Of a stretch of DNA of 64,000 nucleotides, positions 1 to 64,000 are shown piece after piece (position 1 is the stretch's first letter; every line of letters begins with the position of its first letter). This DNA is from Myxococcota bacterium (GTDB lineage: Bacteria; Myxococcota; XYA12-FULL-58-9; JABJBS01): contig JAYZAY010000078.1 of NCBI GenBank assembly GCA_036339465.1, positions 1-64,000 of the forward strand, read 5' to 3'. Made by a program: the position numbers and the translations under genes. The notes under the pieces are model-generated. The model searched no databases. It saw nothing but the letters and a program-made list of their open reading frames with translations, and had not been told where the DNA came from.

Positions 1-3000
1 CGACAAAACTTCGGACCATTCACACATTCATAACCGGTTTCGCAGCTATTCGAAGTACCGCAGGGTTTCATCTCGTAATAACTTTCGCCATCGGGAATGC
101 AATAACCTGATGTCTCATCATGGAAATCACACTTAAATCCCGCACCACAAACATCATCACTGCTACAGGGTTTCAAACAGTGGGAAGGTTCTTCAATACA
201 AGACTCGTTGTCATCACAAACACTGGCATTCTCTGTGCAATCCATGGAGCCATCACCGTGGGAGCCACCCCAACAATCCCAATCGCAATGGCAGTTTCCA
301 CCATCATCATTCACATCACACTTGTCCAAGTTGAGATCACAATCACAAGGGCAAGGCTTGTCAAATGGCACACATTCCTCCCCGCAGGGCCTCTCTCCCA
401 CCGGGCAAGCTGCATCGGTATTTTCCCCGGGAGCCGGAAAACAATAATCCCCGCCCCCGTCATATCCTGGCTCGCATCTTTCGTTAGGCCCACATTGGGA
501 AATATTCCCTGCCCCAAAATAGCATTCCTCACGACAAACACTCCGCCCGAGACATATTTCACCCGCACCGCAGCTGAATGAATCCTCAGGTCCACCACAT
601 GGCGTGAATTTTACTTGCGGTGGGTTTTCCGGATCCGGTTCAGCCACACACACACCAAACTCCACAGGGTTGGGGCGATCACAATGTGGCGTTTCAGAAT
701 CACTTCCACAATCATTATCGGAATAGCAGGTCCTCACACAAAAGTGGGGCTCCGGTACGCAATTCTCAAATTCACCACAGGCAAACTCGTCGTAGGTACA
801 ATCCGTGACTCCTACGTGAAAACCATCCTCATCCCCAAAATCGGTCGAACTATCAAAATCAGAACAACGGTCCTCTACCTCCCATTGCGGTAGCAAATCC
901 TCCCAACATGGGCAACCGGACACTCGTCCGAATTGATTCACGACGCTCAATTTAAATTCGTAAGCGCTGAATTTCCCATCGACGACGCACATATCCTGTG
1001 CTGCATAAAAATCCCGAAGGTTGGCATCATCTTCACACATTTCCGCGGGAATAATAGGGTCCTCGTCTTCACAGAACTTACCCACCACCTTCTGGAAATC
1101 TTCAAAGCCCATGATGGTCGTATCATCTACATCCTGTCCAAGATATTCCTTGAGCTTCTCTTTATAAGAGAGCCACGAGCTCTCACAGGTGCTCTTGCAG
1201 ATTTGGGCACAATCATCATCACAACCGCAATACCGGCCATCCTCGTCCTGGGTGCAGATATCAGCGTCACATTCACATGTTCCTGCTTCACTCGACAAAG
1301 GTCCGTCTTCGGGCTCGGTGGTGGGATCTTCGCATCCCTCGTCCACTTTGCCATCACAATCATTGTCGAGTTCATCGCAAGAGGTTTCATCAACTTCATA
1401 ACCCTGGATCCCCGAAAAATCCGGATCGACCCAAGCCCCGCCAGAACAAATGCGATACTGGCCACGACAAACCCCTTCTCGAAGACTGGCCGATGGTCCC
1501 TCACCCACAATGTCATCTTTCAGCCCATTACAATCATTGTCTAGACCATCGCAGCTACGCTCTTGCTTTTCATACAATTCAATATTGGCCTTATCAAAAA
1601 TCAATTCGCCATCAGAGGAACAAATCTGTGCCGCATTTTCACACACCCCATCAAGCCCCGCCACCGTGGGAGCTGTCAGGCCCTCGTCCACCTGGCCATC
1701 ACAATCATTGTCTCGACAATCAAAGGATGTCTCCGTTGTCTCTTCCGGTTCAAATAGAGATCCCTCATTGGGACATTGGTCGCCCGCTTCTAGGGCGTAG
1801 TTTGGCGGAATATTTTTTAGGGTACACACTTGAACCGGAGTCCCTGCTCCTTTCCCGTCCATGTCCACGTCGGGGTAGAGATCCCAAAACTTGAAGGCCG
1901 TCCGATCTGAGTCATCGCAATCATCCTGGTTGTCTGCCCAGCTGCGATTGCCTTGGCATAAACACTTTGTCGTGCTTGTTGCCGAAGAGTCCCCATAGCC
2001 GTCCCCGTCGTTGTCGGGATAATAATTGACACAATTGGTGGCATCCACCTCATCCACCCAACCATCACAATCGTTATCCGCACCGTCGCAAACTTCAGTC
2101 TCGGCAAGGATCTCATCTTCACCCTCCAGCACCTGCATTTGCCCCTCTTTGCAAACCATCACCCCCTTACGACATTCTCCTTTACCCAAAGTAGAAGCAT
2201 CGCCGGTATAGAAGAACTTCTGGATATCCTCGTCCACTTCACCATCACAATCGTTGTCGACACCATCACAAACCTCCACCGAAGCGTTGGTTTTGGTGCA
2301 TTGATATTCACAACCATCCTCCGCTCGATTATTCAAATCGAGAAACCCAAGAGCACAATCATAGGCACAACCAATCCCATTACTCATCAAGCGACAACTG
2401 GCAACCTGCCCCAAACCTGCCTCACATTTGACACCACAACCTCCACAATTGTTGACATCTTGGGTTCCTCCACCAGAGGCATCATCCACGATTCCATTAC
2501 AGTCGTTATCCACGTCATCACAGATTTCCGCCGACTTCTCTCCAGGCTGAGCCGTACAAATCGCCTTCGAGCCACTCCGGTTACACTCCACCTTACCCAC
2601 GCTCTCACAGGCACCCACCCCGGCATAACAATCTGCGGCTAGTGCATCGCCCTGAAAGGTGTAATCTTCGTCCACCACCCCATTGCAGTTATCATCCCTA
2701 TCGTTGCAACGCTCTAAAGCACCTGGATACACCAATGGGTTGGTGGGGTCACAGTCCTCTCCCTCTTGGACATTGTCAGGGTCTACGGGGTCAAAATAGC
2801 CGTCCCTGTCCGTGTCGCAGGTCGTGACATCGGCCCCGGAGCAGTCCTGGTCAATGCCGTCACCACACACTTCTTTGGCTCCTGGATAAATCCCTTTATC
2901 GGAATCATCACAGTCAATATCATCTGCATATCCGTCACCGTCCTCATCTTTGGTACTCACCACCTCAATAATTTGAACATTGATATACGCCGGCTCCGAC

Positions 3001-5690
3001 TCTTCTCCATTCTCGTCTTGAGCCACCACCTTGATGGCAATTCGCCCCTGCCCAAAAACCCTGAGCATCTTGTAGATTTTCGTATCATCACCTGAAGCAT
3101 CTGATAGAGTAGGATCATTAAGAATCGCCTTAAAGCTATCGTCGCTACCGGTCCCCAAGGAATAAGAACTGATAATTTCCCAGAACACCGAGACCGCATC
3201 ATCATCATAGTCGTCCACATAGGCCGTCATTTGTAGATTCACTGCGGTACCGGATAGTTCATTGATAATGGTTTTCGTTAGCGGCGTTACCTTTAGGCTA
3301 GGGGGAGTATTTACGGGGGGCTCAATCACCGAAATAACCATTTGGTTGATGTCCCCAAGGTCGGCTCCATCATCGGCATAGCAACCAATGACATAATCGC
3401 CGGCCTCCTCAAACTTAACGCGGGTCGAAATAGCATCAGAGTCATCAAAGACAGCGCCATAAGGCACCTGCCAGTAGTGCTTGACCTCGTCATCACTGTT
3501 ATCTTCGTCAGCAATACTCGCCTTAATACCCAAGTCATCACCCAAGTAAACTTCTGACTGCTCCACACTGATGCGACAAGTCGGTTTTGCATTGTTCGCC
3601 ACGGGCTCATCTACCACAAGGTCAAAAGACGTCACCGCCTCACCACTGGCATTACTCACCTTGGCTTCGACCTTAAATTGCCCCGAAGAGCCTCCACTTA
3701 CCATAGCCAACACCCCATTGGCTTCAAGGGTCACCGACGAATCGTTCGCAGTCCAGGTTACTGATTGGAGATCTCCGGTACTATCTTTGGCTTTAACAAT
3801 AAATTGCTGGGCACTTCCTCCCTTGAGCATTCGCCTGGTCATATTACCAACCCGCTCAATCACAGGCGGAGGATCACCCTCGGGCGTGCCATCAAAATCA
3901 TTGGCCACATTGTCACAATCTTTATCCGATGCATCCGTCTCTAGGTCGGCAGCAACAAACTGAACCTTGCCACTATCGAAAGCATCCCCTCCCTTAGGAG
4001 CTGCGTCATCGGTTTGGTCTGACACCAAATAAGCTGTGGCCTTTAAACCAATCTCACACGTTTTTGAAGTTCCTCCAGTCGTATCAAGGCAAGATTGCGA
4101 ACTCATCGCATCTCCGAAAATCCCCCGAACCGGTTCCAGCACCGATATGCTGGCTAAATCTGAACTATCTGCGGTTAACCCTTCGTTTTTGTAAATGGGC
4201 TGGCCCTCTAGGGTCGCGATAACTGCGTCGTATTTATCATTGACCTTCTTGACACTGAGAACAACACCATAGTCTCTCGAATCTCCAAAGCCCGCTTGAA
4301 CGACGAGTTTGAATTTGGTCCCGTCTTTAATGGCGCTAAACACTGTTTGGTTTCCGCTTTTACCCACCACTCGATTCAAGGGGAGAGAAAGCAAACTGTT
4401 TTTAGCCCGAACATCGAGAACCACACCACCATTACACTTCGCGCCACCTTTTCTCACTTCGAGATCAAAGAAATCTTCATCTTGTGTCACCGTTATCAAT
4501 GAAAAGTGACTGGTCTCTACCGAAGCCAAACCGGTTTTCGAATCAAAGCCAGTCAGCTCCAATTCCTCCCATGCCCCATTTTGACCCATGGTCCAAGCAC
4601 TTAAACTTCCTCCTGCCAAAACAGCTCCTTGGGCGGAGGAATCCACGGGAATTTGGACCTCCACGGGCTCAGAAAAAACCGTACCACTGGGACCAAAATC
4701 CACCACAATGGGAGTCTCATCACCAGCAGCAGGTAGAGACGGCGCTGTTTGGACTTCGCCAATTGAAATGGCAATACTGCCCCCTGCATCTGCCCCATGA
4801 ATATCAATGGCTTCGTCGTCGGTGTCACTCCCGTGGATATCAATGGCTTCGTCGTCGGTATCACTCCCATGGATATCGATACCGTGAATATCGATCTGTA
4901 AAGCCCCTCCGGGAATCACAACCCCCGCTCCGTTAATACTCGATAGGGGCGAATCAACGGTTACCGCAGCCGAAATCTCGGCGCTGATTTCAACCGCTTG
5001 TTCCACGGCTTTTTCCACTTGCGTCACCAAAACCGAAAACGACTGCACAACTTCTTGACCACCCAAAATAGCCGTCACCGCAAACTGATGTTCTTGTCCC
5101 GCATCTTCTGCCTTTGGAGTCCAGCTAATCACCCCATTCTCATTCACACACCCATCATTGGTCACGCAATCAGCGCCCCACTCTTGCCCAGAATCGTTCT
5201 CTGTGAGCTTGATCTCTGGGTTGCCTGGAATATTCACAATAGGACGATAGATCCAGGGTTCATCAACCGCTACAGCGAGATTCGCCACAGACTCAAACGT
5301 TAGAGTCTCTACAGGTAAACTTGAATCGGAGCCCGCCTCCGTATCGGTGGAGGTGTCGGTGGAGGTGTCGGTGGAGGTGTCGGTGGAGGTGTCGGTGGAG
5401 GTGTCGGTGGAGGTATCGCTATCAGTCGAAGTTCCAACATCCGTAGAAGTGTTGGTGTCTGTAGAAGTACCCGTATCTACCTCCGTCACCGTCTCTGAGG
5501 CTGTGGTCGTAGCGGTGCTCGTCGTACCGCCTGTGGACGTGCTCGTATCACTCCCAACAACCTCGCCTCCAGTATCCGTATTGGTGCCCCCTCCGGTATC
5601 CGCTCCCCCACATCCCGAAAGAACAAGAAAGAGAGAAAGAAGCGAGGAAAAAACAAAACGAGGACAAATTCTTAAGACAAGACTGTTCAT
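1..5690 (-). CDS. Giant Cys/Asp-rich surface lipoprotein, 3' end outside the window (>1896 aa)
   Basis: ATG at 5690-5688. The frame has no stop before the left edge, so the ORF track omits it; many + strand ORFs (120, 615, 933, 1563, 2139, 2766, 3342, 4296, 4998) are its antisense shadows. Signal peptide with lipobox LSGC, T/D/S linker, ZU5-like VDFGPSGTVFSEPVEVQIP, Ig/PKD-like stretches, many EVCDGVDNDCDGEVDE-type (MopE-like) repeats, and small Cys-rich modules. Confidence 0.9.
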   Translation of the reverse strand, partial: MNSLVLRICPRFVFSSLLSLFLVLSGCGGADTGGGTNTDTGGEVVGSDTSTSTGGTTSTATTTASETVTEVDTGTSTDTNTSTDVGTSTDSDTSTDTSTDTSTDTSTDTSTDTSTDTEAGSDSSLPVETLTFESVANLAVAVDEPWIYRPIVNIPGNPEIKLTENDSGQEWGADCVTNDGCVNENGVISWTPKAEDAGQEHQFAVTAILGGQEVVQSFSVLVTQVEKAVEQAVEISAEISAAVTVDSPLSSINGAGVVIPGGALQIDIHGIDIHGSDTDDEAIDIHGSDTDDEAIDIHGADAGGSIAISIGEVQTAPSLPAAGDETPIVVDFGPSGTVFSEPVEVQIPVDSSAQGAVLAGGSLSAWTMGQNGAWEELELTGFDSKTGLASVETSHFSLITVTQDEDFFDLEVRKGGAKCNGGVVLDVRAKNSLLSLPLNRVVGKSGNQTVFSAIKDGTKFKLVVQAGFGDSRDYGVVLSVKKVNDKYDAVIATLEGQPIYKNEGLTADSSDLASISVLEPVRGIFGDAMSSQSCLDTTGGTSKTCEIGLKATAYLVSDQTDDAAPKGGDAFDSGKVQFVAADLETDASDKDCDNVANDFDGTPEGDPPPVIERVGNMTRRMLKGGSAQQFIVKAKDSTGDLQSVTWTANDSSVTLEANGVLAMVSGGSSGQFKVEAKVSNASGEAVTSFDLVVDEPVANNAKPTCRISVEQSEVYLGDDLGIKASIADEDNSDDEVKHYWQVPYGAVFDDSDAISTRVKFEEAGDYVIGCYADDGADLGDINQMVISVIEPPVNTPPSLKVTPLTKTIINELSGTAVNLQMTAYVDDYDDDAVSVFWEIISSYSLGTGSDDSFKAILNDPTLSDASGDDTKIYKMLRVFGQGRIAIKVVAQDENGEESEPAYINVQIIEVVSTKDEDGDGYADDIDCDDSDKGIYPGAKEVCGDGIDQDCSGADVTTCDTDRDGYFDPVDPDNVQEGEDCDPTNPLVYPGALERCNDRDDNCNGVVDEDYTFQGDALAADCYAGVGACESVGKVECNRSGSKAICTAQPGEKSAEICDDVDNDCNGIVDDASGGGTQDVNNCGGCGVKCEAGLGQVASCRLMSNGIGCAYDCALGFLDLNNRAEDGCEYQCTKTNASVEVCDGVDNDCDGEVDEDIQKFFYTGDASTLGKGECRKGVMVCKEGQMQVLEGEDEILAETEVCDGADNDCDGWVDEVDATNCVNYYPDNDGDGYGDSSATSTTKCLCQGNRSWADNQDDCDDSDRTAFKFWDLYPDVDMDGKGAGTPVQVCTLKNIPPNYALEAGDQCPNEGSLFEPEETTETSFDCRDNDCDGQVDEGLTAPTVAGLDGVCENAAQICSSDGELIFDKANIELYEKQERSCDGLDNDCNGLKDDIVGEGPSASLREGVCRGQYRICSGGAWVDPDFSGIQGYEVDETSCDELDNDCDGKVDEGCEDPTTEPEDGPLSSEAGTCECDADICTQDEDGRYCGCDDDCAQICKSTCESSWLSYKEKLKEYLGQDVDDTTIMGFEDFQKVVGKFCEDEDPIIPAEMCEDDANLRDFYAAQDMCVVDGKFSAYEFKLSVVNQFGRVSGCPCWEDLLPQWEVEDRCSDFDSSTDFGDEDGFHVGVTDCTYDEFACGEFENCVPEPHFCVRTCYSDNDCGSDSETPHCDRPNPVEFGVCVAEPDPENPPQVKFTPCGGPEDSFSCGAGEICLGRSVCREECYFGAGNISQCGPNERCEPGYDGGGDYCFPAPGENTDAACPVGERPCGEECVPFDKPCPCDCDLNLDKCDVNDDGGNCHCDWDCWGGSHGDGSMDCTENASVCDDNESCIEEPSHCLKPCSSDDVCGAGFKCDFHDETSGYCIPDGESYYEMKPCGTSNSCETGYECVNGPKFC
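4794..4895 (-). repeat. In-frame repeat encoding IDIHG-IDIHG-SDTDDEA-IDIHG-SDTDDEA-IDIHG
   Basis: Near-identical 36-nt duplication plus extra IDIHG units, read directly from the sequence. Confidence 0.9.
5341..5412. repeat. 12-nt tandem repeat GTRTCGGTGGAG x6 (encodes a (STDT)n linker)
   Basis: Six consecutive copies visible. Confidence 0.95.
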
Positions 5691-6165
5691 GATACTGATT
5701 CCCCTACGAAAAAGGCGCGGACTTTTTCGTCCATCTGCCATTTTGGATATCCCAAAATAAAAAACATCAGAGTCCACGCCACTTCTTAAGTACCCAGTTC
5801 ATCAAAAAGGCATCCTTTTGAAAAACAAGTGAGCAACATCTGAAAATCCGGCATTAAAAACCGGATTTAATTACAACATAGAGTAGCCTATCAGGGGGGG
5901 GAGATTCAACGAAGTTTTGTGCATCCGAAATGCAACGTGTGGGGTGATCTCACACACAAAAACAGCAATAAAAAAATGAGGTCCGAATAACAATCTATTC
6001 ATTCTCAAGGGGGGTATCGTGAAATTTTATTTAGAGCGACCACTGGAATCAGTTTTTAGAGAGGCTTAGCCCCTAAGATCATCTCAAAAAATGGGTAAAA
6101 AAAGAAGAGACGCCAATAACCAAGTAAAACGAAATTTTCAGTCAGGACCAACGAAGGATTTGCCC

Positions 6166-6399
6166 CTAAACCTTCTTGGCTGTGGAAGGTTTCTGGACCC
6201 CTGAAAGGGCATGGACACGTTTGGAGGCCAATCTCTTCCCTGTCATCTTCAGTGACTTCTCACGACTTTTTCGTTTTGAGATTACGTCCCTGGCTGTGGT
6301 CGATCCACCGCCGGTAGCTGCCTGATTATTGAGCTGATTTTGCGTGGGCTGCTGATTTAATTTAGGAATAAGAGCCCTTAAAGTAACTGGAAATCTAAT
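6166..6399 (-). CDS. Putative 77-aa basic protein with ATT start
   Basis: Shine-Dalgarno AAAGGAGG (6413-6406) lies 6 nt before ATT. Open to TAG at 6168-6166. Q/N-rich then K/R-rich. Confidence 0.3.
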   Translation of the reverse strand: MRFPVTLRALIPKLNQQPTQNQLNNQAATGGGSTTARDVISKRKSREKSLKMTGKRLASKRVHALSGVQKPSTAKKV

Positions 6400-6817
6400 A
6401 ACGGTCCTCCTTTCAATGTCAAATCAGATGGCTTCACCATCTACTTAGAATATCGTCCCTAGGGCCTCCATGTTGCTTCAAAAACAGGATTCATTTGCCC
6501 TATTCATTGAAGACATTTACACCGTTATTTCAGTAACATAGAGCACACCACGCAAAAAAACGACTCTTTGGTCTCTTAATGAAGCTCCGGTCCTCAACCT
6601 CCGATACTCCCTTTAAGGCCCTAGAGAAGCGCCGTAGATGAGAGTCGCCCGAAATACGCCTTTGTGGGTTAGGTTATTCAACCGATCCTCAAATCCCTCT
6701 AGAATCGGTCTTAAAAGGCGCCTGCGAGTGTGCAATGCCCATCTCCTCAAAAAATTGTTCATAAAGCCCAATATCCACTTGATCCATGGAGCTTTTAACA
6801 TCATCCTGTGGGAAAAG

Positions 6818-7825
6818 ATGTTTCGTTTATTACACCACACCCTCTTTGCTTTCGTTCTCGTAACCTTTGTTTCTGGATGCATCAACGCCCCACCTTTGCC
6901 CCCCCAGTCCCAGACGACCGAATCGTCTGGCAACGTTGATCTGCCCACAAACTCGGAAGAAGCGAGTGACAATCTAGCAACCCATTTTCCAAGCACCGAG
7001 GAAACAGAGGCAAACACCCACGCCACAGAAACCACAGACACAAATACCGACATCACAGAAACCGAGGCTGCAACTTCAGAAACAAATAGCGAGACCACAA
7101 CGCCGGATCCCACAGAAGATGACCCAGCAGAGAGTGAGAACGAACAACCAACAGAACCCAAGAGCAGCGACACTTCAGCCGAACAATCCCCCCCTCCCAC
7201 CGATTCCCCAGAAGAAGAAGAAGAAGAAGAACCCGTGGACACCCATCATCCAGAAGATGGTAGCGAGCAACCCACCCAACAAGCCACCTCCCCTGAAGAC
7301 GAAGAAGCGGTGGAATCCGAAAGTGACCCAACCCCCACCCCACTTGTGAGCTTAGCCTTAATCGACCGAAACACCAGTTCAGATACCTACGAGCAAGATG
7401 TGCAAGCCACCGATTTCCGTTCCAAAATCAGTGCTTGGTACTTCTTTAACGCCGGCTGAAGTTACTGCCGTAGCCAGTTTGGTTACTTGAATAAAATGCA
7501 AGATGAATTCAACAATGAAGGATTGGATATTCGGATTCTCGCGGTGGACTTACCCAATATGGATATCAGCTCTGGAATGCAGACAATCCATCAAAAGGGA
7601 AGCCTGCCTGCACTACAAGATACACCTGAAATTCATTTGGGGGGTGTTTGGAACACCACATTTCGGGATGTCGTCATCGTGGGAAAAAACGGGGAAAGAC
7701 TTCAAATTGAAATCGATGGCACGCTTAAGGACACACTGAATTTAACCCATCATTCCCTAGGACTAAACGAATATTACAATACCCTCAAAGATTTTCTATT
7801 GAATGCCCATGAACATGACGATTAA
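6818..7825 (+). CDS. Selenocysteine-containing thioredoxin-fold (redoxin/AhpC-TlpA-like) lipoprotein, UxxC motif, 335 aa
   Basis: ORFs 6638-7459 and 7487-7825 are in the same frame, separated only by TGA 7457-7459. Read-through gives AWYFFNAG-U-SYC-RSQFGYLNKMQ. Lipobox FVSGC (Cys21), acidic T/E/P linker, C-terminal RDVVIVGKNG strand. Confidence 0.88.
7460..7490 (+). promoter_or_regulatory. Putative bacterial SECIS element
   Basis: GTAGCCA-GTT-TGGTTAC (7470-7486) forms a 7-bp stem with one G-U pair. The loop begins with G after 17 intervening nt from the UGA, matching bacterial SECIS geometry. Confidence 0.75.
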
Positions 7826-7841
7826 CGAGTCACAACGGAGC

Positions 7842-8201
7842 TTATGATTCAAGTCGGTTGTATTTTTTTGCTGAACCATAACTCTTCCCAACTGGATATT
7901 TCTGTCCATTTTTTTCCATCTTCTTCTCGAGAGCTTCCCCCAGATCCACCTTCAACACATCGGCCAAGTGCAACAAAAAGGCAAAAACATCGGCCATCTC
8001 ATCTTTGACTGCCTCCCGATATTCGGATTTTTCAAGTTGATGCTGAATCTCATCATCCCCCAACCACAAAAACAGCTCTTGGAGCTCACTGGCCTCAATA
8101 TTGAGGGCAGTCGCCAAATTCCTTGGCGTATGAAATTGCTCCCAATTACGTTCATTTCTGAATTTCACCACGATGTTTCTCAAATCCTCTAGGGAATACA
8201 C
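7842..8201 (-). CDS. MazG-like nucleotide pyrophosphohydrolase (dCTP pyrophosphatase type)
   Basis: RNWEQFHTPRNLA..EASEL.E.F.W, DEMADV and KN..KYP motifs. Confidence 0.92.
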   Translation of the reverse strand: MYSLEDLRNIVVKFRNERNWEQFHTPRNLATALNIEASELQELFLWLGDDEIQHQLEKSEYREAVKDEMADVFAFLLHLADVLKVDLGEALEKKMEKNGQKYPVGKSYGSAKKYNRLES

Positions 8202-8449
8202 GGTTTACTCCATTTGCTGGTTCGGGAACTTCTCTCGAATCAGCATACCTAGGGTTATAACCTGACCAACCGAAAAAAACTCGGTCGGTACACCAAACAA
8301 CCTCTTCTTTCTCAACGTCTAGAAGCATCCCCCGGCCGTTGTTGGCCTGTGGATTTCCTTCAAACTCAAAAATAGGATTCATATCACAACAGGCCGCAAG
8401 CACCACTCCCAAACTCTCCACGGATATCCCCTTGCCCCTGCCCTCCACT

Positions 8450-8827
8450 CTAATCATCAACCATCAACGATAAGATGTGTTCGACCATCAGCGCCTGAAA
8501 ACTGCTGTGTCCGCCAATGGGCTCTAAAAGAGAAACAGAGAGCTGCGGGAACTGGTCCAAAAAATGGCGAACAATTCTTGGCACATCATCTCGAAGGTGC
8601 CTTCCCGCTGAGAAGAAAAGGGGCAAGATTGAGATGGAGCGCACCCCTTCTTGGTACAATCCCGCAACCACAGAAGACAAGTCAGGTTCGCAATGTTCAA
8701 GATATGCCAGGCGACAGCACATTTCGGAATTCAAAGCGCCGAGTCGCTCCATTAAGGCATCAAATGGTCGACGCCAATGTTCGTCTCTACTTCCATGGGC
8801 CAAAAGTATCATTGCGGACTCAGTCAT
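8450..8827 (-). CDS. cbiX: Sirohydrochlorin chelatase, short CbiX/SirB type
   Basis: LLAHGSRD, AYLEHCEP and PLFFSAGRHLRDDVP motifs. Confidence 0.88.
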   Translation of the reverse strand: MTESAMILLAHGSRDEHWRRPFDALMERLGALNSEMCCRLAYLEHCEPDLSSVVAGLYQEGVRSISILPLFFSAGRHLRDDVPRIVRHFLDQFPQLSVSLLEPIGGHSSFQALMVEHILSLMVDD

Positions 8828-9266
8828 GTCGATATGCCTCCTTGATCAACACTTAGCCCCTCAGCATGAGGCCCTGCCTGCGCCCATCTTTTCGAAGTAT
8901 TGAGCGACAACAGTGGAGAGATGGTCTGGGATATGGCTCGTAGCAATTTGAGCCCGAAGGGTAAACCCATGGTCGTTCATTTGTTTGAAACATGGATTAC
9001 TGGAAACTCGTTCACATTCTTGAACGCTGTATCGATTTAATCAAATTGAAGAAGCAATGTCCTTACGAATGATTCATTATGCAACGGACAAATCCGAAGC
9101 AACATAATGTCGTTGCCCGTCAGAAGACTCACCAATAGCGCCTTAATCCTCGCACCTACTAAAACCTTACATTACAGCAGTTCGGACTGATTTAATTCTC
9201 TTCTAAAAGTTCAGGTGAATGGCCAAAGCCAAAGCCCAAGACACAACACCCAAACCAGCAAGGCTC

Positions 9267-9878
9267 TCATTTTGTCACCAAGTCATCTGGGCAGAGATAC
9301 GTTCCCTCCTCCACGAACGCACCTGGCTCAATTTCCACCCCAGGCGCCATCACCGTTGCGCCCCCGACAAACGCACCTTCACCAATCTTTATTTTTTTAA
9401 TTACCAGTTTGAGAATATCTTCTCTGCTGGGGGAAATAAGGTGACAGGATGCTTTAACGCCATGTTCAAAAACCGCATTGTTGCCAACGTCCATAAAAGC
9501 ACGGTCTTCCAATTCAAAATGTGGTGTCCAAGAAACGTCTCGGCCAATGGAGCTTCCCCAGAGACGAAGCCACACACTAAACAAGCCTGGAACCAAACGT
9601 ATGACCCTTTCTAACGCGGGAAAATAGACAAAGAGGCTTTGAATCATATGCCCCCCATACCAGGGAGAATACTCACCAATGATACTGCTGGTTCCCTCTT
9701 CTATGGGGAAAAATCTATTGTGAATTTTGTACGCAATAACCGGAAACGCGTAGATCCAAAAGAGAAGCCACAAGAGTGAACCAAGCCCGGGCAAACGACA
9801 CAACGTCAGCGCCGAATCAAACACCAAAAGAAAATGTAACAACGGAAAAAATGTAATTAATTTGCCTGCTATCGTCAT
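9267..9878 (-). CDS. Membrane-anchored hexapeptide-repeat acyltransferase-like protein
   Basis: N-terminal TM segments, YSPWYGGH, WLRLWGSSIG and a left-handed beta-helix C-terminus (KIGEGAFVGGATVMAPGVEIEPGA). Alternative GTG start at 9890. Confidence 0.8.
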   Translation of the reverse strand: MTIAGKLITFFPLLHFLLVFDSALTLCRLPGLGSLLWLLFWIYAFPVIAYKIHNRFFPIEEGTSSIIGEYSPWYGGHMIQSLFVYFPALERVIRLVPGLFSVWLRLWGSSIGRDVSWTPHFELEDRAFMDVGNNAVFEHGVKASCHLISPSREDILKLVIKKIKIGEGAFVGGATVMAPGVEIEPGAFVEEGTYLCPDDLVTK

Positions 9879-9919
9879 TCTAATGGCCACACCAATTCAT
9901 GAACTAAACTTAGTTCGGT

Positions 9920-10330
9920 TTAAACCCCGAGCTCCTGAGAAGCCTGGTCTTTATCATACCACGTACCATGACTCTTATCCCATAGATTAGAATTTGCACC
10001 AAAACTCACGTCGTAAACATCCTGCGAATGATGCCTGCAATGGCCATTGGGAAGTATCAGAAAGTATCCCAACACTTTCTTCAGCCATCGGCTTCTAAAC
10101 CCGAATGCCTCCACAAATCCAATACCGATGAAAAAATCAGACCAATAAGCTATGGAAGTAGAATCTCGTGCCCGGAGGGATTCAGAAAATCACTGATAAA
10201 TCCGATATTTGTATCTTCGTTTTTGTAGCGCGTTTTAAATAAACCATTTCCCCTCTCGATTTCAGCATCAATTTTTAGACTTTAACTCTCTACTTTCGGC
10301 AACCACAGCCCAAAAATCTTTGACATCCAT
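9920..10330 (-). pseudogene. Sterol desaturase/fatty acid hydroxylase family remnant
   Basis: LDLWRHSG in one frame, then LILPNGHCRHHS..FGANSNLWDKSHGTWY in another (HxxHH box and WD..GT end). Stops and frameshifts upstream. Confidence 0.75.
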
Positions 10331-10333
10331 CAC

Positions 10334-10621
10334 TCACTCTATGGGTTTCAATGAAATATCATTGCTCAAAAAAATCTGACAAGCCAATCTCGCCTTAGGA
10401 TTTCCCGGTGCATGGGCCTCTAGGGTTTCCTGCTCATCTTCATCGGGCGGGGCCAGCCCTCCTACCACCTCACAAATACAGGTTCCACAAATCCCGGAAC
10501 GACAACCAAACAGAACCGGTGAATTGAACTCCGTTAATTCTTCCGAAAGGGACTGTCCCTCACTGGCGTAAAAAGAATCATACCCTGAGTCTGGAAAGGA
10601 AACTTTATATCTTTTACCCAT
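10334..10621 (-). CDS. 2Fe-2S ferredoxin
   Basis: FGCRSGICGTC...RLACQ motif. Confidence 0.93.
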   Translation of the reverse strand: MGKRYKVSFPDSGYDSFYASEGQSLSEELTEFNSPVLFGCRSGICGTCICEVVGGLAPPDEDEQETLEAHAPGNPKARLACQIFLSNDISLKPIE

Positions 10622-10624
10622 CAA

Positions 10625-11290
10625 TTACACTCCAGAAAAACGACGTAATGTGCCCCGATTCTGCTTCAAATTGCCCTCAAAAGTCGTCTCGGGCATCATG
10701 TGAAGGGTCTTATCCTTCGATAAAACGCGGCTAAGCGGTTCCAGGGATTTCTCGTTAGAATCTGCCGCAACGGTTAAGGTATCAAAGGTACTTCGATTGG
10801 CTGCATTTTCTTCAGGAAAATACTTGTTCATCATTTGTGAGGCTTCATCATGCTCCATATTGAAGAGTTTGCTGCGAATTACCTTGTACACCGCCTTAAA
10901 TGTTGCGGGCTCATACCAAAATACGCCATTCACGGCACCGAAGAAATTGCACTGTTCTTTTTGGCAGGCATCGTTTCCCAAATTGCCTACCATTTTGTTA
11001 ATCACTGTGGATTCAGGCAAACAATGAATCAAATAGTGACCCGAAACATATGAGCTATTGAAGTAATATAATTGTTCCATAAAGTGACCGTAGCTTATTA
11101 GAGAAAGAACAGGCAATGAATATTAGACTTCACTTTTGTGATAAAAATGGTTCAATTGTTGCTGAACCATTCTCTGAACCATTCTCCCATTCGGGATTCG
11201 CAGGCCCCGCACTGTAAAATATACTCGAGAACGAGCATATAGAAAATATAGAAAAAGCCTTCGAAAGCGGAGAAGCTCTTCGCTGCATCA
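10625..11290 (-). pseudogene. CylC-like dimetal-carboxylate halogenase remnant (C-terminal half)
   Basis: One frame reads YFTVRGLRIPNG(RMVQ)2QQLNHFY..*..ISYGHFMEQLYYFNSS..NGVFWYEPA..VYKVIRS. TAA at 11125-11123; 12-nt duplication at 11163-11186. Resembles the recalled CylC-family consensus. Confidence 0.65.
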
Positions 11291-11329
11291 TCGAGCAATG
11301 AGGTGTGGTGCTATTATATTTTTCGTCGA

Positions 11330-11982
11330 TGACCGCTCGCCATCTTCTTGGATATCTTGATAACCTCTCACAAGTGGGTCCGAGGAAGAGAAAGAGAGTA
11401 AGTTATAAAAGATTGTCCGGCCCATAGAGACACCTGTAGACCTTCTCCTCCAAGTCACTCAGAATATATTTTTATCCAGCCAGTCCCATCAGGTCTTTGA
11501 GGATGTTTAGTTTATTGGGTGGCTCATCATGCCCATTGAGATCATGGTAAGTTTTGATCTTTTGATTGCGGTCAATCCCTCCTGTTGATCTCATTTCGAC
11601 TTACCTTGGGGACAAGTCGGTTCGATATCGAGAAATTTTTCATGGGGTCAGTCCTATATTTGCGGCTATTGGAGTCCATTTTTCGAGTTCGACAAAACAC
11701 TCATTTTTGCAGCGAACGCCATGCCACATTGTTCGATGAAAAGGGCTTCTTCGATTTAAGACCCGCCACAACTTGAGACTATCGCAGTTTGGTATTCCTC
11801 CGAGGGCTCGTTAAAAACGCCTTGCCGCTTCAAATCAAAATAATCGGAGGTCTTCAGGTTCCAAACCGCGGGTCCGCATCAGCCACGCATTTCTTTAGGG
11901 CCACCTTAGAATCACATTCGATCGGTGGTCTTTTTTCGAACCTAGCCATCGGTAAGTTTGGGTCAATCTTTAGAGTCTTCAT
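11330..11982 (-). pseudogene. Ferritin-like (diiron) protein remnant
   Basis: ATG overlaps the SDR stop. After a frameshift: DYFDLKRQGVF..*IEEALFIEQCGMAFAAKM, like the EEAYFIEKAG..AKM motif of ferritin-like proteins. Many stops; 3' boundary approximate. Confidence 0.55.
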
Positions 11983-12818
11983 GATGTCTGACCCCCAATG
12001 ATTTTCCTAAAGAATTTACCGAGGATCCACATTCTCGGATTTTCAGGAACCCATTTAATCAGCCATCCCGAAACCACCGAATCCGCACCAACTCTATGTC
12101 TAATGGCAAAAGGTCGGTCTTCTGCCAATTTCAGTACTAAATTGGTCACTTCCTGCGGCGGTCGCCCCTTGCCCGCACTCAATCTATTGCGGAGTGCCTG
12201 ATAGCCACTGAGCTGTGTTAGATACTCGGGCGCTTGACGAGCACCCCATTGAATATTGTTACCAAAGTCCGTTCGATAACCACCTGGTTCTACAGCATAA
12301 ACTTTAACTCCGTGGGGACTAAGCTCGTGGTAAAGTGCCTCGGAAAACGACGTTAGCGCTGCCTTACTTGCACAATAAGCCGACGACAGAGGAAAACCCA
12401 CAAATGACATCACCGATGAAATGTTAATAACAGCTCCCTTGCCCCTGCGAAGGGCAGGCAAAAGCCGGCGAGTTAACATCATGGGTGCGGTAATATTCGT
12501 TAAGATCTGCTTATTTACTTGTTCGTCACTCAAAGTTTCTAAGGGGCCAAAAAGTGCATACCCCGCATTATTGATCAAAATGTCGAGGGATCCGGCCGCG
12601 AATATCTGAGCAACTCTATCCTGTGCAGCCGGTTCACAAACATCCAATTCCAAAAGTTTCAATTGGGTTGGATACAATTTTGCCGCATCCTCGAAGAGGT
12701 TTTTCCTCTCCTCTAGACGCCTCATGGTGGCATAAACCAACCACCCTTTCGCGAGAAATTCATCCACCAAAACTCGCCCAATACCTGTGGCGCTTCCGGT
12801 GATTAAGATGGAGTTCAT
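11979..12818 (-). CDS. Short-chain dehydrogenase/reductase
   Basis: TGSATGIG, NNAGY, YCASK and VEPGGYRT motifs; intact. Confidence 0.93.
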   Translation of the reverse strand: MNSILITGSATGIGRVLVDEFLAKGWLVYATMRRLEERKNLFEDAAKLYPTQLKLLELDVCEPAAQDRVAQIFAAGSLDILINNAGYALFGPLETLSDEQVNKQILTNITAPMMLTRRLLPALRRGKGAVINISSVMSFVGFPLSSAYCASKAALTSFSEALYHELSPHGVKVYAVEPGGYRTDFGNNIQWGARQAPEYLTQLSGYQALRNRLSAGKGRPPQEVTNLVLKLAEDRPFAIRHRVGADSVVSGWLIKWVPENPRMWILGKFFRKIIGGQTS

Positions 12819-13947
12819 GCTTTTGCCCTATTCGCATCCATTGGCAAGATAGTATGGCCGCTTCTAACGCTAATTCGAGATGGCCGCAAATCCAAGGACT
12901 TTCGTAACGATTTCGTCCACGACTTAAGAGCGAAGTAGACAGGTATGCACCACGTCATCGGAGCCTGGCATACAAGTTGCGCTCCATCTCCCCATGAAGG
13001 GTTTTGGCTTGTGGGATATCGAATTCTAGGGTTCTCTTGGGTCAAACTCTTATTCGCATCCGCAATCCCGGGCTTTATTCGTCCCACACTTTTCTTAAAC
13101 ATGGCTAGCACTCTTACGGTAACCCTCAAGAAAACCCTAGATGCTCAGTTGAGCCCTTACTCTTCCTTTTTTAATTGTTTGGCCCCAATTCCCATCTAGG
13201 CCTCTAGATTGACGGGCCATTTATCTCAAAGAGACACAAATATCCCAAAGAGACTGAGGCATTAGGGACCATCGCAGTAGGTCGACCTAGGAAGTTAGGA
13301 TTGCGCTCCATCGCTAAAGGGGCAGAAAACCCGAAGATATCACCCTTGATCATTTTGACCGCAGGCGGAATCACGTTTTTTTCTGTTCTTGCCCCGTCAA
13401 CGCCTGAAAATGTTTTTGCTCTAGTCGAGCAACTCAATCGCCAAAAAAAATTGATGCCCCAAAAAAGCATCCCCCCCCAGGTCGCCATGGCCTTTCCGTG
13501 AATTTCCGGGAGGTTTCCGGAAAGGTTCAAAGACGAGCTCAAGTCGGAGGCTTAGAAACCGTCGAGCAATACGGCAAACACGCCTATCAATAGACCAGTG
13601 TCATCCGGTCTTTTATTACCACCAACCAGAGACAAAGGAACTTTTCCCCATACTCTGGCTCCTCCTTTTTCATACCCATGACCCATTCTATACGCCCAAG
13701 CCCCAAGGCTCCTTATTACCAAAGTCACCGTGACGGATATGAGACCGAACCATTTAAGCATCTGTATTAATTATATTTTCTTATTTCTGTCCTCGGCTAG
13801 ATACGAATGCTATGATCGGCTTTTGTAAAAGAGATAAAAAATAACCCCACAATTGAAAGAAATCCCGTATGTTGGGGATTGCAACTTTGACGTTCCGCAG
13901 CAATACGAACCAGGAATATTGCGGAATGGTGGGAGGTAGGTATCAAA

Positions 13948-14394
13948 ATGCAAGTTCGAGACTTAATGACAGTTGAATTGGTAACCATCGGCGAACATGA
14001 ATCCCTCAATCTGGCCGACGAAATGATGAAGCTGGCCCGCGTTCGACAATTGCCAGTCATTGAAGACCAGCAACTGGTGGGCCTCCTAACCCAAAAGGAC
14101 TTAATGAGAGCCCAAGTTAGCTCCATCGCCGACCTTGAAGAGGATGAATCCAAGGAAATCAACCAAACCATTCCTGTAGGGGCAGCCATGAGTACAGATG
14201 TCATGACCATCGGTCCTGATGAACCCGCCCTTGAAGCGGCCGAACGCCTCAAAGCGCATAAAGTGGGCTGCCTGCCCGTGGTCGACAATGAAAATCTAGT
14301 GGGCATGATTACCGAAACCGATTTCCTGCAATTGGTCATCAAGGCACTCCGACAGAACACCAAGGCAGAAACGACCAAGGCCGTGCACTCGTAG
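13948..14394 (+). CDS. CBS-pair protein (AcuB-like)
   Basis: Two CBS domains (RQLPVI..LVGLLT; GCLPVVD..LVGMITETD). RBS GGAGG upstream. Confidence 0.92.
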   Translation: MQVRDLMTVELVTIGEHESLNLADEMMKLARVRQLPVIEDQQLVGLLTQKDLMRAQVSSIADLEEDESKEINQTIPVGAAMSTDVMTIGPDEPALEAAERLKAHKVGCLPVVDNENLVGMITETDFLQLVIKALRQNTKAETTKAVHS

Positions 14395-14760
14395 GCCGCG
14401 AGAAAACGACGGACAATCTGAATCCCATTGAAAGACTTGCCAAGAAAAGGCACGGGCGTTCCCACCAGTGCCAGAGCGTTGAACCCAGAACTGCCCATTA
14501 GAAACGTTGCCCCCCATGAGCCGCCTAGGATTTCGCGCGACCTGCTGAAAAAGAATCCCAAAGCCTGGGAGACTCAAAAATACACACAAAAATCCGACAA
14601 TTATCCCAGTTTTTCACCCGTCCGCCCTTTTCCTCACAAATCTAGACCGAAAGAGAAATCCAGTTGCGGGCCACAACGCCGCCTCAGCTGCGATTTTCGA
14701 AGTCTTTTTTCTCCAAGCTCTTCAATCAATCTCCGGATTGATGCTAGAGTTTAGGCAGTC

Positions 14761-15219
14761 ATGAGTCAAAACCTAGAAGAAAATATAATACAAACCGTTC
14801 GCGATGCCTTCACAACAGTGTTGGAAATGGACGTCCATCTAAACCCTGCCGCCATGGTCGTCGCCAGAGGGCAACCGTACATCTGCTCAACAATCCAAAT
14901 TACAGGTGCATGGCAAGGAGTCGTGTCCCTAAGTGCCCCGCTGGAACTCGGAGCAAACATTGCCTCAATCATGTTTGAAGAAGAGATTGATATCTCGGAC
15001 ACCGAGAATCTTGAAGACGCCATGGGGGAAATCTCAAACATTATATCTGGCAGCTTTAAATCAAGTCTCGTAGGAACTTGCCACCTCGGGTTGCCCGTCA
15101 TTACCTGCGGCGTCGACTATCGCGTTAGCTTCCCAGGCAGTCACGTAGAGTGTTCTGTGGGTTTCGAAGTCGAAGATGATTGCTTTCACGTGACCTTGAT
15201 CCAATCCAATCGTTCTTAG
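14761..15219 (+). CDS. cheX: CheX-family chemotaxis phosphatase
   Basis: ITGAWQG, DAMGEISNIISG (ExxN) and LGLP motifs. Confidence 0.88.
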   Translation: MSQNLEENIIQTVRDAFTTVLEMDVHLNPAAMVVARGQPYICSTIQITGAWQGVVSLSAPLELGANIASIMFEEEIDISDTENLEDAMGEISNIISGSFKSSLVGTCHLGLPVITCGVDYRVSFPGSHVECSVGFEVEDDCFHVTLIQSNRS

Positions 15220-15269
15220 CTCCATTGGCTTGTCAAGGGCACGTGAAAGCAATCACGTTCTAAGGAACC

Positions 15270-16068
15270 AATACCGAGTCATCGGTAACCAATGCGAAAC
15301 TGATGATTGCCGATAATAAAGCAGCCATAGCCGGGGCATGAATCCGTAAGACATCAACAGCCGCGCCTACAACATAGTCAATGATTACGAGAGACCCAAG
15401 TTGGCGGGATACTGACATCCTTGCCCAAGGGCATTGGTCGCTGGACTCCTTCCCTTTCTTTGCCGACGACAGGAATAGCCAAATTACGCTTACAATTACA
15501 ACTTACCGTCTCTCTCGGGAAACCATACGGCACCCTCGTCAAGTATGACCCCCAAGAAAAAATAAAACCTCCATCGTAAGTCACGTTGCCCGCGGCGAGG
15601 AGCACTACATTTTTAATTCAATGGTGAAAGTAGTAGAAAAGGCCACCAAAACCATCGAAAGAGAAAACGCGTCTTTTCTGGCCCTACTAAGTATGGAGCA
15701 ACTCCTCCAAGCCGCGCTCATGGGAGATGTAAAAATTTGAAGATTTACAAACTCAAGTCTTAGTCTAGATGGGCCACTCATTAGAGAATCCATAATGAAA
15801 TCAAAACCCTTCCTGGATGAATCCGATACTGAGATATTCATCGAGAAAGGAGATACCTTGCACAAAAAAAATCAGGGTGGTCGATGATTCGTTTGCGTCT
15901 GTGAGAAGTTTCAATATGCATCCACGTTTCCTCCACTACGATACCCCGGTGTTAGTCAACATCATCGTTGCTAAAGACGCGATCTGCCTCCGCAAAACTT
16001 TCTACAACAACATTCGTGAAGAAGTGACCAAACCTCTCAAAATTCTCGACGACTTAAAGATTGAATAG
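15270..16068 (+). pseudogene. Phospholipase D/cardiolipin synthase family remnant
   Basis: Two degenerate HKD motifs: NAKLMIADNKAAIAGA* (15291-15341) and TLHKK|IRVVDDSFASVRSFNMHPR, split by an extra A in the A8 run 15864-15871. Confidence 0.7.
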
Positions 16069-16258
16069 ACATGAGACAATCGCTTCATTAAAAGATTGTT
16101 TCTTACAATCATCTTTAACTCAAAAAGCTTCGCACAAGCCAATAGTTAAGTTCCGTGGGTTCGAACTGGAGTGGCCCCATTCCTTTAATCACGGCTTATT
16201 CTTGGTTCTGACTTCTCATCCCTGGTATAGAACCAAGAGAATAGAAAAACTTGGAAAT

Positions 16259-17266
16259 ATGAACCGCCAATCTACCAAATATTTATTCGCTTTCCTTCTA
16301 GCCATACTTTATGCAGCTCCAAGCCATGGACAACGGCCTCTTTCTCTCAACTATAGCCAAACAGAAGCTCACGACAGCTGGGACTATTCCCTCGAATTGG
16401 CACTGGGTTTCGCCATGGGCGATCGAACAAACTTCAATGCCCCCCCCTACCTCTTCCCCTATTTAATGGAACATATTCAGTCCCGAGCTATCCGCTTCAA
16501 CCTCGACTTAATCCTATCCCTAACAGAACGCACCAAGATCCAGTTTAACTTCCCACTTATCGCCCGCGAGGTATGGGCCACGCAGAGCGGACTCCAAGTC
16601 AGCTCGGACCAAACCCTACCACCAAAAAGCCATCAGTATCTCGATGTCGGCGCCCAGCAGCCCTCTCTCAATATGGCCTACCAGTTCGCTAGGTATGACT
16701 GGGGATATTTTGCTTTAGAAACCGGCGTATCCTTCCCGGTGGGAAACCCTGGAATCTCCTCTGGTTTTCCTAAATCGATACCCACAAGCCATGAGCGGGT
16801 GCGGTATTCCCTTGGTGGCTCGTCCTTAATCCATATCGAAAACTTTTCAATCGCAGCAAACTACTTGTTCCATATCTATCCGGGAAACAGTGCATCGTAT
16901 TTATTAAGAAGATTTCATTCCAATTTCTTCACAAACGGATCTTTCGTATTCCACTACACACACCAAGTAAAATCCAGATTAAACTACCAAATCAGCCGCG
17001 ACTTTACCCTGGCCCTAACTCCCAGTTGGCAATTAATCTTCCCACCTGATCTTAAAGACTACAACGGCATCACGAGTTACGTCAGATACAAGATGGTTCA
17101 TGAAATTCTTATGGGCGCAGCAATTCAATATAGAATCGACTCAAAACAGTCTCTGAGCATAACGTTAACAGAACCCATCATCTCCAATTGGGATCGCGAT
17201 CCCTTCTTCCCAATCACCCTACCCACAAGAAGCATAGGTATTGCATGGTGCTGGACAAGTTACTAA
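16259..17266 (+). CDS. Exported protein, probable outer-membrane beta-barrel
   Basis: Signal peptide (FAFLLAILYAAPSHG) and aromatic-rich amphipathic strands. Overlaps the start of the next gene. Confidence 0.7.
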   Translation: MNRQSTKYLFAFLLAILYAAPSHGQRPLSLNYSQTEAHDSWDYSLELALGFAMGDRTNFNAPPYLFPYLMEHIQSRAIRFNLDLILSLTERTKIQFNFPLIAREVWATQSGLQVSSDQTLPPKSHQYLDVGAQQPSLNMAYQFARYDWGYFALETGVSFPVGNPGISSGFPKSIPTSHERVRYSLGGSSLIHIENFSIAANYLFHIYPGNSASYLLRRFHSNFFTNGSFVFHYTHQVKSRLNYQISRDFTLALTPSWQLIFPPDLKDYNGITSYVRYKMVHEILMGAAIQYRIDSKQSLSITLTEPIISNWDRDPFFPITLPTRSIGIAWCWTSY

Positions 17267-20200
17267 CCCACCGCCATTTATGGCTCCGGCTTATCTTAGT
17301 CGTGTTATTCTTGCTGGTATCAAGCGGGTCCTACGCCACGCCTTACGGGCCTTACAACAGGAGCCAGGAGCAATGGAATATCCACGAAACCCAACACTTT
17401 CGATTTTTTTCCACCGACGAGACCAAGGAAACCCTTCGTTTTCTTATGTCCATTGCCGATGAAACCTTTGAGTCTCTGAATAAATTCTATCAATACAACC
17501 CAAGAGAAAAGCTAAAGGTAACCGTCATTGGCTACACCAGTTTTAGCAATGGCTTTGCCGAATATACCCGCGACCGAATCACCATTTTTGCAACTCCCCC
17601 CAATTTTTATAAACGCAGCCGGGTTCCATGGCTCGCAAATGTCTTTACCCACGAATTAAGCCATATACTGTCAATCAATACGGGCACTCCTTTAAACACT
17701 CGGGTCCCGCTCTTTTTGAATACGGGGATCGTCCGCTCCGGAAACCAATTCCAAGGCCTTTTAAATATACCTTTTTTTCCAGCAAATCAGTCTCGCTGGT
17801 TTCGCGAAGGCGTCGCTCAATTCGACAGCTATCTCCTCAACCGGGATGGTTTTGACGAAAACCGACAGGCGTACCAGCGAGCAATGACCGAGGACAACCT
17901 GTTTTATTCTCTTCAAAAACTGAGTTTTTTCGGAGGGGAAAAATGGTACAACACAGGACTTTCCTTTCTTCTTTTCATCGAAAGAAAATACGGTAAAGGA
18001 ACCGTCCACCAACTTTTCAAACGTGCAGGAGAAACGTATTTTTTTCATTTTGAGAATCTATTTAAAGATTCCCTAGGCATTCCCCTTCATGACCTCGAAG
18101 ATGAATTTAAGCTACATGTCCAAGCAAGCTTCAATGAACACCTGCAAAACATTTCTCATGGTCAATTCGACGGCCTACCCCTCACTTTAGACCCCTCCCT
18201 TACTCCCTACAAAACCCTCACACCCACCGAAAAAGAGTTTCAGTCCAAATCCTACCGAGCCATGCCAGTGCGGTCCATCGGTGACGCCATCTACGTCTAT
18301 CATTTTGGAATGATTCATAAAACAAAGCTCGGAATGTCTCCATCTCCCCATTTAGAAGAATCACAAGTCATCGCTTCCGCTTCTAGTTTTGCCCTCAATG
18401 GAGACCATGGTTTTTTTCTCCTTCGCGACAAATCCGATTCAGCATCGATCATTCCATCCTTCGACCATCCTGAATTCGAAAGCGCCGATTTGATCTGGCG
18501 AACCAATGAAGGAAATGAAGTTGAATTGATTCACGAATCAGGGCTTTCTCAACTAGACTCATGCCCCTCTAGGCCTGAACTCACTGCGGTATATAATGAC
18601 GGCGACGGAAGTTTGAAACTCGCCCTTATTCCCATTTCCAACTTTGGAAAAACCAATCCGAAGGCCCAAAAAGAGAACATCAAGTTTCCCTTGGAAGCCC
18701 GACCATTGGATGAAGTTAGAAATCCGAGATACAGCCCCGACTGTGACCGTATTTATTTTTCAAGACTCACCCACAATGACCATGACCTCTATTATTATGA
18801 TATACCAACTCAAACGACGGTAACGGTTGCCTCAGAAAATCACTTCGAGCTTTACCCTCAACCAGTTCCAGATGGCGTCATCTACGCTTCTGATCGCGAT
18901 GGCACCATGAATATCTACTGGACCCGTCACAGTGACAACAAGACACTCCAACTAACCCAAGCAGTCACCGGCCACCACGATGTTATTTTGACCCCCCAAG
19001 GAATTATCTTCGCCCGACTCTACAGCACCGGATATCAAATCCATTTCCTACATAAGGAGAAATGGCTCTATCGCGAAGTCGTCCATAATCCAAAAACAAC
19101 CCAATCCAGCGATCCCCATAAAACAAAGAAACAAACGCCCATCAAAATTAGTCAATCTAAAATTGTAGAATACAGTCTATGGAACAGCAAAAATTATGTC
19201 TCACCAAATTTTTACCCCATCCTCTCTTTGGAATTTGATACAAGTCGAACCCGAGAAACACAATTCAGAGCCCTAGCCGGAGTCGAACTTTATATAGAGG
19301 ATCAGCTCAAACTACATCAGTTCTCACTACGGGCATTCACCGGTGACCGGAATCGTCTGAATTTGACCTATGCCAACCGCATACTGCCAACCTCCCTCAT
19401 CTTTTCTGGGGGACTCTACGACATTCCAGGTATTTATATTTCCCAATCAGATGCATATACATTTGAGACAGTCACCAACTACCAGTGGTTATTCCTAAGA
19501 GCATCTGCCCATCTACCACTTAATTTATTCTATACCATCGGTTTGAATCTTTCGACTCTCCGTGACATCGGTGTGAGATACGGCAGCGAAGAAGACAGAT
19601 TTACGTGGAAAAGCCCCCGCTACGGTCGAGACAGCCTGGAGCTCATGCTCTCATACGTCGGCATCAATAAAAATAACCCAGACTACAGTCCCCGCACCAT
19701 CAATAGAAGGGGCTACCGAAAATTTACTTTAGAGCTTGCCTATGCCCAAGAATACAGCCATCCCAAACTTTTGGATTTTGACCCCACTATTCGAGCCGGA
19801 AACCTCGCCTTTGGCCAAACGAAACTCACCTACACTGAATATTACGCACTCCCCAAACTGCTCAAAGGCTTCTTCGACCACACACTACAGATAGATTTAA
19901 ATCTCGGCTATATTAGCGAACCCATCAGATTTCTCCCATTCATCGGAGGAGGAAGGCTTTACTCTCTGAGTTTAGCTGAGTTTACCACCTCCGTAGGCTT
20001 TGTGGGCTATAATTTCTACAGTCTCACGGGACATACTCTTATGAACCTCGCACTATCATATCGATTTCCCATCTTGCGCAAACTGAGTTTAGAGCTGGGG
20101 CCATTTTTTATAGAAGATATCTATGGGCAGTTTTTTACCTCCTGGGGCAATATCTGGGGCTACAACAATGACGGTTCTCGTCAGATCCCTTTCATCGATC

Positions 20201-20427
20201 CCGCGCGTAATGGCCAACACCTCCTCGGTGACATTGGTTTCGACATTAGAATAGGCCACTTTTGGCAAGAAGCCGCACGGAATCTAGGTTCCACCATCCG
20301 ACTCACATACAGACTTCTCCCATTCACCGAATGCCCAACCGACGATGTTGATGCAAATCCGGACTGTCTCGGATCGAATGGTCGTAGAGACTTAAGTGTC
20401 TACCTCATCTTGGGGGGAGGATTCTAA
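17245..20427 (+). CDS. Zn-metallopeptidase (MA clan) + TolB/PD40 beta-propeller + Omp85-like barrel protein
   Basis: Signal peptide, FTHELSH..WFREGVAQ, PD40-like PRYSPD/YASDRDG, C-terminal barrel strands (LSYRFPI, FFTSWGNIW) ending in GGF. Confidence 0.8.
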   Translation: MVLDKLLTHRHLWLRLILVVLFLLVSSGSYATPYGPYNRSQEQWNIHETQHFRFFSTDETKETLRFLMSIADETFESLNKFYQYNPREKLKVTVIGYTSFSNGFAEYTRDRITIFATPPNFYKRSRVPWLANVFTHELSHILSINTGTPLNTRVPLFLNTGIVRSGNQFQGLLNIPFFPANQSRWFREGVAQFDSYLLNRDGFDENRQAYQRAMTEDNLFYSLQKLSFFGGEKWYNTGLSFLLFIERKYGKGTVHQLFKRAGETYFFHFENLFKDSLGIPLHDLEDEFKLHVQASFNEHLQNISHGQFDGLPLTLDPSLTPYKTLTPTEKEFQSKSYRAMPVRSIGDAIYVYHFGMIHKTKLGMSPSPHLEESQVIASASSFALNGDHGFFLLRDKSDSASIIPSFDHPEFESADLIWRTNEGNEVELIHESGLSQLDSCPSRPELTAVYNDGDGSLKLALIPISNFGKTNPKAQKENIKFPLEARPLDEVRNPRYSPDCDRIYFSRLTHNDHDLYYYDIPTQTTVTVASENHFELYPQPVPDGVIYASDRDGTMNIYWTRHSDNKTLQLTQAVTGHHDVILTPQGIIFARLYSTGYQIHFLHKEKWLYREVVHNPKTTQSSDPHKTKKQTPIKISQSKIVEYSLWNSKNYVSPNFYPILSLEFDTSRTRETQFRALAGVELYIEDQLKLHQFSLRAFTGDRNRLNLTYANRILPTSLIFSGGLYDIPGIYISQSDAYTFETVTNYQWLFLRASAHLPLNLFYTIGLNLSTLRDIGVRYGSEEDRFTWKSPRYGRDSLELMLSYVGINKNNPDYSPRTINRRGYRKFTLELAYAQEYSHPKLLDFDPTIRAGNLAFGQTKLTYTEYYALPKLLKGFFDHTLQIDLNLGYISEPIRFLPFIGGGRLYSLSLAEFTTSVGFVGYNFYSLTGHTLMNLALSYRFPILRKLSLELGPFFIEDIYGQFFTSWGNIWGYNNDGSRQIPFIDPARNGQHLLGDIGFDIRIGHFWQEAARNLGSTIRLTYRLLPFTECPTDDVDANPDCLGSNGRRDLSVYLILGGGF

Positions 20428-21362
20428 TGAAAAACCTCGTGTTGCCCGCTTGTATCTACTTTCTGGCTTCCTGTGGGCTCCCCCATGACATCGGCCAACC
20501 CGGATCTTACCTCATTGGCAACAATTCAACCGTCATCGACTCCGTCACCACCTCGATTCAACACCTCATCATTCTTCAGCACGACATCGCTCAAGCCGAA
20601 ACATTGATTTACATACTTGAAGGGGAGTTAGGAAAGCAGGATATCGGGATTGAAGACATGCGCAGACTTAGTCAAAGATTTGGTCAGTTCAGCCTAAAGT
20701 TCGAATTATCCCGCTCATTCTCTTCAGAAGTCACATTACCCCCAACCCAAAACCAACCTTTGCTTAAGCTTGCAGAAGACAATGTGGTAACACTCACCCA
20801 ACTCGACAATCAATCGATGCTTGTGGTTGGCATGAATCATTTCATCCCTTCTCTCATCCCAGGACAAGTCAATGGTTACTTTGCTAGTTTTCCTCTATTG
20901 CGACAAGACGTGGTCGCCCAATTAATCATTGCTAACAAAACGCTTAACGTAGACATACAAATTCACACGCGAGAAATCGCAGCCACACCGAAAGGGGAAG
21001 TTCTAGAGATTACTGGACCGGTAAACGACAAAGTAGATTATCTACAAATCCGTATTCTACAGGAACAGATATTCTCCGATGAGAATATTCCCGTAGATAC
21101 TTTAATCTCCGGATTAATGAGCAACGCCGCCGCCCTATCCATTCACCAAAATCTTCTTTATGACGCGACACCTAAAGCTTGTTGGCGATCCCATAAGGAG
21201 CTTTTTATTGAAAGCATCTCGGTGCGAAGAAAATATCAGGAAACCGACCCGACAGCATCGGTCATTATAAACAAATCGGTCAATAGAGAAAAACTTGACT
21301 CGGAAAACTGGTTTCCCACAGAAGCAGTCGAATATCCAATATACTGCAGTGACTACAAATAG
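20427..21362 (+). CDS. Hypothetical lipoprotein
   Basis: Lipobox LASC; TAATG coupling to the upstream gene. Confidence 0.8.
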   Translation: MKNLVLPACIYFLASCGLPHDIGQPGSYLIGNNSTVIDSVTTSIQHLIILQHDIAQAETLIYILEGELGKQDIGIEDMRRLSQRFGQFSLKFELSRSFSSEVTLPPTQNQPLLKLAEDNVVTLTQLDNQSMLVVGMNHFIPSLIPGQVNGYFASFPLLRQDVVAQLIIANKTLNVDIQIHTREIAATPKGEVLEITGPVNDKVDYLQIRILQEQIFSDENIPVDTLISGLMSNAAALSIHQNLLYDATPKACWRSHKELFIESISVRRKYQETDPTASVIINKSVNREKLDSENWFPTEAVEYPIYCSDYK

Positions 21363-21372
21363 AACTCGCTGA

Positions 21373-21573
21373 CTAACTGGCTAATTCAACCCTTCCAGAA
21401 TTAAAAATCGACTGCAATCGGTCAAGCTCATTCTCAGTCCGACGTAACTCACGCAAATTATCAACACTCGTTTCTACATCACAACGCTGCTTGGCACAAA
21501 GATAATCTCGCTGCACTTTATCCAAACGCTGACGCCATCTATTTCTCTCTTCTGGGTTCAAAGTATCCTCCAT
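21373..21573 (-). CDS. Small coiled-coil hypothetical protein
   Basis: 66 aa, charged helical composition, purine-rich sequence before the ATG. Confidence 0.55.
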   Translation of the reverse strand: MEDTLNPEERNRWRQRLDKVQRDYLCAKQRCDVETSVDNLRELRRTENELDRLQSIFNSGRVELAS

Positions 21574-21887
21574 GGACTCTCATCTTCAACAAGATGACGT
21601 GCTCAGTGCAAATGCCATTCAAACAACGAAGCCAATTCAACAGTTTTCTCGGTAAAGACAATCGCCACCCAAGTCCAACATACAATAGCTCAAAATCATA
21701 GTAACTCTAAGCTCTAAGAAAGCAACTTTTGATTTGTGCACTCTTTGCGGCGTCGGGGAAAACCCATCTATCTGGTCTGGAAATGCCTGACACTGGCGTT
21801 TTGTTGAGTCAATGATGCCACAAAAAGGTTCATACCTGAAAGCCTGGAAGTAGAAGTAATCGCTTTCCACACCACACCAAAGGTGAA

Positions 21888-22085
21888 TTAAACCATCGTT
21901 TGGTTACTCTCAAAATCGAATATTCCCCTAATCAACAACTTCTCAATAAGCCCATCGGTCAAAATACACCAAAGATGCTTAGGCACTTTAAAATACTCCG
22001 GTGATTCTCGAATAACAGCCCAGACCGTGATCTGTTTTTCGGTAGCATAATCATATGCACTTTCGATAGCTCGAATCATTTTCAA
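21888..22085 (-). CDS. Small hypothetical protein
   Basis: 65-aa ORF with plausible composition; no recognisable motif. Confidence 0.3.
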   Translation of the reverse strand: MKMIRAIESAYDYATEKQITVWAVIRESPEYFKVPKHLWCILTDGLIEKLLIRGIFDFESNQTMV

Positions 22086-22169
22086 ATGGTATTTGCAAAA
22101 TAACGTCCACTTATTCTCGGCATCATGCTATCGAAATCCCCTAAGAAAACAATAAAGAATGAGCAGAGC

Positions 22170-22387
22170 GCACTGCACAAAAATGGCATTATTTGTGCTC
22201 TATTTCGCGCCTAACTCCGGTGGGAGACCACCGGGGCTCATAGATTAGGAATCAGACCGGTAACAGCAAAACACCGATGTGCATGATTCCAGTGGGAGAT
22301 TGGTTCGCGGCAGTATTTTCAGTGCCCGTAGATTTTGCCTTCATAGGATACTCAGTGGCACCCGGATTTGAATTCGGAGGTTTCTAG
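22170..22387 (+). pseudogene. Cupin_5 (DUF985-like) remnant
   Basis: One frame reads KWHYL..LTPVG..*..PMCMIPVGDWFAA..FIGYSVAPGFEFGGF*, matching the WH..VP.G.WF..VAPGF.F pattern. Internal TAG at 22241. Confidence 0.7.
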
Positions 22388-22408
22388 TTGAGGGCCCAGG
22401 AAAACGGA

Positions 22409-23398
22409 TTATCCGGTAGCCTCAACATCAAAAGTTAATTCGCTGCTTGACGCGTCCGTAGGAGCACCTTCCGCTCTCTGCATTGCCAAATCACCGATAT
22501 GATGGATACCTCGCTCCCTAGCCAATACCATTTGTTTCTGCCTTTCGGCTGCCCGTGCTCGCGTATCATTGGAGAGCGTATCGATACAGTAAGGACAACT
22601 TACTCCCGGCTGATATGCTTCCGATGTCATGTCATCATGAGAAACAGGGTGCCTACAAGCATGGCATTGGTCATAGGAGCCAATATGCAAATCATGATCT
22701 ACCGCCACTCGATTATCGAAAACAAAACACTCACCTTCCCACAAGCTGTCTTCTTTTGACACTTGCTCAAGATATTTGAGAATACCGCCTTCGAGATGAT
22801 AGACTTCCTCAAAGCCTTCTTGCTTCAAATACGAAGTCGATTTTTCACACCGAATCCCCCCAGTACAAAACATGGCTACTTTCTTATGTTTCTTAGGATC
22901 CAGTTCTCTTTGCACATAGTCAGGAAAATCACGAAAGCTCACGGTCTTGGGATTCTTAGCGCCTTTAAAGGTACCAATAGCCACCTCATAATCATTACGG
23001 GTATCAACCAAAACCACTTCTGGGTCCAAAATCAATTGATTCCAATCCTCTGGTTTAACATAGGTTCCAACAACACGCTTGGGATTGATACTTTCCACGC
23101 CCATTGTCACAATCTCTTTTTTCAACTTAACTTTCGTACGATAAAACGGAAGCTCATCACAAAATGATTCCTTGGTAACAATATCAGTCAGACGTGGATC
23201 ACTGCCGAGAAAATCCATGAGGCTGGCGATGCCTTCCCGGGTCCCCGCTACCGTCCCATTCATTCCTTCTGATGCCAGGAGAAGCGTGCCCTTAACACCA
23301 TTGTTCATCATACAATCTAGTAGGGGTTCACGTAACATCTCAAAATTATCGAGCGACACAAATTTATACAGTGCCAAAACCATAATCGGTTGGTCCAT
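22409..23398 (-). CDS. trhO: tRNA uridine(34) hydroxylase TrhO (YceA, rhodanese-related)
   Basis: [23 protein letters not shown] and [10 protein letters not shown] motifs. Confidence 0.95.
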
Positions 23399-23503
23399 AT
23401 CATAACTCCTAATCAATAGCGCAAAAGGGGCCCACTATCCGATCCCCTCACAACCTGTCTAGCTCAAAACCAATAACCCTTAATTTATTCAGTATCTAGA
23501 ACG

Positions 23504-25090
23504 CTATTTTCCCGGCGGGAGCAAAAAATCCGATGGTACAGCGCCTTTCATGACCTCGATACCTTCAGAACTAAGAGCCACCAATGGTTTCTCATGGCCA
23601 TGGAAAGAAATCCAACCTCGCGCAATACATCTCCTTAAGAGGCCACGAATCCATCGCTCAGAGTGATCTGCGAGACACCCAAACGTCGAGGTATTCTCCA
23701 AACCAGCACTGCGAATTCGAACCGTTGCTTTTCCATTCAACAGATCTTTAGCGACACCTAAACCAAAATACCCGTGAATTCTCGCCACTGCACTTAATGC
23801 CTTTTGTACCCGAATTCTAAGTTCACCCTCAGATACACACAGAGGGTGATTTAGCCCTTCGCACCGGTCACATCGACCACAACCCTCTGATTTCTTCCCC
23901 TCATCATCAAAATAAGAGAGGAGTCCTTCATGACGACAACCAGATTGGTCCAGCCACCTGAAAAGCTCTAAAAACTGTCCCCATTTTTGTCGGTGGTGGT
24001 TTCGGCTTATGCCCTGTTCTATGCACTCCCGCTCGATTCGCATACTTTGTCGACTCATGTCAGCGGTCGTCACAAACATGGCCGCTTGAGCCGGCTTACC
24101 ATCACGCCCAGCCCTACCTATCTCTTGGTAATACGCCTCCAATGATGGAGGTGGCCCAATATGAACAACCAGTCTGACATCCGGGCGATCAATCCCCATC
24201 CCAAAAGCCGACGTCGCTACAACCACCGAAGTACTTCCTTTTCTGAAGTTCTGCGATAGCTCCTCACGCGCGGATGGAGAAAGTCCTGCATGGTAGGCAT
24301 GCGCTTGAATTCCCTCTTCCCTGAGGCAATCAATCCAATCCTCACAGCCCTTACGGGTGCGCACATAAAGGATAGATGCTCCACTCATAACACCGGGGCG
24401 CTTCTCAATACGCTTTAAAAGCAAACGCACAAGGCGACGTTGTTCTTTTGAGTTTTTCTCTTCGTAGATATTAATTCCTAAATTCGGTCGAGAAAATCCT
24501 CGAATCACCAATGGTGTATCCGCAGAAAGCCCGAGACGCCCAACAATATCCTTTCGAACCTGCGCGGTCGCCGTTGCGGTGCAAGCAAGGATATAGTGAG
24601 GGTTCAACTCCTCAATAACCTCAGCCAATCGTAGATACTCTGGGCGAAAATCATGCCCCCACTGACTGATACAATGTGCCTCATCAATGGCAATCATCGA
24701 TACCTGCTGCCCCCGTAACCACGCCCGAAAACTCCTCTTCGTTAGTCGTTCTGGCGCAACATAAACAAGACGGTAAGAACCCGCCTCGATCTTTGCTTTC
24801 CGGTAATTATATTCAATTTCAGATAAACTAGAGGCCAAATACGTGGCCTCAACTCCCAGAGACTTTAAGGATTCAACTTGATCATGCATTAGAGCAATCA
24901 AAGGCGAAACAATAATCGTCATTCCTTCGAGCTCCGATGCCGGGAGCTGGTAAACGAGACTCTTTCCCGAGCCAGTAGGGGCAACAAAGAGTAATTTTCG
25001 ACTTTCCACCAGCGCTTCGAATGCTTCTCGCTGCTCGGAACGGAAGTCATCATAGCCAAATCGTTCAAGAGCCTTGCCCAGTAAAGGCAT
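23504..25090 (-). CDS. recQ: RecQ-family DNA helicase with RQC domain, no HRDC
   Basis: PTGSGKS, DEAHCISQWGHDFRP, AFGMGIDRPDVR, QEIGRAGRDG and the Zn-binding CGRCDRC. Confidence 0.93.
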   Translation of the reverse strand: MPLLGKALERFGYDDFRSEQREAFEALVESRKLLFVAPTGSGKSLVYQLPASELEGMTIIVSPLIALMHDQVESLKSLGVEATYLASSLSEIEYNYRKAKIEAGSYRLVYVAPERLTKRSFRAWLRGQQVSMIAIDEAHCISQWGHDFRPEYLRLAEVIEELNPHYILACTATATAQVRKDIVGRLGLSADTPLVIRGFSRPNLGINIYEEKNSKEQRRLVRLLLKRIEKRPGVMSGASILYVRTRKGCEDWIDCLREEGIQAHAYHAGLSPSAREELSQNFRKGSTSVVVATSAFGMGIDRPDVRLVVHIGPPPSLEAYYQEIGRAGRDGKPAQAAMFVTTADMSRQSMRIERECIEQGISRNHHRQKWGQFLELFRWLDQSGCRHEGLLSYFDDEGKKSEGCGRCDRCEGLNHPLCVSEGELRIRVQKALSAVARIHGYFGLGVAKDLLNGKATVRIRSAGLENTSTFGCLADHSERWIRGLLRRCIARGWISFHGHEKPLVALSSEGIEVMKGAVPSDFLLPPGK

Positions 25091-25610
25091 CGTCAGAGAG
25101 CCTTTATCTTCCTCGGTTTGAACCGCTGCGTGTGAATAAGAGAAGGCAGACACGAGTCATGACTATCGGCTTGAGAATCACTGAGCAAATCATTTAGCAC
25201 CCAATGCCTCCTAAAAACACAGAGGACGTACTTGAACGTACATAGGTAAATACCTCAAGAGAATCGGTCGCCGGAATAATCTAGTTGAACTGACAACTTT
25301 CACCCACTTCGAGATTATCAAAGCGGTGGTATTTGGTGTAAAAGCCGGTCCTAAGAAGCAACCATCGATACCCGCAAACTCCGCAAAAAAATGGACCTCA
25401 TTAAGCTTCATAACCATCGGAAAGAGCCAATAAAATCATGGGATGAATACCAGATCTCAACGAAGTGGTTGCAAATTGCGTCTCACCATTCTTATGAGAG
25501 GCCCAAGTGAGTTTGATGCCACCATGCTCACCGTTGTTATCGTTGATTCTAGCCCCCAAAAAAATAAATCCTTCACCCTTCGCATAACTTCTCCGACCAT
25601 TTTTCTTAGC

Positions 25611-26486
25611 CTAAACCAACACCGACTGTGAAGCTCCCCGGCGTCCATAAGCAACCAACAATGCCCCTGTAAAATAGACAACAAGGCTATAAACCACAGG
25701 CACCACAATATAATCAGCTCCGAGAAATTTCATCGCCAGCCCAACCGCCAATGTGCAGTTTTGAATCCCTACTTCCAAAGCAATGGTCGCAACCTGCGTA
25801 TGCGGCAATTGAACGAAACGAGCCAAACCGAAACCCAAAGCAATAGCGGAAAGATTTAAGAAGATAACAGGCAAGCCCACGAGAGATACCATACTTATGA
25901 CCGTCGATGAATCCTTGACCACCGCCCCCACGACAATCATCAAGAGCATCACCACAGCCACAGTCTTCACGACCTTTTCCAAGAAATGCGCAATCTTGGA
26001 TAGATAGGCCCTCAAGACCATTCCAATCGCAATCGGTAAGCCCATGAGAATCACAATATCCTTGAGCAAAGCGCGAACGGGTAGCCCATGAACCCCTTGC
26101 TCTCCACCGACAAATACAACCATAGCCAAAAACAGCCACCATGGAATCGAAAGAAAGGTCACGATCCCACTTGTTGCAGTCAAAGCCACCGATAAGGCCG
26201 TATCACCTCTAGCTAGACTTGTGTAAAGGTTGGAATGAGCTCCACCGGGGCAAGCAGTCACTAGAATCAATCCCACCGCTGCATATGGCTCCAATTGAAA
26301 AATAAGCGCTGTCAAGAATCCTAATAGTGGCAAACCCACCAACTGACATCCCAAACCAATTCCAGCCGCCTTTGGTTTTTCATAGAGCCGTTTAAAATCG
26401 GTTTTTGTTAACCCCAAACCCATGGCCAGCATGATTGAACCAACGAAGAAGGAAAGGAACGCATTGACACTGTCCTGATTTTCCAT
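25611..26486 (-). CDS. Bile acid:sodium symporter family transporter
   Basis: MGLGLT..DF, CPGGAHSN and EVGIQN motifs. Confidence 0.93.
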   Translation of the reverse strand: MENQDSVNAFLSFFVGSIMLAMGLGLTKTDFKRLYEKPKAAGIGLGCQLVGLPLLGFLTALIFQLEPYAAVGLILVTACPGGAHSNLYTSLARGDTALSVALTATSGIVTFLSIPWWLFLAMVVFVGGEQGVHGLPVRALLKDIVILMGLPIAIGMVLRAYLSKIAHFLEKVVKTVAVVMLLMIVVGAVVKDSSTVISMVSLVGLPVIFLNLSAIALGFGLARFVQLPHTQVATIALEVGIQNCTLAVGLAMKFLGADYIVVPVVYSLVVYFTGALLVAYGRRGASQSVLV

Positions 26487-27197
26487 GAACCACCTTAACG
26501 ATAAATCAGGAAATATGGATTTCCCCCGTGGAGGTCAAACATCTCAAACATCCCCTAAGAGACCCCTGGGTTTTTCTGACTTTCCTTCACAATAACCCAC
26601 AAAAAATCGGCACAACAGACCGCGGATCAGAAATGGTCTCACTTTGCATATCCAAGTAACTCGGCTCAAAATGAATGACCACTCAGCTTGTTGGGAATGG
26701 GCCTCTAAGCAAGGAAAGCTCAAGAGTCGAAATAGAACACGCAGCCATGATAATGACCCGGGAAATTATCTTTGTTTCGCCACAGGAGAGCACAAGCACA
26801 TCGGGTAAGGTCCCCATATATGCCCCTCCTGGTGAGCTCGTTTGCACCGGGAAAAGCGTCTGACGCTCAAATAAAGCATTTCTTTTCCTACCAGTGAAAA
26901 CCAGCGACCAACCCTATCAAGCGAAACCTAAGCCCCCCCAAAAAAAAACGGAAAAATTCACCGACGAAACATACCCCCCCGGTCATGAGATAACACGTCG
27001 AGTCAGCCATTATCTTTTCTATGGCCTCCATTTTTTATCCTTCTTCCGCCACCATTTGGAAAAAAGACCGAAAATTACATGATTTTCCTTTCAAACACAC
27101 ACTCTCGTAAGGATAAACCCTGTGGGCTACATGTAGGTACATTTGGTACACTATGTGCATGGATTTAGGAAACCCAACCCTTGAGTAGAGCGCAACC

Positions 27198-27755
27198 ATG
27201 GTCAGACCCAAACCAGCCACATTTGGAATTATTCTTGGAACTCTCTTGTTCTCAACCACTGCAGAGAGCGCCCCGGAAAATCCAACCCAAACCAATTTTC
27301 GACCTGAACTGACTTTCAATGTCGATGGATTGCCCGAAATAAGCGCAGCCGCTACTCAGAAAACAGTGACTGAACCCTCGCCGTGGAAACGCCCAATAGC
27401 CAAGTTACCGCGCACCAAAAACCAAGTTAAAATGACAGTTCAACAATTCAAAACAGGCCTCTCTTCATGCTTTGTGATTCGAAAGCATGAAAAAGTGAAA
27501 GACAAAATCGAAAGAAAAATCATGGCAAAATTCACCATCAATCCCGATGGAACCGTTCAAGCCATACATTTACGCAGTAAATCAAAGGATATGAGACTGC
27601 TCTATAAATGCACACGCCGACGCCTCAAAGGATGGCAATTTGGTTCGGCTAGAGAAAAAGTGCGGATCATACTCCCCATTCACTATCGCTACGAAAACGA
27701 AACGACCGATAGCCTCCCGCTCCATGCCGCCCTTGTTCAGATTCAAACAAAATAA
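27198..27755 (+). CDS. AgmX/PglI-type TonB C-terminal-like domain protein
   Basis: Signal peptide; CF..KFTINPDGTV..C..LKGWQF..P pattern. Confidence 0.7.
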   Translation: MVRPKPATFGIILGTLLFSTTAESAPENPTQTNFRPELTFNVDGLPEISAAATQKTVTEPSPWKRPIAKLPRTKNQVKMTVQQFKTGLSSCFVIRKHEKVKDKIERKIMAKFTINPDGTVQAIHLRSKSKDMRLLYKCTRRRLKGWQFGSAREKVRIILPIHYRYENETTDSLPLHAALVQIQTK

Positions 27756-27949
27756 AAGAAATCGCTTCTACTCTCCTCCAAACAAGAGTTTACAATCCTC
27801 TAAAACCTCCGCAGAATGTCTACCGGGACGAATCAACAAAGGTTCAACGCGCTGATGCTTCCTGTGAAATCAAGGACAAAAGATTGAATATCCAGACAAA
27901 CAATACCTGAATTACTTGAGACCGTTTGTTCTGCAAACAAAGCGGAGAA

Positions 27950-28320
27950 ATGTGGGACCAAATCATCGAAGTCAATCTCACCGCGGCATTTCAAATGCCT
28001 CAGGGCGCCACAAAGATCATGGTACCCAAAAAACTCTGGGGCATCCCAAACGCAACATAGGTGGTTGCTCGCTGAGCTAATGTGGGCCGAACAAATGAGG
28101 CTGCGATAAGGTGGGTATGCTCACTCACCAAAACCCCGACCAAAGAACCCGGCCAAAAGGTATCCGAGTCAATCCGACCGCCCCCGGTTTCACATACAGG
28201 GAAATGGTCGGCAGGATCCCACAAGACCTCTCTTGCCCCTACGGCCAATCCCCGAAATTGCAAATACCAACGGCTTCTTGGGATCGACAAAAGCACCATC
28301 CATCACCACAGCGCTATTGA
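27950..28320 (+). pseudogene. FabG-like SDR remnant
   Basis: WDQIIEVNLTAAF..NAT*VVAR*ANVGRTNEAA..LTKT, then GIRVNPTAPGFTYREM in a shifted frame. Confidence 0.75.
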
Positions 28321-28407
28321 ATGCCCATGACAGGTTGATTCTAGCTAATTGCAATTAGGCAACTACCTGTGATTCACTCTTAAAATAAGTGAGTTTAAAG
28401 TAATAAT

Positions 28408-29886
28408 ATGGTGAAAGCCTCCCCAAATACGCCAAAATGGCGGCGACTACTTTGGCCATTGATTGTTTTGGCTGTGTTTTTGACCCCAACTCTTTATTGG
28501 GACTCAATCCTCACGGAAGTAGGAACGGAGGTCATTACCCAAACCATTCAAATCATCCGATACTCATTCGCTACGCTCGCCTGGCTCAGTATCGCTTGGC
28601 TGGTCATTCGACTTTTGGATGTATTCTTTTGGGAGATGCTCGTTGCCCCCTCACTCGGCGGCAAAGTTCCCCGACTTCTCAAAGACGTGCTGGCCGCAAT
28701 CGTTTTCCTCCTCGCGATTACAGGAATCGTGGGAGGCGTCTTTGAGCTTCCCGTTACTGGCCTCTGGGCGACCTCGGGAGTCGTCGGTTTAGTGGTTGGC
28801 CTCGCTCTCCAAAGCATGATCTCCGACGTTTTTTCAGGAATCGCCATCAACATAGACCGTCCCTATATTATCGGTGACTGGATCCAAGTCCATGTTCGCG
28901 GTATCGATCTCATGATTGGGTGTGTGGAAGAAGTGAATTGGCGCTCCACAAAAATACTAACCAAAGACAATGTCATGCACATGGTACCGAATCATCTTAT
29001 CAACCAAATCGTGGTCACCAATCTATCTCGCCCTCAACTCAACAGTCGCTTTGAACTCCTCTTCTGCATCGATTTCTCCGTCTCATCGGAGCGGGCCCTC
29101 CGAATATTGAATGCAGGTGTACTGGCGTGTGACGGTATTCTCAAAGAACCCGCCCCAAAAGCCAGAGTCAACCAAATTACCTCACGCGGGGTTGAATATT
29201 ACGTTCGCTACTGGCTAAATCCAAAACAATTCAGTCCCAGTAAAGGACGTCATGCGGTATGCAGCAGTATCTTGAACCACCTCCACCAAGCTGGAGTCAC
29301 ACTGGCCTACCATAAACAAGATGTTTTCATCGCCAACATGCCCAATCGACAACTCGACATTGAAATTGACCGAATTCAGCTCCTTAGACGTGTCGACTTG
29401 GCAAAGCACCTCACCGAAGACGAACTCGCTACCCTCAGCCAAAACATGAAAAGGCACGACCTCGACAAAGGTTCGGTCATCGTGAACGAAGGAGAGCAAG
29501 GGGACTCCATGTACCTTCTTGTGGAAGGGCTCCTGTCTGTTTATCGAGCTGTAGGCGAAGGTGATGGATACCACACTACCCGTGTCGGGAAATTGGGCCC
29601 CGGTCAGTACTTTGGTGAAATGTCTTTACTCACGGGAGAACCCCGAAGTGCAACTGTTCAGTGCATCACCTCCTCGGTTGTGTATGAAATATCACATGGG
29701 GGACTCAAAAAGATATTAGGCTCCAGACCCGAACTCGCCGAAGCCATTGCCCTAACCGTGGCTAAGCGCCGAGTGGACCTGGCTCAAGCAGAAAAAAATG
29801 CCAACCACCAAAACGTTGACGGTCATTCAGACTCTTCGGTGACCAATGACCTACTCAACCGGATCCGTTCATTCTTCTTTGGATGA
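28408..29886 (+). CDS. MscS-family mechanosensitive channel with C-terminal cNMP-binding domain
   Basis: GLALQ..SDVFSGI, GDWI, NWRST and FGEMSLLTGEPRSATV motifs. Confidence 0.93.
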   Translation: MVKASPNTPKWRRLLWPLIVLAVFLTPTLYWDSILTEVGTEVITQTIQIIRYSFATLAWLSIAWLVIRLLDVFFWEMLVAPSLGGKVPRLLKDVLAAIVFLLAITGIVGGVFELPVTGLWATSGVVGLVVGLALQSMISDVFSGIAINIDRPYIIGDWIQVHVRGIDLMIGCVEEVNWRSTKILTKDNVMHMVPNHLINQIVVTNLSRPQLNSRFELLFCIDFSVSSERALRILNAGVLACDGILKEPAPKARVNQITSRGVEYYVRYWLNPKQFSPSKGRHAVCSSILNHLHQAGVTLAYHKQDVFIANMPNRQLDIEIDRIQLLRRVDLAKHLTEDELATLSQNMKRHDLDKGSVIVNEGEQGDSMYLLVEGLLSVYRAVGEGDGYHTTRVGKLGPGQYFGEMSLLTGEPRSATVQCITSSVVYEISHGGLKKILGSRPELAEAIALTVAKRRVDLAQAEKNANHQNVDGHSDSSVTNDLLNRIRSFFFG

Positions 29887-29890
29887 TTTT

Positions 29891-31039
29891 ATGCACAAAC
29901 AAACGCGACAACTCATTTTATTGGCAACTCTCGCCCATGGCATCCTAAGCTGTAAGACTCACCCTCCAAGAAAGACCACGATCCAGAAAACTCAGCAGGC
30001 CAATTCGGTGAGTATTGTCAGCTACCAAAAAGTTTCATGCTTTTCAGAATCATATCAAAAAGAGACAGGGTTAACCTGCGAACCTTCGGCCATCCTCGCT
30101 AGCCATCATCACCTCATCATAGCGACGGACAAAACCGACCCCACCGCCCAAATAAGCCCTCTATTCAAAATCAATGGAGGACAGAAACAGGACCTAAATA
30201 ACCCCTCGATTTTGAGGTCCAAAAAATTTGAGAGTCTAACCATGCTCCCAAATACCGGTTTGGTCGTCGCCTGTACTGGATTCACGAGATACCAAGAATC
30301 AGATCCAAAATACGACCCCTACAATACCTGTCTCTACTGGGATCCAAATAAAGAAAGCTCAGTTAGAATCCTCGCGGAAACAACACGCAAAGACATAAAA
30401 AGCTCCCTTTCCCTTCGCACCAAGATACAAGAGACCCTACGCTCCATCCATAATAACAAGCTTCCCGCTTTTTTTAAGGTTGAAGGTCTGGCCGCAATTC
30501 CAGGGAATCGAATCATCTTTGGAATCAGGGAAATCGGCGAATCCTATAAAAATCCAGACTTTGTAGTCGCCATGGTTGAAACAACCTATTCCATCACAGA
30601 CAACGGCGTTCTCTCCCTCGGAGATTCCATGCGATTACTCTACAACGTAAATCTGGATGCTCCGATCAAACCCGTCGGCCTTTCCAGTATAGAATACGAC
30701 CCTATCGATGACCAACTTCTCATGCTGACAAGTTTCGAATTAGGTGACAGAGCAGAAGACCGAGGTGCATTTATATGGACTCTACCCATGGACGCCCTTG
30801 AAAAGGGTCTGCCGCCAACACCAGTCAATGGCCCCAACGGAAAAATTCTCCGCCTCGCCAATAAAGCGGAAGGCCTGACCACGACTTCTCAAAATGAGCT
30901 CATCATTATTTTCGATGACGACCGCATAACCGACGCAAACAGTCCATCTCAACAAGGCTTTCACCCCAGGGCATTGCATGAAGCTTGGCTCGTTAAACTT
31001 AAGTGGATAAATGCCAAAAACACAAAGCCCACCCAATAA
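29891..31039 (+). CDS. Hypothetical lipoprotein, probable beta-propeller
   Basis: Lipobox ILSC; repeated EPSA/KFESL/KVEGL/GLSS/KAEGL blade-like motifs. Confidence 0.75.
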   Translation: MHKQTRQLILLATLAHGILSCKTHPPRKTTIQKTQQANSVSIVSYQKVSCFSESYQKETGLTCEPSAILASHHHLIIATDKTDPTAQISPLFKINGGQKQDLNNPSILRSKKFESLTMLPNTGLVVACTGFTRYQESDPKYDPYNTCLYWDPNKESSVRILAETTRKDIKSSLSLRTKIQETLRSIHNNKLPAFFKVEGLAAIPGNRIIFGIREIGESYKNPDFVVAMVETTYSITDNGVLSLGDSMRLLYNVNLDAPIKPVGLSSIEYDPIDDQLLMLTSFELGDRAEDRGAFIWTLPMDALEKGLPPTPVNGPNGKILRLANKAEGLTTTSQNELIIIFDDDRITDANSPSQQGFHPRALHEAWLVKLKWINAKNTKPTQ

Positions 31040-31135
31040 ATCTCCCAAAAACAGACAAAAGCGCTCACTCAACTCCTATTGCCCTCTAGACAACCGGATT
31101 TCCAGGCCTTAAACCAAGGTCATAGGAGTTTGAAG

Positions 31136-31969
31136 ATGGGTATTACCGAATTTAATGGAACCAAGAGTTATTTAACATCCGCGGAACTCCGGGATGCCGT
31201 CAATGTCGCCATAGGCCTGGAAAAACCTCTTTTGATTAAAGGCGAACCTGGAACAGGTAAGACTCTTCTAGCTGAAGCAGTTGCAGAAGCATTGGACACG
31301 GAAATTCTAACGTGGAACGTCAAATCGACGACCAAGGCCCAGGATGGCCTTTATGTCTACGACACCGTTCAGCGCTTGAACGACTCGCGGTTCGGGGAAG
31401 GGGACGTGAGCGATATCAGACAATATATCAATTATGGCCCTCTGGGGCAAAGCTTCCAAAAAGACCGGCGGGTCGTTCTTCTGATCGATGAAATCGACAA
31501 AGCCGATATGGAGTTTCCAAATGATCTACTCCATGAAATTGACCGAATGAGTTTTATGGTCAACGAAACCGGCGACCACATCAAAGCCATTTACCGACCC
31601 ATTGTAATCATAACCTCCAATAACGAAAAAGAATTGCCCGACGCTTTCCTGAGACGTTGCGTTTTTCATTACATCTCATTTCCCGGTAAAGAACTTATGA
31701 CCAATATTGTTAGAGTTCACCAACCTGACGTCGAAGAAAGCTTACTTCAAGAATGTCTTGCAAAATTTTACTGGATTCGAGAACAAAAACAAATCCGAAA
31801 ACACCCTTCCACGAGTGAATTGGTGGACTGGATTGCCGCCCTCCGTAGGGCGGGCATAGCCGCTGACAAACTTCAAGAAAAACTTCCCTTCTTAGGCGTT
31901 CTCTTAAAGCGAGAAACCGACATCGATGCCTGGGAAAATCCACAACCTCGCAAACGCTACGCATGGTAA
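31136..31969 (+). CDS. MoxR-family AAA+ ATPase
   Basis: GEPGTGKT, LIDEIDKAD and ELPDAFLRRC motifs. Confidence 0.95.
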   Translation: MGITEFNGTKSYLTSAELRDAVNVAIGLEKPLLIKGEPGTGKTLLAEAVAEALDTEILTWNVKSTTKAQDGLYVYDTVQRLNDSRFGEGDVSDIRQYINYGPLGQSFQKDRRVVLLIDEIDKADMEFPNDLLHEIDRMSFMVNETGDHIKAIYRPIVIITSNNEKELPDAFLRRCVFHYISFPGKELMTNIVRVHQPDVEESLLQECLAKFYWIREQKQIRKHPSTSELVDWIAALRRAGIAADKLQEKLPFLGVLLKRETDIDAWENPQPRKRYAW

Positions 31970-31973
31970 ATCG

Positions 31974-33176
31974 ATGTTTCTAGATTTTCTCCTAGACCTC
32001 CGAGCAGTGGGGTTAAAGGTTAGCATGAAAGAATGGCTTACCTTAATCGAAGCTCTCTCTCTCGGGTTTGCTCGAGCAGATCTCACCTCATTCTACCACC
32101 TCGCGCGAAACCTTGTGGTAAAGCGCGAAAGCGAATTCGACTTATACGACCGAGCCTTCGCGTATCATTTTAAAGGCATCGAAACCCATTTTGATATTGA
32201 CGATGATCTCCTAAACTGGCTTTCCAACCCAGTGCTGCCACGTGAACTCAGCGAAGAAGACCTAGCAAAGCTTAAGAGCCTTGATCTAGATGAACTTCGC
32301 AAGCAATTCGAGGAACGGATGCGCGAACAAAACGAAAGACATGACGGTGGAAACCGCTGGGTTGGAACGGGCGGTACTTCCCCTTTTGGGCATGGGGGGC
32401 ACCACCCATCAGGTGTTCGAGTCGGCGGACCGGGGGGAGGACGCACCGCGATTCAAGTTGCCGAAGACAGAAAATTTCAGAACCTGCGAACTGACCGCAT
32501 CCTCGATACCCGTGACATAGGAGTCGCCCTCAGACGACTCCGTAAATTGGCCAAAGACGAACAACACTTGGAACTTGATCTCCCCGCAAGCATCGACAAA
32601 ACTGCCAGAGAGGCAGGAGAGATCGATCTTGTATTTTCTCCTCCCCGACACAACCGCACCAAATTACTCCTTCTCATGGATGTAGGTGGTTCCATGGATC
32701 CGTTTGCGGAGCTTTCTGAACGACTTTTTAGCGCAGCCCACGCCGCAAGCCACTTTAAAGCATTTAAAGCTTTCATGTTTCACAACTGCGTCTACGAACA
32801 TCTCTATACAGATATCCACGCCCATAAGGGCATTTTCACAGAAGACCTACTCAAAGAAATCGACAATACCTGGACGCTGATTTTTGTTGGTGATGCTAGT
32901 ATGAGCCCCTATGAACTCAGCCACCAAGGCGGGGCAATTTACTACGGTCATCAAAATGCGACCCCGGGTATTCAATGGCTAAGACGCCTTCGTCAGCGAG
33001 TACCAAATTCGGTATGGTTAAACCCCGAGCCCAAGAAATTTTGGGGAGGCACAACAAGTATTGGAATCATTCATGATGTTTTTCCCATGTATGAATTTAC
33101 GTTAAGTGGTATCACTGAAGCCATCGATCACCTGCGGGGTTTATTGGGAACTCATTATCAGCCGCCACTTCATTGA
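31974..33176 (+). CDS. VWA-domain protein (MoxR partner)
   Basis: GGNRWVGTGGTSPFG, DVGGSMD and VGDASMSPYE motifs. Confidence 0.93.
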   Translation: MFLDFLLDLRAVGLKVSMKEWLTLIEALSLGFARADLTSFYHLARNLVVKRESEFDLYDRAFAYHFKGIETHFDIDDDLLNWLSNPVLPRELSEEDLAKLKSLDLDELRKQFEERMREQNERHDGGNRWVGTGGTSPFGHGGHHPSGVRVGGPGGGRTAIQVAEDRKFQNLRTDRILDTRDIGVALRRLRKLAKDEQHLELDLPASIDKTAREAGEIDLVFSPPRHNRTKLLLLMDVGGSMDPFAELSERLFSAAHAASHFKAFKAFMFHNCVYEHLYTDIHAHKGIFTEDLLKEIDNTWTLIFVGDASMSPYELSHQGGAIYYGHQNATPGIQWLRRLRQRVPNSVWLNPEPKKFWGGTTSIGIIHDVFPMYEFTLSGITEAIDHLRGLLGTHYQPPLH

Positions 33177-33377
33177 CAACTCGGACGCCAAATTATCACT
33201 CCTGAAAACCGGTTCAATTCTTTACTTCCAACTCTTCACGGCTCGACTCTTGAGTGTAAAGTCGTTATTATCAACAGTCCATCAGGCGTACCAAAACACA
33301 AGCCCCTCTCTAAACGACCACCGGGGAAATTCAAGACGTGGAAAATCCCAAAAAGCCTTTTCATTGAGGAATCGCCC

Positions 33378-34145
33378 ATGACCCACCATTCTAACTGGCT
33401 CTTTTTACGAGGGCTGGCCCGGGACAAGAGACATTGGGGCCAATTCGGAGAAATCTTTAGCGAACGTATTAATGGTGCAAAGGTATTTATGCTGGATTTA
33501 CCTGGAATGGGGACCGAAAGGCATCGAAGTGCTCCCCTTACCATCAGTGAAACAAAAAATGACCTTAGAAATCGTTGGCGGCATCTTCAAACGCAACATG
33601 AAGGCGCCTGGAACCTACTAAGTCTCTCCCTCGGCGGTATGGTGGCCATGGAATGGTGTGGTAGCCACCCATACGATTTCCAGAAGCTCGTTCTACTCAA
33701 CACCAGTGCAGGTCGAAGTCTTTGGAAGTTGCCCAAACGGCTCAAACCCGGGGTCTGGAAAAATATTATCGAGGTAGCCATCACAAAATCGCCACGGAGC
33801 AAAGAAGCGTGCATTCTAGGAATCAACAGCAACCATGGCCCCCAAAGAAACCCTGAACTCTATGAGCAATGGACCCAATACTCAAGCGAAGCTCCAAACT
33901 CTCCAGTCAACAACTTTCGCCAAATAGTCGCAGCTATGAACTACAATCCCCCCGAAAAAATTCATCCACAAACTCTGGTGGTTGGTTCAATGGCAGACCG
34001 TATGGTGGATGTATCCTGCTCCTGGGAATTGGCCCAAAGATACGATACACAGTTAGTGCTCCACGACACAGCCGGGCACGATCTTCCAATGGACGTCCCT
34101 GAATGGCTCGTCGATCACATCGAACTGTGGTTAAGAGGCCATTGA
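33378..34145 (+). CDS. Alpha/beta hydrolase
   Basis: LRGLAR..HWG, SLSLGGM nucleophile elbow, D..V and GHDL. Confidence 0.9.
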   Translation: MTHHSNWLFLRGLARDKRHWGQFGEIFSERINGAKVFMLDLPGMGTERHRSAPLTISETKNDLRNRWRHLQTQHEGAWNLLSLSLGGMVAMEWCGSHPYDFQKLVLLNTSAGRSLWKLPKRLKPGVWKNIIEVAITKSPRSKEACILGINSNHGPQRNPELYEQWTQYSSEAPNSPVNNFRQIVAAMNYNPPEKIHPQTLVVGSMADRMVDVSCSWELAQRYDTQLVLHDTAGHDLPMDVPEWLVDHIELWLRGH

Positions 34146-34170
34146 CATAATGGTGGAACCAACACCCCAA

Positions 34171-35325
34171 TCACTGAACGGCACGAAAGAATTTTTCGCT
34201 AAGAATAGCGGCCCGCCACCCTTTAATTCCAGGATGCTCCGCCACGCTACCCACGCTGGTGGGTGGATCCCTCGCGAGGTCTTCTAAACAAGCATTCCCG
34301 GCAATCACTTCCGGATCGACACCAATTGCTTCCGCAACCTTTCGACGAACCGCCCGTAAATTTTCATAGACCTGCCGGGGCTGCGGATCCATAAATCGAC
34401 CGCTTCGCCGTCGACCCATATTTTTTGGCGCCGACTCATAGATTGGCTTCGCATTTCGAATTGCTCGGACAATTCTCGTCCCGTAGCGCTGAACACCCAG
34501 TTGTTTCAAACCGGGTCTCGGAGAAAAACTATTCATATCCATCGGAGGCGTTTTCACCAAATCCATCAAGAGCTGATTACTAAAAACCTTAAATGCGGGG
34601 CGGTCCAGCTTTTCTGCAATCCGATCCCGCAGCAAGAAGAGGGCTTGCAAATAGCCAAGCTCTTGGGGATTCAACTTCTTCGCACCCTTAATTCGCCAAA
34701 AACCGTCTTGAGTATGAGCAGTGGGTCGCTCTAATAAAGTATCCACATGATTCGCGATTCGATCGAAATCCTCTAAAGCCCATTCCAGTCGCCCCATTTC
34801 GCGCAAGCTTTCTTCCAACCGATGGGCCAAATCGGGAAGGAAATGAGTATCGTGCCGAGCATAATACAATTGGGCATCGGTCAAGGGCCGCCGCGACCAG
34901 TCAGAACGCTGCAGTGTCTTATCGGTCTGAAACTCATAATTTTCTTCTAGGATAGCCCCTAAGCCAAACTTCCGATAACCAAGAAATCGACAAGCAAGCA
35001 TGGTATCAAAAATTCCCTGAATATCGAAACCATAGTCCCTTTTCATACACAAAAGGTCGTAGCCTGCATCGTGAAAGATTTTGATGCGGGTTGGATCCTC
35101 AAATAGATCTCGAAGTGGATCCAATGTATCAAGCGAAAGGGGATCAATGATCGCATCCCGCCCCCCCACAGTCATTTGAATCAAGCAAACTTTTTCTTGA
35201 TAACGGTGGTAAGAGTCACTCTCAGTGTCTACCGCTATCCATCTGTAATTGCGAGTAAATTTAACCCAGGACGCCAACTCTCGGGCAGTCCTTATGTATA
35301 AAAAATCATCTCGATTTTCTTCCAA
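34171..35325 (-). CDS. rnd: Ribonuclease D
   Basis: AVDTESDS, FDTMLA, SDWSRRPL, YARHD and two HRDC-like domains. Confidence 0.92.
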   Translation of the reverse strand: MEENRDDFLYIRTARELASWVKFTRNYRWIAVDTESDSYHRYQEKVCLIQMTVGGRDAIIDPLSLDTLDPLRDLFEDPTRIKIFHDAGYDLLCMKRDYGFDIQGIFDTMLACRFLGYRKFGLGAILEENYEFQTDKTLQRSDWSRRPLTDAQLYYARHDTHFLPDLAHRLEESLREMGRLEWALEDFDRIANHVDTLLERPTAHTQDGFWRIKGAKKLNPQELGYLQALFLLRDRIAEKLDRPAFKVFSNQLLMDLVKTPPMDMNSFSPRPGLKQLGVQRYGTRIVRAIRNAKPIYESAPKNMGRRRSGRFMDPQPRQVYENLRAVRRKVAEAIGVDPEVIAGNACLEDLARDPPTSVGSVAEHPGIKGWRAAILSEKFFRAVQ

Positions 35326-35441
35326 GACTCAGTCCATTTCTCAAGGTTCGTAACTATTATCCCTGCAATAGCGAACAAAATAAAATCATGCCAGATTTTT
35401 TCCGTATGCGAATGTCGTTTGAACGTTCTATACTCCAAAAT

Positions 35442-38301
35442 ATGCGTGTCCGATTTCTATCTTTCTCCCTACTCTTCTCACTCGCCTGTTCCGCTGGTAC
35501 GAATGGAGGTTGCGCAGATTGTGCGGCTTTACCTAATGTTCCTTACCCCCAAGAAGCAAGCTCAATCGACGAAGCTGCTGCGGCGAGAATAACTCAGCAT
35601 TCACTCGACTTCTTCCGAAAAAATCTAGTGAGTCTTCTCAGTCAATATTTGACCGTGGTCAAACAAGGAGAATGTCTGATTGAGAGCAGTGCCCCCGAGT
35701 GTCCTTTCGGGCAAAAAGCCACTGAAGATATCGCTGTTTTGGATATCAATAAGCTAACGGTATCCACAGGTGTTGGTGATAGTAGCGAATTTCCCCTTAA
35801 GTTCCGCGACGGATGCATTGAAGACACTGGAGAAGAACAAAAAACATATGACAATTGTCCGGAACAAAAGCGCACCCGCATATCCATACTCTATATGCCC
35901 ATGGCGAAACTTGAAGAATCTTTCGAACTGGAATGGGTGAGTGAAAGTGGTAACTCAGACACCACCAACGCAGGCAGCGGATTACATGTCACAATTAGCA
36001 ATCTAGAAATGGAGGCAGACCTCGTCCTAGCCCTTGAAAGCTCTGACGAAATTGACGATTCTGATCCTATTGCCGCCCTCTTAAACTCGTTATCCGCTTC
36101 CTGCTGGCTCACCTCCCCTCTCGACTTACCCGCATTAACCATTCCTAAAATCGATTTCACCATGGGCTTTAAGGTGAATGCGGAAGGCAAACTAGAACCC
36201 AGCATCTCGGTCTCAGAAGTGACCATTACAGAAGACGACCAAACAAACTCGATCAACATGCAAGTCAAACCCTGCGTTGCCAGCGGTGTAAAACCAGAGT
36301 GTCAGGATACGTTATGCCCCACGGCCGTAGGCACAGAAAATATTTGCACTGAGCTTTGTGAGGTCGGTAATTTACTGGCCACGGTTCTCCCTGCGCTCAC
36401 CAGTCAAATTCAACCTGTACTCAATCAATTGGCTCAAGGTCTTGCTACGCAACTGCAAACCAGTCTAGCGGAAGGCTTCGAAGGTCTTAAACTGGGTATA
36501 GAAACCGTGCTCGATCCCGCAGCTTTGAGTCCCCTATTGAGCGATGCGAAGCCCCTCAATGTGCAATTTAAGATCCACAACGACAACTTGAGAGTCCAAG
36601 GAGAAGAAAATGCACCGGGAACTGGACTGCATGCAACCCTCTCTGCGGGTATTAGCGCTCAAAGCCGAGCTGCCTGCGCAATCGAAAATCCCCAAACCGG
36701 TGCAGAATCCTTGAGTTCAATACTTCCTGAGTTTGGTGGCTTTCTAGAGGTTCCCTCAGACCAAGAAGGGAACACAACCTTTGAACCCTACCACATGGCA
36801 TTTACGGTATCTGAAGCAATGCTCACTCAAATGGGTACCGCCCTGTATCATTCTGGTGTCTTCTGTGTGGGATTGGGGTCCCAAGATATTCATGACATGA
36901 GTGGGATCCTCCTGGACCTAAAATTCTTAACCGCTCTAGAACCTGGCCTACAAGACATTGCTCCGGCCGGATCCCCCAATGAAAATGCTCCCATCCACCT
37001 GGGGCTCTTTGCCACAAAACCACCCATCTTTAGCTTGGGCTCGGGAAAAGTCATCGCCCCCCCCAAGCACTGTCACAGAAGAGGGTATGAGCGACTATCT
37101 CGCAGGCGTTGTCGATGATGCGCTACTCGAGCTCCTACTCGACGACCTTCAAATAAATATTTCGGCCCTTCTAGGCGATGCACAGACGCGGATCGCCAGT
37201 CTCTATGCTGATATTAGAATCCCCTTTACAGCCGTTAGAGACACAAGCAACGGAGGAGTTCTTCAGTTGCGACAAGTCCCAAAAATTACGATTTCCAATA
37301 CTCACCAAGTTTATAATGAAATCGCCCAAGCAGCAGATCTTACGCAGTTCTTTGAAACCCTCGTCGATTTGGCCATCACCGTGGCCCTCAAAGACAGTCT
37401 AAATTTCGATCTCGACTTTTCTGATGCTATTAGCTCAGCCCTCGGTTCCGATGCTCTCACACTTAAAATCGCAGACATCAGAAGAGATGTAGCGAACTTT
37501 CAACACGCCTTTCTGTCCATTTATGTAACACTGTGCTCCAACGTAGATACAAATGATCCAAACCACGTTATCTGCTATCAAGCACCTGCTGGCTCCGCGA
37601 CCAATAGAGTCACCACAACCGCCAATATGGAATCCATGTACGAAAAAATTTCTTTCAAAGCGAAAAATGGGGCGCTCCATCGTCGCACAACCGGTAGGCT
37701 GGAAGTACCGATTGAGGATGGGATCTACCAATATCGAGTTGACGGAGGCGCATGGCGCAGTCAATTAAGAATAGACGATGCCACCCTGACCGTTCAACAT
37801 CCCTTCTTAAGAGTTCCTGGAGACCACCTCGTAGAAATTGCGCGAATAAATGACCGTGGTCATGAGGCCTGGCGTACAAATATTCCCGTACGTATTGACC
37901 CCTTTCCACCGACGCTAACACACACCATAAAGGGGAGCACCGTTCAATTCGCAGGAACTGACGACATCCAGCCAAACTCCGTTTATTTTGTAAAACGATT
38001 TGTGGATTCCGCGGGAACCCAGACACCATGGAGCCCGACCCCCGATAAATTTGAGCTAGACTCCGTAGATACCGATTTCATAAACGTAGAATTTGCCGCA
38101 GTCGATGCAACAGGCAACCAATCCCCACCATTGAAATTTGCCCTTAATAAAGAGCCGCCCAATACAGCGATAAAATTCAACAGCACTCATGACAGCGTCA
38201 GTAAAAGCTCGTGTCATCAGATTCCACTTTCTCTGTGGTTGGTGTTGTTGATGATTCCTTGGATTGTGTGCTTAAGACCAAAACCAAAATTGAACGGCTA
38301 G
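35442..38301 (+). CDS. Large surface lipoprotein with MYXO-CTERM-like tail, split by +1 frameshift in a C8 tract (37057-37064)
   Basis: ORFs 35388-37118 and 36958-38301 join (..GKVIAPP|STVTEEG..) if one C is removed, giving 952 aa. Lipobox SLAC; tail SSC-hydrophobic-RPKPK. Confidence 0.75.
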
Positions 38302-38302
38302 A

Positions 38303-39679
38303 TTATCTTAAATCATTGCCTAGACTGTAATAATTTAAGAGCTTTGGAATCAGCTCATCCTTGAAAGGACCTTCTCCAAAAACATCTAATGCCTGCTGGG
38401 ATAAGCCCCTTCCACCGCTTTTCAATAATCCCTCAAATGGCTCCAAATATCGACTTTCATCCAGACCATCTGAATCACAACAACCAAACTCGACCAAAGC
38501 TTGTCGAGATAGGCTTAATAACTCCCAAAGTATCTCCTTGATAGACCAACCCGAGCTATAGCCTTCAATTCCGTCTTGAGCCGCCAATCTCATTGCCAGC
38601 CGCAAATCATCATAGCTTAGCTCACTCAACAATCCATCCACACCTTCGATCGATTTATCTGAATAGAGAAGCCCTTTCCAAAACGCCGCTACTGCAGATG
38701 ACATCCAAATTGGACCACTATCACAACTTCGAACTTCAATGAATTTCTTGAGACGAACCTCCGGAAAAAGGGTTGAAAGGTGGGTCTCAAAATCAGCGAT
38801 GGTGGGCTTCAACCCTGAAATCCCATCCTCCAAAAACATACGAAAAGTTTTCCCATGACTGTCGATAAACTCTCCGCCACGAAAGACGAAAAACATCGGG
38901 ACATCTAGTACCCAATCCAGATAGTTCCCAAATGAAAAGTCACCGTCCAGAGCTTGCCGTAAAATCCCACATCGCTCATTGTCCACATCAAACCAAATCG
39001 CGTTTCGAAAACTTCGCCAGCCAGACCAGCGCCCATCAGTCCAAGGCGAATTCGCACACAAAGCAGCAGCAAAAGGGGAGACCAACGACGCAACACGCAT
39101 CTTATTAACCATATCGGATTCACTAGCATAATCGAAATTGCATTGAACCGTGGTGGTAAGGACCATCATGTGATGTCCAAAAGAGCCATGAGATTCGAGA
39201 TAACGACGCATCCGCCGATAACGTTCTCGGGGGATCCATTCGGCTGCATCCACTCCGAAAACGGGTCGACAAGCCAAAGTAGAAACTCTCGCTTCTGATC
39301 GAGCCATAATCGCGTTCAACTGAAGAGCAAACTCACGCGCTTCGATATCAGTTTCATGAACGGTCTTAAACGGAGCACCCGCCAACTCAAGTTGGCCGCC
39401 TGGCTCCAAAGAAATAGAAGCTCTTGCTCGACTCAAAGCCATGGGAAAATTGGGATCACCTTCAATCGTCCATCCATCACGAATCAACCCTTCAAAAATA
39501 GGGCAAATACCATTTGAATAGTCAAGGGGCCTACCAGTTCTCGCATCAAAGAGAAATCTTTCAGTCTCCGTTCCAACCAACCATTCGCCACGAGGCTTGG
39601 CCCCATCCATAAAGTATTGAATCAATTGCTCCAACGATTCGATGACTGGGCTATTCTCTACCAAAATATCTCGTGACAT
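38303..39679 (-). CDS. gshA: Glutamate--cysteine ligase (GCS2/plant type)
   Basis: VGTETE, SLEPGGQLELAGAP, QCNFD, HLSTLFPEVRLKKFIEVR motifs. Confidence 0.92.
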   Translation of the reverse strand: MSRDILVENSPVIESLEQLIQYFMDGAKPRGEWLVGTETERFLFDARTGRPLDYSNGICPIFEGLIRDGWTIEGDPNFPMALSRARASISLEPGGQLELAGAPFKTVHETDIEAREFALQLNAIMARSEARVSTLACRPVFGVDAAEWIPRERYRRMRRYLESHGSFGHHMMVLTTTVQCNFDYASESDMVNKMRVASLVSPFAAALCANSPWTDGRWSGWRSFRNAIWFDVDNERCGILRQALDGDFSFGNYLDWVLDVPMFFVFRGGEFIDSHGKTFRMFLEDGISGLKPTIADFETHLSTLFPEVRLKKFIEVRSCDSGPIWMSSAVAAFWKGLLYSDKSIEGVDGLLSELSYDDLRLAMRLAAQDGIEGYSSGWSIKEILWELLSLSRQALVEFGCCDSDGLDESRYLEPFEGLLKSGGRGLSQQALDVFGEGPFKDELIPKLLNYYSLGNDLR

Positions 39680-39806
39680 GCATTTTGCCTTACTAGTTGT
39701 ACCCCCCATTAAGCAAGCTCAGAACGTTCTGGCGTTTTTTTTCCTTGAAAGGTCCAAGCCCTACCTGTGGCTTGCACATCAACCTGAAAGCGCATAAAGC
39801 AAATTT

Positions 39807-40382
39807 ATGGTCAGTGAAACAAAGAGGGAGAAGGAGGTTGAAGCCGCAATTTCAACATTCCTAGAAGCAATCGATCCCTCTCCTAGAAAAGACCTGCAAA
39901 CCACTCCCGCTAGAGTAGCCAATCTTTGGATTAAGCATCTTCTGGCCCATGAAAACAGCTCCATTGAGGACCTCCAAGTTCCGCCTATCCCCACGAATAC
40001 CCAAGACCCCATCCTCGTAAGGAAACTCGGGCTCTATATGGTTTGCCCGCATCACCTTACCATAGGAAGTGGCTTCGCTGATATCGCTTACCTCCCAAAA
40101 GACCATATCGTTGGTTTTGGTCACATTTCCAATATCGTTGATTGGGCCAGCCAGCGGCTGTCGCTTCAAGAGGAAGTCGGGTCACGAATCTCCGAAGCAC
40201 TGAAACAAGTCATCTCCCCAAAAGCCATTGTCAGTAGACTCATTGTTCAACATCCATGCCACACAATCCTGCACCCTCGCTCTCATAACGCTAGAATCGA
40301 AACCTTTTCTGTTTTTGGAGAAGAACAAAATATTGGGCTATTGAAAAATTTATTGGCTCGCTCTGATTCAGCTGAGCTTTAA
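39807..40382 (+). CDS. folE: Atypical GTP cyclohydrolase I (FolE)-like protein
   Basis: TPARVA, CPHHL, RLSLQE and HPC retained; GLSK..R and RG motifs altered. Confidence 0.75.
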   Translation: MVSETKREKEVEAAISTFLEAIDPSPRKDLQTTPARVANLWIKHLLAHENSSIEDLQVPPIPTNTQDPILVRKLGLYMVCPHHLTIGSGFADIAYLPKDHIVGFGHISNIVDWASQRLSLQEEVGSRISEALKQVISPKAIVSRLIVQHPCHTILHPRSHNARIETFSVFGEEQNIGLLKNLLARSDSAEL

Positions 40383-41212
40383 AGCGGTTCTAAACCCAAG
40401 GTGGCCTTACCATTGGTAGAAGCTAAAGAAAAATAAGTCATCTCCTTACCGTACTCCGATATACCAAGTACGGGTGTATCTAACTCAGCTGTGATATCGT
40501 GTCGCTCCAGAGCAGCGATCGCATTGCCAAGAACGATGTTCAGAAATTCAGCTAAAGCGGCCTGTAAAGCTTCGAGATCTGCCTCTTGAAGACAGGCTGT
40601 AAGGCCATAAAATAAATCACGCGCAAAAATACGGTCTGAGCTCAAATGTACCCTCAGAGCGCTTTCCCCATAAACGACCAATGAAGCTACAACCTCATAG
40701 GAAGCAGCCTCTACAGGCTCCTGATAATCAATCTTCAATTTAATGCTAGAAACCTTCTCAGCCAGTTTTGGAACAAAATCGGCAACGTATTCTGCCAGGA
40801 TGTGTCCTGCCAACCCCCCTGGCAAGTTTAAGTCCGCAAAGTCATACTCTGCCTGCTCAACGTGGAAACTTTCTAAAAGAGAGGCAAGATGATTCTCATC
40901 CTTCAACGCGCCTATCTCGATAAGAGCCTCTCCGATCTTAATCCGGCTTTTCCTCTCTTCCTCCACTAAATCCTCAACAACCTCAACAGGCAGCATTCCT
41001 TCATCGATGGCAATCTGACTCGCAGTTAGGATGCAAGTTTTCTCAAGTTCGACCAGGCGCTCACCTTGTTCGAGCGAAAGGTGTCCCGCCTCAATCCCAA
41101 GAGCACAAAACGATTTCTTCCGTTCTTCCATCATCTGGAGCGCTTTGCGTAAATCATCAGCTAATACATGGTTGTGCGCAATCAAGAACTGGCCAAAAAA
41201 CTTCACCCCCAT
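40379..41212 (-). CDS. CheC/CheX-family phosphatase with N-terminal MshEN-like repeats
   Basis: FFGQFL...KIGEALIEIGAL repeats and the EFLNIVLGN phosphatase motif. Confidence 0.75.
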   Translation of the reverse strand: MGVKFFGQFLIAHNHVLADDLRKALQMMEERKKSFCALGIEAGHLSLEQGERLVELEKTCILTASQIAIDEGMLPVEVVEDLVEEERKSRIKIGEALIEIGALKDENHLASLLESFHVEQAEYDFADLNLPGGLAGHILAEYVADFVPKLAEKVSSIKLKIDYQEPVEAASYEVVASLVVYGESALRVHLSSDRIFARDLFYGLTACLQEADLEALQAALAEFLNIVLGNAIAALERHDITAELDTPVLGISEYGKEMTYFSLASTNGKATLGLEPL

Positions 41213-41224
41213 TGTATCACCCGC

Positions 41225-41623
41225 CTAACCCGCCGATGTCTTGTGCGCTTTCTCTGATGAAAAGAGAGCACGTAACTTTGATTCGTCGAAAGGTTTCGTT
41301 AAAACTTGAACTGCCCCCAACTTAAAAGCTTGTTCCGCTCTCGATCTAGATCCCGCCAAAGATGATAGCATCGCTACTCGCAACCTCGGATGTTCTGCTC
41401 TAAGTGCTCGGAGAGCTGTCAGGCCATCCATTCTCGGCATCACAATATCCATCACAACTAAATCTGGCTGAAGAGATTTCAACAAGACAACCGCCTCCAC
41501 ACCGTCCGTCGCCGTACCCAGCATTTCCACCCCATCAATGCAATCCACCAGTCCCCGAAAATGCGCCACCACCGACGGACTATCATCAACAAGAACCACA
41601 GTTAGAGAATCGTTTTCAGACAT
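41225..41623 (-). CDS. Single-domain response regulator (CheY-like)
   Basis: VDDS, MDIVMPRMDG and KPF motifs. ATG at 41623 follows a GGGGGAG RBS. Confidence 0.9.
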   Translation of the reverse strand: MSENDSLTVVLVDDSPSVVAHFRGLVDCIDGVEMLGTATDGVEAVVLLKSLQPDLVVMDIVMPRMDGLTALRALRAEHPRLRVAMLSSLAGSRSRAEQAFKLGAVQVLTKPFDESKLRALFSSEKAHKTSAG

Positions 41624-41899
41624 TCTCCCCCCAAAACGAAGTAAGCTAAAGGTCAGGTAAGACCCCCAGCTTCCATTTGGTATAAGCCTAACGGTTCCCT
41701 GAGTTATAGTCCAATCCCACCAGGAAACCTTCAATAATTTTTGGATTCTCTAGGGGAAATATTTCTCCCAAACGGCCCTATATGATCCAAATATAACACA
41801 AGACACTACCGACACATGCAAATACACAATCGCTGAATTTCGGAGGTTTTGCGAACATTGAATCAACAATCCAAATACCACCAAGGTTTAAAAAAGAAA

Positions 41900-43000
41900 A
41901 AAAATGAGCGTTATCAAATCAGAAGAAAAGGAAGCTTGGATGAAAAAACATCCTGAACATTCATGCCTATCCCCCACGAGCCAATAAAAACGTGGCCCGA
42001 TTCGAGCGAGCGATGCCGCACTCCAAGGATCAGAGGCCGCGGTGACTTTAACCTCAAGACTGGCAGTCATCACCACCCTACTTTGGAATTTCGCCAAACC
42101 AACAACCATACCCATTGCCCTGAGACCCACCTATAGGCGAACCGACCACCTTCCTAAGTGTAGGTTTTCCACCAATTGAGCTCATCTTGGTGGTGGAGCC
42201 GACAAGCATTCTCCCTCCTTGACATATTTTTAAGGAGGCTTTCCCATGACTCTCGTCACAATCCCAGGCCTAGGCCCAAGTCCAGGCGCACCCTGTGGCA
42301 TTCAATCCAATCCGAGAATACATCCAGCCGACGCACAAGGCTTGTTTTCGCCAAGCAACGCGACCTAAATCATGACCACAACATGAACTTGGGCGCGTAT
42401 CTTTCGACGAGAAAAAGCGTAGACAAAGTCTTCCCACATTTGGGACACCCAAGATGGGCTACTGGTTTCAATGATCTTACCGAGAAATATCCCACCGAGG
42501 CTGGTTATGTTTTAAGTCGGTATCAGAAAATAGTAGAAGATGAAGCGTACCGCGTGGATGCATAGCTCTATGAAGCTCAGAGACGGGATTGTCCCCTACC
42601 AGAAACTCACGACCGCCCAGCTCCGAAGTAGCGGGCTTTTAGACTTTGAGGTCACCTCGGTAAAAAACCATGAAGTGCGTCGTGTCATTGTTCATAAGAC
42701 CGGCCTTCTTATCGAGGACACACCGACCAATCCTACTCTAAGGTTGGCAGATCTTTCGACCATTTACGCACAAGCGAAAAATACCCTCATCTTGGTAGAC
42801 TCAACATTCGATACCCTCACTCTTCTACAACCCCTTAGCCTCGGGGCAAGTTTGGGCGTTGATAAATTTGAATTTGTACCGGTGCCCTGCTTCACCCAGA
42901 TCCTGCCTATGTCTTCATAGGGGCCTAAAGGACTTTACCCATTCGAATCGAGATCGCTCAAACAACAGCCATTGAGTTGGCAAGACGGCTCAAAAGACAC
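41900..43000 (+). pseudogene. Cys/Met metabolism PLP-enzyme (cystathionine gamma-synthase/lyase-like) remnants
   Basis: AALQGSEAAVTLTSRLAVITTLL (~42015-42085), GYVLSRY (~42503) and EDTPTNPTLRLADL..VDSTF..QPLSLGA (~42713-42848). Many stops; boundaries approximate. Confidence 0.75.
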
Positions 43001-43057
43001 CCAATGTTCAAAACAGCCAATACATATTCCGAAAACACAGTAAACGCCTAAATCGGC

Positions 43058-44995
43058 TCAGCCAACCTTAGAAAATAGACGGTCATCTCTACCCTCTTCT
43101 AGCCCATGGAGTTCTTCCAAAATCTCCTCGCCTGTGGTCGCAATCATATTTTGCAGATATTCAGCCCTGGGGATACCCTTCTCTAAGAATCGCGCTAAGA
43201 GCTCCCTCCGCTCGGGAAACCGCTGAGCTTGCTCCCAAAGTAATTCGGCAACTGCCGCATCGGAGAGAAGCTGAGTAAAACGCTCAGCATGAAGCATAGC
43301 AAAAGAGAAATCTCTTTTCGGATCCCAATTCTTTAGTATATGCTCCGGCCACTCACGTAATTTATGGTCTGAGAGTGTCTTTAGTTTATCCCCAAACACC
43401 CGAGATAAAATAGTTTGTTCGGCCCCAAGCGCACATGACAATAATTTATTTACTTTCCGCTCCAGAGAATCTCTTGCTGAAACTGAACGCCACCGAACTT
43501 GAGCAATCTTCTGAACCAGCACTCGCGGTCGTTTTAGGTCTCCCAATAACGTATCTTTTGTCGCCATGAGTGCCTGAATTTGGCTTGTTCCCTCATAAAT
43601 AGGAAGCACCAAGGAATCACGAAGAAGCTTTTCAGCTCCAAATTCTGTGGTGTAACCAACCCCTCCATGAATCTGCATCGCCATACGAGACAATTCAACC
43701 GCTTTTTCTGCCCCCCGGTATTTGAGTAATGGCGTTAGTCTACGCGCCTTCCGAAGATGCCGACGATTTAGACGCTTGAGCTTCTCACGTTCGATATCGT
43801 CCTCAGCTATTCCTATTTTAAGATTAATCTCCGAACGCTGAGCCATCTCACTCTGAAATGCCGCTTCAACACCCAAAGCGCGAAGAACTTGTACCTCTGT
43901 CTTCATATCTCGAAGATAGTCGGCAATCATTTCATGTTTTTCTATGGGCTTGCCCATAGAATGTCGGCCCTCTGCGTAGGATTTGGCCATCCGATAAGCG
44001 GCCTCTGCCAAACCAATGCTCTCAAAACCAACTGCGACACGCGCATTATTCATGAGCGCGAGCATGTATCGAAAACCATCTCCTCGATTACCTATCAAAT
44101 GAGCGGGTGAACGGTCGAAAACCATCGCACAAGTCGCGGAGTTCTTGTGCCCCAGTTTCTCCTCGAGACGATCTACCTTAGCATATCGAACTCTACCCTC
44201 GGGAGTATCCTCATAGGTGGGCACCAAAAAGAACGAAAGTCCACCGAGCCCCGCCATCGGGTCAGACACCTCTTCGGGCTCGGGCTCTGTACGAGCAATC
44301 ACAAAATGATACTTGCCATGCCCGGAGGAAATAAATGATTTTTCTCCAGTAACAAACCAATTACCTTCTTCGTCTTGCTCTCCTTTGGAACGAAGAGCCC
44401 CCATGTCACTTCCCGCATTGGGTTCAGTTATATCCATCGCCCCCCATGTCCCATTGGTGACCATATCTTCGATCTCTTTTTGGAACCGACAACGAACCAT
44501 CGTTTGAGTCTCATGATCTATTTCGGTACTTCCCTCCATCGCCGAGAAAAGCAACATAGCCAGAGACATCCCTCCGTGAAAACTATGGTGCGTCATAATG
44601 GAAACGTCCGCCCTAGCGATTAGTTCCGCACCCAACATATAACAGAGCAATGGCGCATTCATGCCCCCAAACTCACGAGGCAGACACAAACCATGGAGCC
44701 CCATTTCGTGCATTTGTTCAAAAATCTTTGTCAGTTCGGGTGCCTCAACAACCTCTCCGTCCACGAGCTTCAGGTAATTTTTCTCGATAATCGGAATTTT
44801 TGGAGCGATTTCATCGGCCACAAAATTTCCCAACATGGAAAAGAAATCACGATAAAAATCCGTCGCCTCATCCGTATTTGAGAAACCATCTGGTAATTTA
44901 AAATTATTCTCAACTAAACTGACCAGTGATTCCCAATCAACGTATTTCTCGATATAGAACTTAAGATCTTCATTATCATCATAAAAATTAGCCAT
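43058..44995 (-). CDS. Acyl-CoA dehydrogenase
   Basis: MDITEPNAGSD, EEKLGH, MQIHGGVGY and IYEGTSQIQ motifs. Confidence 0.93.
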   Translation of the reverse strand: MANFYDDNEDLKFYIEKYVDWESLVSLVENNFKLPDGFSNTDEATDFYRDFFSMLGNFVADEIAPKIPIIEKNYLKLVDGEVVEAPELTKIFEQMHEMGLHGLCLPREFGGMNAPLLCYMLGAELIARADVSIMTHHSFHGGMSLAMLLFSAMEGSTEIDHETQTMVRCRFQKEIEDMVTNGTWGAMDITEPNAGSDMGALRSKGEQDEEGNWFVTGEKSFISSGHGKYHFVIARTEPEPEEVSDPMAGLGGLSFFLVPTYEDTPEGRVRYAKVDRLEEKLGHKNSATCAMVFDRSPAHLIGNRGDGFRYMLALMNNARVAVGFESIGLAEAAYRMAKSYAEGRHSMGKPIEKHEMIADYLRDMKTEVQVLRALGVEAAFQSEMAQRSEINLKIGIAEDDIEREKLKRLNRRHLRKARRLTPLLKYRGAEKAVELSRMAMQIHGGVGYTTEFGAEKLLRDSLVLPIYEGTSQIQALMATKDTLLGDLKRPRVLVQKIAQVRWRSVSARDSLERKVNKLLSCALGAEQTILSRVFGDKLKTLSDHKLREWPEHILKNWDPKRDFSFAMLHAERFTQLLSDAAVAELLWEQAQRFPERRELLARFLEKGIPRAEYLQNMIATTGEEILEELHGLEEGRDDRLFSKVG

Positions 44996-45007
44996 AACAT
45001 TCCTCAC

Positions 45008-45676
45008 TTAGGTTTCGTTCGTCTCACCGAATGCTAAAGGAGTTTCAACCCGAGGCAGAAACAACGCGGTACGTGCCATGCGCATAAACTCATTGGACAT
45101 TCTTTCGAACTTAACTGGGTTTTCCGTTTCACCAGAGGGTTCCAGTAAAAAAGCGGTGGTATCCGCAGCTGCAAATCCACATAAAAGATGAACGACATTA
45201 ACAATATATGCCTCTGGATCTAGGTCTGGACGTACACGCCCATTCTCCTGTCCTTGCCGAAGCACGTCACAAATTATTTTGACCCATTCCTGAGTGTGGG
45301 TCAAAATGAGCTTTCGCATATGCTCTGGACGGTCCAACATGTCCCTGACCAATAGTCGAGCTCGGTTCCGATCTTCCCTAAAAAAATCCATTCCTGCGTG
45401 AATAACCCATTCAAACCTATCCCGGCTTGTTTGGGCAGCCAAGAGAAGCTTTGGCAAACTCTCGTTCCACCGGCTTAGCAATTCGCTCAAAACAGCATCA
45501 TAGAGGGCTACTTTGGATGGGAAATGATATAGGAGAGACGCCTTACGTATTCCCACGGCATCCGCTATCCGCTGTAGTGAAGTACCCCCATAGCCACGCT
45601 CAGCAAATAAACGAGTCGCAGCCTTTAATAACTGCTCCCGCATGGCAATCTCAGGTTGGAGATCTAGTTCAGACAT
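45008..45676 (-). CDS. TetR/AcrR-family regulator
   Basis: AATRLFAERGYGGTSLQRIADAVGIRKASLLYHFPSK HTH. Confidence 0.93.
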   Translation of the reverse strand: MSELDLQPEIAMREQLLKAATRLFAERGYGGTSLQRIADAVGIRKASLLYHFPSKVALYDAVLSELLSRWNESLPKLLLAAQTSRDRFEWVIHAGMDFFREDRNRARLLVRDMLDRPEHMRKLILTHTQEWVKIICDVLRQGQENGRVRPDLDPEAYIVNVVHLLCGFAAADTTAFLLEPSGETENPVKFERMSNEFMRMARTALFLPRVETPLAFGETNET

Positions 45677-45697
45677 CCCGCGCGAACTACCATGAAA

Positions 45698-45723
45698 CTA
45701 CCAATCCGTCTACCGATTGGTAG
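45698..45723. promoter_or_regulatory. Probable TetR operator (inverted repeat)
   Basis: CTACCAATC-N8-GATTGGTAG with a nested CTACC-GATT-GGTAG palindrome, 21 nt upstream of the tetR start. Confidence 0.6.
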
Positions 45724-46081
45724 GGTGCTCTGGTACTATTTGCGGGCAACCGTTACAATAACCTAAGCGACTAGAATAACTGAAAAAGAAAATTCATAAG
45801 TCAATAAAACGCCCCCTTGGCCCAAACAAAACCGACCGACTCTCACCAAATTCGAGAAAAACAGAAATTCAGTAGGCCACCCAAATACCGTGCTTCCACA
45901 CCATGCTCACCGCCTTGAACAATCTGCCCCCCCCGTCAAACCAATCTCCATCTCCCCCATAAGATATAAGAGCGCCCAGATAACCCGGGGAGCCCCAAGC
46001 TACCAACAAGGTCGTGCCGAAACCCTGACTCTCACAATTATGGCGTTTGCTCTAAAAGCACCAAGACCATACTTAATGGGT

Positions 46082-46762
46082 TTAAACAGAGACCAAGCGA
46101 CGTCTTACCAACAAGAAAAGGAGGAGAGGCCAAGGTGACGACGCACATCCTCCCCCGTCATTTTGAGACGGCGCATTTTGAGACGGCGTATTTTGAGACG
46201 GCGCATTTTCCACAGAGGCCACTCCGATGTTCATAAGCTCACGAAAGCCGGTACCCGTTCCTTCACAACTCCAATCAGAGTCAACCCAGTCTGAAAACGT
46301 GTTGGTCCAATACCACCCGAACTCTGACCCAGAAACGAATACACGAGCAATCCCGATAGCCGTATATTCAGGGTCGAGCATATTCTCGTTGTGACCCAAA
46401 CTCGTTTGCCACTGCCGAAAAGTTTCTTTTGCGCCCTTGTTTCCTCCCGCTATATTCTCGGCCGCAACTGTCCATTTCCTATGGCCAAATGAATCGATCC
46501 GGTCAAAAGGGTCACGCCCCACACAATTTTCGCCAGCGCCATCACAAGGAGGCTCTTGATGACAAAAAAAGCCTTCCTTCCCCATCGCCTCACTCATATA
46601 GTGAGCAGCAGCACTCAGAGTGTGAGATGGCTTAAGACAAGGTGCACCCGCAGCCTCACGATAGGCATTTATTTGTGCTAGAAATAACAGTTCTTCGTCG
46701 TCAAGTTCTAAATCGAAGGTTTCTGCACCCATCGCCAACATTAAAACAAAGGTCCAGCTCAT
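46082..46762 (-). CDS. CAP/SCP-domain protein with MYXO-CTERM-like anchor
   Basis: INAYR, FFCH, ENIAGG, W..S.GH..NML and YWT motifs; tail GGGCASS-hydrophobic-RRR. Confidence 0.9.
   Translation of the reverse strand: MSWTFVLMLAMGAETFDLELDDEELLFLAQINAYREAAGAPCLKPSHTLSAAAHYMSEAMGKEGFFCHQEPPCDGAGENCVGRDPFDRIDSFGHRKWTVAAENIAGGNKGAKETFRQWQTSLGHNENMLDPEYTAIGIARVFVSGSEFGWYWTNTFSDWVDSDWSCEGTGTGFRELMNIGVASVENAPSQNTPSQNAPSQNDGGGCASSPWPLLLFLLVRRRLVSV
46163..46207. repeat. 15-nt tandem repeat x3 (NAPSQ/NTPSQ linker)
   Basis: TTGAGACGGCGYATT x3. Confidence 0.95.
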
Positions 46763-46850
46763 CCGGTAATCTCACTTCCTTTTCAAAGAAGAGGCATCCC
46801 ATTTCTCAAGCCCCTTGACAAGACACAACAAATACAAGCCTTATGCGCCT

Positions 46851-47348
46851 GTGAAAGAAAAGCACATACAAATTCGAATTGAACAATGTCTCGCGCTCGC
46901 CAAAGCCTCAAACTGCCCACGACGCACCTTTGGGGCGCTCCTATTGGAGCCGGACCGCAATGTTGTGCTTATGGACGGATACAACGGCGGCCCCCGTGGC
47001 GGCGGAAAACTTTGCGGTGGTGAGATTTGTTTGAGGGAATCCATGAATGTTCAATCCGGGACTCGAATGGAAATTGGCTGCCACCATGCGGAAATGAATG
47101 TAATTTGTAATGCCGCCGCCAATGGAGTGTCTACACGTAACGCGTGGCTGATCGTTACCGGAGAACCCTGCACCCTCTGCTCGAAATTGATTCATCATGC
47201 GGGAATTAGCAGAGTACTGGTCGTAGAAGGTGGTTATGCCGGAGAAAATGGTTGTGACTATCTAATGACTCACGGTGTTGAAGTGGTTCGGCTAGAAGGC
47301 CCCCAAGACCCAAGACTCAGCGCCTGCGCCCAAGACGAAAGAACATAG
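46851..47348 (+). CDS. dCMP deaminase family protein
   Basis: SNC.RR..GA, GYNG, HAEMN and PCTLC motifs. GTG start; alternative TTG at 46815. Confidence 0.9.
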   Translation: MKEKHIQIRIEQCLALAKASNCPRRTFGALLLEPDRNVVLMDGYNGGPRGGGKLCGGEICLRESMNVQSGTRMEIGCHHAEMNVICNAAANGVSTRNAWLIVTGEPCTLCSKLIHHAGISRVLVVEGGYAGENGCDYLMTHGVEVVRLEGPQDPRLSACAQDERT

Positions 47349-47713
47349 AAAACAGACACAAGGGTCGGTCTACTCTCTTACAAAACACCCGAAACAAAAT
47401 TTCCCATGCCTCCACCATGGGGTGGTCGTACGGATACTTGGTGGCCCGGATCCCACTTCATTGAGTTGGGTGCCACCCCAAATTTACCACAAAGCTTAAT
47501 GAGGATGGTCACTTCGTCGTCAAATGTAATCATCACAAGGCCCCCACACTCCCACCCAAAGCAAAAGAAATGGCTGCACTATGGCTCCGGCACCACGCAT
47601 TTGCCTTCCAAAGCCCCTACCAAGAAGCATTTCGAACCTCCCAAGCTATTGCACCTACGAACACTAATGGTGTAAGCGCCAGTCACCCGAAACAACACGG
47701 GAGACTTTGGAAA

Positions 47714-48712
47714 ATGGGAACAAACGATATTAAACATGACTGGAGCCTCAAGGAAGTCGAGGAGATCTATCAGTTGCCGTTAATGGAACTGGTGCATCGC
47801 GCGTCCGATCTCCAGAGACGCTACCACAAGGCGTTAGACATTCAAAAGTGCACCCTTCTTTCAATTAAAACTGGTGGCTGCCCAGAAGATTGTGGCTACT
47901 GCTCACAAAGTGCGCATCACGACGCAGCCCTAAAACGCTCAAAGCTTATGAGCGTTGAAACCGTCAGAGAAACCGCAAAAAAAGCCAAGAAAGCCGGAGC
48001 CACAAGATTGTGCATGGGAGCGGCATGGCGCCAAGCAAAGGATGGCACTGCCTTTGACCGTGTTCTCGAGATGATCCAAGCCGTAAATAATGAAGGCCTT
48101 GAATCATGTGTCACCTTGGGAATGCTAACCGCAGGTCAAGCAAAACGGCTAAAAAATGTCGGCTTAACGACCTACAATCACAATATCGACACCTCACGGG
48201 AATATTACCCATCAGTCATCACCACACGAACTTTCGACCAGCGTCTTCAAACACTGAAACATGTTAGAGATGCCGGCTTGGGAATGTGTACGGGCGGAAT
48301 CATCGGCTTAGGAGAAAAAGTAGAAGACCGGTATGGAATGTTACACACTCTGGCAACCCTGAAACCACATCCTGATTCGCTTCCAGTAAACCTACTGGTC
48401 CCGGTTCAGGGTACACCGCTGGAAAACAGGGAGCCTGTCGATCCCTTAGAACTGGTCCGTACTATAGCCACCGCGCGGATTCTGTGTCCCAAGGCCCGAG
48501 TTCGTCTCTCTGCGGGTCGAAAATCACTCACCCGAGAAGCACAAACATTGTGCTTCCTCGCCGGAGCAAATTCCATTTTCTTTGGTGAGCAACTTCTTAC
48601 GACGCCCAACAACCCCGAAGACTCGGATACGGAACTCTTTTCCGCCTTGGGAATATCAAGCAATGTCGTTAACACAGAAACAGTACCTTCAAAAACTACA
48701 CACAGCGCTTGA
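47714..48712 (+). CDS. bioB: Biotin synthase
   Basis: [25 protein letters not shown] and AGANSIF motifs. Confidence 0.96.
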
Positions 48713-49802
48713 AAAACGCCGAGAAGACCTCCTCTTTCGAGAGCTCGTCTCTTCTCCCGGCATTGACTTCGCGTCCAACGATTATCTAGGTCTTAGCCAA
48801 TCCACCGAGCTAGCGACCAAAATTATTTCACATATTCAATCGCACGGGCTGGGAGCGGGAGCATCTCGCCTTCTGAATGGACACCACGAACTTCACGCAA
48901 AAACAGAACACCACCTTGCCTGTTTTTGCGAACGACAAGATTCACTTCTTTTCTCATCGGGATTTGCTCTCAACACCGGCATTCTTGCCGCAATTATTCC
49001 AGACAACGCTGTTGTTTTCTCCGACGAATTAAATCATGCAAGCCTGATAGACGGTTTACGACTGACAAAAGCAAAACGCTGTATATTCAACCATCATGAT
49101 TTTAGTCATCTAGAAATGCTATTAGAAAGCCACGCCAACTTCGATACCAAATTCATCGTCACAGAGTCACTCTTTTCCATGGACGGAGACCTCACAGACC
49201 TCGAAACACTCTGTGATATAGCAACCCATCACAACGCCATGGTAATCATAGACGAGGCGCATGCCACTGGCATATATGGGCCTAACGGTAGCGGCCGCAT
49301 CGAAGAACTCGGCCTACAAGAAAAAGTTTTATGCTCTATGCACACTGGTGGTAAAGCCCTTGGCGTATCAGGAGCCTGGCTTGCATGTAACAAGACCCTC
49401 AAACAACATTTGGTTAACCACTGTCGAAGTTTTATCTACTCAACCGCCACGCCCGTACCAGTTACCGCTGGCCTCTTAGAGGCCACCCAAATCGTCAAAG
49501 AAAAAACCGAACTCAGAACTCAACTCAAGGCAAATATTAAGGATCTCTCCTCCCGCATTAATACGTGGTTACCACAACAAACCCCCACCCAGATACTTCC
49601 GTTGGTCGTCGGTGAAGCGGATAAATCCTTAAAACTCGCAGAATACCTCCAGAATGCCCAATTGGCAGTCAAAGCAGTTCGCCCACCCACCGTTGCTAAC
49701 ATGACTTCTCGTTTAAGATTGACCGTTAAGGCCACCCACACCAAAAGCCAGATTGAAAAATTGAGTCGTCTCATTCACAATTTCTTGGGAGAACCACAAT
49801 GA
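48663..49802 (+). CDS. bioF: 8-amino-7-oxononanoate synthase
   Basis: [32 protein letters not shown] and RPPTV motifs. Confidence 0.95.
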
Positions 49803-50452
49803 GGGGAGTCTTCATCACAGGAACCGATACAAGTATTGGCAAAACTGTCATCAGCGCCTCAATAGTTCAGGCATTCAGCCCCAATTCATCCTACTGGAAG
49901 CCAATCCAAACAGGATGGCCCGACGATGACGACTTAGACTTTATTAGAACCATGACTGCCCTTGATCCCAGCCGGTGCATCCCAAACACTTATCGGCTAA
50001 AAGAGCCTGCCTCACCTCACTATGCAGCGAGACAAGAAGGCACTGATATATCCATAGAAAATGTTCTTAACGCACAAACATCACTCCCCAAGGACTCGTT
50101 TTACATCATAGAAGGTGCCGGCGGCTTATTGGTCCCACTAAACGAAAAAGAACTAATGGTCGACCTCATGGCTCGACTTAAACTTCCCGTGGTTTTGGTG
50201 AGTTCAACAGGATTAGGAACCATTAATCACACACTTCTCAGTTTGTTTTATCTCGAAAAGCGAAGCATTCCCACCTTGGGAATCATCACGATTGGCCCTC
50301 CCGACCCATCCATGCTCAGTGCACTGGCTGAACACTCCACAGTACCCATTCTTGCAGAAATCCCACAAGTCACTCACGTCAACCAAAAAGAGATACTCTC
50401 ATTTGCCAAAAACCTACAAGCTTCAAAACTCGCGGAAATGATACCCCAATGA
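49799..50452 (+). CDS. bioD: Dethiobiotin synthase
   Basis: TGTDTSIGKT, KPIQTG, EGAGG and LGTINHT motifs. Confidence 0.95.
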   Translation: MRGVFITGTDTSIGKTVISASIVQAFSPNSSYWKPIQTGWPDDDDLDFIRTMTALDPSRCIPNTYRLKEPASPHYAARQEGTDISIENVLNAQTSLPKDSFYIIEGAGGLLVPLNEKELMVDLMARLKLPVVLVSSTGLGTINHTLLSLFYLEKRSIPTLGIITIGPPDPSMLSALAEHSTVPILAEIPQVTHVNQKEILSFAKNLQASKLAEMIPQ

Positions 50453-51741
50453 CACCAAGCTCACTCCAACTAGAGGACCGAAAATTCACATGGCATCCCT
50501 TCACCCAGCAACATCAAGCTCCAATTCCAATCCCTGTGGTGAGAGCGAACGGCAGTTACCTACAAACTGAAGATGGCCACCAAATATTAGACTGCATTTC
50601 CAGCTGGTGGACGAATATCCACGGACATGGAAACCCAAAGATCGTTCAAGCCATCGCCGACCAAGCTGCGACTCTAGACCATGTCCTCTTCGCAGGCTGC
50701 ACTCATCCTAAAGCAGTTGAGGTCGCAAAACGCTTACAACAAGTCAGTCCACCTGGAATAGAAAGAACTTTCTTTTCCGACAATGGGTCAACCGCAGTAG
50801 AAGTAGCACTAAAAATGGCCTATCAATACTGGCGCAATAAGGGGCTACCTGCCAAGAAAAAATTTATCGCCTTCGATGGTGCGTATCACGGAGATACCAT
50901 AGGGGCGATGTCCGCCGGTGATCCAAAAGAATTTGGAGTCACCTTTCAGTCGTTGCTTATCCCAATCGAAAGACTGCCTCTACCCAAATGGAAACAAGAA
51001 AATTTCGAAACGATTATTTCACAACTAAGAGAATTACTAACCGAAAAAAATCAACACTATGCGGGAATCATCATAGAACCGATGGTGCAAGGTGCGGGAG
51101 GAATGAAAATTTATTCCAGCGCTTTCTTAGGGGAGCTTCGGCACATCTGCGACCAGTTCAATGTCCTACTGATTGCAGATGAAGTCATGACCGGCTTTGG
51201 TAGAACCGGAAAACTATTCGCCATGGAACACGCCGAAATCACACCCGATATTATGTGTATTGCCAAAGGGTTAACCGGGGGAGTACTTCCTTTAGCCGCT
51301 ACTTTAACGACTTCAGACATATATGAAGCATTCCTAGACGAATCCATCGAAAAGGCATTCCTACATGGGCATTCCTTCACGGCAAATCCCATTGCGTGTG
51401 CTGCGGCGGTTGCAAGCTTAGACATTTTCTCTGAGCCCGAAACTTTAGCCCAGAGTCTCACTATTGAAAATTATTATGCCCATCGGCTTCCCACTCTCAA
51501 CAGGCATTCGACCGTCAAAGAAACTCGCTGGTTGGGTTCCATTGGGGTTGTTGAGTTGAATTGCGGAACCACCAGCTACTTCAATCAAATCGGTCAACAA
51601 ATTCGCGAATATTTTTTCAAACGTGGCTTTCTCGCCAGGCCTCTTGGAAATGTATTTTACACCTTGCCCCCGCTCTCAACCTCCATTGAAGAAATCGAAA
51701 GTATTTATGATACCCTCGAAGAATTCCTCGAAACACTGTAA
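50449..51741 (+). CDS. bioA: Adenosylmethionine-8-amino-7-oxononanoate aminotransferase
   Basis: WHPFTQ, SWWTNIHGH, DNGSTAVEVALKMA and DEVMTGFGRTG motifs. Confidence 0.96.
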   Translation: MTPSSLQLEDRKFTWHPFTQQHQAPIPIPVVRANGSYLQTEDGHQILDCISSWWTNIHGHGNPKIVQAIADQAATLDHVLFAGCTHPKAVEVAKRLQQVSPPGIERTFFSDNGSTAVEVALKMAYQYWRNKGLPAKKKFIAFDGAYHGDTIGAMSAGDPKEFGVTFQSLLIPIERLPLPKWKQENFETIISQLRELLTEKNQHYAGIIIEPMVQGAGGMKIYSSAFLGELRHICDQFNVLLIADEVMTGFGRTGKLFAMEHAEITPDIMCIAKGLTGGVLPLAATLTTSDIYEAFLDESIEKAFLHGHSFTANPIACAAAVASLDIFSEPETLAQSLTIENYYAHRLPTLNRHSTVKETRWLGSIGVVELNCGTTSYFNQIGQQIREYFFKRGFLARPLGNVFYTLPPLSTSIEEIESIYDTLEEFLETL

Positions 51742-51851
51742 AGGGGTATCACCACCAGACGCCAGTTTGGTTTATATATCTAAGGCCAATTTATTGAACT
51801 GGTCTTGACATCGGTCCCAATTAGTCATACCGAATTGTCGGAGGAGCGATC

Positions 51852-52712
51852 ATGACCATTAATAGCCAAACAACCAGTGATTTGACCCCTACGAGCAAAA
51901 AAGACAACGGCAGTTTAAACAATGGCAAAAGCCCCCGAGCTTCCGATCGAGTTGCCAACCGACTGCGAAAAGACATTTTAAGTCGCCAATTACCCGTGGG
52001 TTGTAGATTACTACCGGAACGTAAATTGGCGGAAGTTCTTGGTGTATCCCGAGTAACCGTTCGCTCAGCAATCGCAACCCTACAATCGGAACAACTCCTC
52101 GAAGTGAAGCGGGGCTCTGGAATTACGGTCTTAGATTATCGAGAAAGCGCCAGTGTGGACCTCTTCTCGTGGCTCATCGCCAGCGACACATTGCCCGCTG
52201 AGGAACAATTCGAAGTCTTTTGCCAAGTTGTCCGGGTGCGTCAAACCCTTGCCATTCCAACCCTATTCGAGGCCATCACCAAAGCTTCCCCAGAGGACCG
52301 CAAGTCAATTGAATCGTTGATTAAACAACAGGAAAAAAACCTTGACGACGGCGCAAGATATATAGACCTAGACCTAGAAATTGGCCAACATATCGCCAGA
52401 ATAGCTGACAATCTCGTAGTTGAATTACTGCACAACAGCCTTAGAAGAGCGATGGCCTCCCGCGAGAAATTAATCCTCGCTTTTCTCGGCCCCCTAGAAG
52501 CGCACTGTCGGTATTATCAGTTTATCCTTCAAGCCTTCGAACTCGGTGTTCAGCTCGCAAGCAACAAAGCGATGCGAGAACAATTAGTTGAAACCATTCA
52601 ATTTTTCGAAGCAGAGGGCCTAAAGCGTGCCAAGACCTTCTTCGACTCTACCGGTCCTTCACTCGACCCCGGCCCCACGGAAGGACCAGGACTGGTCCAT
52701 CCTAGAGGCTAA
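51852..52712 (+). CDS. GntR/FadR-family regulator
   Basis: PERKLAEVLGVSRVTVRSAI wHTH and an FCD-like C-terminus. RBS GGAGGAG; TTGACA at 51805. Confidence 0.9.
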   Translation: MTINSQTTSDLTPTSKKDNGSLNNGKSPRASDRVANRLRKDILSRQLPVGCRLLPERKLAEVLGVSRVTVRSAIATLQSEQLLEVKRGSGITVLDYRESASVDLFSWLIASDTLPAEEQFEVFCQVVRVRQTLAIPTLFEAITKASPEDRKSIESLIKQQEKNLDDGARYIDLDLEIGQHIARIADNLVVELLHNSLRRAMASREKLILAFLGPLEAHCRYYQFILQAFELGVQLASNKAMREQLVETIQFFEAEGLKRAKTFFDSTGPSLDPGPTEGPGLVHPRG

Positions 52713-52952
52713 ATTTACAGAATGCCCCCACCTAAATTTAGTTTAAAGAAGCTAGCCCTCGCAGTATAAAGCGGTGTCGTGGGTATGTGCGTTTTGTGCC
52801 ACAAATCACAGAAAATGGGTTGCAGGAACCTGGCCCGATAAGTATATCGTCCAATCAACCGGGGTGGGAGCGACAAACATTGGTTGGTCCAAATAATCAG
52901 TGAGGAGAGCTTCCCAGGAATACTCAACGACCAACGCGTTTAGGTGATGTTC

Positions 52953-55532
52953 ATGAAGAGTCTCTCTAAGACATTTCTAATAGCCTGCATTTTTTCTTTT
53001 ACCGCTACCGCCTGTACAGGGAGCCTCAGCCGGCAAAACGGTAAAAATCCGCAGGATACCGATGAAATAGAAACGAAACAGGATCAAGCCAGCTATATCC
53101 CTGCTACCGGTGGCGAGTCTTTCAGTGATGGAGGTGAATTCTCCGTCTATATCCCTGCCGGTATCATTATTCCCAAAATCAGCACCGATCCTGGCGACAA
53201 CATCAGCGATAGCCGTGCAACCACCCAAGATTTGCCTAGCGCAAATGTGACAATTGTTTCCGTAGAGCCCAATGAAGTATTCACGGGTGCCTCCATTTCA
53301 AAAAGCTATGAAGTCAAGGTTGAATTAGAAAACGCTGAGTTTAGCTCACATGCTCTTTTCCATCTGCGTTACCATGTCGTTTCTGACAGCATCTCAGAAG
53401 AAGAACTCCAGAAGCGCGCTTTCGCCATTGAAAAAGACGACGAGGACAAACTAACTCTCCTTAAAGTAAGTAAACATACCGATGGCTTTATCTGGTCTTC
53501 ATCAACTGTTATCGAAGCCCGTTTTACCCTTCTCGACACTTCAGCTTTTTGCGTATGTGACCTAACGATCGATGAATGTGATTCAGACTGTGATTGCGAT
53601 AACATGTGCGCCGAAAGCACCCCTGACTCCGAAATAGGTGGGTCACTGAATTGCGACTCAGATCAGTTCTCATGCACAGGTGGAAATCAGTGTATCCCTG
53701 TCGCTTGGAAATGTGATGGTATCCCAAATTGCAATGACGGCAGCGATGAAATTATCGAAACGTGCCCCGATGCTGGAAATAATAGCGCAAACCCAGCAAC
53801 AACACCCATTGCCGATGACGAATACGAACCCGACGACACACACCGAGCAGCAACGGATATCGTTCTTGGCGAGCCCCAAACCCACAGTCTCCCTGATGGC
53901 GACAAGGATTTCGTTACATTTGAGTTAATACAATCTAAGGATGTCATCATCGAAACCGTGGGTAGTGCTGGCGGAGATACGAAGCTGACTCTCTATGACC
54001 AAACCCCCACAATCCTAGAAACCGACGCTGACGGCGGTGAAGGATACTTTTCAAAACTCGAAATGCGTAATCTGGATCCTGGCAAATATTATGTCGAAGT
54101 CTCCGGCTACAGCTGGGGCTCGTACTATGGTGACGGAATTCCGGCTTATACCCTCAGTGTAACCGCTACCGACCCACTTCCCGCCGCGCCCACAGACCTT
54201 ACGGCGACAGCAAACGAGGACGTGATGATTCTTTCTTGGACCCCAGTGGAAAACGCAATAGAATATGAGCTTCATTACGGAATGGACTCCGGCGCCCCTT
54301 ACCCTCTGGTTGGCTCCGACTTCGTCGCCGATCAAGGTGCCGGTCCTATTTTAACAACGGAGGCTGAGCTTACTCTGAACGGTCTTCAAAGAGGAAAGAC
54401 CTACTACTTCACTGTCCGAGCAAAATTCGATGGAGATATTTACAGCTATTACTCCACTCAAGTCGGCAAGATGCTACCAATCGAGCAAGATAGTTTCGAA
54501 CCAAACAATACCTGGGAAACAGCCACACCAATCGTAACCGGTGACACACATTCGCACTCTATTCATCAAAACGATGACAAGGACTTTTCGGTATTCACCA
54601 TAGCTGCTCCTGCAACCGTCACAGCTGAAACAACAGGAGTCGAGGGTGACACCATCATGTACATCTACGTTGTGGAAAATGGCGAATTGGTAGAAAAGTA
54701 CAAAAACGATGACAACAGCGATGACGACCGTGGTTTTGGGTACCGCTTCTCCAAGCTCGTTGTGGAACTCGATCCCGGAACTTACTACATCCAAGTAAAT
54801 CACTGGGGGATTGATTATGCCAGCGACACAAGCCCAAGAACCATTGCAAACTATGACCTATCCTTAGACGTCCAGCTGCACGTACCCGTGGTGGAGGGTC
54901 CAGACAGCTTCGACGCCACTACCACCGACAACATTTTAGCCGATGCTTCCAGCATCAATGTCGGTGATACACAGGAAAGAAACTTTCATAACGATACAGA
55001 TGTTGATTTTGTGGAGTTTACTCTAGCGATTGATTCAGACATTGCCGTTACAACTTCCGGAACCGCCGGAGGGACCATCATTACATTGCTCGATAATTCG
55101 GGTTCAGTTCTAGAAATCGTAGGTAGCTCTAGCTCCGCCACATTTCTTCCCCTTAACAGAACTCGGCTTCCAGCGGGAACCTATTACTTAGAAATCAGAA
55201 ACGCATTCCCCAATATGGGCTTTCCCTACACTTTAAACCTAAAAGCAGACGGCTACCCAACAGCACCATCAGGCATTACCATAACGCCCGCACCCGGAAA
55301 ATTGACCATCAGCTGGCCAGCTGTCGCAGGAGCAACCAGCTACAGGGTTTACTATGTTAATATGGCATGGCAGGATGCTGGTGAAGGAGAATCTCCCATC
55401 ACCGTGACGGCCCCCTCAATTGAGTTGACCGGGTTACCAACTGAACAGGCTACTTCAATCCGTATAAGCGCCCTAATTGATAACCGTGAAAGCACTAAAT
55501 CAGCAACGCATGACGCACGACCTCTGCCTTAG
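52953..55532 (+). CDS. Multidomain surface lipoprotein (Cys-rich module, LDL-receptor class A, PPC-like x3, FN3-like x2)
   Basis: Lipobox ATAC; CDSDQFSC..CIPVAWKCDGIPNCNDGSDE; DEYEPDD/DSFEPNN..LDPGxYY PPC-like repeats; PTDL..LSW..YYF.V FN3-like segments. Alternative starts at 52944 and 52947. Confidence 0.88.
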   Translation: MKSLSKTFLIACIFSFTATACTGSLSRQNGKNPQDTDEIETKQDQASYIPATGGESFSDGGEFSVYIPAGIIIPKISTDPGDNISDSRATTQDLPSANVTIVSVEPNEVFTGASISKSYEVKVELENAEFSSHALFHLRYHVVSDSISEEELQKRAFAIEKDDEDKLTLLKVSKHTDGFIWSSSTVIEARFTLLDTSAFCVCDLTIDECDSDCDCDNMCAESTPDSEIGGSLNCDSDQFSCTGGNQCIPVAWKCDGIPNCNDGSDEIIETCPDAGNNSANPATTPIADDEYEPDDTHRAATDIVLGEPQTHSLPDGDKDFVTFELIQSKDVIIETVGSAGGDTKLTLYDQTPTILETDADGGEGYFSKLEMRNLDPGKYYVEVSGYSWGSYYGDGIPAYTLSVTATDPLPAAPTDLTATANEDVMILSWTPVENAIEYELHYGMDSGAPYPLVGSDFVADQGAGPILTTEAELTLNGLQRGKTYYFTVRAKFDGDIYSYYSTQVGKMLPIEQDSFEPNNTWETATPIVTGDTHSHSIHQNDDKDFSVFTIAAPATVTAETTGVEGDTIMYIYVVENGELVEKYKNDDNSDDDRGFGYRFSKLVVELDPGTYYIQVNHWGIDYASDTSPRTIANYDLSLDVQLHVPVVEGPDSFDATTTDNILADASSINVGDTQERNFHNDTDVDFVEFTLAIDSDIAVTTSGTAGGTIITLLDNSGSVLEIVGSSSSATFLPLNRTRLPAGTYYLEIRNAFPNMGFPYTLNLKADGYPTAPSGITITPAPGKLTISWPAVAGATSYRVYYVNMAWQDAGEGESPITVTAPSIELTGLPTEQATSIRISALIDNRESTKSATHDARPLP

Positions 55533-55770
55533 TAAAGATCCTATTCACTAAATCCCGATTCCTTAAAGTTCATCCTCTGCCCATGATGTCAATGAATTCA
55601 GCAGTGGGGACGAAGCTTTGACAGACTTCTCAGTCTCATAATTCCCCAACCCAGCTATTCCCCTAAGCAACAATAACAACATTACTAATCATGGATCCCA
55701 GCTCCGCAGACATGCTACACTAAAATTAATTTGATCATCCAATCGGCTTTTTTGAGGGAGGGAACTCAAA

Positions 55771-56589
55771 ATGATGGAATATGATGGCGACGTTCACATA
55801 TCAGCAGAGAGCCAGCTCCTTGATTACTATGCATACGACCGTATCAATGGAAGTCTTGTTATTGAAAGTACTGATCTCATAGCACTGAAACTACCAGAGC
55901 TTAAAGAGATCACAGGGGATATCATTATCACCTACAATGAATATCTAAAAGATATTCGAAATCTGGATGCCGTCACAGTTGTAGAAGGAAATATCAAGAT
56001 CACCCACAACGAAACCCTATCAACGAAATCCGTTCAAGAATTTGTAGACCGAATAATAAAAGACGGAAAACTCGGTGGAAAATCCCTTGTCGAAAACAAT
56101 TTGGATGACGAGATTAAAGACCAAGGAACCTTCAATGGAGATGCAAATATTTCAGCGGACTCCGACGTATTAATGTTCTCCTCCTTTTCGAAAATAACCG
56201 GTAAATTGGTAGTGAGCGGTTTGACAGTAAATTCAATCGACTTTCCTATTTTAAAAGAGGTCGGTGGTGATCTTGATATATCGAATACCTCGTTGAAAAC
56301 GCTGGATGGCCTATGTCAATTGAGCCAGATAGGGGGTGAAGTTGCCATCATGGACAACAGCAGTCTTAAGGATATCAATCTAGAAAACTTAACGAACGTT
56401 AAAAAAGGCGTTACGATTCGCGATAACTCAGTGCTGGATTCAATTACTGGTCTCGAAAATCTAGAGCAGATCGGAGGTGATCTGGAAATCGTCTTCAATG
56501 TCTATTTGAGTAATAAAGAAGCGGAAAAACTATCCGAGGATATCGATGTTGCTGGTTCAATCACAGTAGCTGACAACGAAATGTATTGA
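55771..56589 (+). CDS. Receptor L-domain-like leucine-rich repeat protein
   Basis: Repeated L..I.G.L.I..N..L motifs; RBS GAGGGAGG. Confidence 0.8.
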   Translation: MMEYDGDVHISAESQLLDYYAYDRINGSLVIESTDLIALKLPELKEITGDIIITYNEYLKDIRNLDAVTVVEGNIKITHNETLSTKSVQEFVDRIIKDGKLGGKSLVENNLDDEIKDQGTFNGDANISADSDVLMFSSFSKITGKLVVSGLTVNSIDFPILKEVGGDLDISNTSLKTLDGLCQLSQIGGEVAIMDNSSLKDINLENLTNVKKGVTIRDNSVLDSITGLENLEQIGGDLEIVFNVYLSNKEAEKLSEDIDVAGSITVADNEMY

Positions 56590-56601
56590 GCACGGAGACA
56601 A

Positions 56602-57018
56602 TCACCGTGTTCCTCTCTCTTCTAAATAGGAATCAACCGCCTCCCTGACAACTTCATTAACATCCCGCTTTTCTTGAGTTGCTTTCTTCTTGAGGAATTT
56701 TATCTGCTCAGGGCGTAGAAAATAAACAGCATACTCATAAGTTCCGTAAGGTGCCTTTCCCCCAGAAACAATCGCAACATCGCCAGTTAAACGATTGATC
56801 TTATAGGTTTCTCGTAGACTACCTCCTAACTCATAGCGAGTACCCCAAAGAAAAAGGCCAATCGCACCAAAAAACAACACAGCAATGGTTATACCCCTAA
56901 AAAAACCAGACAACTGGCCGAAAGCAGCTCCAAGCTTAACGCCCCCCCTTGAGGAAGGGACATCTTTAACCTCTACTGCCTCATCATCTTCATCAAAGTC
57001 GTCGCGCTCGTCAACCAT
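56602..57018 (-). CDS. Single-pass membrane protein with C-terminal ribbon-helix-helix-like segment
   Basis: Acidic N-terminus, one TM helix, then VYFLRPEQIKFLKKKA..RDVNEVVREAVDSYL. Confidence 0.7.
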   Translation of the reverse strand: MVDERDDFDEDDEAVEVKDVPSSRGGVKLGAAFGQLSGFFRGITIAVLFFGAIGLFLWGTRYELGGSLRETYKINRLTGDVAIVSGGKAPYGTYEYAVYFLRPEQIKFLKKKATQEKRDVNEVVREAVDSYLEERGTR

Positions 57019-57100
57019 TACGCCACCGTCTGGTTACATTTTACCAACAATAAGTAAATCCTAGCGTTTTTTGGAGGCAGTGGCGAATTCTATGTAACTT

Positions 57101-57886
57101 TCATTCATACGAATTGATTTTAACAGGCTCTTGCAACCAAGCCCTTGTCACTCGTCGGACTTTTTCTAGCGCATCCAAACCTCGCCGCAGATGAAATGGA
57201 CCCACTTTGGGAAGTTTTGGCAAAGCCAATATCTCACTCTTGTTTCTCAAATCAGTGGGATCCATACTCTGTCTGGATTTAAACTTCGACCATGGACTTT
57301 GCTGAGGCAAGTAGTGCAAAACCCTTAGCTGACCCTCTTGAGTACCCGTTATTGCTGCCCTGTCGCGAATTCCACCATCTAAATACAACCGCCAACCAAT
57401 ACGAACTGGCCGGAACATGAGCGGTAAAGCACACGAGGCACGAATGGCATCCGCAACAATTCCCTTAGAAATCAGTCTCGTTTTCCTGGATACCAAATCA
57501 AAAACAACCGAATGAAAAGGAATCACACATTCATAAAAATAATGTACATTGCGCCGCGCGAGTAGCTCATCCAAATAACGCGCAAAACGTTCTCCCTTTA
57601 ATAACCCACCCACTGGAAATCCCAAATCCCAAAAATCTCTTCGCCTTAGCCCTCGTAACTCCGCTTCAATTTCGTGAGCACTTATCCCACTGGCCCACAG
57701 TCCGCCCGCCAAAGAGCCTGCGCTGGCACCAATGAGCGAACTGGGCACCACATCCTGCTCTTCGAGCGCGAAAAGAAAACCAGTGTGCGCATAAAATCCA
57801 AAAAATCCGGCCGAAAGAGAGAGCGTAAATGGTCTCTCTCTTAATAATTCACCGCGGGTTAAGGTAATACGTGCCCGTTTCTCCAA
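57101..57886 (-). CDS. Patatin-like phospholipase
   Basis: AGFFGFYAH, GASAG, ASCALP and DGG motifs. TTG start after GGGAGG. Confidence 0.9.
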   Translation of the reverse strand: MEKRARITLTRGELLRERPFTLSLSAGFFGFYAHTGFLFALEEQDVVPSSLIGASAGSLAGGLWASGISAHEIEAELRGLRRRDFWDLGFPVGGLLKGERFARYLDELLARRNVHYFYECVIPFHSVVFDLVSRKTRLISKGIVADAIRASCALPLMFRPVRIGWRLYLDGGIRDRAAITGTQEGQLRVLHYLPQQSPWSKFKSRQSMDPTDLRNKSEILALPKLPKVGPFHLRRGLDALEKVRRVTRAWLQEPVKINSYE

Positions 57887-57941
57887 GATATTCCTCCCAA
57901 AAGTCCTACGGTGAATCGGTAGCCATAAAAAAAACGATTCC

Positions 57942-58697
57942 TCAAGTAAATGGCATAGAAAGTTGACCACCATCGAGGTCAAGGATCGCTCCTGTCACCC
58001 ACTCGCTTTCCAAGAGAAACTTCACCAAAGGAAATACGTCTTCAGGACTACCCACTCGCCCCAGAGGTATTTGCTTACCTAAAGCAGAAACCTCCTCATT
58101 GGTCATACCACTAGACCCTTCTCGGGGTCGTCTTAGCATCGGAGTATCAACCGGCCCCAAACGAATACCGTTAACCCTCAATCCCTTGCCCGCTGCCAAC
58201 GATGAAATAGATCGAATCGCCATTTCCAGCCCTGCTTTGGCGATACTGTAGATGGGACTGCTTTCTATGGCGCGTACCGCCAAAGTCGATGAAAAGAGCA
58301 CCACAGAACCTGGGGTATTCATGGACGCCAGTGCTGCCTGAAGTAGTAATACCGGTGCGACCAAATCGACCTCTAATTGCAGACGAACGCTCTCAAGCCT
58401 AAACTCATCCCATGCCCCATGCTCAATGATCCCTGCGGCATGAACCCAGTGGTCAATCGATTCACCGTCGGCCTGCAACCGAGGAAATAACGCCGTAACT
58501 TCATCTGATAAAGACAAGTCACAATGATAGCTCGCTAACCTTTTCCCATATTTCGACTCGAGCTCCTTCAATTGATGGAACTTACGCCCGACAACCAAAA
58601 CCCTACATCCCTCAGACAAGAAATTCTCACAACAAACCAGCCCGATACCCGAAGTACCGCCCGTTAAAAGAATGGTTGGAGTTCCGTTTACAGACAT
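57942..58697 (-). CDS. Short-chain dehydrogenase/reductase
   Basis: TGGTSGIG, HAAG, YSIAK and VDTPML motifs. Confidence 0.9.
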   Translation of the reverse strand: MSVNGTPTILLTGGTSGIGLVCCENFLSEGCRVLVVGRKFHQLKELESKYGKRLASYHCDLSLSDEVTALFPRLQADGESIDHWVHAAGIIEHGAWDEFRLESVRLQLEVDLVAPVLLLQAALASMNTPGSVVLFSSTLAVRAIESSPIYSIAKAGLEMAIRSISSLAAGKGLRVNGIRLGPVDTPMLRRPREGSSGMTNEEVSALGKQIPLGRVGSPEDVFPLVKFLLESEWVTGAILDLDGGQLSMPFT

Positions 58698-58698
58698 A

Positions 58699-59454
58699 TC
58701 ATGACTCCGCGGGGTAATAAGTCCGAACTCTGATTAATTCTAAATCTCTCGGGGAAATATCAGTCGCAATTTCATCTTTACGAATAAATTTGGGCCGATC
58801 AACACAAAGGATGGTGCACTCTTCAGTCGAAGTATTTTGATAAGTATGAGGAAAGCCACGGGGCCAAAACCGACCTTCTCCAGGTAGAGCTGGGTGACCT
58901 TGCACCAAAAGCCCCGCCCCTAAAGTAAGTTCCGCTTCATCCATCTCTTTATGGTAGTGCACGGGAATTTCAGCGCCTGGGGCTACCCTCAAACGATAAA
59001 CCCCCACTTTCTTTGTCTCAAAAATCACATCGACAAACCCAAATATGGCTTCCTCAATCTCAAATTCATAATCTTGCACTTCTCGGTAAATCTCTATCGA
59101 CGGTTTAGCCCTACCGTCCAACGCTTCTGGTTTTGAAATATCTAAAGACACAGCTTGAACCTGAACTCGTGCACAATCAGCAGTAGGCGGCGCCAACACG
59201 TAACGTGCTATCCCTTCAGCTGCTTCCTCCAATAAATCGAATCGAGATGCCTCCAAAAGAAAACGAAGTTCACCACTCAACCGAGCATAATCAACTGTGT
59301 AGTTTATCCCCCCCAAAGCCGCTTCCCGAATGTCTACTGAAAGAGCAATATTCAAAACAACTTTTTGTTTACGAACTCGCTCGGAAGGGTAAATTCCAAC
59401 CATACACGCCACAGTCAAATCTCGAATATGGATGGTGTCGGCCGATCGCGTCAT
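58699..59454 (-). CDS. folB: Dihydroneopterin aldolase FolB fused to a C-terminal cupin
   Basis: VGIYPSER...Q, TVDY, LLEE and KPEA motifs; cupin PVHYHKEMDE..PHTYQN. Confidence 0.85.
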   Translation of the reverse strand: MTRSADTIHIRDLTVACMVGIYPSERVRKQKVVLNIALSVDIREAALGGINYTVDYARLSGELRFLLEASRFDLLEEAAEGIARYVLAPPTADCARVQVQAVSLDISKPEALDGRAKPSIEIYREVQDYEFEIEEAIFGFVDVIFETKKVGVYRLRVAPGAEIPVHYHKEMDEAELTLGAGLLVQGHPALPGEGRFWPRGFPHTYQNTSTEECTILCVDRPKFIRKDEIATDISPRDLELIRVRTYYPAES

Positions 59455-60173
59455 GTAATGGAACTCCCGCCATCAACGTTAATTCTCTGCCCATGAATAA
59501 AATCGCCCTCTCGAACCAAATAAAGAGCCAACTTTGCAATATCCTCAACACAACCGGTGCGCTTCAACGGTATGGTTTGTTTAATCGCCTCTTGTTCTGG
59601 CGGGGTAAAATTCTCAGGAAAAGCCACGGTGCCTGGGCCAATTCCATTCACTCGAACCTTCGGGGCCAACTCAAGAGCCATCAATTTCGTAAACATATCC
59701 AAGGCAGCTTTACTCATAAAGTAGTGGGAATATTTCTCATACGGATTATCTAAAGCCCCATCTGTTATATTCAAAATCACGGGTGCTTGGGATTTTTCCA
59801 AAAGGGGCAATAAACCTTGGCAGAGGAAAAACGGCGCCTCTACATTCACCTGAAACATTTCCCTCAAATCCGTATGACTAATGTCTGTAAAACCCTTTCG
59901 CCTATACAAACCCGCATTGTTTACCAAAACATCCAGCTCAGATGAGACCTTCATTGTCTCGGTTACAAGTGTTCGAACCCCTACATCCGTGGATAAATCC
60001 GCGACCACCAAAAATGCGGTGCTCCCGCAATTGCGACAGAACTCAGCCACCGACTGGCCGCTCTCTAAGGAATGATTAACATGGAGAACGAGGTCATATT
60101 TCTCCCGAGCAAAGGCCTCGGCAATAGCCTTACCGACACGTACACCTGCGCCCGTTATCAGTGCCATCGGCAT
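59451..60173 (-). CDS. folM: Pteridine reductase (FolM/PTR1-like SDR)
   Basis: TGAGVRVG (PTR1-type TGxxxRxG), NITD, YFMSK and LAPKVRVNGIGPG motifs. Confidence 0.82.
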   Translation of the reverse strand: MPMALITGAGVRVGKAIAEAFAREKYDLVLHVNHSLESGQSVAEFCRNCGSTAFLVVADLSTDVGVRTLVTETMKVSSELDVLVNNAGLYRRKGFTDISHTDLREMFQVNVEAPFFLCQGLLPLLEKSQAPVILNITDGALDNPYEKYSHYFMSKAALDMFTKLMALELAPKVRVNGIGPGTVAFPENFTPPEQEAIKQTIPLKRTGCVEDIAKLALYLVREGDFIHGQRINVDGGSSIT

Positions 60174-60204
60174 GGTAAATCACCTCGTCTCATTATACGC
60201 GAAA

Positions 60205-61650
60205 TCAACACTCGGCCCAAAGTTCAGCCATCCAAGCTTCCACTTCGTCAGAATCACGAGGCACGTCGGTCAAAACCTCAAAACCCGTTTTTGTCACCAA
60301 AACGTCATCTTCAATGCGGACCCCAATACCTCGATATTTCCTAGGCACTGTTAAATCATCCTTCTGAAAATACAGCCCTGGTTCAATGGTTAGAACCATA
60401 CCCGGCTCCAATAATCCTTTTCGGTAACGTTGCGGAGAGGCCCACGAACAATCGTGCACATCCATTCCCAACATGTGGGATACCCCATGCAAAGTAAATC
60501 GCTTGAAAAATTGATTTTCGGAATGCATGGCTTCTTCAGCCGTCCCCGGTAGTAGCTTCAATTTCTCCAACCCCTCTGCCAAAACTGCCATGGCGGCCCA
60601 ATGCGGAGCCAAGAATGAAGCACCGGGTTTAACTGCTTCGATGGCTGCTTTCTGCGAAGCGCGCACTAAGTCGTAAATGACTTTTTGAACTGGGGAATAT
60701 TTCCCACTGATCGGAAGAGTCCTCGTGACATCGGCGGTATAGAGATGTTGCCCCTCTATACCTGCATCCAAAAGCAATAAGTCCTTCTGACTTAACAAAC
60801 TGTCATTTCGACCCCAATGCAATATGCAGGCATTTGCCCCACCGGCAGCGATGACATTATATCCAACATCATTACCATCGATCCGAGCCCTAGCCACAAA
60901 TGCCGCCTCAACTTCTCTTTCCGTTTTAGCATCTTTCAAGCATCGAACCACATCATCAAAACCCCGACGCGTCATTTTACAAGCGTCTTTGAGTAAACCT
61001 ATTTCAAATCGGGATTTAATCAGGCGCATCTCGGAAATTGCGCTCATCAATTCTAAATTTTTCTTATGTTGCTTTGGTAAGACACCCTCTACAAGAGACG
61101 AAGCACCTTCTACCAATCGGAACGCATGTTTACCGAGTCTAATTGACCGTAGATATTCCGGTAGATCCGCTAAATTCCGACACGCATCAACCTGGAAACG
61201 ATGTAGACTCTCCTTAATGCCCAAACGCGGGCCCACCCACAACTCCCCCTTGTGGCGATCGGTAAAGAAAGTCGGTTCACTCCGCCCGGGGTTCGGTTCA
61301 ACAAAAAGGATATGCTTATGCCTCCTTCCCGCTGGCTCCATCACTAAAACACAATCTGCCTCTGCATTACCCGTCAAATAGAAGAAGTCGGTACCTGGCC
61401 GGAAACGAAAATGAGTGTCATTCGCCCGAACCTTCTCGTGTCCCGTAGGAACAATAAGATACTCTCCCTCAAATTCTTTCCCTAAGGTCGTCCGACGAAG
61501 GTCATAATGCTGAGCACCCCTTATCTTCTTGGGCATTTTTGGCATTTCGTTTTTCCAGCCTTGGAGCATAAAATCCACAAATGCTGGGGGATAAGGCTGA
61601 TCGTGGGCCACCTTAGACTTTTTCTTTGTCGTATTCTTTGTCGCTGTCAT
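60205..61650 (-). CDS. pepP: Xaa-Pro aminopeptidase (M24)
   Basis: FRPGTDFFYLTG, YTADVTRT, HMLGMDVHD, TIEPGLYF and GVRIEDD motifs. Confidence 0.93.
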   Translation of the reverse strand: MTATKNTTKKKSKVAHDQPYPPAFVDFMLQGWKNEMPKMPKKIRGAQHYDLRRTTLGKEFEGEYLIVPTGHEKVRANDTHFRFRPGTDFFYLTGNAEADCVLVMEPAGRRHKHILFVEPNPGRSEPTFFTDRHKGELWVGPRLGIKESLHRFQVDACRNLADLPEYLRSIRLGKHAFRLVEGASSLVEGVLPKQHKKNLELMSAISEMRLIKSRFEIGLLKDACKMTRRGFDDVVRCLKDAKTEREVEAAFVARARIDGNDVGYNVIAAGGANACILHWGRNDSLLSQKDLLLLDAGIEGQHLYTADVTRTLPISGKYSPVQKVIYDLVRASQKAAIEAVKPGASFLAPHWAAMAVLAEGLEKLKLLPGTAEEAMHSENQFFKRFTLHGVSHMLGMDVHDCSWASPQRYRKGLLEPGMVLTIEPGLYFQKDDLTVPRKYRGIGVRIEDDVLVTKTGFEVLTDVPRDSDEVEAWMAELWAEC

Positions 61651-61883
61651 GAAAACGTTGTTAGCAGCGACCACGCGGAGTCGCAACACATAGTCTTCAG
61701 CACTTCTACAAAGCCCAAAATAACATCAACAACTCCTTGTGCCCCCTCACGGCCGCCTTCCAAAACCGTGCCTACAGCTCCAATTCGTCGTAACCTTCCA
61801 CGAAAACCTCGGGCATAGGCTCACGAAAGGACAAAAATCACCACACTTGCAATAAAGGGCCGCACAACTCATAGATTGTAACC

Positions 61884-63149
61884 ATGCTCGCATACTTCAT
61901 CATACTTGGAATCATCGCGAATCCTCCCACAAAATTCGAGTATGTCTTGGAAGCAGAAATCGCATTGACATCCGATCAGCCGCACCTCGCTATCCAAGCA
62001 CTAGAAAAAGCACTAGAAACCGACTCAGAGGATATCGATATCCTCGCCGCTTTGGCGACCCTCTATTTTCAGGCCCAGAAATTTGAACGTGCGGAAGAAT
62101 TGTTTGCCACGTTACTTCAATTCGACCCTTACGACGATGAAAGCAGAATCCTCTATACCAAAACACTCGGCCATCAGCATAAAATCGAAGAAGCTATGGG
62201 CGAACAAAGGAAGCTGGAAAAACGCCACCCAGAACTAACAGAACTCGTTGCCCTAAGAAAAAATCTTGAATCCAATAGCTTGGCCCCAACCTATCCTCGA
62301 ACTTGGACCCCGTTTACAGCAATCCGCGCCACCACAGGCTTCGATTCAAATTATGGGCTACTCCCCTCTCTAACCTCCGTTAACAGTCTTGGTTTTCACC
62401 AAGCGATACCCATGACGCTTGAATTCACCGGAGGGATATCCGTTCGAGGCTTTCGTGATTCAACTGCGCTCTTTGGCTACATAAGCACTCAACACAGTGC
62501 CCAGAACTTCTCCGTGTTTGAAGAAATTATGCCAAACACCCTCGGCCTCATCGGAACAACGCAATGGTCACTGGGGACGGTCTCACTCGCTGGCATTTTC
62601 GGTTTTGAGGAACTCTTTACCAAGCACTTCACAAAGCACTATCAACGCAGCACCTGGCTGGAAGCAGCCGTTGAATATCATGTTCAAACCAAAACAAAGC
62701 TGTTCACGAAAATCCAATCCTCACTCCGCAAAGCAGTTGATAGACCCCTCGATCCACTCTTTGATTTTTCCGTAGGTTACGAGCAAATGCTCTCGCCCTG
62801 CACCCTCACCCTAGAAAGCTATTTTAAACAATCATTCGGCCAATCAGCCGACAGCACCGTCCTGAGTTACGCCGATTCCGGATACCAAGAGCTCGGTGCA
62901 CGTCTCGGGTTAAAGACAAAACTCCCATTCAATCTCAACAACCACACCCGTGTTGAATACTCCGCCAAAACCTTCGACGTGGAACTCGACGAAGCACTCT
63001 GGGGCCTGGAAGACCGACTCAATTGGGAGAAAGATTGGGGAACCCTATTTCTGACTTATCGATTTACGATTAATTATTCCGCCCATGAAACTCGAGACTA
63101 TGAGCGGCATCAAATACAAGCAGGAATCCAGCTATGGTACACCATGTAA
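61884..63149 (+). CDS. TPR-repeat protein with C-terminal outer-membrane beta-barrel
   Basis: N-terminal TPRs, GFDSN motif, amphipathic strands ending GIQLWY. Confidence 0.8.
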   Translation: MLAYFIILGIIANPPTKFEYVLEAEIALTSDQPHLAIQALEKALETDSEDIDILAALATLYFQAQKFERAEELFATLLQFDPYDDESRILYTKTLGHQHKIEEAMGEQRKLEKRHPELTELVALRKNLESNSLAPTYPRTWTPFTAIRATTGFDSNYGLLPSLTSVNSLGFHQAIPMTLEFTGGISVRGFRDSTALFGYISTQHSAQNFSVFEEIMPNTLGLIGTTQWSLGTVSLAGIFGFEELFTKHFTKHYQRSTWLEAAVEYHVQTKTKLFTKIQSSLRKAVDRPLDPLFDFSVGYEQMLSPCTLTLESYFKQSFGQSADSTVLSYADSGYQELGARLGLKTKLPFNLNNHTRVEYSAKTFDVELDEALWGLEDRLNWEKDWGTLFLTYRFTINYSAHETRDYERHQIQAGIQLWYTM

Positions 63150-63937
63150 TATTCGTAGCCATCTCAAGCCTCCATATACCCCTCGGAAACCCTGCAACTC
63201 TTTTGTCCGCAGTCGGTGATGTCACAATCAGTCATGCCAATCATTCAGGCCAAGTAAGTAGATTCATGAAAATTCCACAGGATGCATTTCTAGAAACCGG
63301 AAAAGCATCCACTGCTTCCTTGCGACTATACAGCGGCTCACTCATTCGAATGGCCCCACATACCAAACTTCAACTCAAACAGCTCAAGCATGGGAAAATC
63401 GCAGGCAAACGACGAGAAAGCTTTAAGCTAATCATTGGAAGCATTTGGGCCAAAGCAATGAAATTGACCGGAAATGAATCATCATTCGAAATCGCCACAC
63501 AACACGCTGTTGCCGGCATTAGGGGAACAGCTTTCGAAGTAACAACCTCACTTGAAGGGGATTCCTATTCTGTGTCAGAGGGAAGCATTGAGATTACTCG
63601 AAAAGATATACAATCCAGGCCTATCCAACTTTCCGCAGGGGATCAGTTACAATTTTTGAAACAGGCCGCCACTTCAAGACGAGGTATTTCCCTAGCTTCA
63701 TCACGCCAACTCAAATCGAAATACGGCAACGCCGCCAATATTCAAGACACACTTCAAACCGAATCGAAATCTGAAGTCTGGGCAAAAAAACGACGACTTG
63801 AGAAACTCAAAAAGATGAGGAAAAAGACCACCTCGCCGAGTACGAACGACGATTCCAACCTAGACTCTAATATTAGGAGTCGCATCGAAGACAACATCGC
63901 CAAGCTCAAAGTAAATCTTATACTTCCGTCCGATTAG
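63134..63937 (+). CDS. FecR-domain protein
   Basis: TGKASTASL..GSLIRM, FEIATQHAVAGIRGTAF and VSEGSIEI motifs. Confidence 0.88.
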   Translation: MVHHVIFVAISSLHIPLGNPATLLSAVGDVTISHANHSGQVSRFMKIPQDAFLETGKASTASLRLYSGSLIRMAPHTKLQLKQLKHGKIAGKRRESFKLIIGSIWAKAMKLTGNESSFEIATQHAVAGIRGTAFEVTTSLEGDSYSVSEGSIEITRKDIQSRPIQLSAGDQLQFLKQAATSRRGISLASSRQLKSKYGNAANIQDTLQTESKSEVWAKKRRLEKLKKMRKKTTSPSTNDDSNLDSNIRSRIEDNIAKLKVNLILPSD

Positions 63938-64000
63938 TCGGATCTTTGTCCCTTTCATCTAGCGTCGCGTCGACAACCCTAGAAGCTGACTGCTGGCGGT

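Follow-up and report, generated by a model that had tools for sequence, protein, structure and literature searches.

The question raised by this locus is whether two small open reading frames that public annotation treats as separate hypothetical proteins belong to a single selenoprotein gene and, if so, what redox chemistry such a protein may carry out at the cell envelope of its myxococcotal host. A first-pass annotation of the window (the whole stretch of 64,000 nucleotides that was analyzed) had read the two frames as one exported redoxin interrupted by a TGA at the first position of a UxxC motif. We find that the two frames are indeed one, split by a single in-frame TGA at codon 214 in the context AWYFFNAG-U-SYC, followed by RSQFGYL (Table 1). 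As had been anticipated, standard annotation divides the gene, the public calls being proteins of 213 and 109 residues, each 100% identical. An in-frame ATG is also present upstream at 6638; the start at 6818 is favored, as both the signal peptide and the 213-residue NCBI gene call begin there. No promoter or terminator match was obtained at the gene.

Table 1. Features of the putative selenoprotein gene, in positions of the window
Feature	Positions	Strand	Evidence
Whole gene, 335 codons including one TGA	6818..7825	+	ATG 6818, TAA 7823-7825, translated frame
Lipoprotein signal peptide (predicted) ending in lipobox V-S-G-C, with Cys21 at 6878-6880	6818..6880	+	Sequence pattern
Acidic E/T/P/S/D stalk of 154 residues, likely disordered	6881..7342	+	Composition
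Thioredoxin-fold redoxin domain, NF053656	7343..7822	+	131.1 bits; model pLDDT 95.3
TGA at the start of UxxC, likely selenocysteine 214	7457..7459	+	TGA or Cys in relatives
Cys217, likely resolving cysteine	7466..7468	+	Invariant, 57/57 rows of alignment A2
Bacterial SECIS hairpin, 7-bp stem, GUU loop	7470..7486	+	Fold, covariation, relatives
Arg283 at the thioredoxin cis-Pro position	7664..7666	+	Alignment with ResA; Arg in 54/57 rows

It is conceivable that the TGA is a real stop, be it in a pseudogene, between two genes or through a sequencing error, or that it is read as tryptophan. We regard this as very improbable. In its favor, no RNA run is among the sequencing runs that contain the gene, all being marine or unlabelled DNA. 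With regard to a sequencing error, the codon has no other letters in two contigs of the organism, one of them from another study. The first spans the whole stretch without other letters and may derive from the source sample itself (four runs were compared), and the second covers 7239-7471 without differences, ending 12 letters past the TGA codon. The match of this contig from another study through codon 214 argues against such a reading; in the other two of the four runs, codon 214 is not covered by any contig of the organism. Separately, a contig of another organism (run X2, record 3) matches only the hairpin region, window 7463-7503, and its loose end reads as another family member with a TGA at the same site.

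The host genome (92.8% complete) was expected, if the TGA were recoded, to carry selA, selB, selC and selD, and all four are present above their cut-offs, with scores of 439.9, 301.5, 70.6 (selC, tRNA-Sec) and 300.5 bits, respectively. The selD gene (G000:C85:34722-35633, + strand) carries one in-frame TGA of its own, and therefore likely encodes a selenoprotein too. Global recoding of TGA in this host was considered and rejected: TGA terminates 285 of 1122 long open reading frames and RF2 is present, therefore the codon keeps its ordinary meaning elsewhere, which also weighs against reading codon 214 as tryptophan. When the host genome was scanned for UxxC and CxxU motifs, 16 candidates were returned, and only the gene at 6818-7825 looked real. 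Across the phylum, selA was detected in 32 of 35 other genomes carrying the family or its KDD sister clade (see below). Among 34 other genomes with the TGA form, two (86% and 96% complete) had no selA match, which counts against recoding. This co-occurrence test is weak because selA is common in the phylum (291/401 genomes, a tally that includes one genome flagged as unpublished).

The hairpin that the first-pass annotation had placed directly downstream, GTAGCCA-GTT-TGGTTAC, was recovered; the loop (7477-7479), which is 17 nt downstream of the UGA, has G as its first letter. The bSECIS model, as given in the relevant part of a recent review (PMC13188914), asks for a loop of 3-9 nt, a stem of 4-16 bp, an energy of -7.5 or lower, a G in the first two loop positions and a distance of 16-37 nt from the UGA. 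The present hairpin has a loop of 3 nt, a stem of 7 bp and the G in first position within that distance, and a borderline energy (-7.5 in context; -6.1 for the bare 17-mer). Taken alone, this energy is unremarkable, which favors a stop or tryptophan: the hairpin folds no better than chance (z = -0.59, with 52 of 200 shuffles folding as well), and a loosely SECIS-like hairpin follows 1237 of 7237 TGAs sampled in the host genome.

The relatives speak more clearly. Over 33 TGA loci (32 of them distinct), 97.8% of the cells are paired and five of the seven pairs show two-sided changes; none of 500 shuffles reached the observed value, in a test that kinship inflates, and slid registers gave 33-59%. 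In a separate metagenome set, six or seven pairs are kept in 100 of 114 distinct TGA loci among the matches listed. In all 114 of these listed loci the loop G is fixed within a Gln CAG codon (CAG 519/667 elsewhere in the same genes), and in the same listed genes Phe at the hairpin is TTT in 72 of 110 cases versus 70 of 328 elsewhere. The two TGA-coded genes of the sister clade both keep 7/7 pairs, and eight Cys-coded genes retain 6, 5, 4, 3, 3, 1, 1 and 1 of the seven. Covariation, codon bias and the loss of pairs in Cys-coded genes together point to selection on RNA structure, and on these comparative grounds the conservation of the hairpin is the best evidence for recoding at this locus. That the TGA is conserved among relatives together with a covarying hairpin is not what would be expected of a stop or a tryptophan codon.

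The read-through protein matches the NCBIfam model NF053656 with 128.3 bits over its full length and 131.1 bits for the domain, against a curated cut-off of 100, and with 121.9 bits on the genome with the stop in place. The model, NF053656.1 (redoxin_TUGYCR), is described as a "TUGYCR motif thioredoxin fold (seleno)protein". The alignment covers 143 of 146 model positions and runs across the TGA; this match and the covariation of the hairpin are far beyond chance. The TUGYCR-like motif is present as G-U-S-Y-C-R, in which G (9/57) and S (16/57) are common variants in the rows of alignment A2 (57 rows, including one sister-clade protein). Selenocysteine would occupy the same site as in NF053656. 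The window protein is nevertheless a divergent, low-scoring member (131 bits versus about 147-210 for others), with ten residues inserted close to its C-terminal end, Asp244 in place of a conserved Asn of the family, and a stalk of 154 residues in contrast to a median of 17 in relatives.

It had been suggested that homologues should have TGA or Cys at the position of codon 214, and these predominate in the phylum, in metagenomes and in the protein library. In the phylum, 34 of 401 genomes have an NF053656 match above cut-off, and 35 of the 36 such matches contain one TGA. A metagenome pattern allowing TGA, TGC or TGT found TGA in 119 of 120 loci among the matches listed, the pattern being derived from Sec-type relatives and hence favoring them, with one locus as the Cys control. 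Of 101 library proteins, 79 carry Cys there, 3 Trp and 4 another residue (D, S, A or T), and the remaining 15 do not align at the site. The three Trp proteins would favor a tryptophan codon, yet two of them may be explained by a gene caller using another code: two cluster mates of the first terminate exactly before the Trp, therefore its caller seems to have read TGA under another code, and one cluster mate of the second is its C-terminal half; the third is a singleton. A search for related loci in genomes gave one distant locus, and the viral contigs searched gave no match.

Two further observations concern the family at large. One genome (G115; contigs C67, C10 and C19) holds three family copies, two of them TGA-coded and one without a stop. 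A protein of 612 residues (P0004) contains tandem copies of the domain (five matched stretches), and these have Asp or Gln at the first position of the motif; the repeats are likely non-catalytic or one-Cys.

Taken together, the gene is a member of the TUGYCR family, probably the "Prx-like 2" family of the literature discussed below, with its TGA very likely recoded as selenocysteine. We strongly infer selenocysteine insertion at codon 214. In the mechanism that we almost certainly expect to apply, SelB would bind the G-loop hairpin and selenocysteine would be inserted at codon 214.

The novelty implied by the first-pass annotation was not borne out, in that NF053656 is curated as a selenoprotein family and the family has very probably been in print since 2008. 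The possibility of a novel family was rejected on the NF053656 match above cut-off and on probable members in the 2008 data set (PMC2398784). According to the sections of that paper that deal with it, the marine family "Prx-like 2" has a UxxC motif, 99 Sec sequences in GOS and 100 Cys homologues, and low similarity to pfam04592/Selenoprotein P was noted (Zhang & Gladyshev, 2008; PMC2398784). The "Prx-like 2" entries of its Dataset S1 include a sequence with WYF....USYC..QFGYL and YRDVV, another with UGYCR, and one KDD-type member with U, so that "Prx-like 2" is broader than TUGYCR. Compared by eye, the window protein matches the motifs WYF, USYC, QFGYL and YRDVV; most of the members listed there differ from it in having short signals and C-terminal extensions instead of an anchor and a long stalk. 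The word TUGYCR was not found in a literature search, a term search of PMC12013277 gave no match, and NF053656 is not among the entries of Table 1 in the review from 2026 (PMC13188914) and was not found by name in the parts consulted of the BSepDB text and supplement. The window gene therefore adds one ordinary member to a curated and, in all likelihood, already published selenoprotein family.

The structure predicted from the 57-row alignment (pLDDT 95.3) has a DsbE/ResA/TlpA-like fold. Its best matches are DsbE, Etrx and ResA (Z 16.6, 16.2 and 15.8), aligning about 130 residues at an rmsd of about 2 (132 residues and rmsd 2.0 for the best, Z 16.6), and Bcp/Prx (Z up to 14.5) and glutathione peroxidases rank lower. 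With TlpA, ResA, DsbE and Etrx the protein shares the fold, the N-terminal hairpin with a helix-strand insertion, the membrane anchor and the two-residue spacing of the motif; it differs in having Sec for the first Cys and Arg for the cis-Pro, at 13-22% identity, and the TlpA and ResA profile models score far below cut-off. The substitution of the TlpA cis-Pro by a peroxiredoxin-like Arg had been noticed on first reading and holds: Arg283 aligns with the Pro of ResA LPTT, in a weak phmmer alignment. In alignment A2, 54 of the 57 rows carry Arg at this position, placed by sequence alignment only, and none carries Pro; the Arg is a family-wide trait. With the peroxiredoxins Bcp and AhpC the protein has in common this Arg and the extended fold; however, their PxxxT/SxxC motif with the peroxidatic residue last is absent, the sequence being FFNAG-U-SY-C. 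With glutathione peroxidases it shares the fold and Sec at the first motif position, yet it has no UxxT, and the GSHPx model matches 1 of 57 family members.

We tentatively suggest, at a little short of even chances, that this putatively exported Sec enzyme has peroxides or comparable small oxidants as its substrates in the cell envelope. The reading follows from the Arg at the cis-Pro position and from precedents described in the relevant portion of PMC2757866, where peroxiredoxins have Arg at that position, polypeptide substrates are likely bound by the cis-Pro, and the catalytic residue of glutathione peroxidases is the first of the motif. In such a scheme, whose parts we hold jointly with slightly less than even confidence, the selenolate of Sec214 would attack a hydroperoxide and Cys217 would resolve it to a selenenylsulfide, while Arg283 would replace the peptide-binding cis-Pro as in peroxiredoxins. 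As a guess, the reductant would be the DsbD-type protein of the genome or a small thiol. Several points count against the peroxidase reading. The Arg of peroxiredoxins assists the second motif Cys, whereas here the Sec is first; the solved structures closest in fold, DsbE, ResA and Etrx (Z 15-16.6), are disulfide reductases; and we know of no reductant if the domain sits on the outer surface. The literature search found no biochemical data or assay of any family member.

These same structural matches, together with the dithiol-type UxxC with its invariant second Cys, the predicted membrane anchor and the one DsbD_TM gene of the genome (73 bits), favor a different role for the selenoprotein, namely that of a DsbD-fed protein disulfide reductase or isomerase of the TlpA/ResA/Etrx type that keeps envelope proteins reduced. 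We consider this rather unlikely, in view of the lack of a cis-Pro in 57 of 57 rows, of the TlpA and ResA model scores, and of flanks that were scanned without finding a cytochrome c maturation or Msr gene. Still less probable, in our judgment, is a selenoprotein whose substrates are metals or small inorganic compounds such as polysulfide, sulfane sulfur, selenite, or Cu/Hg. It draws on the view, cited in the part consulted of PMC2757866, that a cis-Pro may keep CxxC from binding metals, the residue being absent here, and on a rhodanese gene that adjoins four of six sister-clade loci scanned. Yet the rhodanese link comes from sister-clade loci, whose genomes belong to a single family, and no rhodanese was seen in the flanks of 17 main-family loci scanned. 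In 90 of 116 flanking open reading frames scanned around 23 loci, no neighbor is common to the main family, and we count this lack of a conserved partner gene in favor of the peroxidase reading.

In the window itself, the neighbors are a divergent giant MopE-repeat lipoprotein gene and convergent MazG-like and CbiX genes. The giant lipoprotein (1-5687, - strand; at least 1895 residues, running off the contig start) has four MopE-type repeats and a D/T/E/S stalk similar to that of the selenoprotein. On the other side, 7842-12818 (- strand) encodes MazG-like, CbiX, hexapeptide transferase, 2Fe-2S ferredoxin and short-chain dehydrogenase proteins, all ordinary.

The lipobox with Cys21 proposed in the first-pass annotation is supported by a hydrophobic signal ending in V-S-G-C, and the T/E/P/S linker, put at about 155 residues, counts 154 (E31, T28, P22, S18, D13). 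Lipid anchoring and export are predicted from sequence pattern; very probably, Cys21 would be lipidated once the signal has been removed, with the acidic stalk keeping the domain off the membrane. The stalk was at one point regarded as a special feature, and this was rejected, long stalks being a genome-wide habit that is also seen in relatives. Of 147 pattern-called host lipoproteins, 21 have a stalk of at least 50 residues and 5 one of at least 100, that of the window protein being the longest. A crude signal pattern assigned a lipobox to 65 of 107 relatives, a planctomycete-type signal to 11, a cut sequence to 15 and other to 16. In the 65 lipobox relatives, the linker has a median of 17 residues and reaches at least 127 in six. 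Several of 33 longer homologues scanned carry dockerin, Ig, cadherin or Calx-beta fusions. The lipobox in relatives and the adhesin-type fusions indicate that the family domain is usually exported; the family is widespread and, in the clade sampled, nearly always Sec-coded.

The relation of this family to animal Selenoprotein P goes through the KDD sister clade, which is homologous to the TUGYCR family over 157 columns (probability 99.9) and forms a separate branch in the tree (100/97, bootstrap not settled). KDD proteins match PF04592 in 12 of 12 cases and members of A2, which includes one sister-clade protein, in 2 of 57 rows; the window protein has no match to PF04592 (cut-off 23.2 bits) at E <= 1. 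A special kinship of the window protein with Selenoprotein P was not shown, the sister clade being a separate branch, and a weak PF04592 match with a TGA on contig C11 was dismissed as noise. With the Selenoprotein P N-domain the window protein shares a secreted UxxC thioredoxin fold; it differs in the missing PF04592 match and in having no Sec-rich tail. By structure, a chordate Selenoprotein P cluster ranks eighth for a sister-clade protein (TM 0.79), level with TlpA clusters (0.75-0.79), and no protein named as eukaryotic was among the results of word-seeded sequence searches.

The host genome also has a Cys-coded KDD lipoprotein (L028; G000:C40:33007-33687, - strand), for which SelP_N is the best Pfam match (41.2 bits) and no NCBIfam model exceeds its cut-off; a rhodanese gene adjoins it. 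It keeps 6/7 hairpin pairs and the loop G, and this hairpin is possibly a relic SECIS left after a Sec-to-Cys change. Two TGA-coded KDD members (L035:1330-1941, + strand, in G005, and L229 in G319) have 7/7 pairs and lie outside the NF053656 cut-off.

The N-domain of Selenoprotein P was tied to TlpA/ResA by fold recognition, according to the pertinent part of that study (Lobanov, 2008; PMC2397514). One may conjecture that, among living prokaryotes, it is the TUGYCR and KDD proteins that are most closely related to the SELENOP catalytic domain, that is, secreted UxxC peroxidases without a cis-Pro, displayed at the surface on stalks or adhesin domains, although we hold this to be unlikely on balance. 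N-terminal fragments of Selenoprotein P reportedly have peroxidase activity, going by the title of a cited paper.

For the field, the gene itself adds little, the family being curated and very probably published in 2008; in this genome, two proteins annotated as hypothetical become one selenoprotein, and the family to which it belongs joins a thioredoxin-type motif to a peroxiredoxin-type Arg. If the conjectured kinship were true, the window gene would give a marine bacterium a selenium peroxidase displayed on its surface, with a mode of action like that of the SELENOP N-domain, and the family would point to the origin of the SELENOP N-terminal domain.
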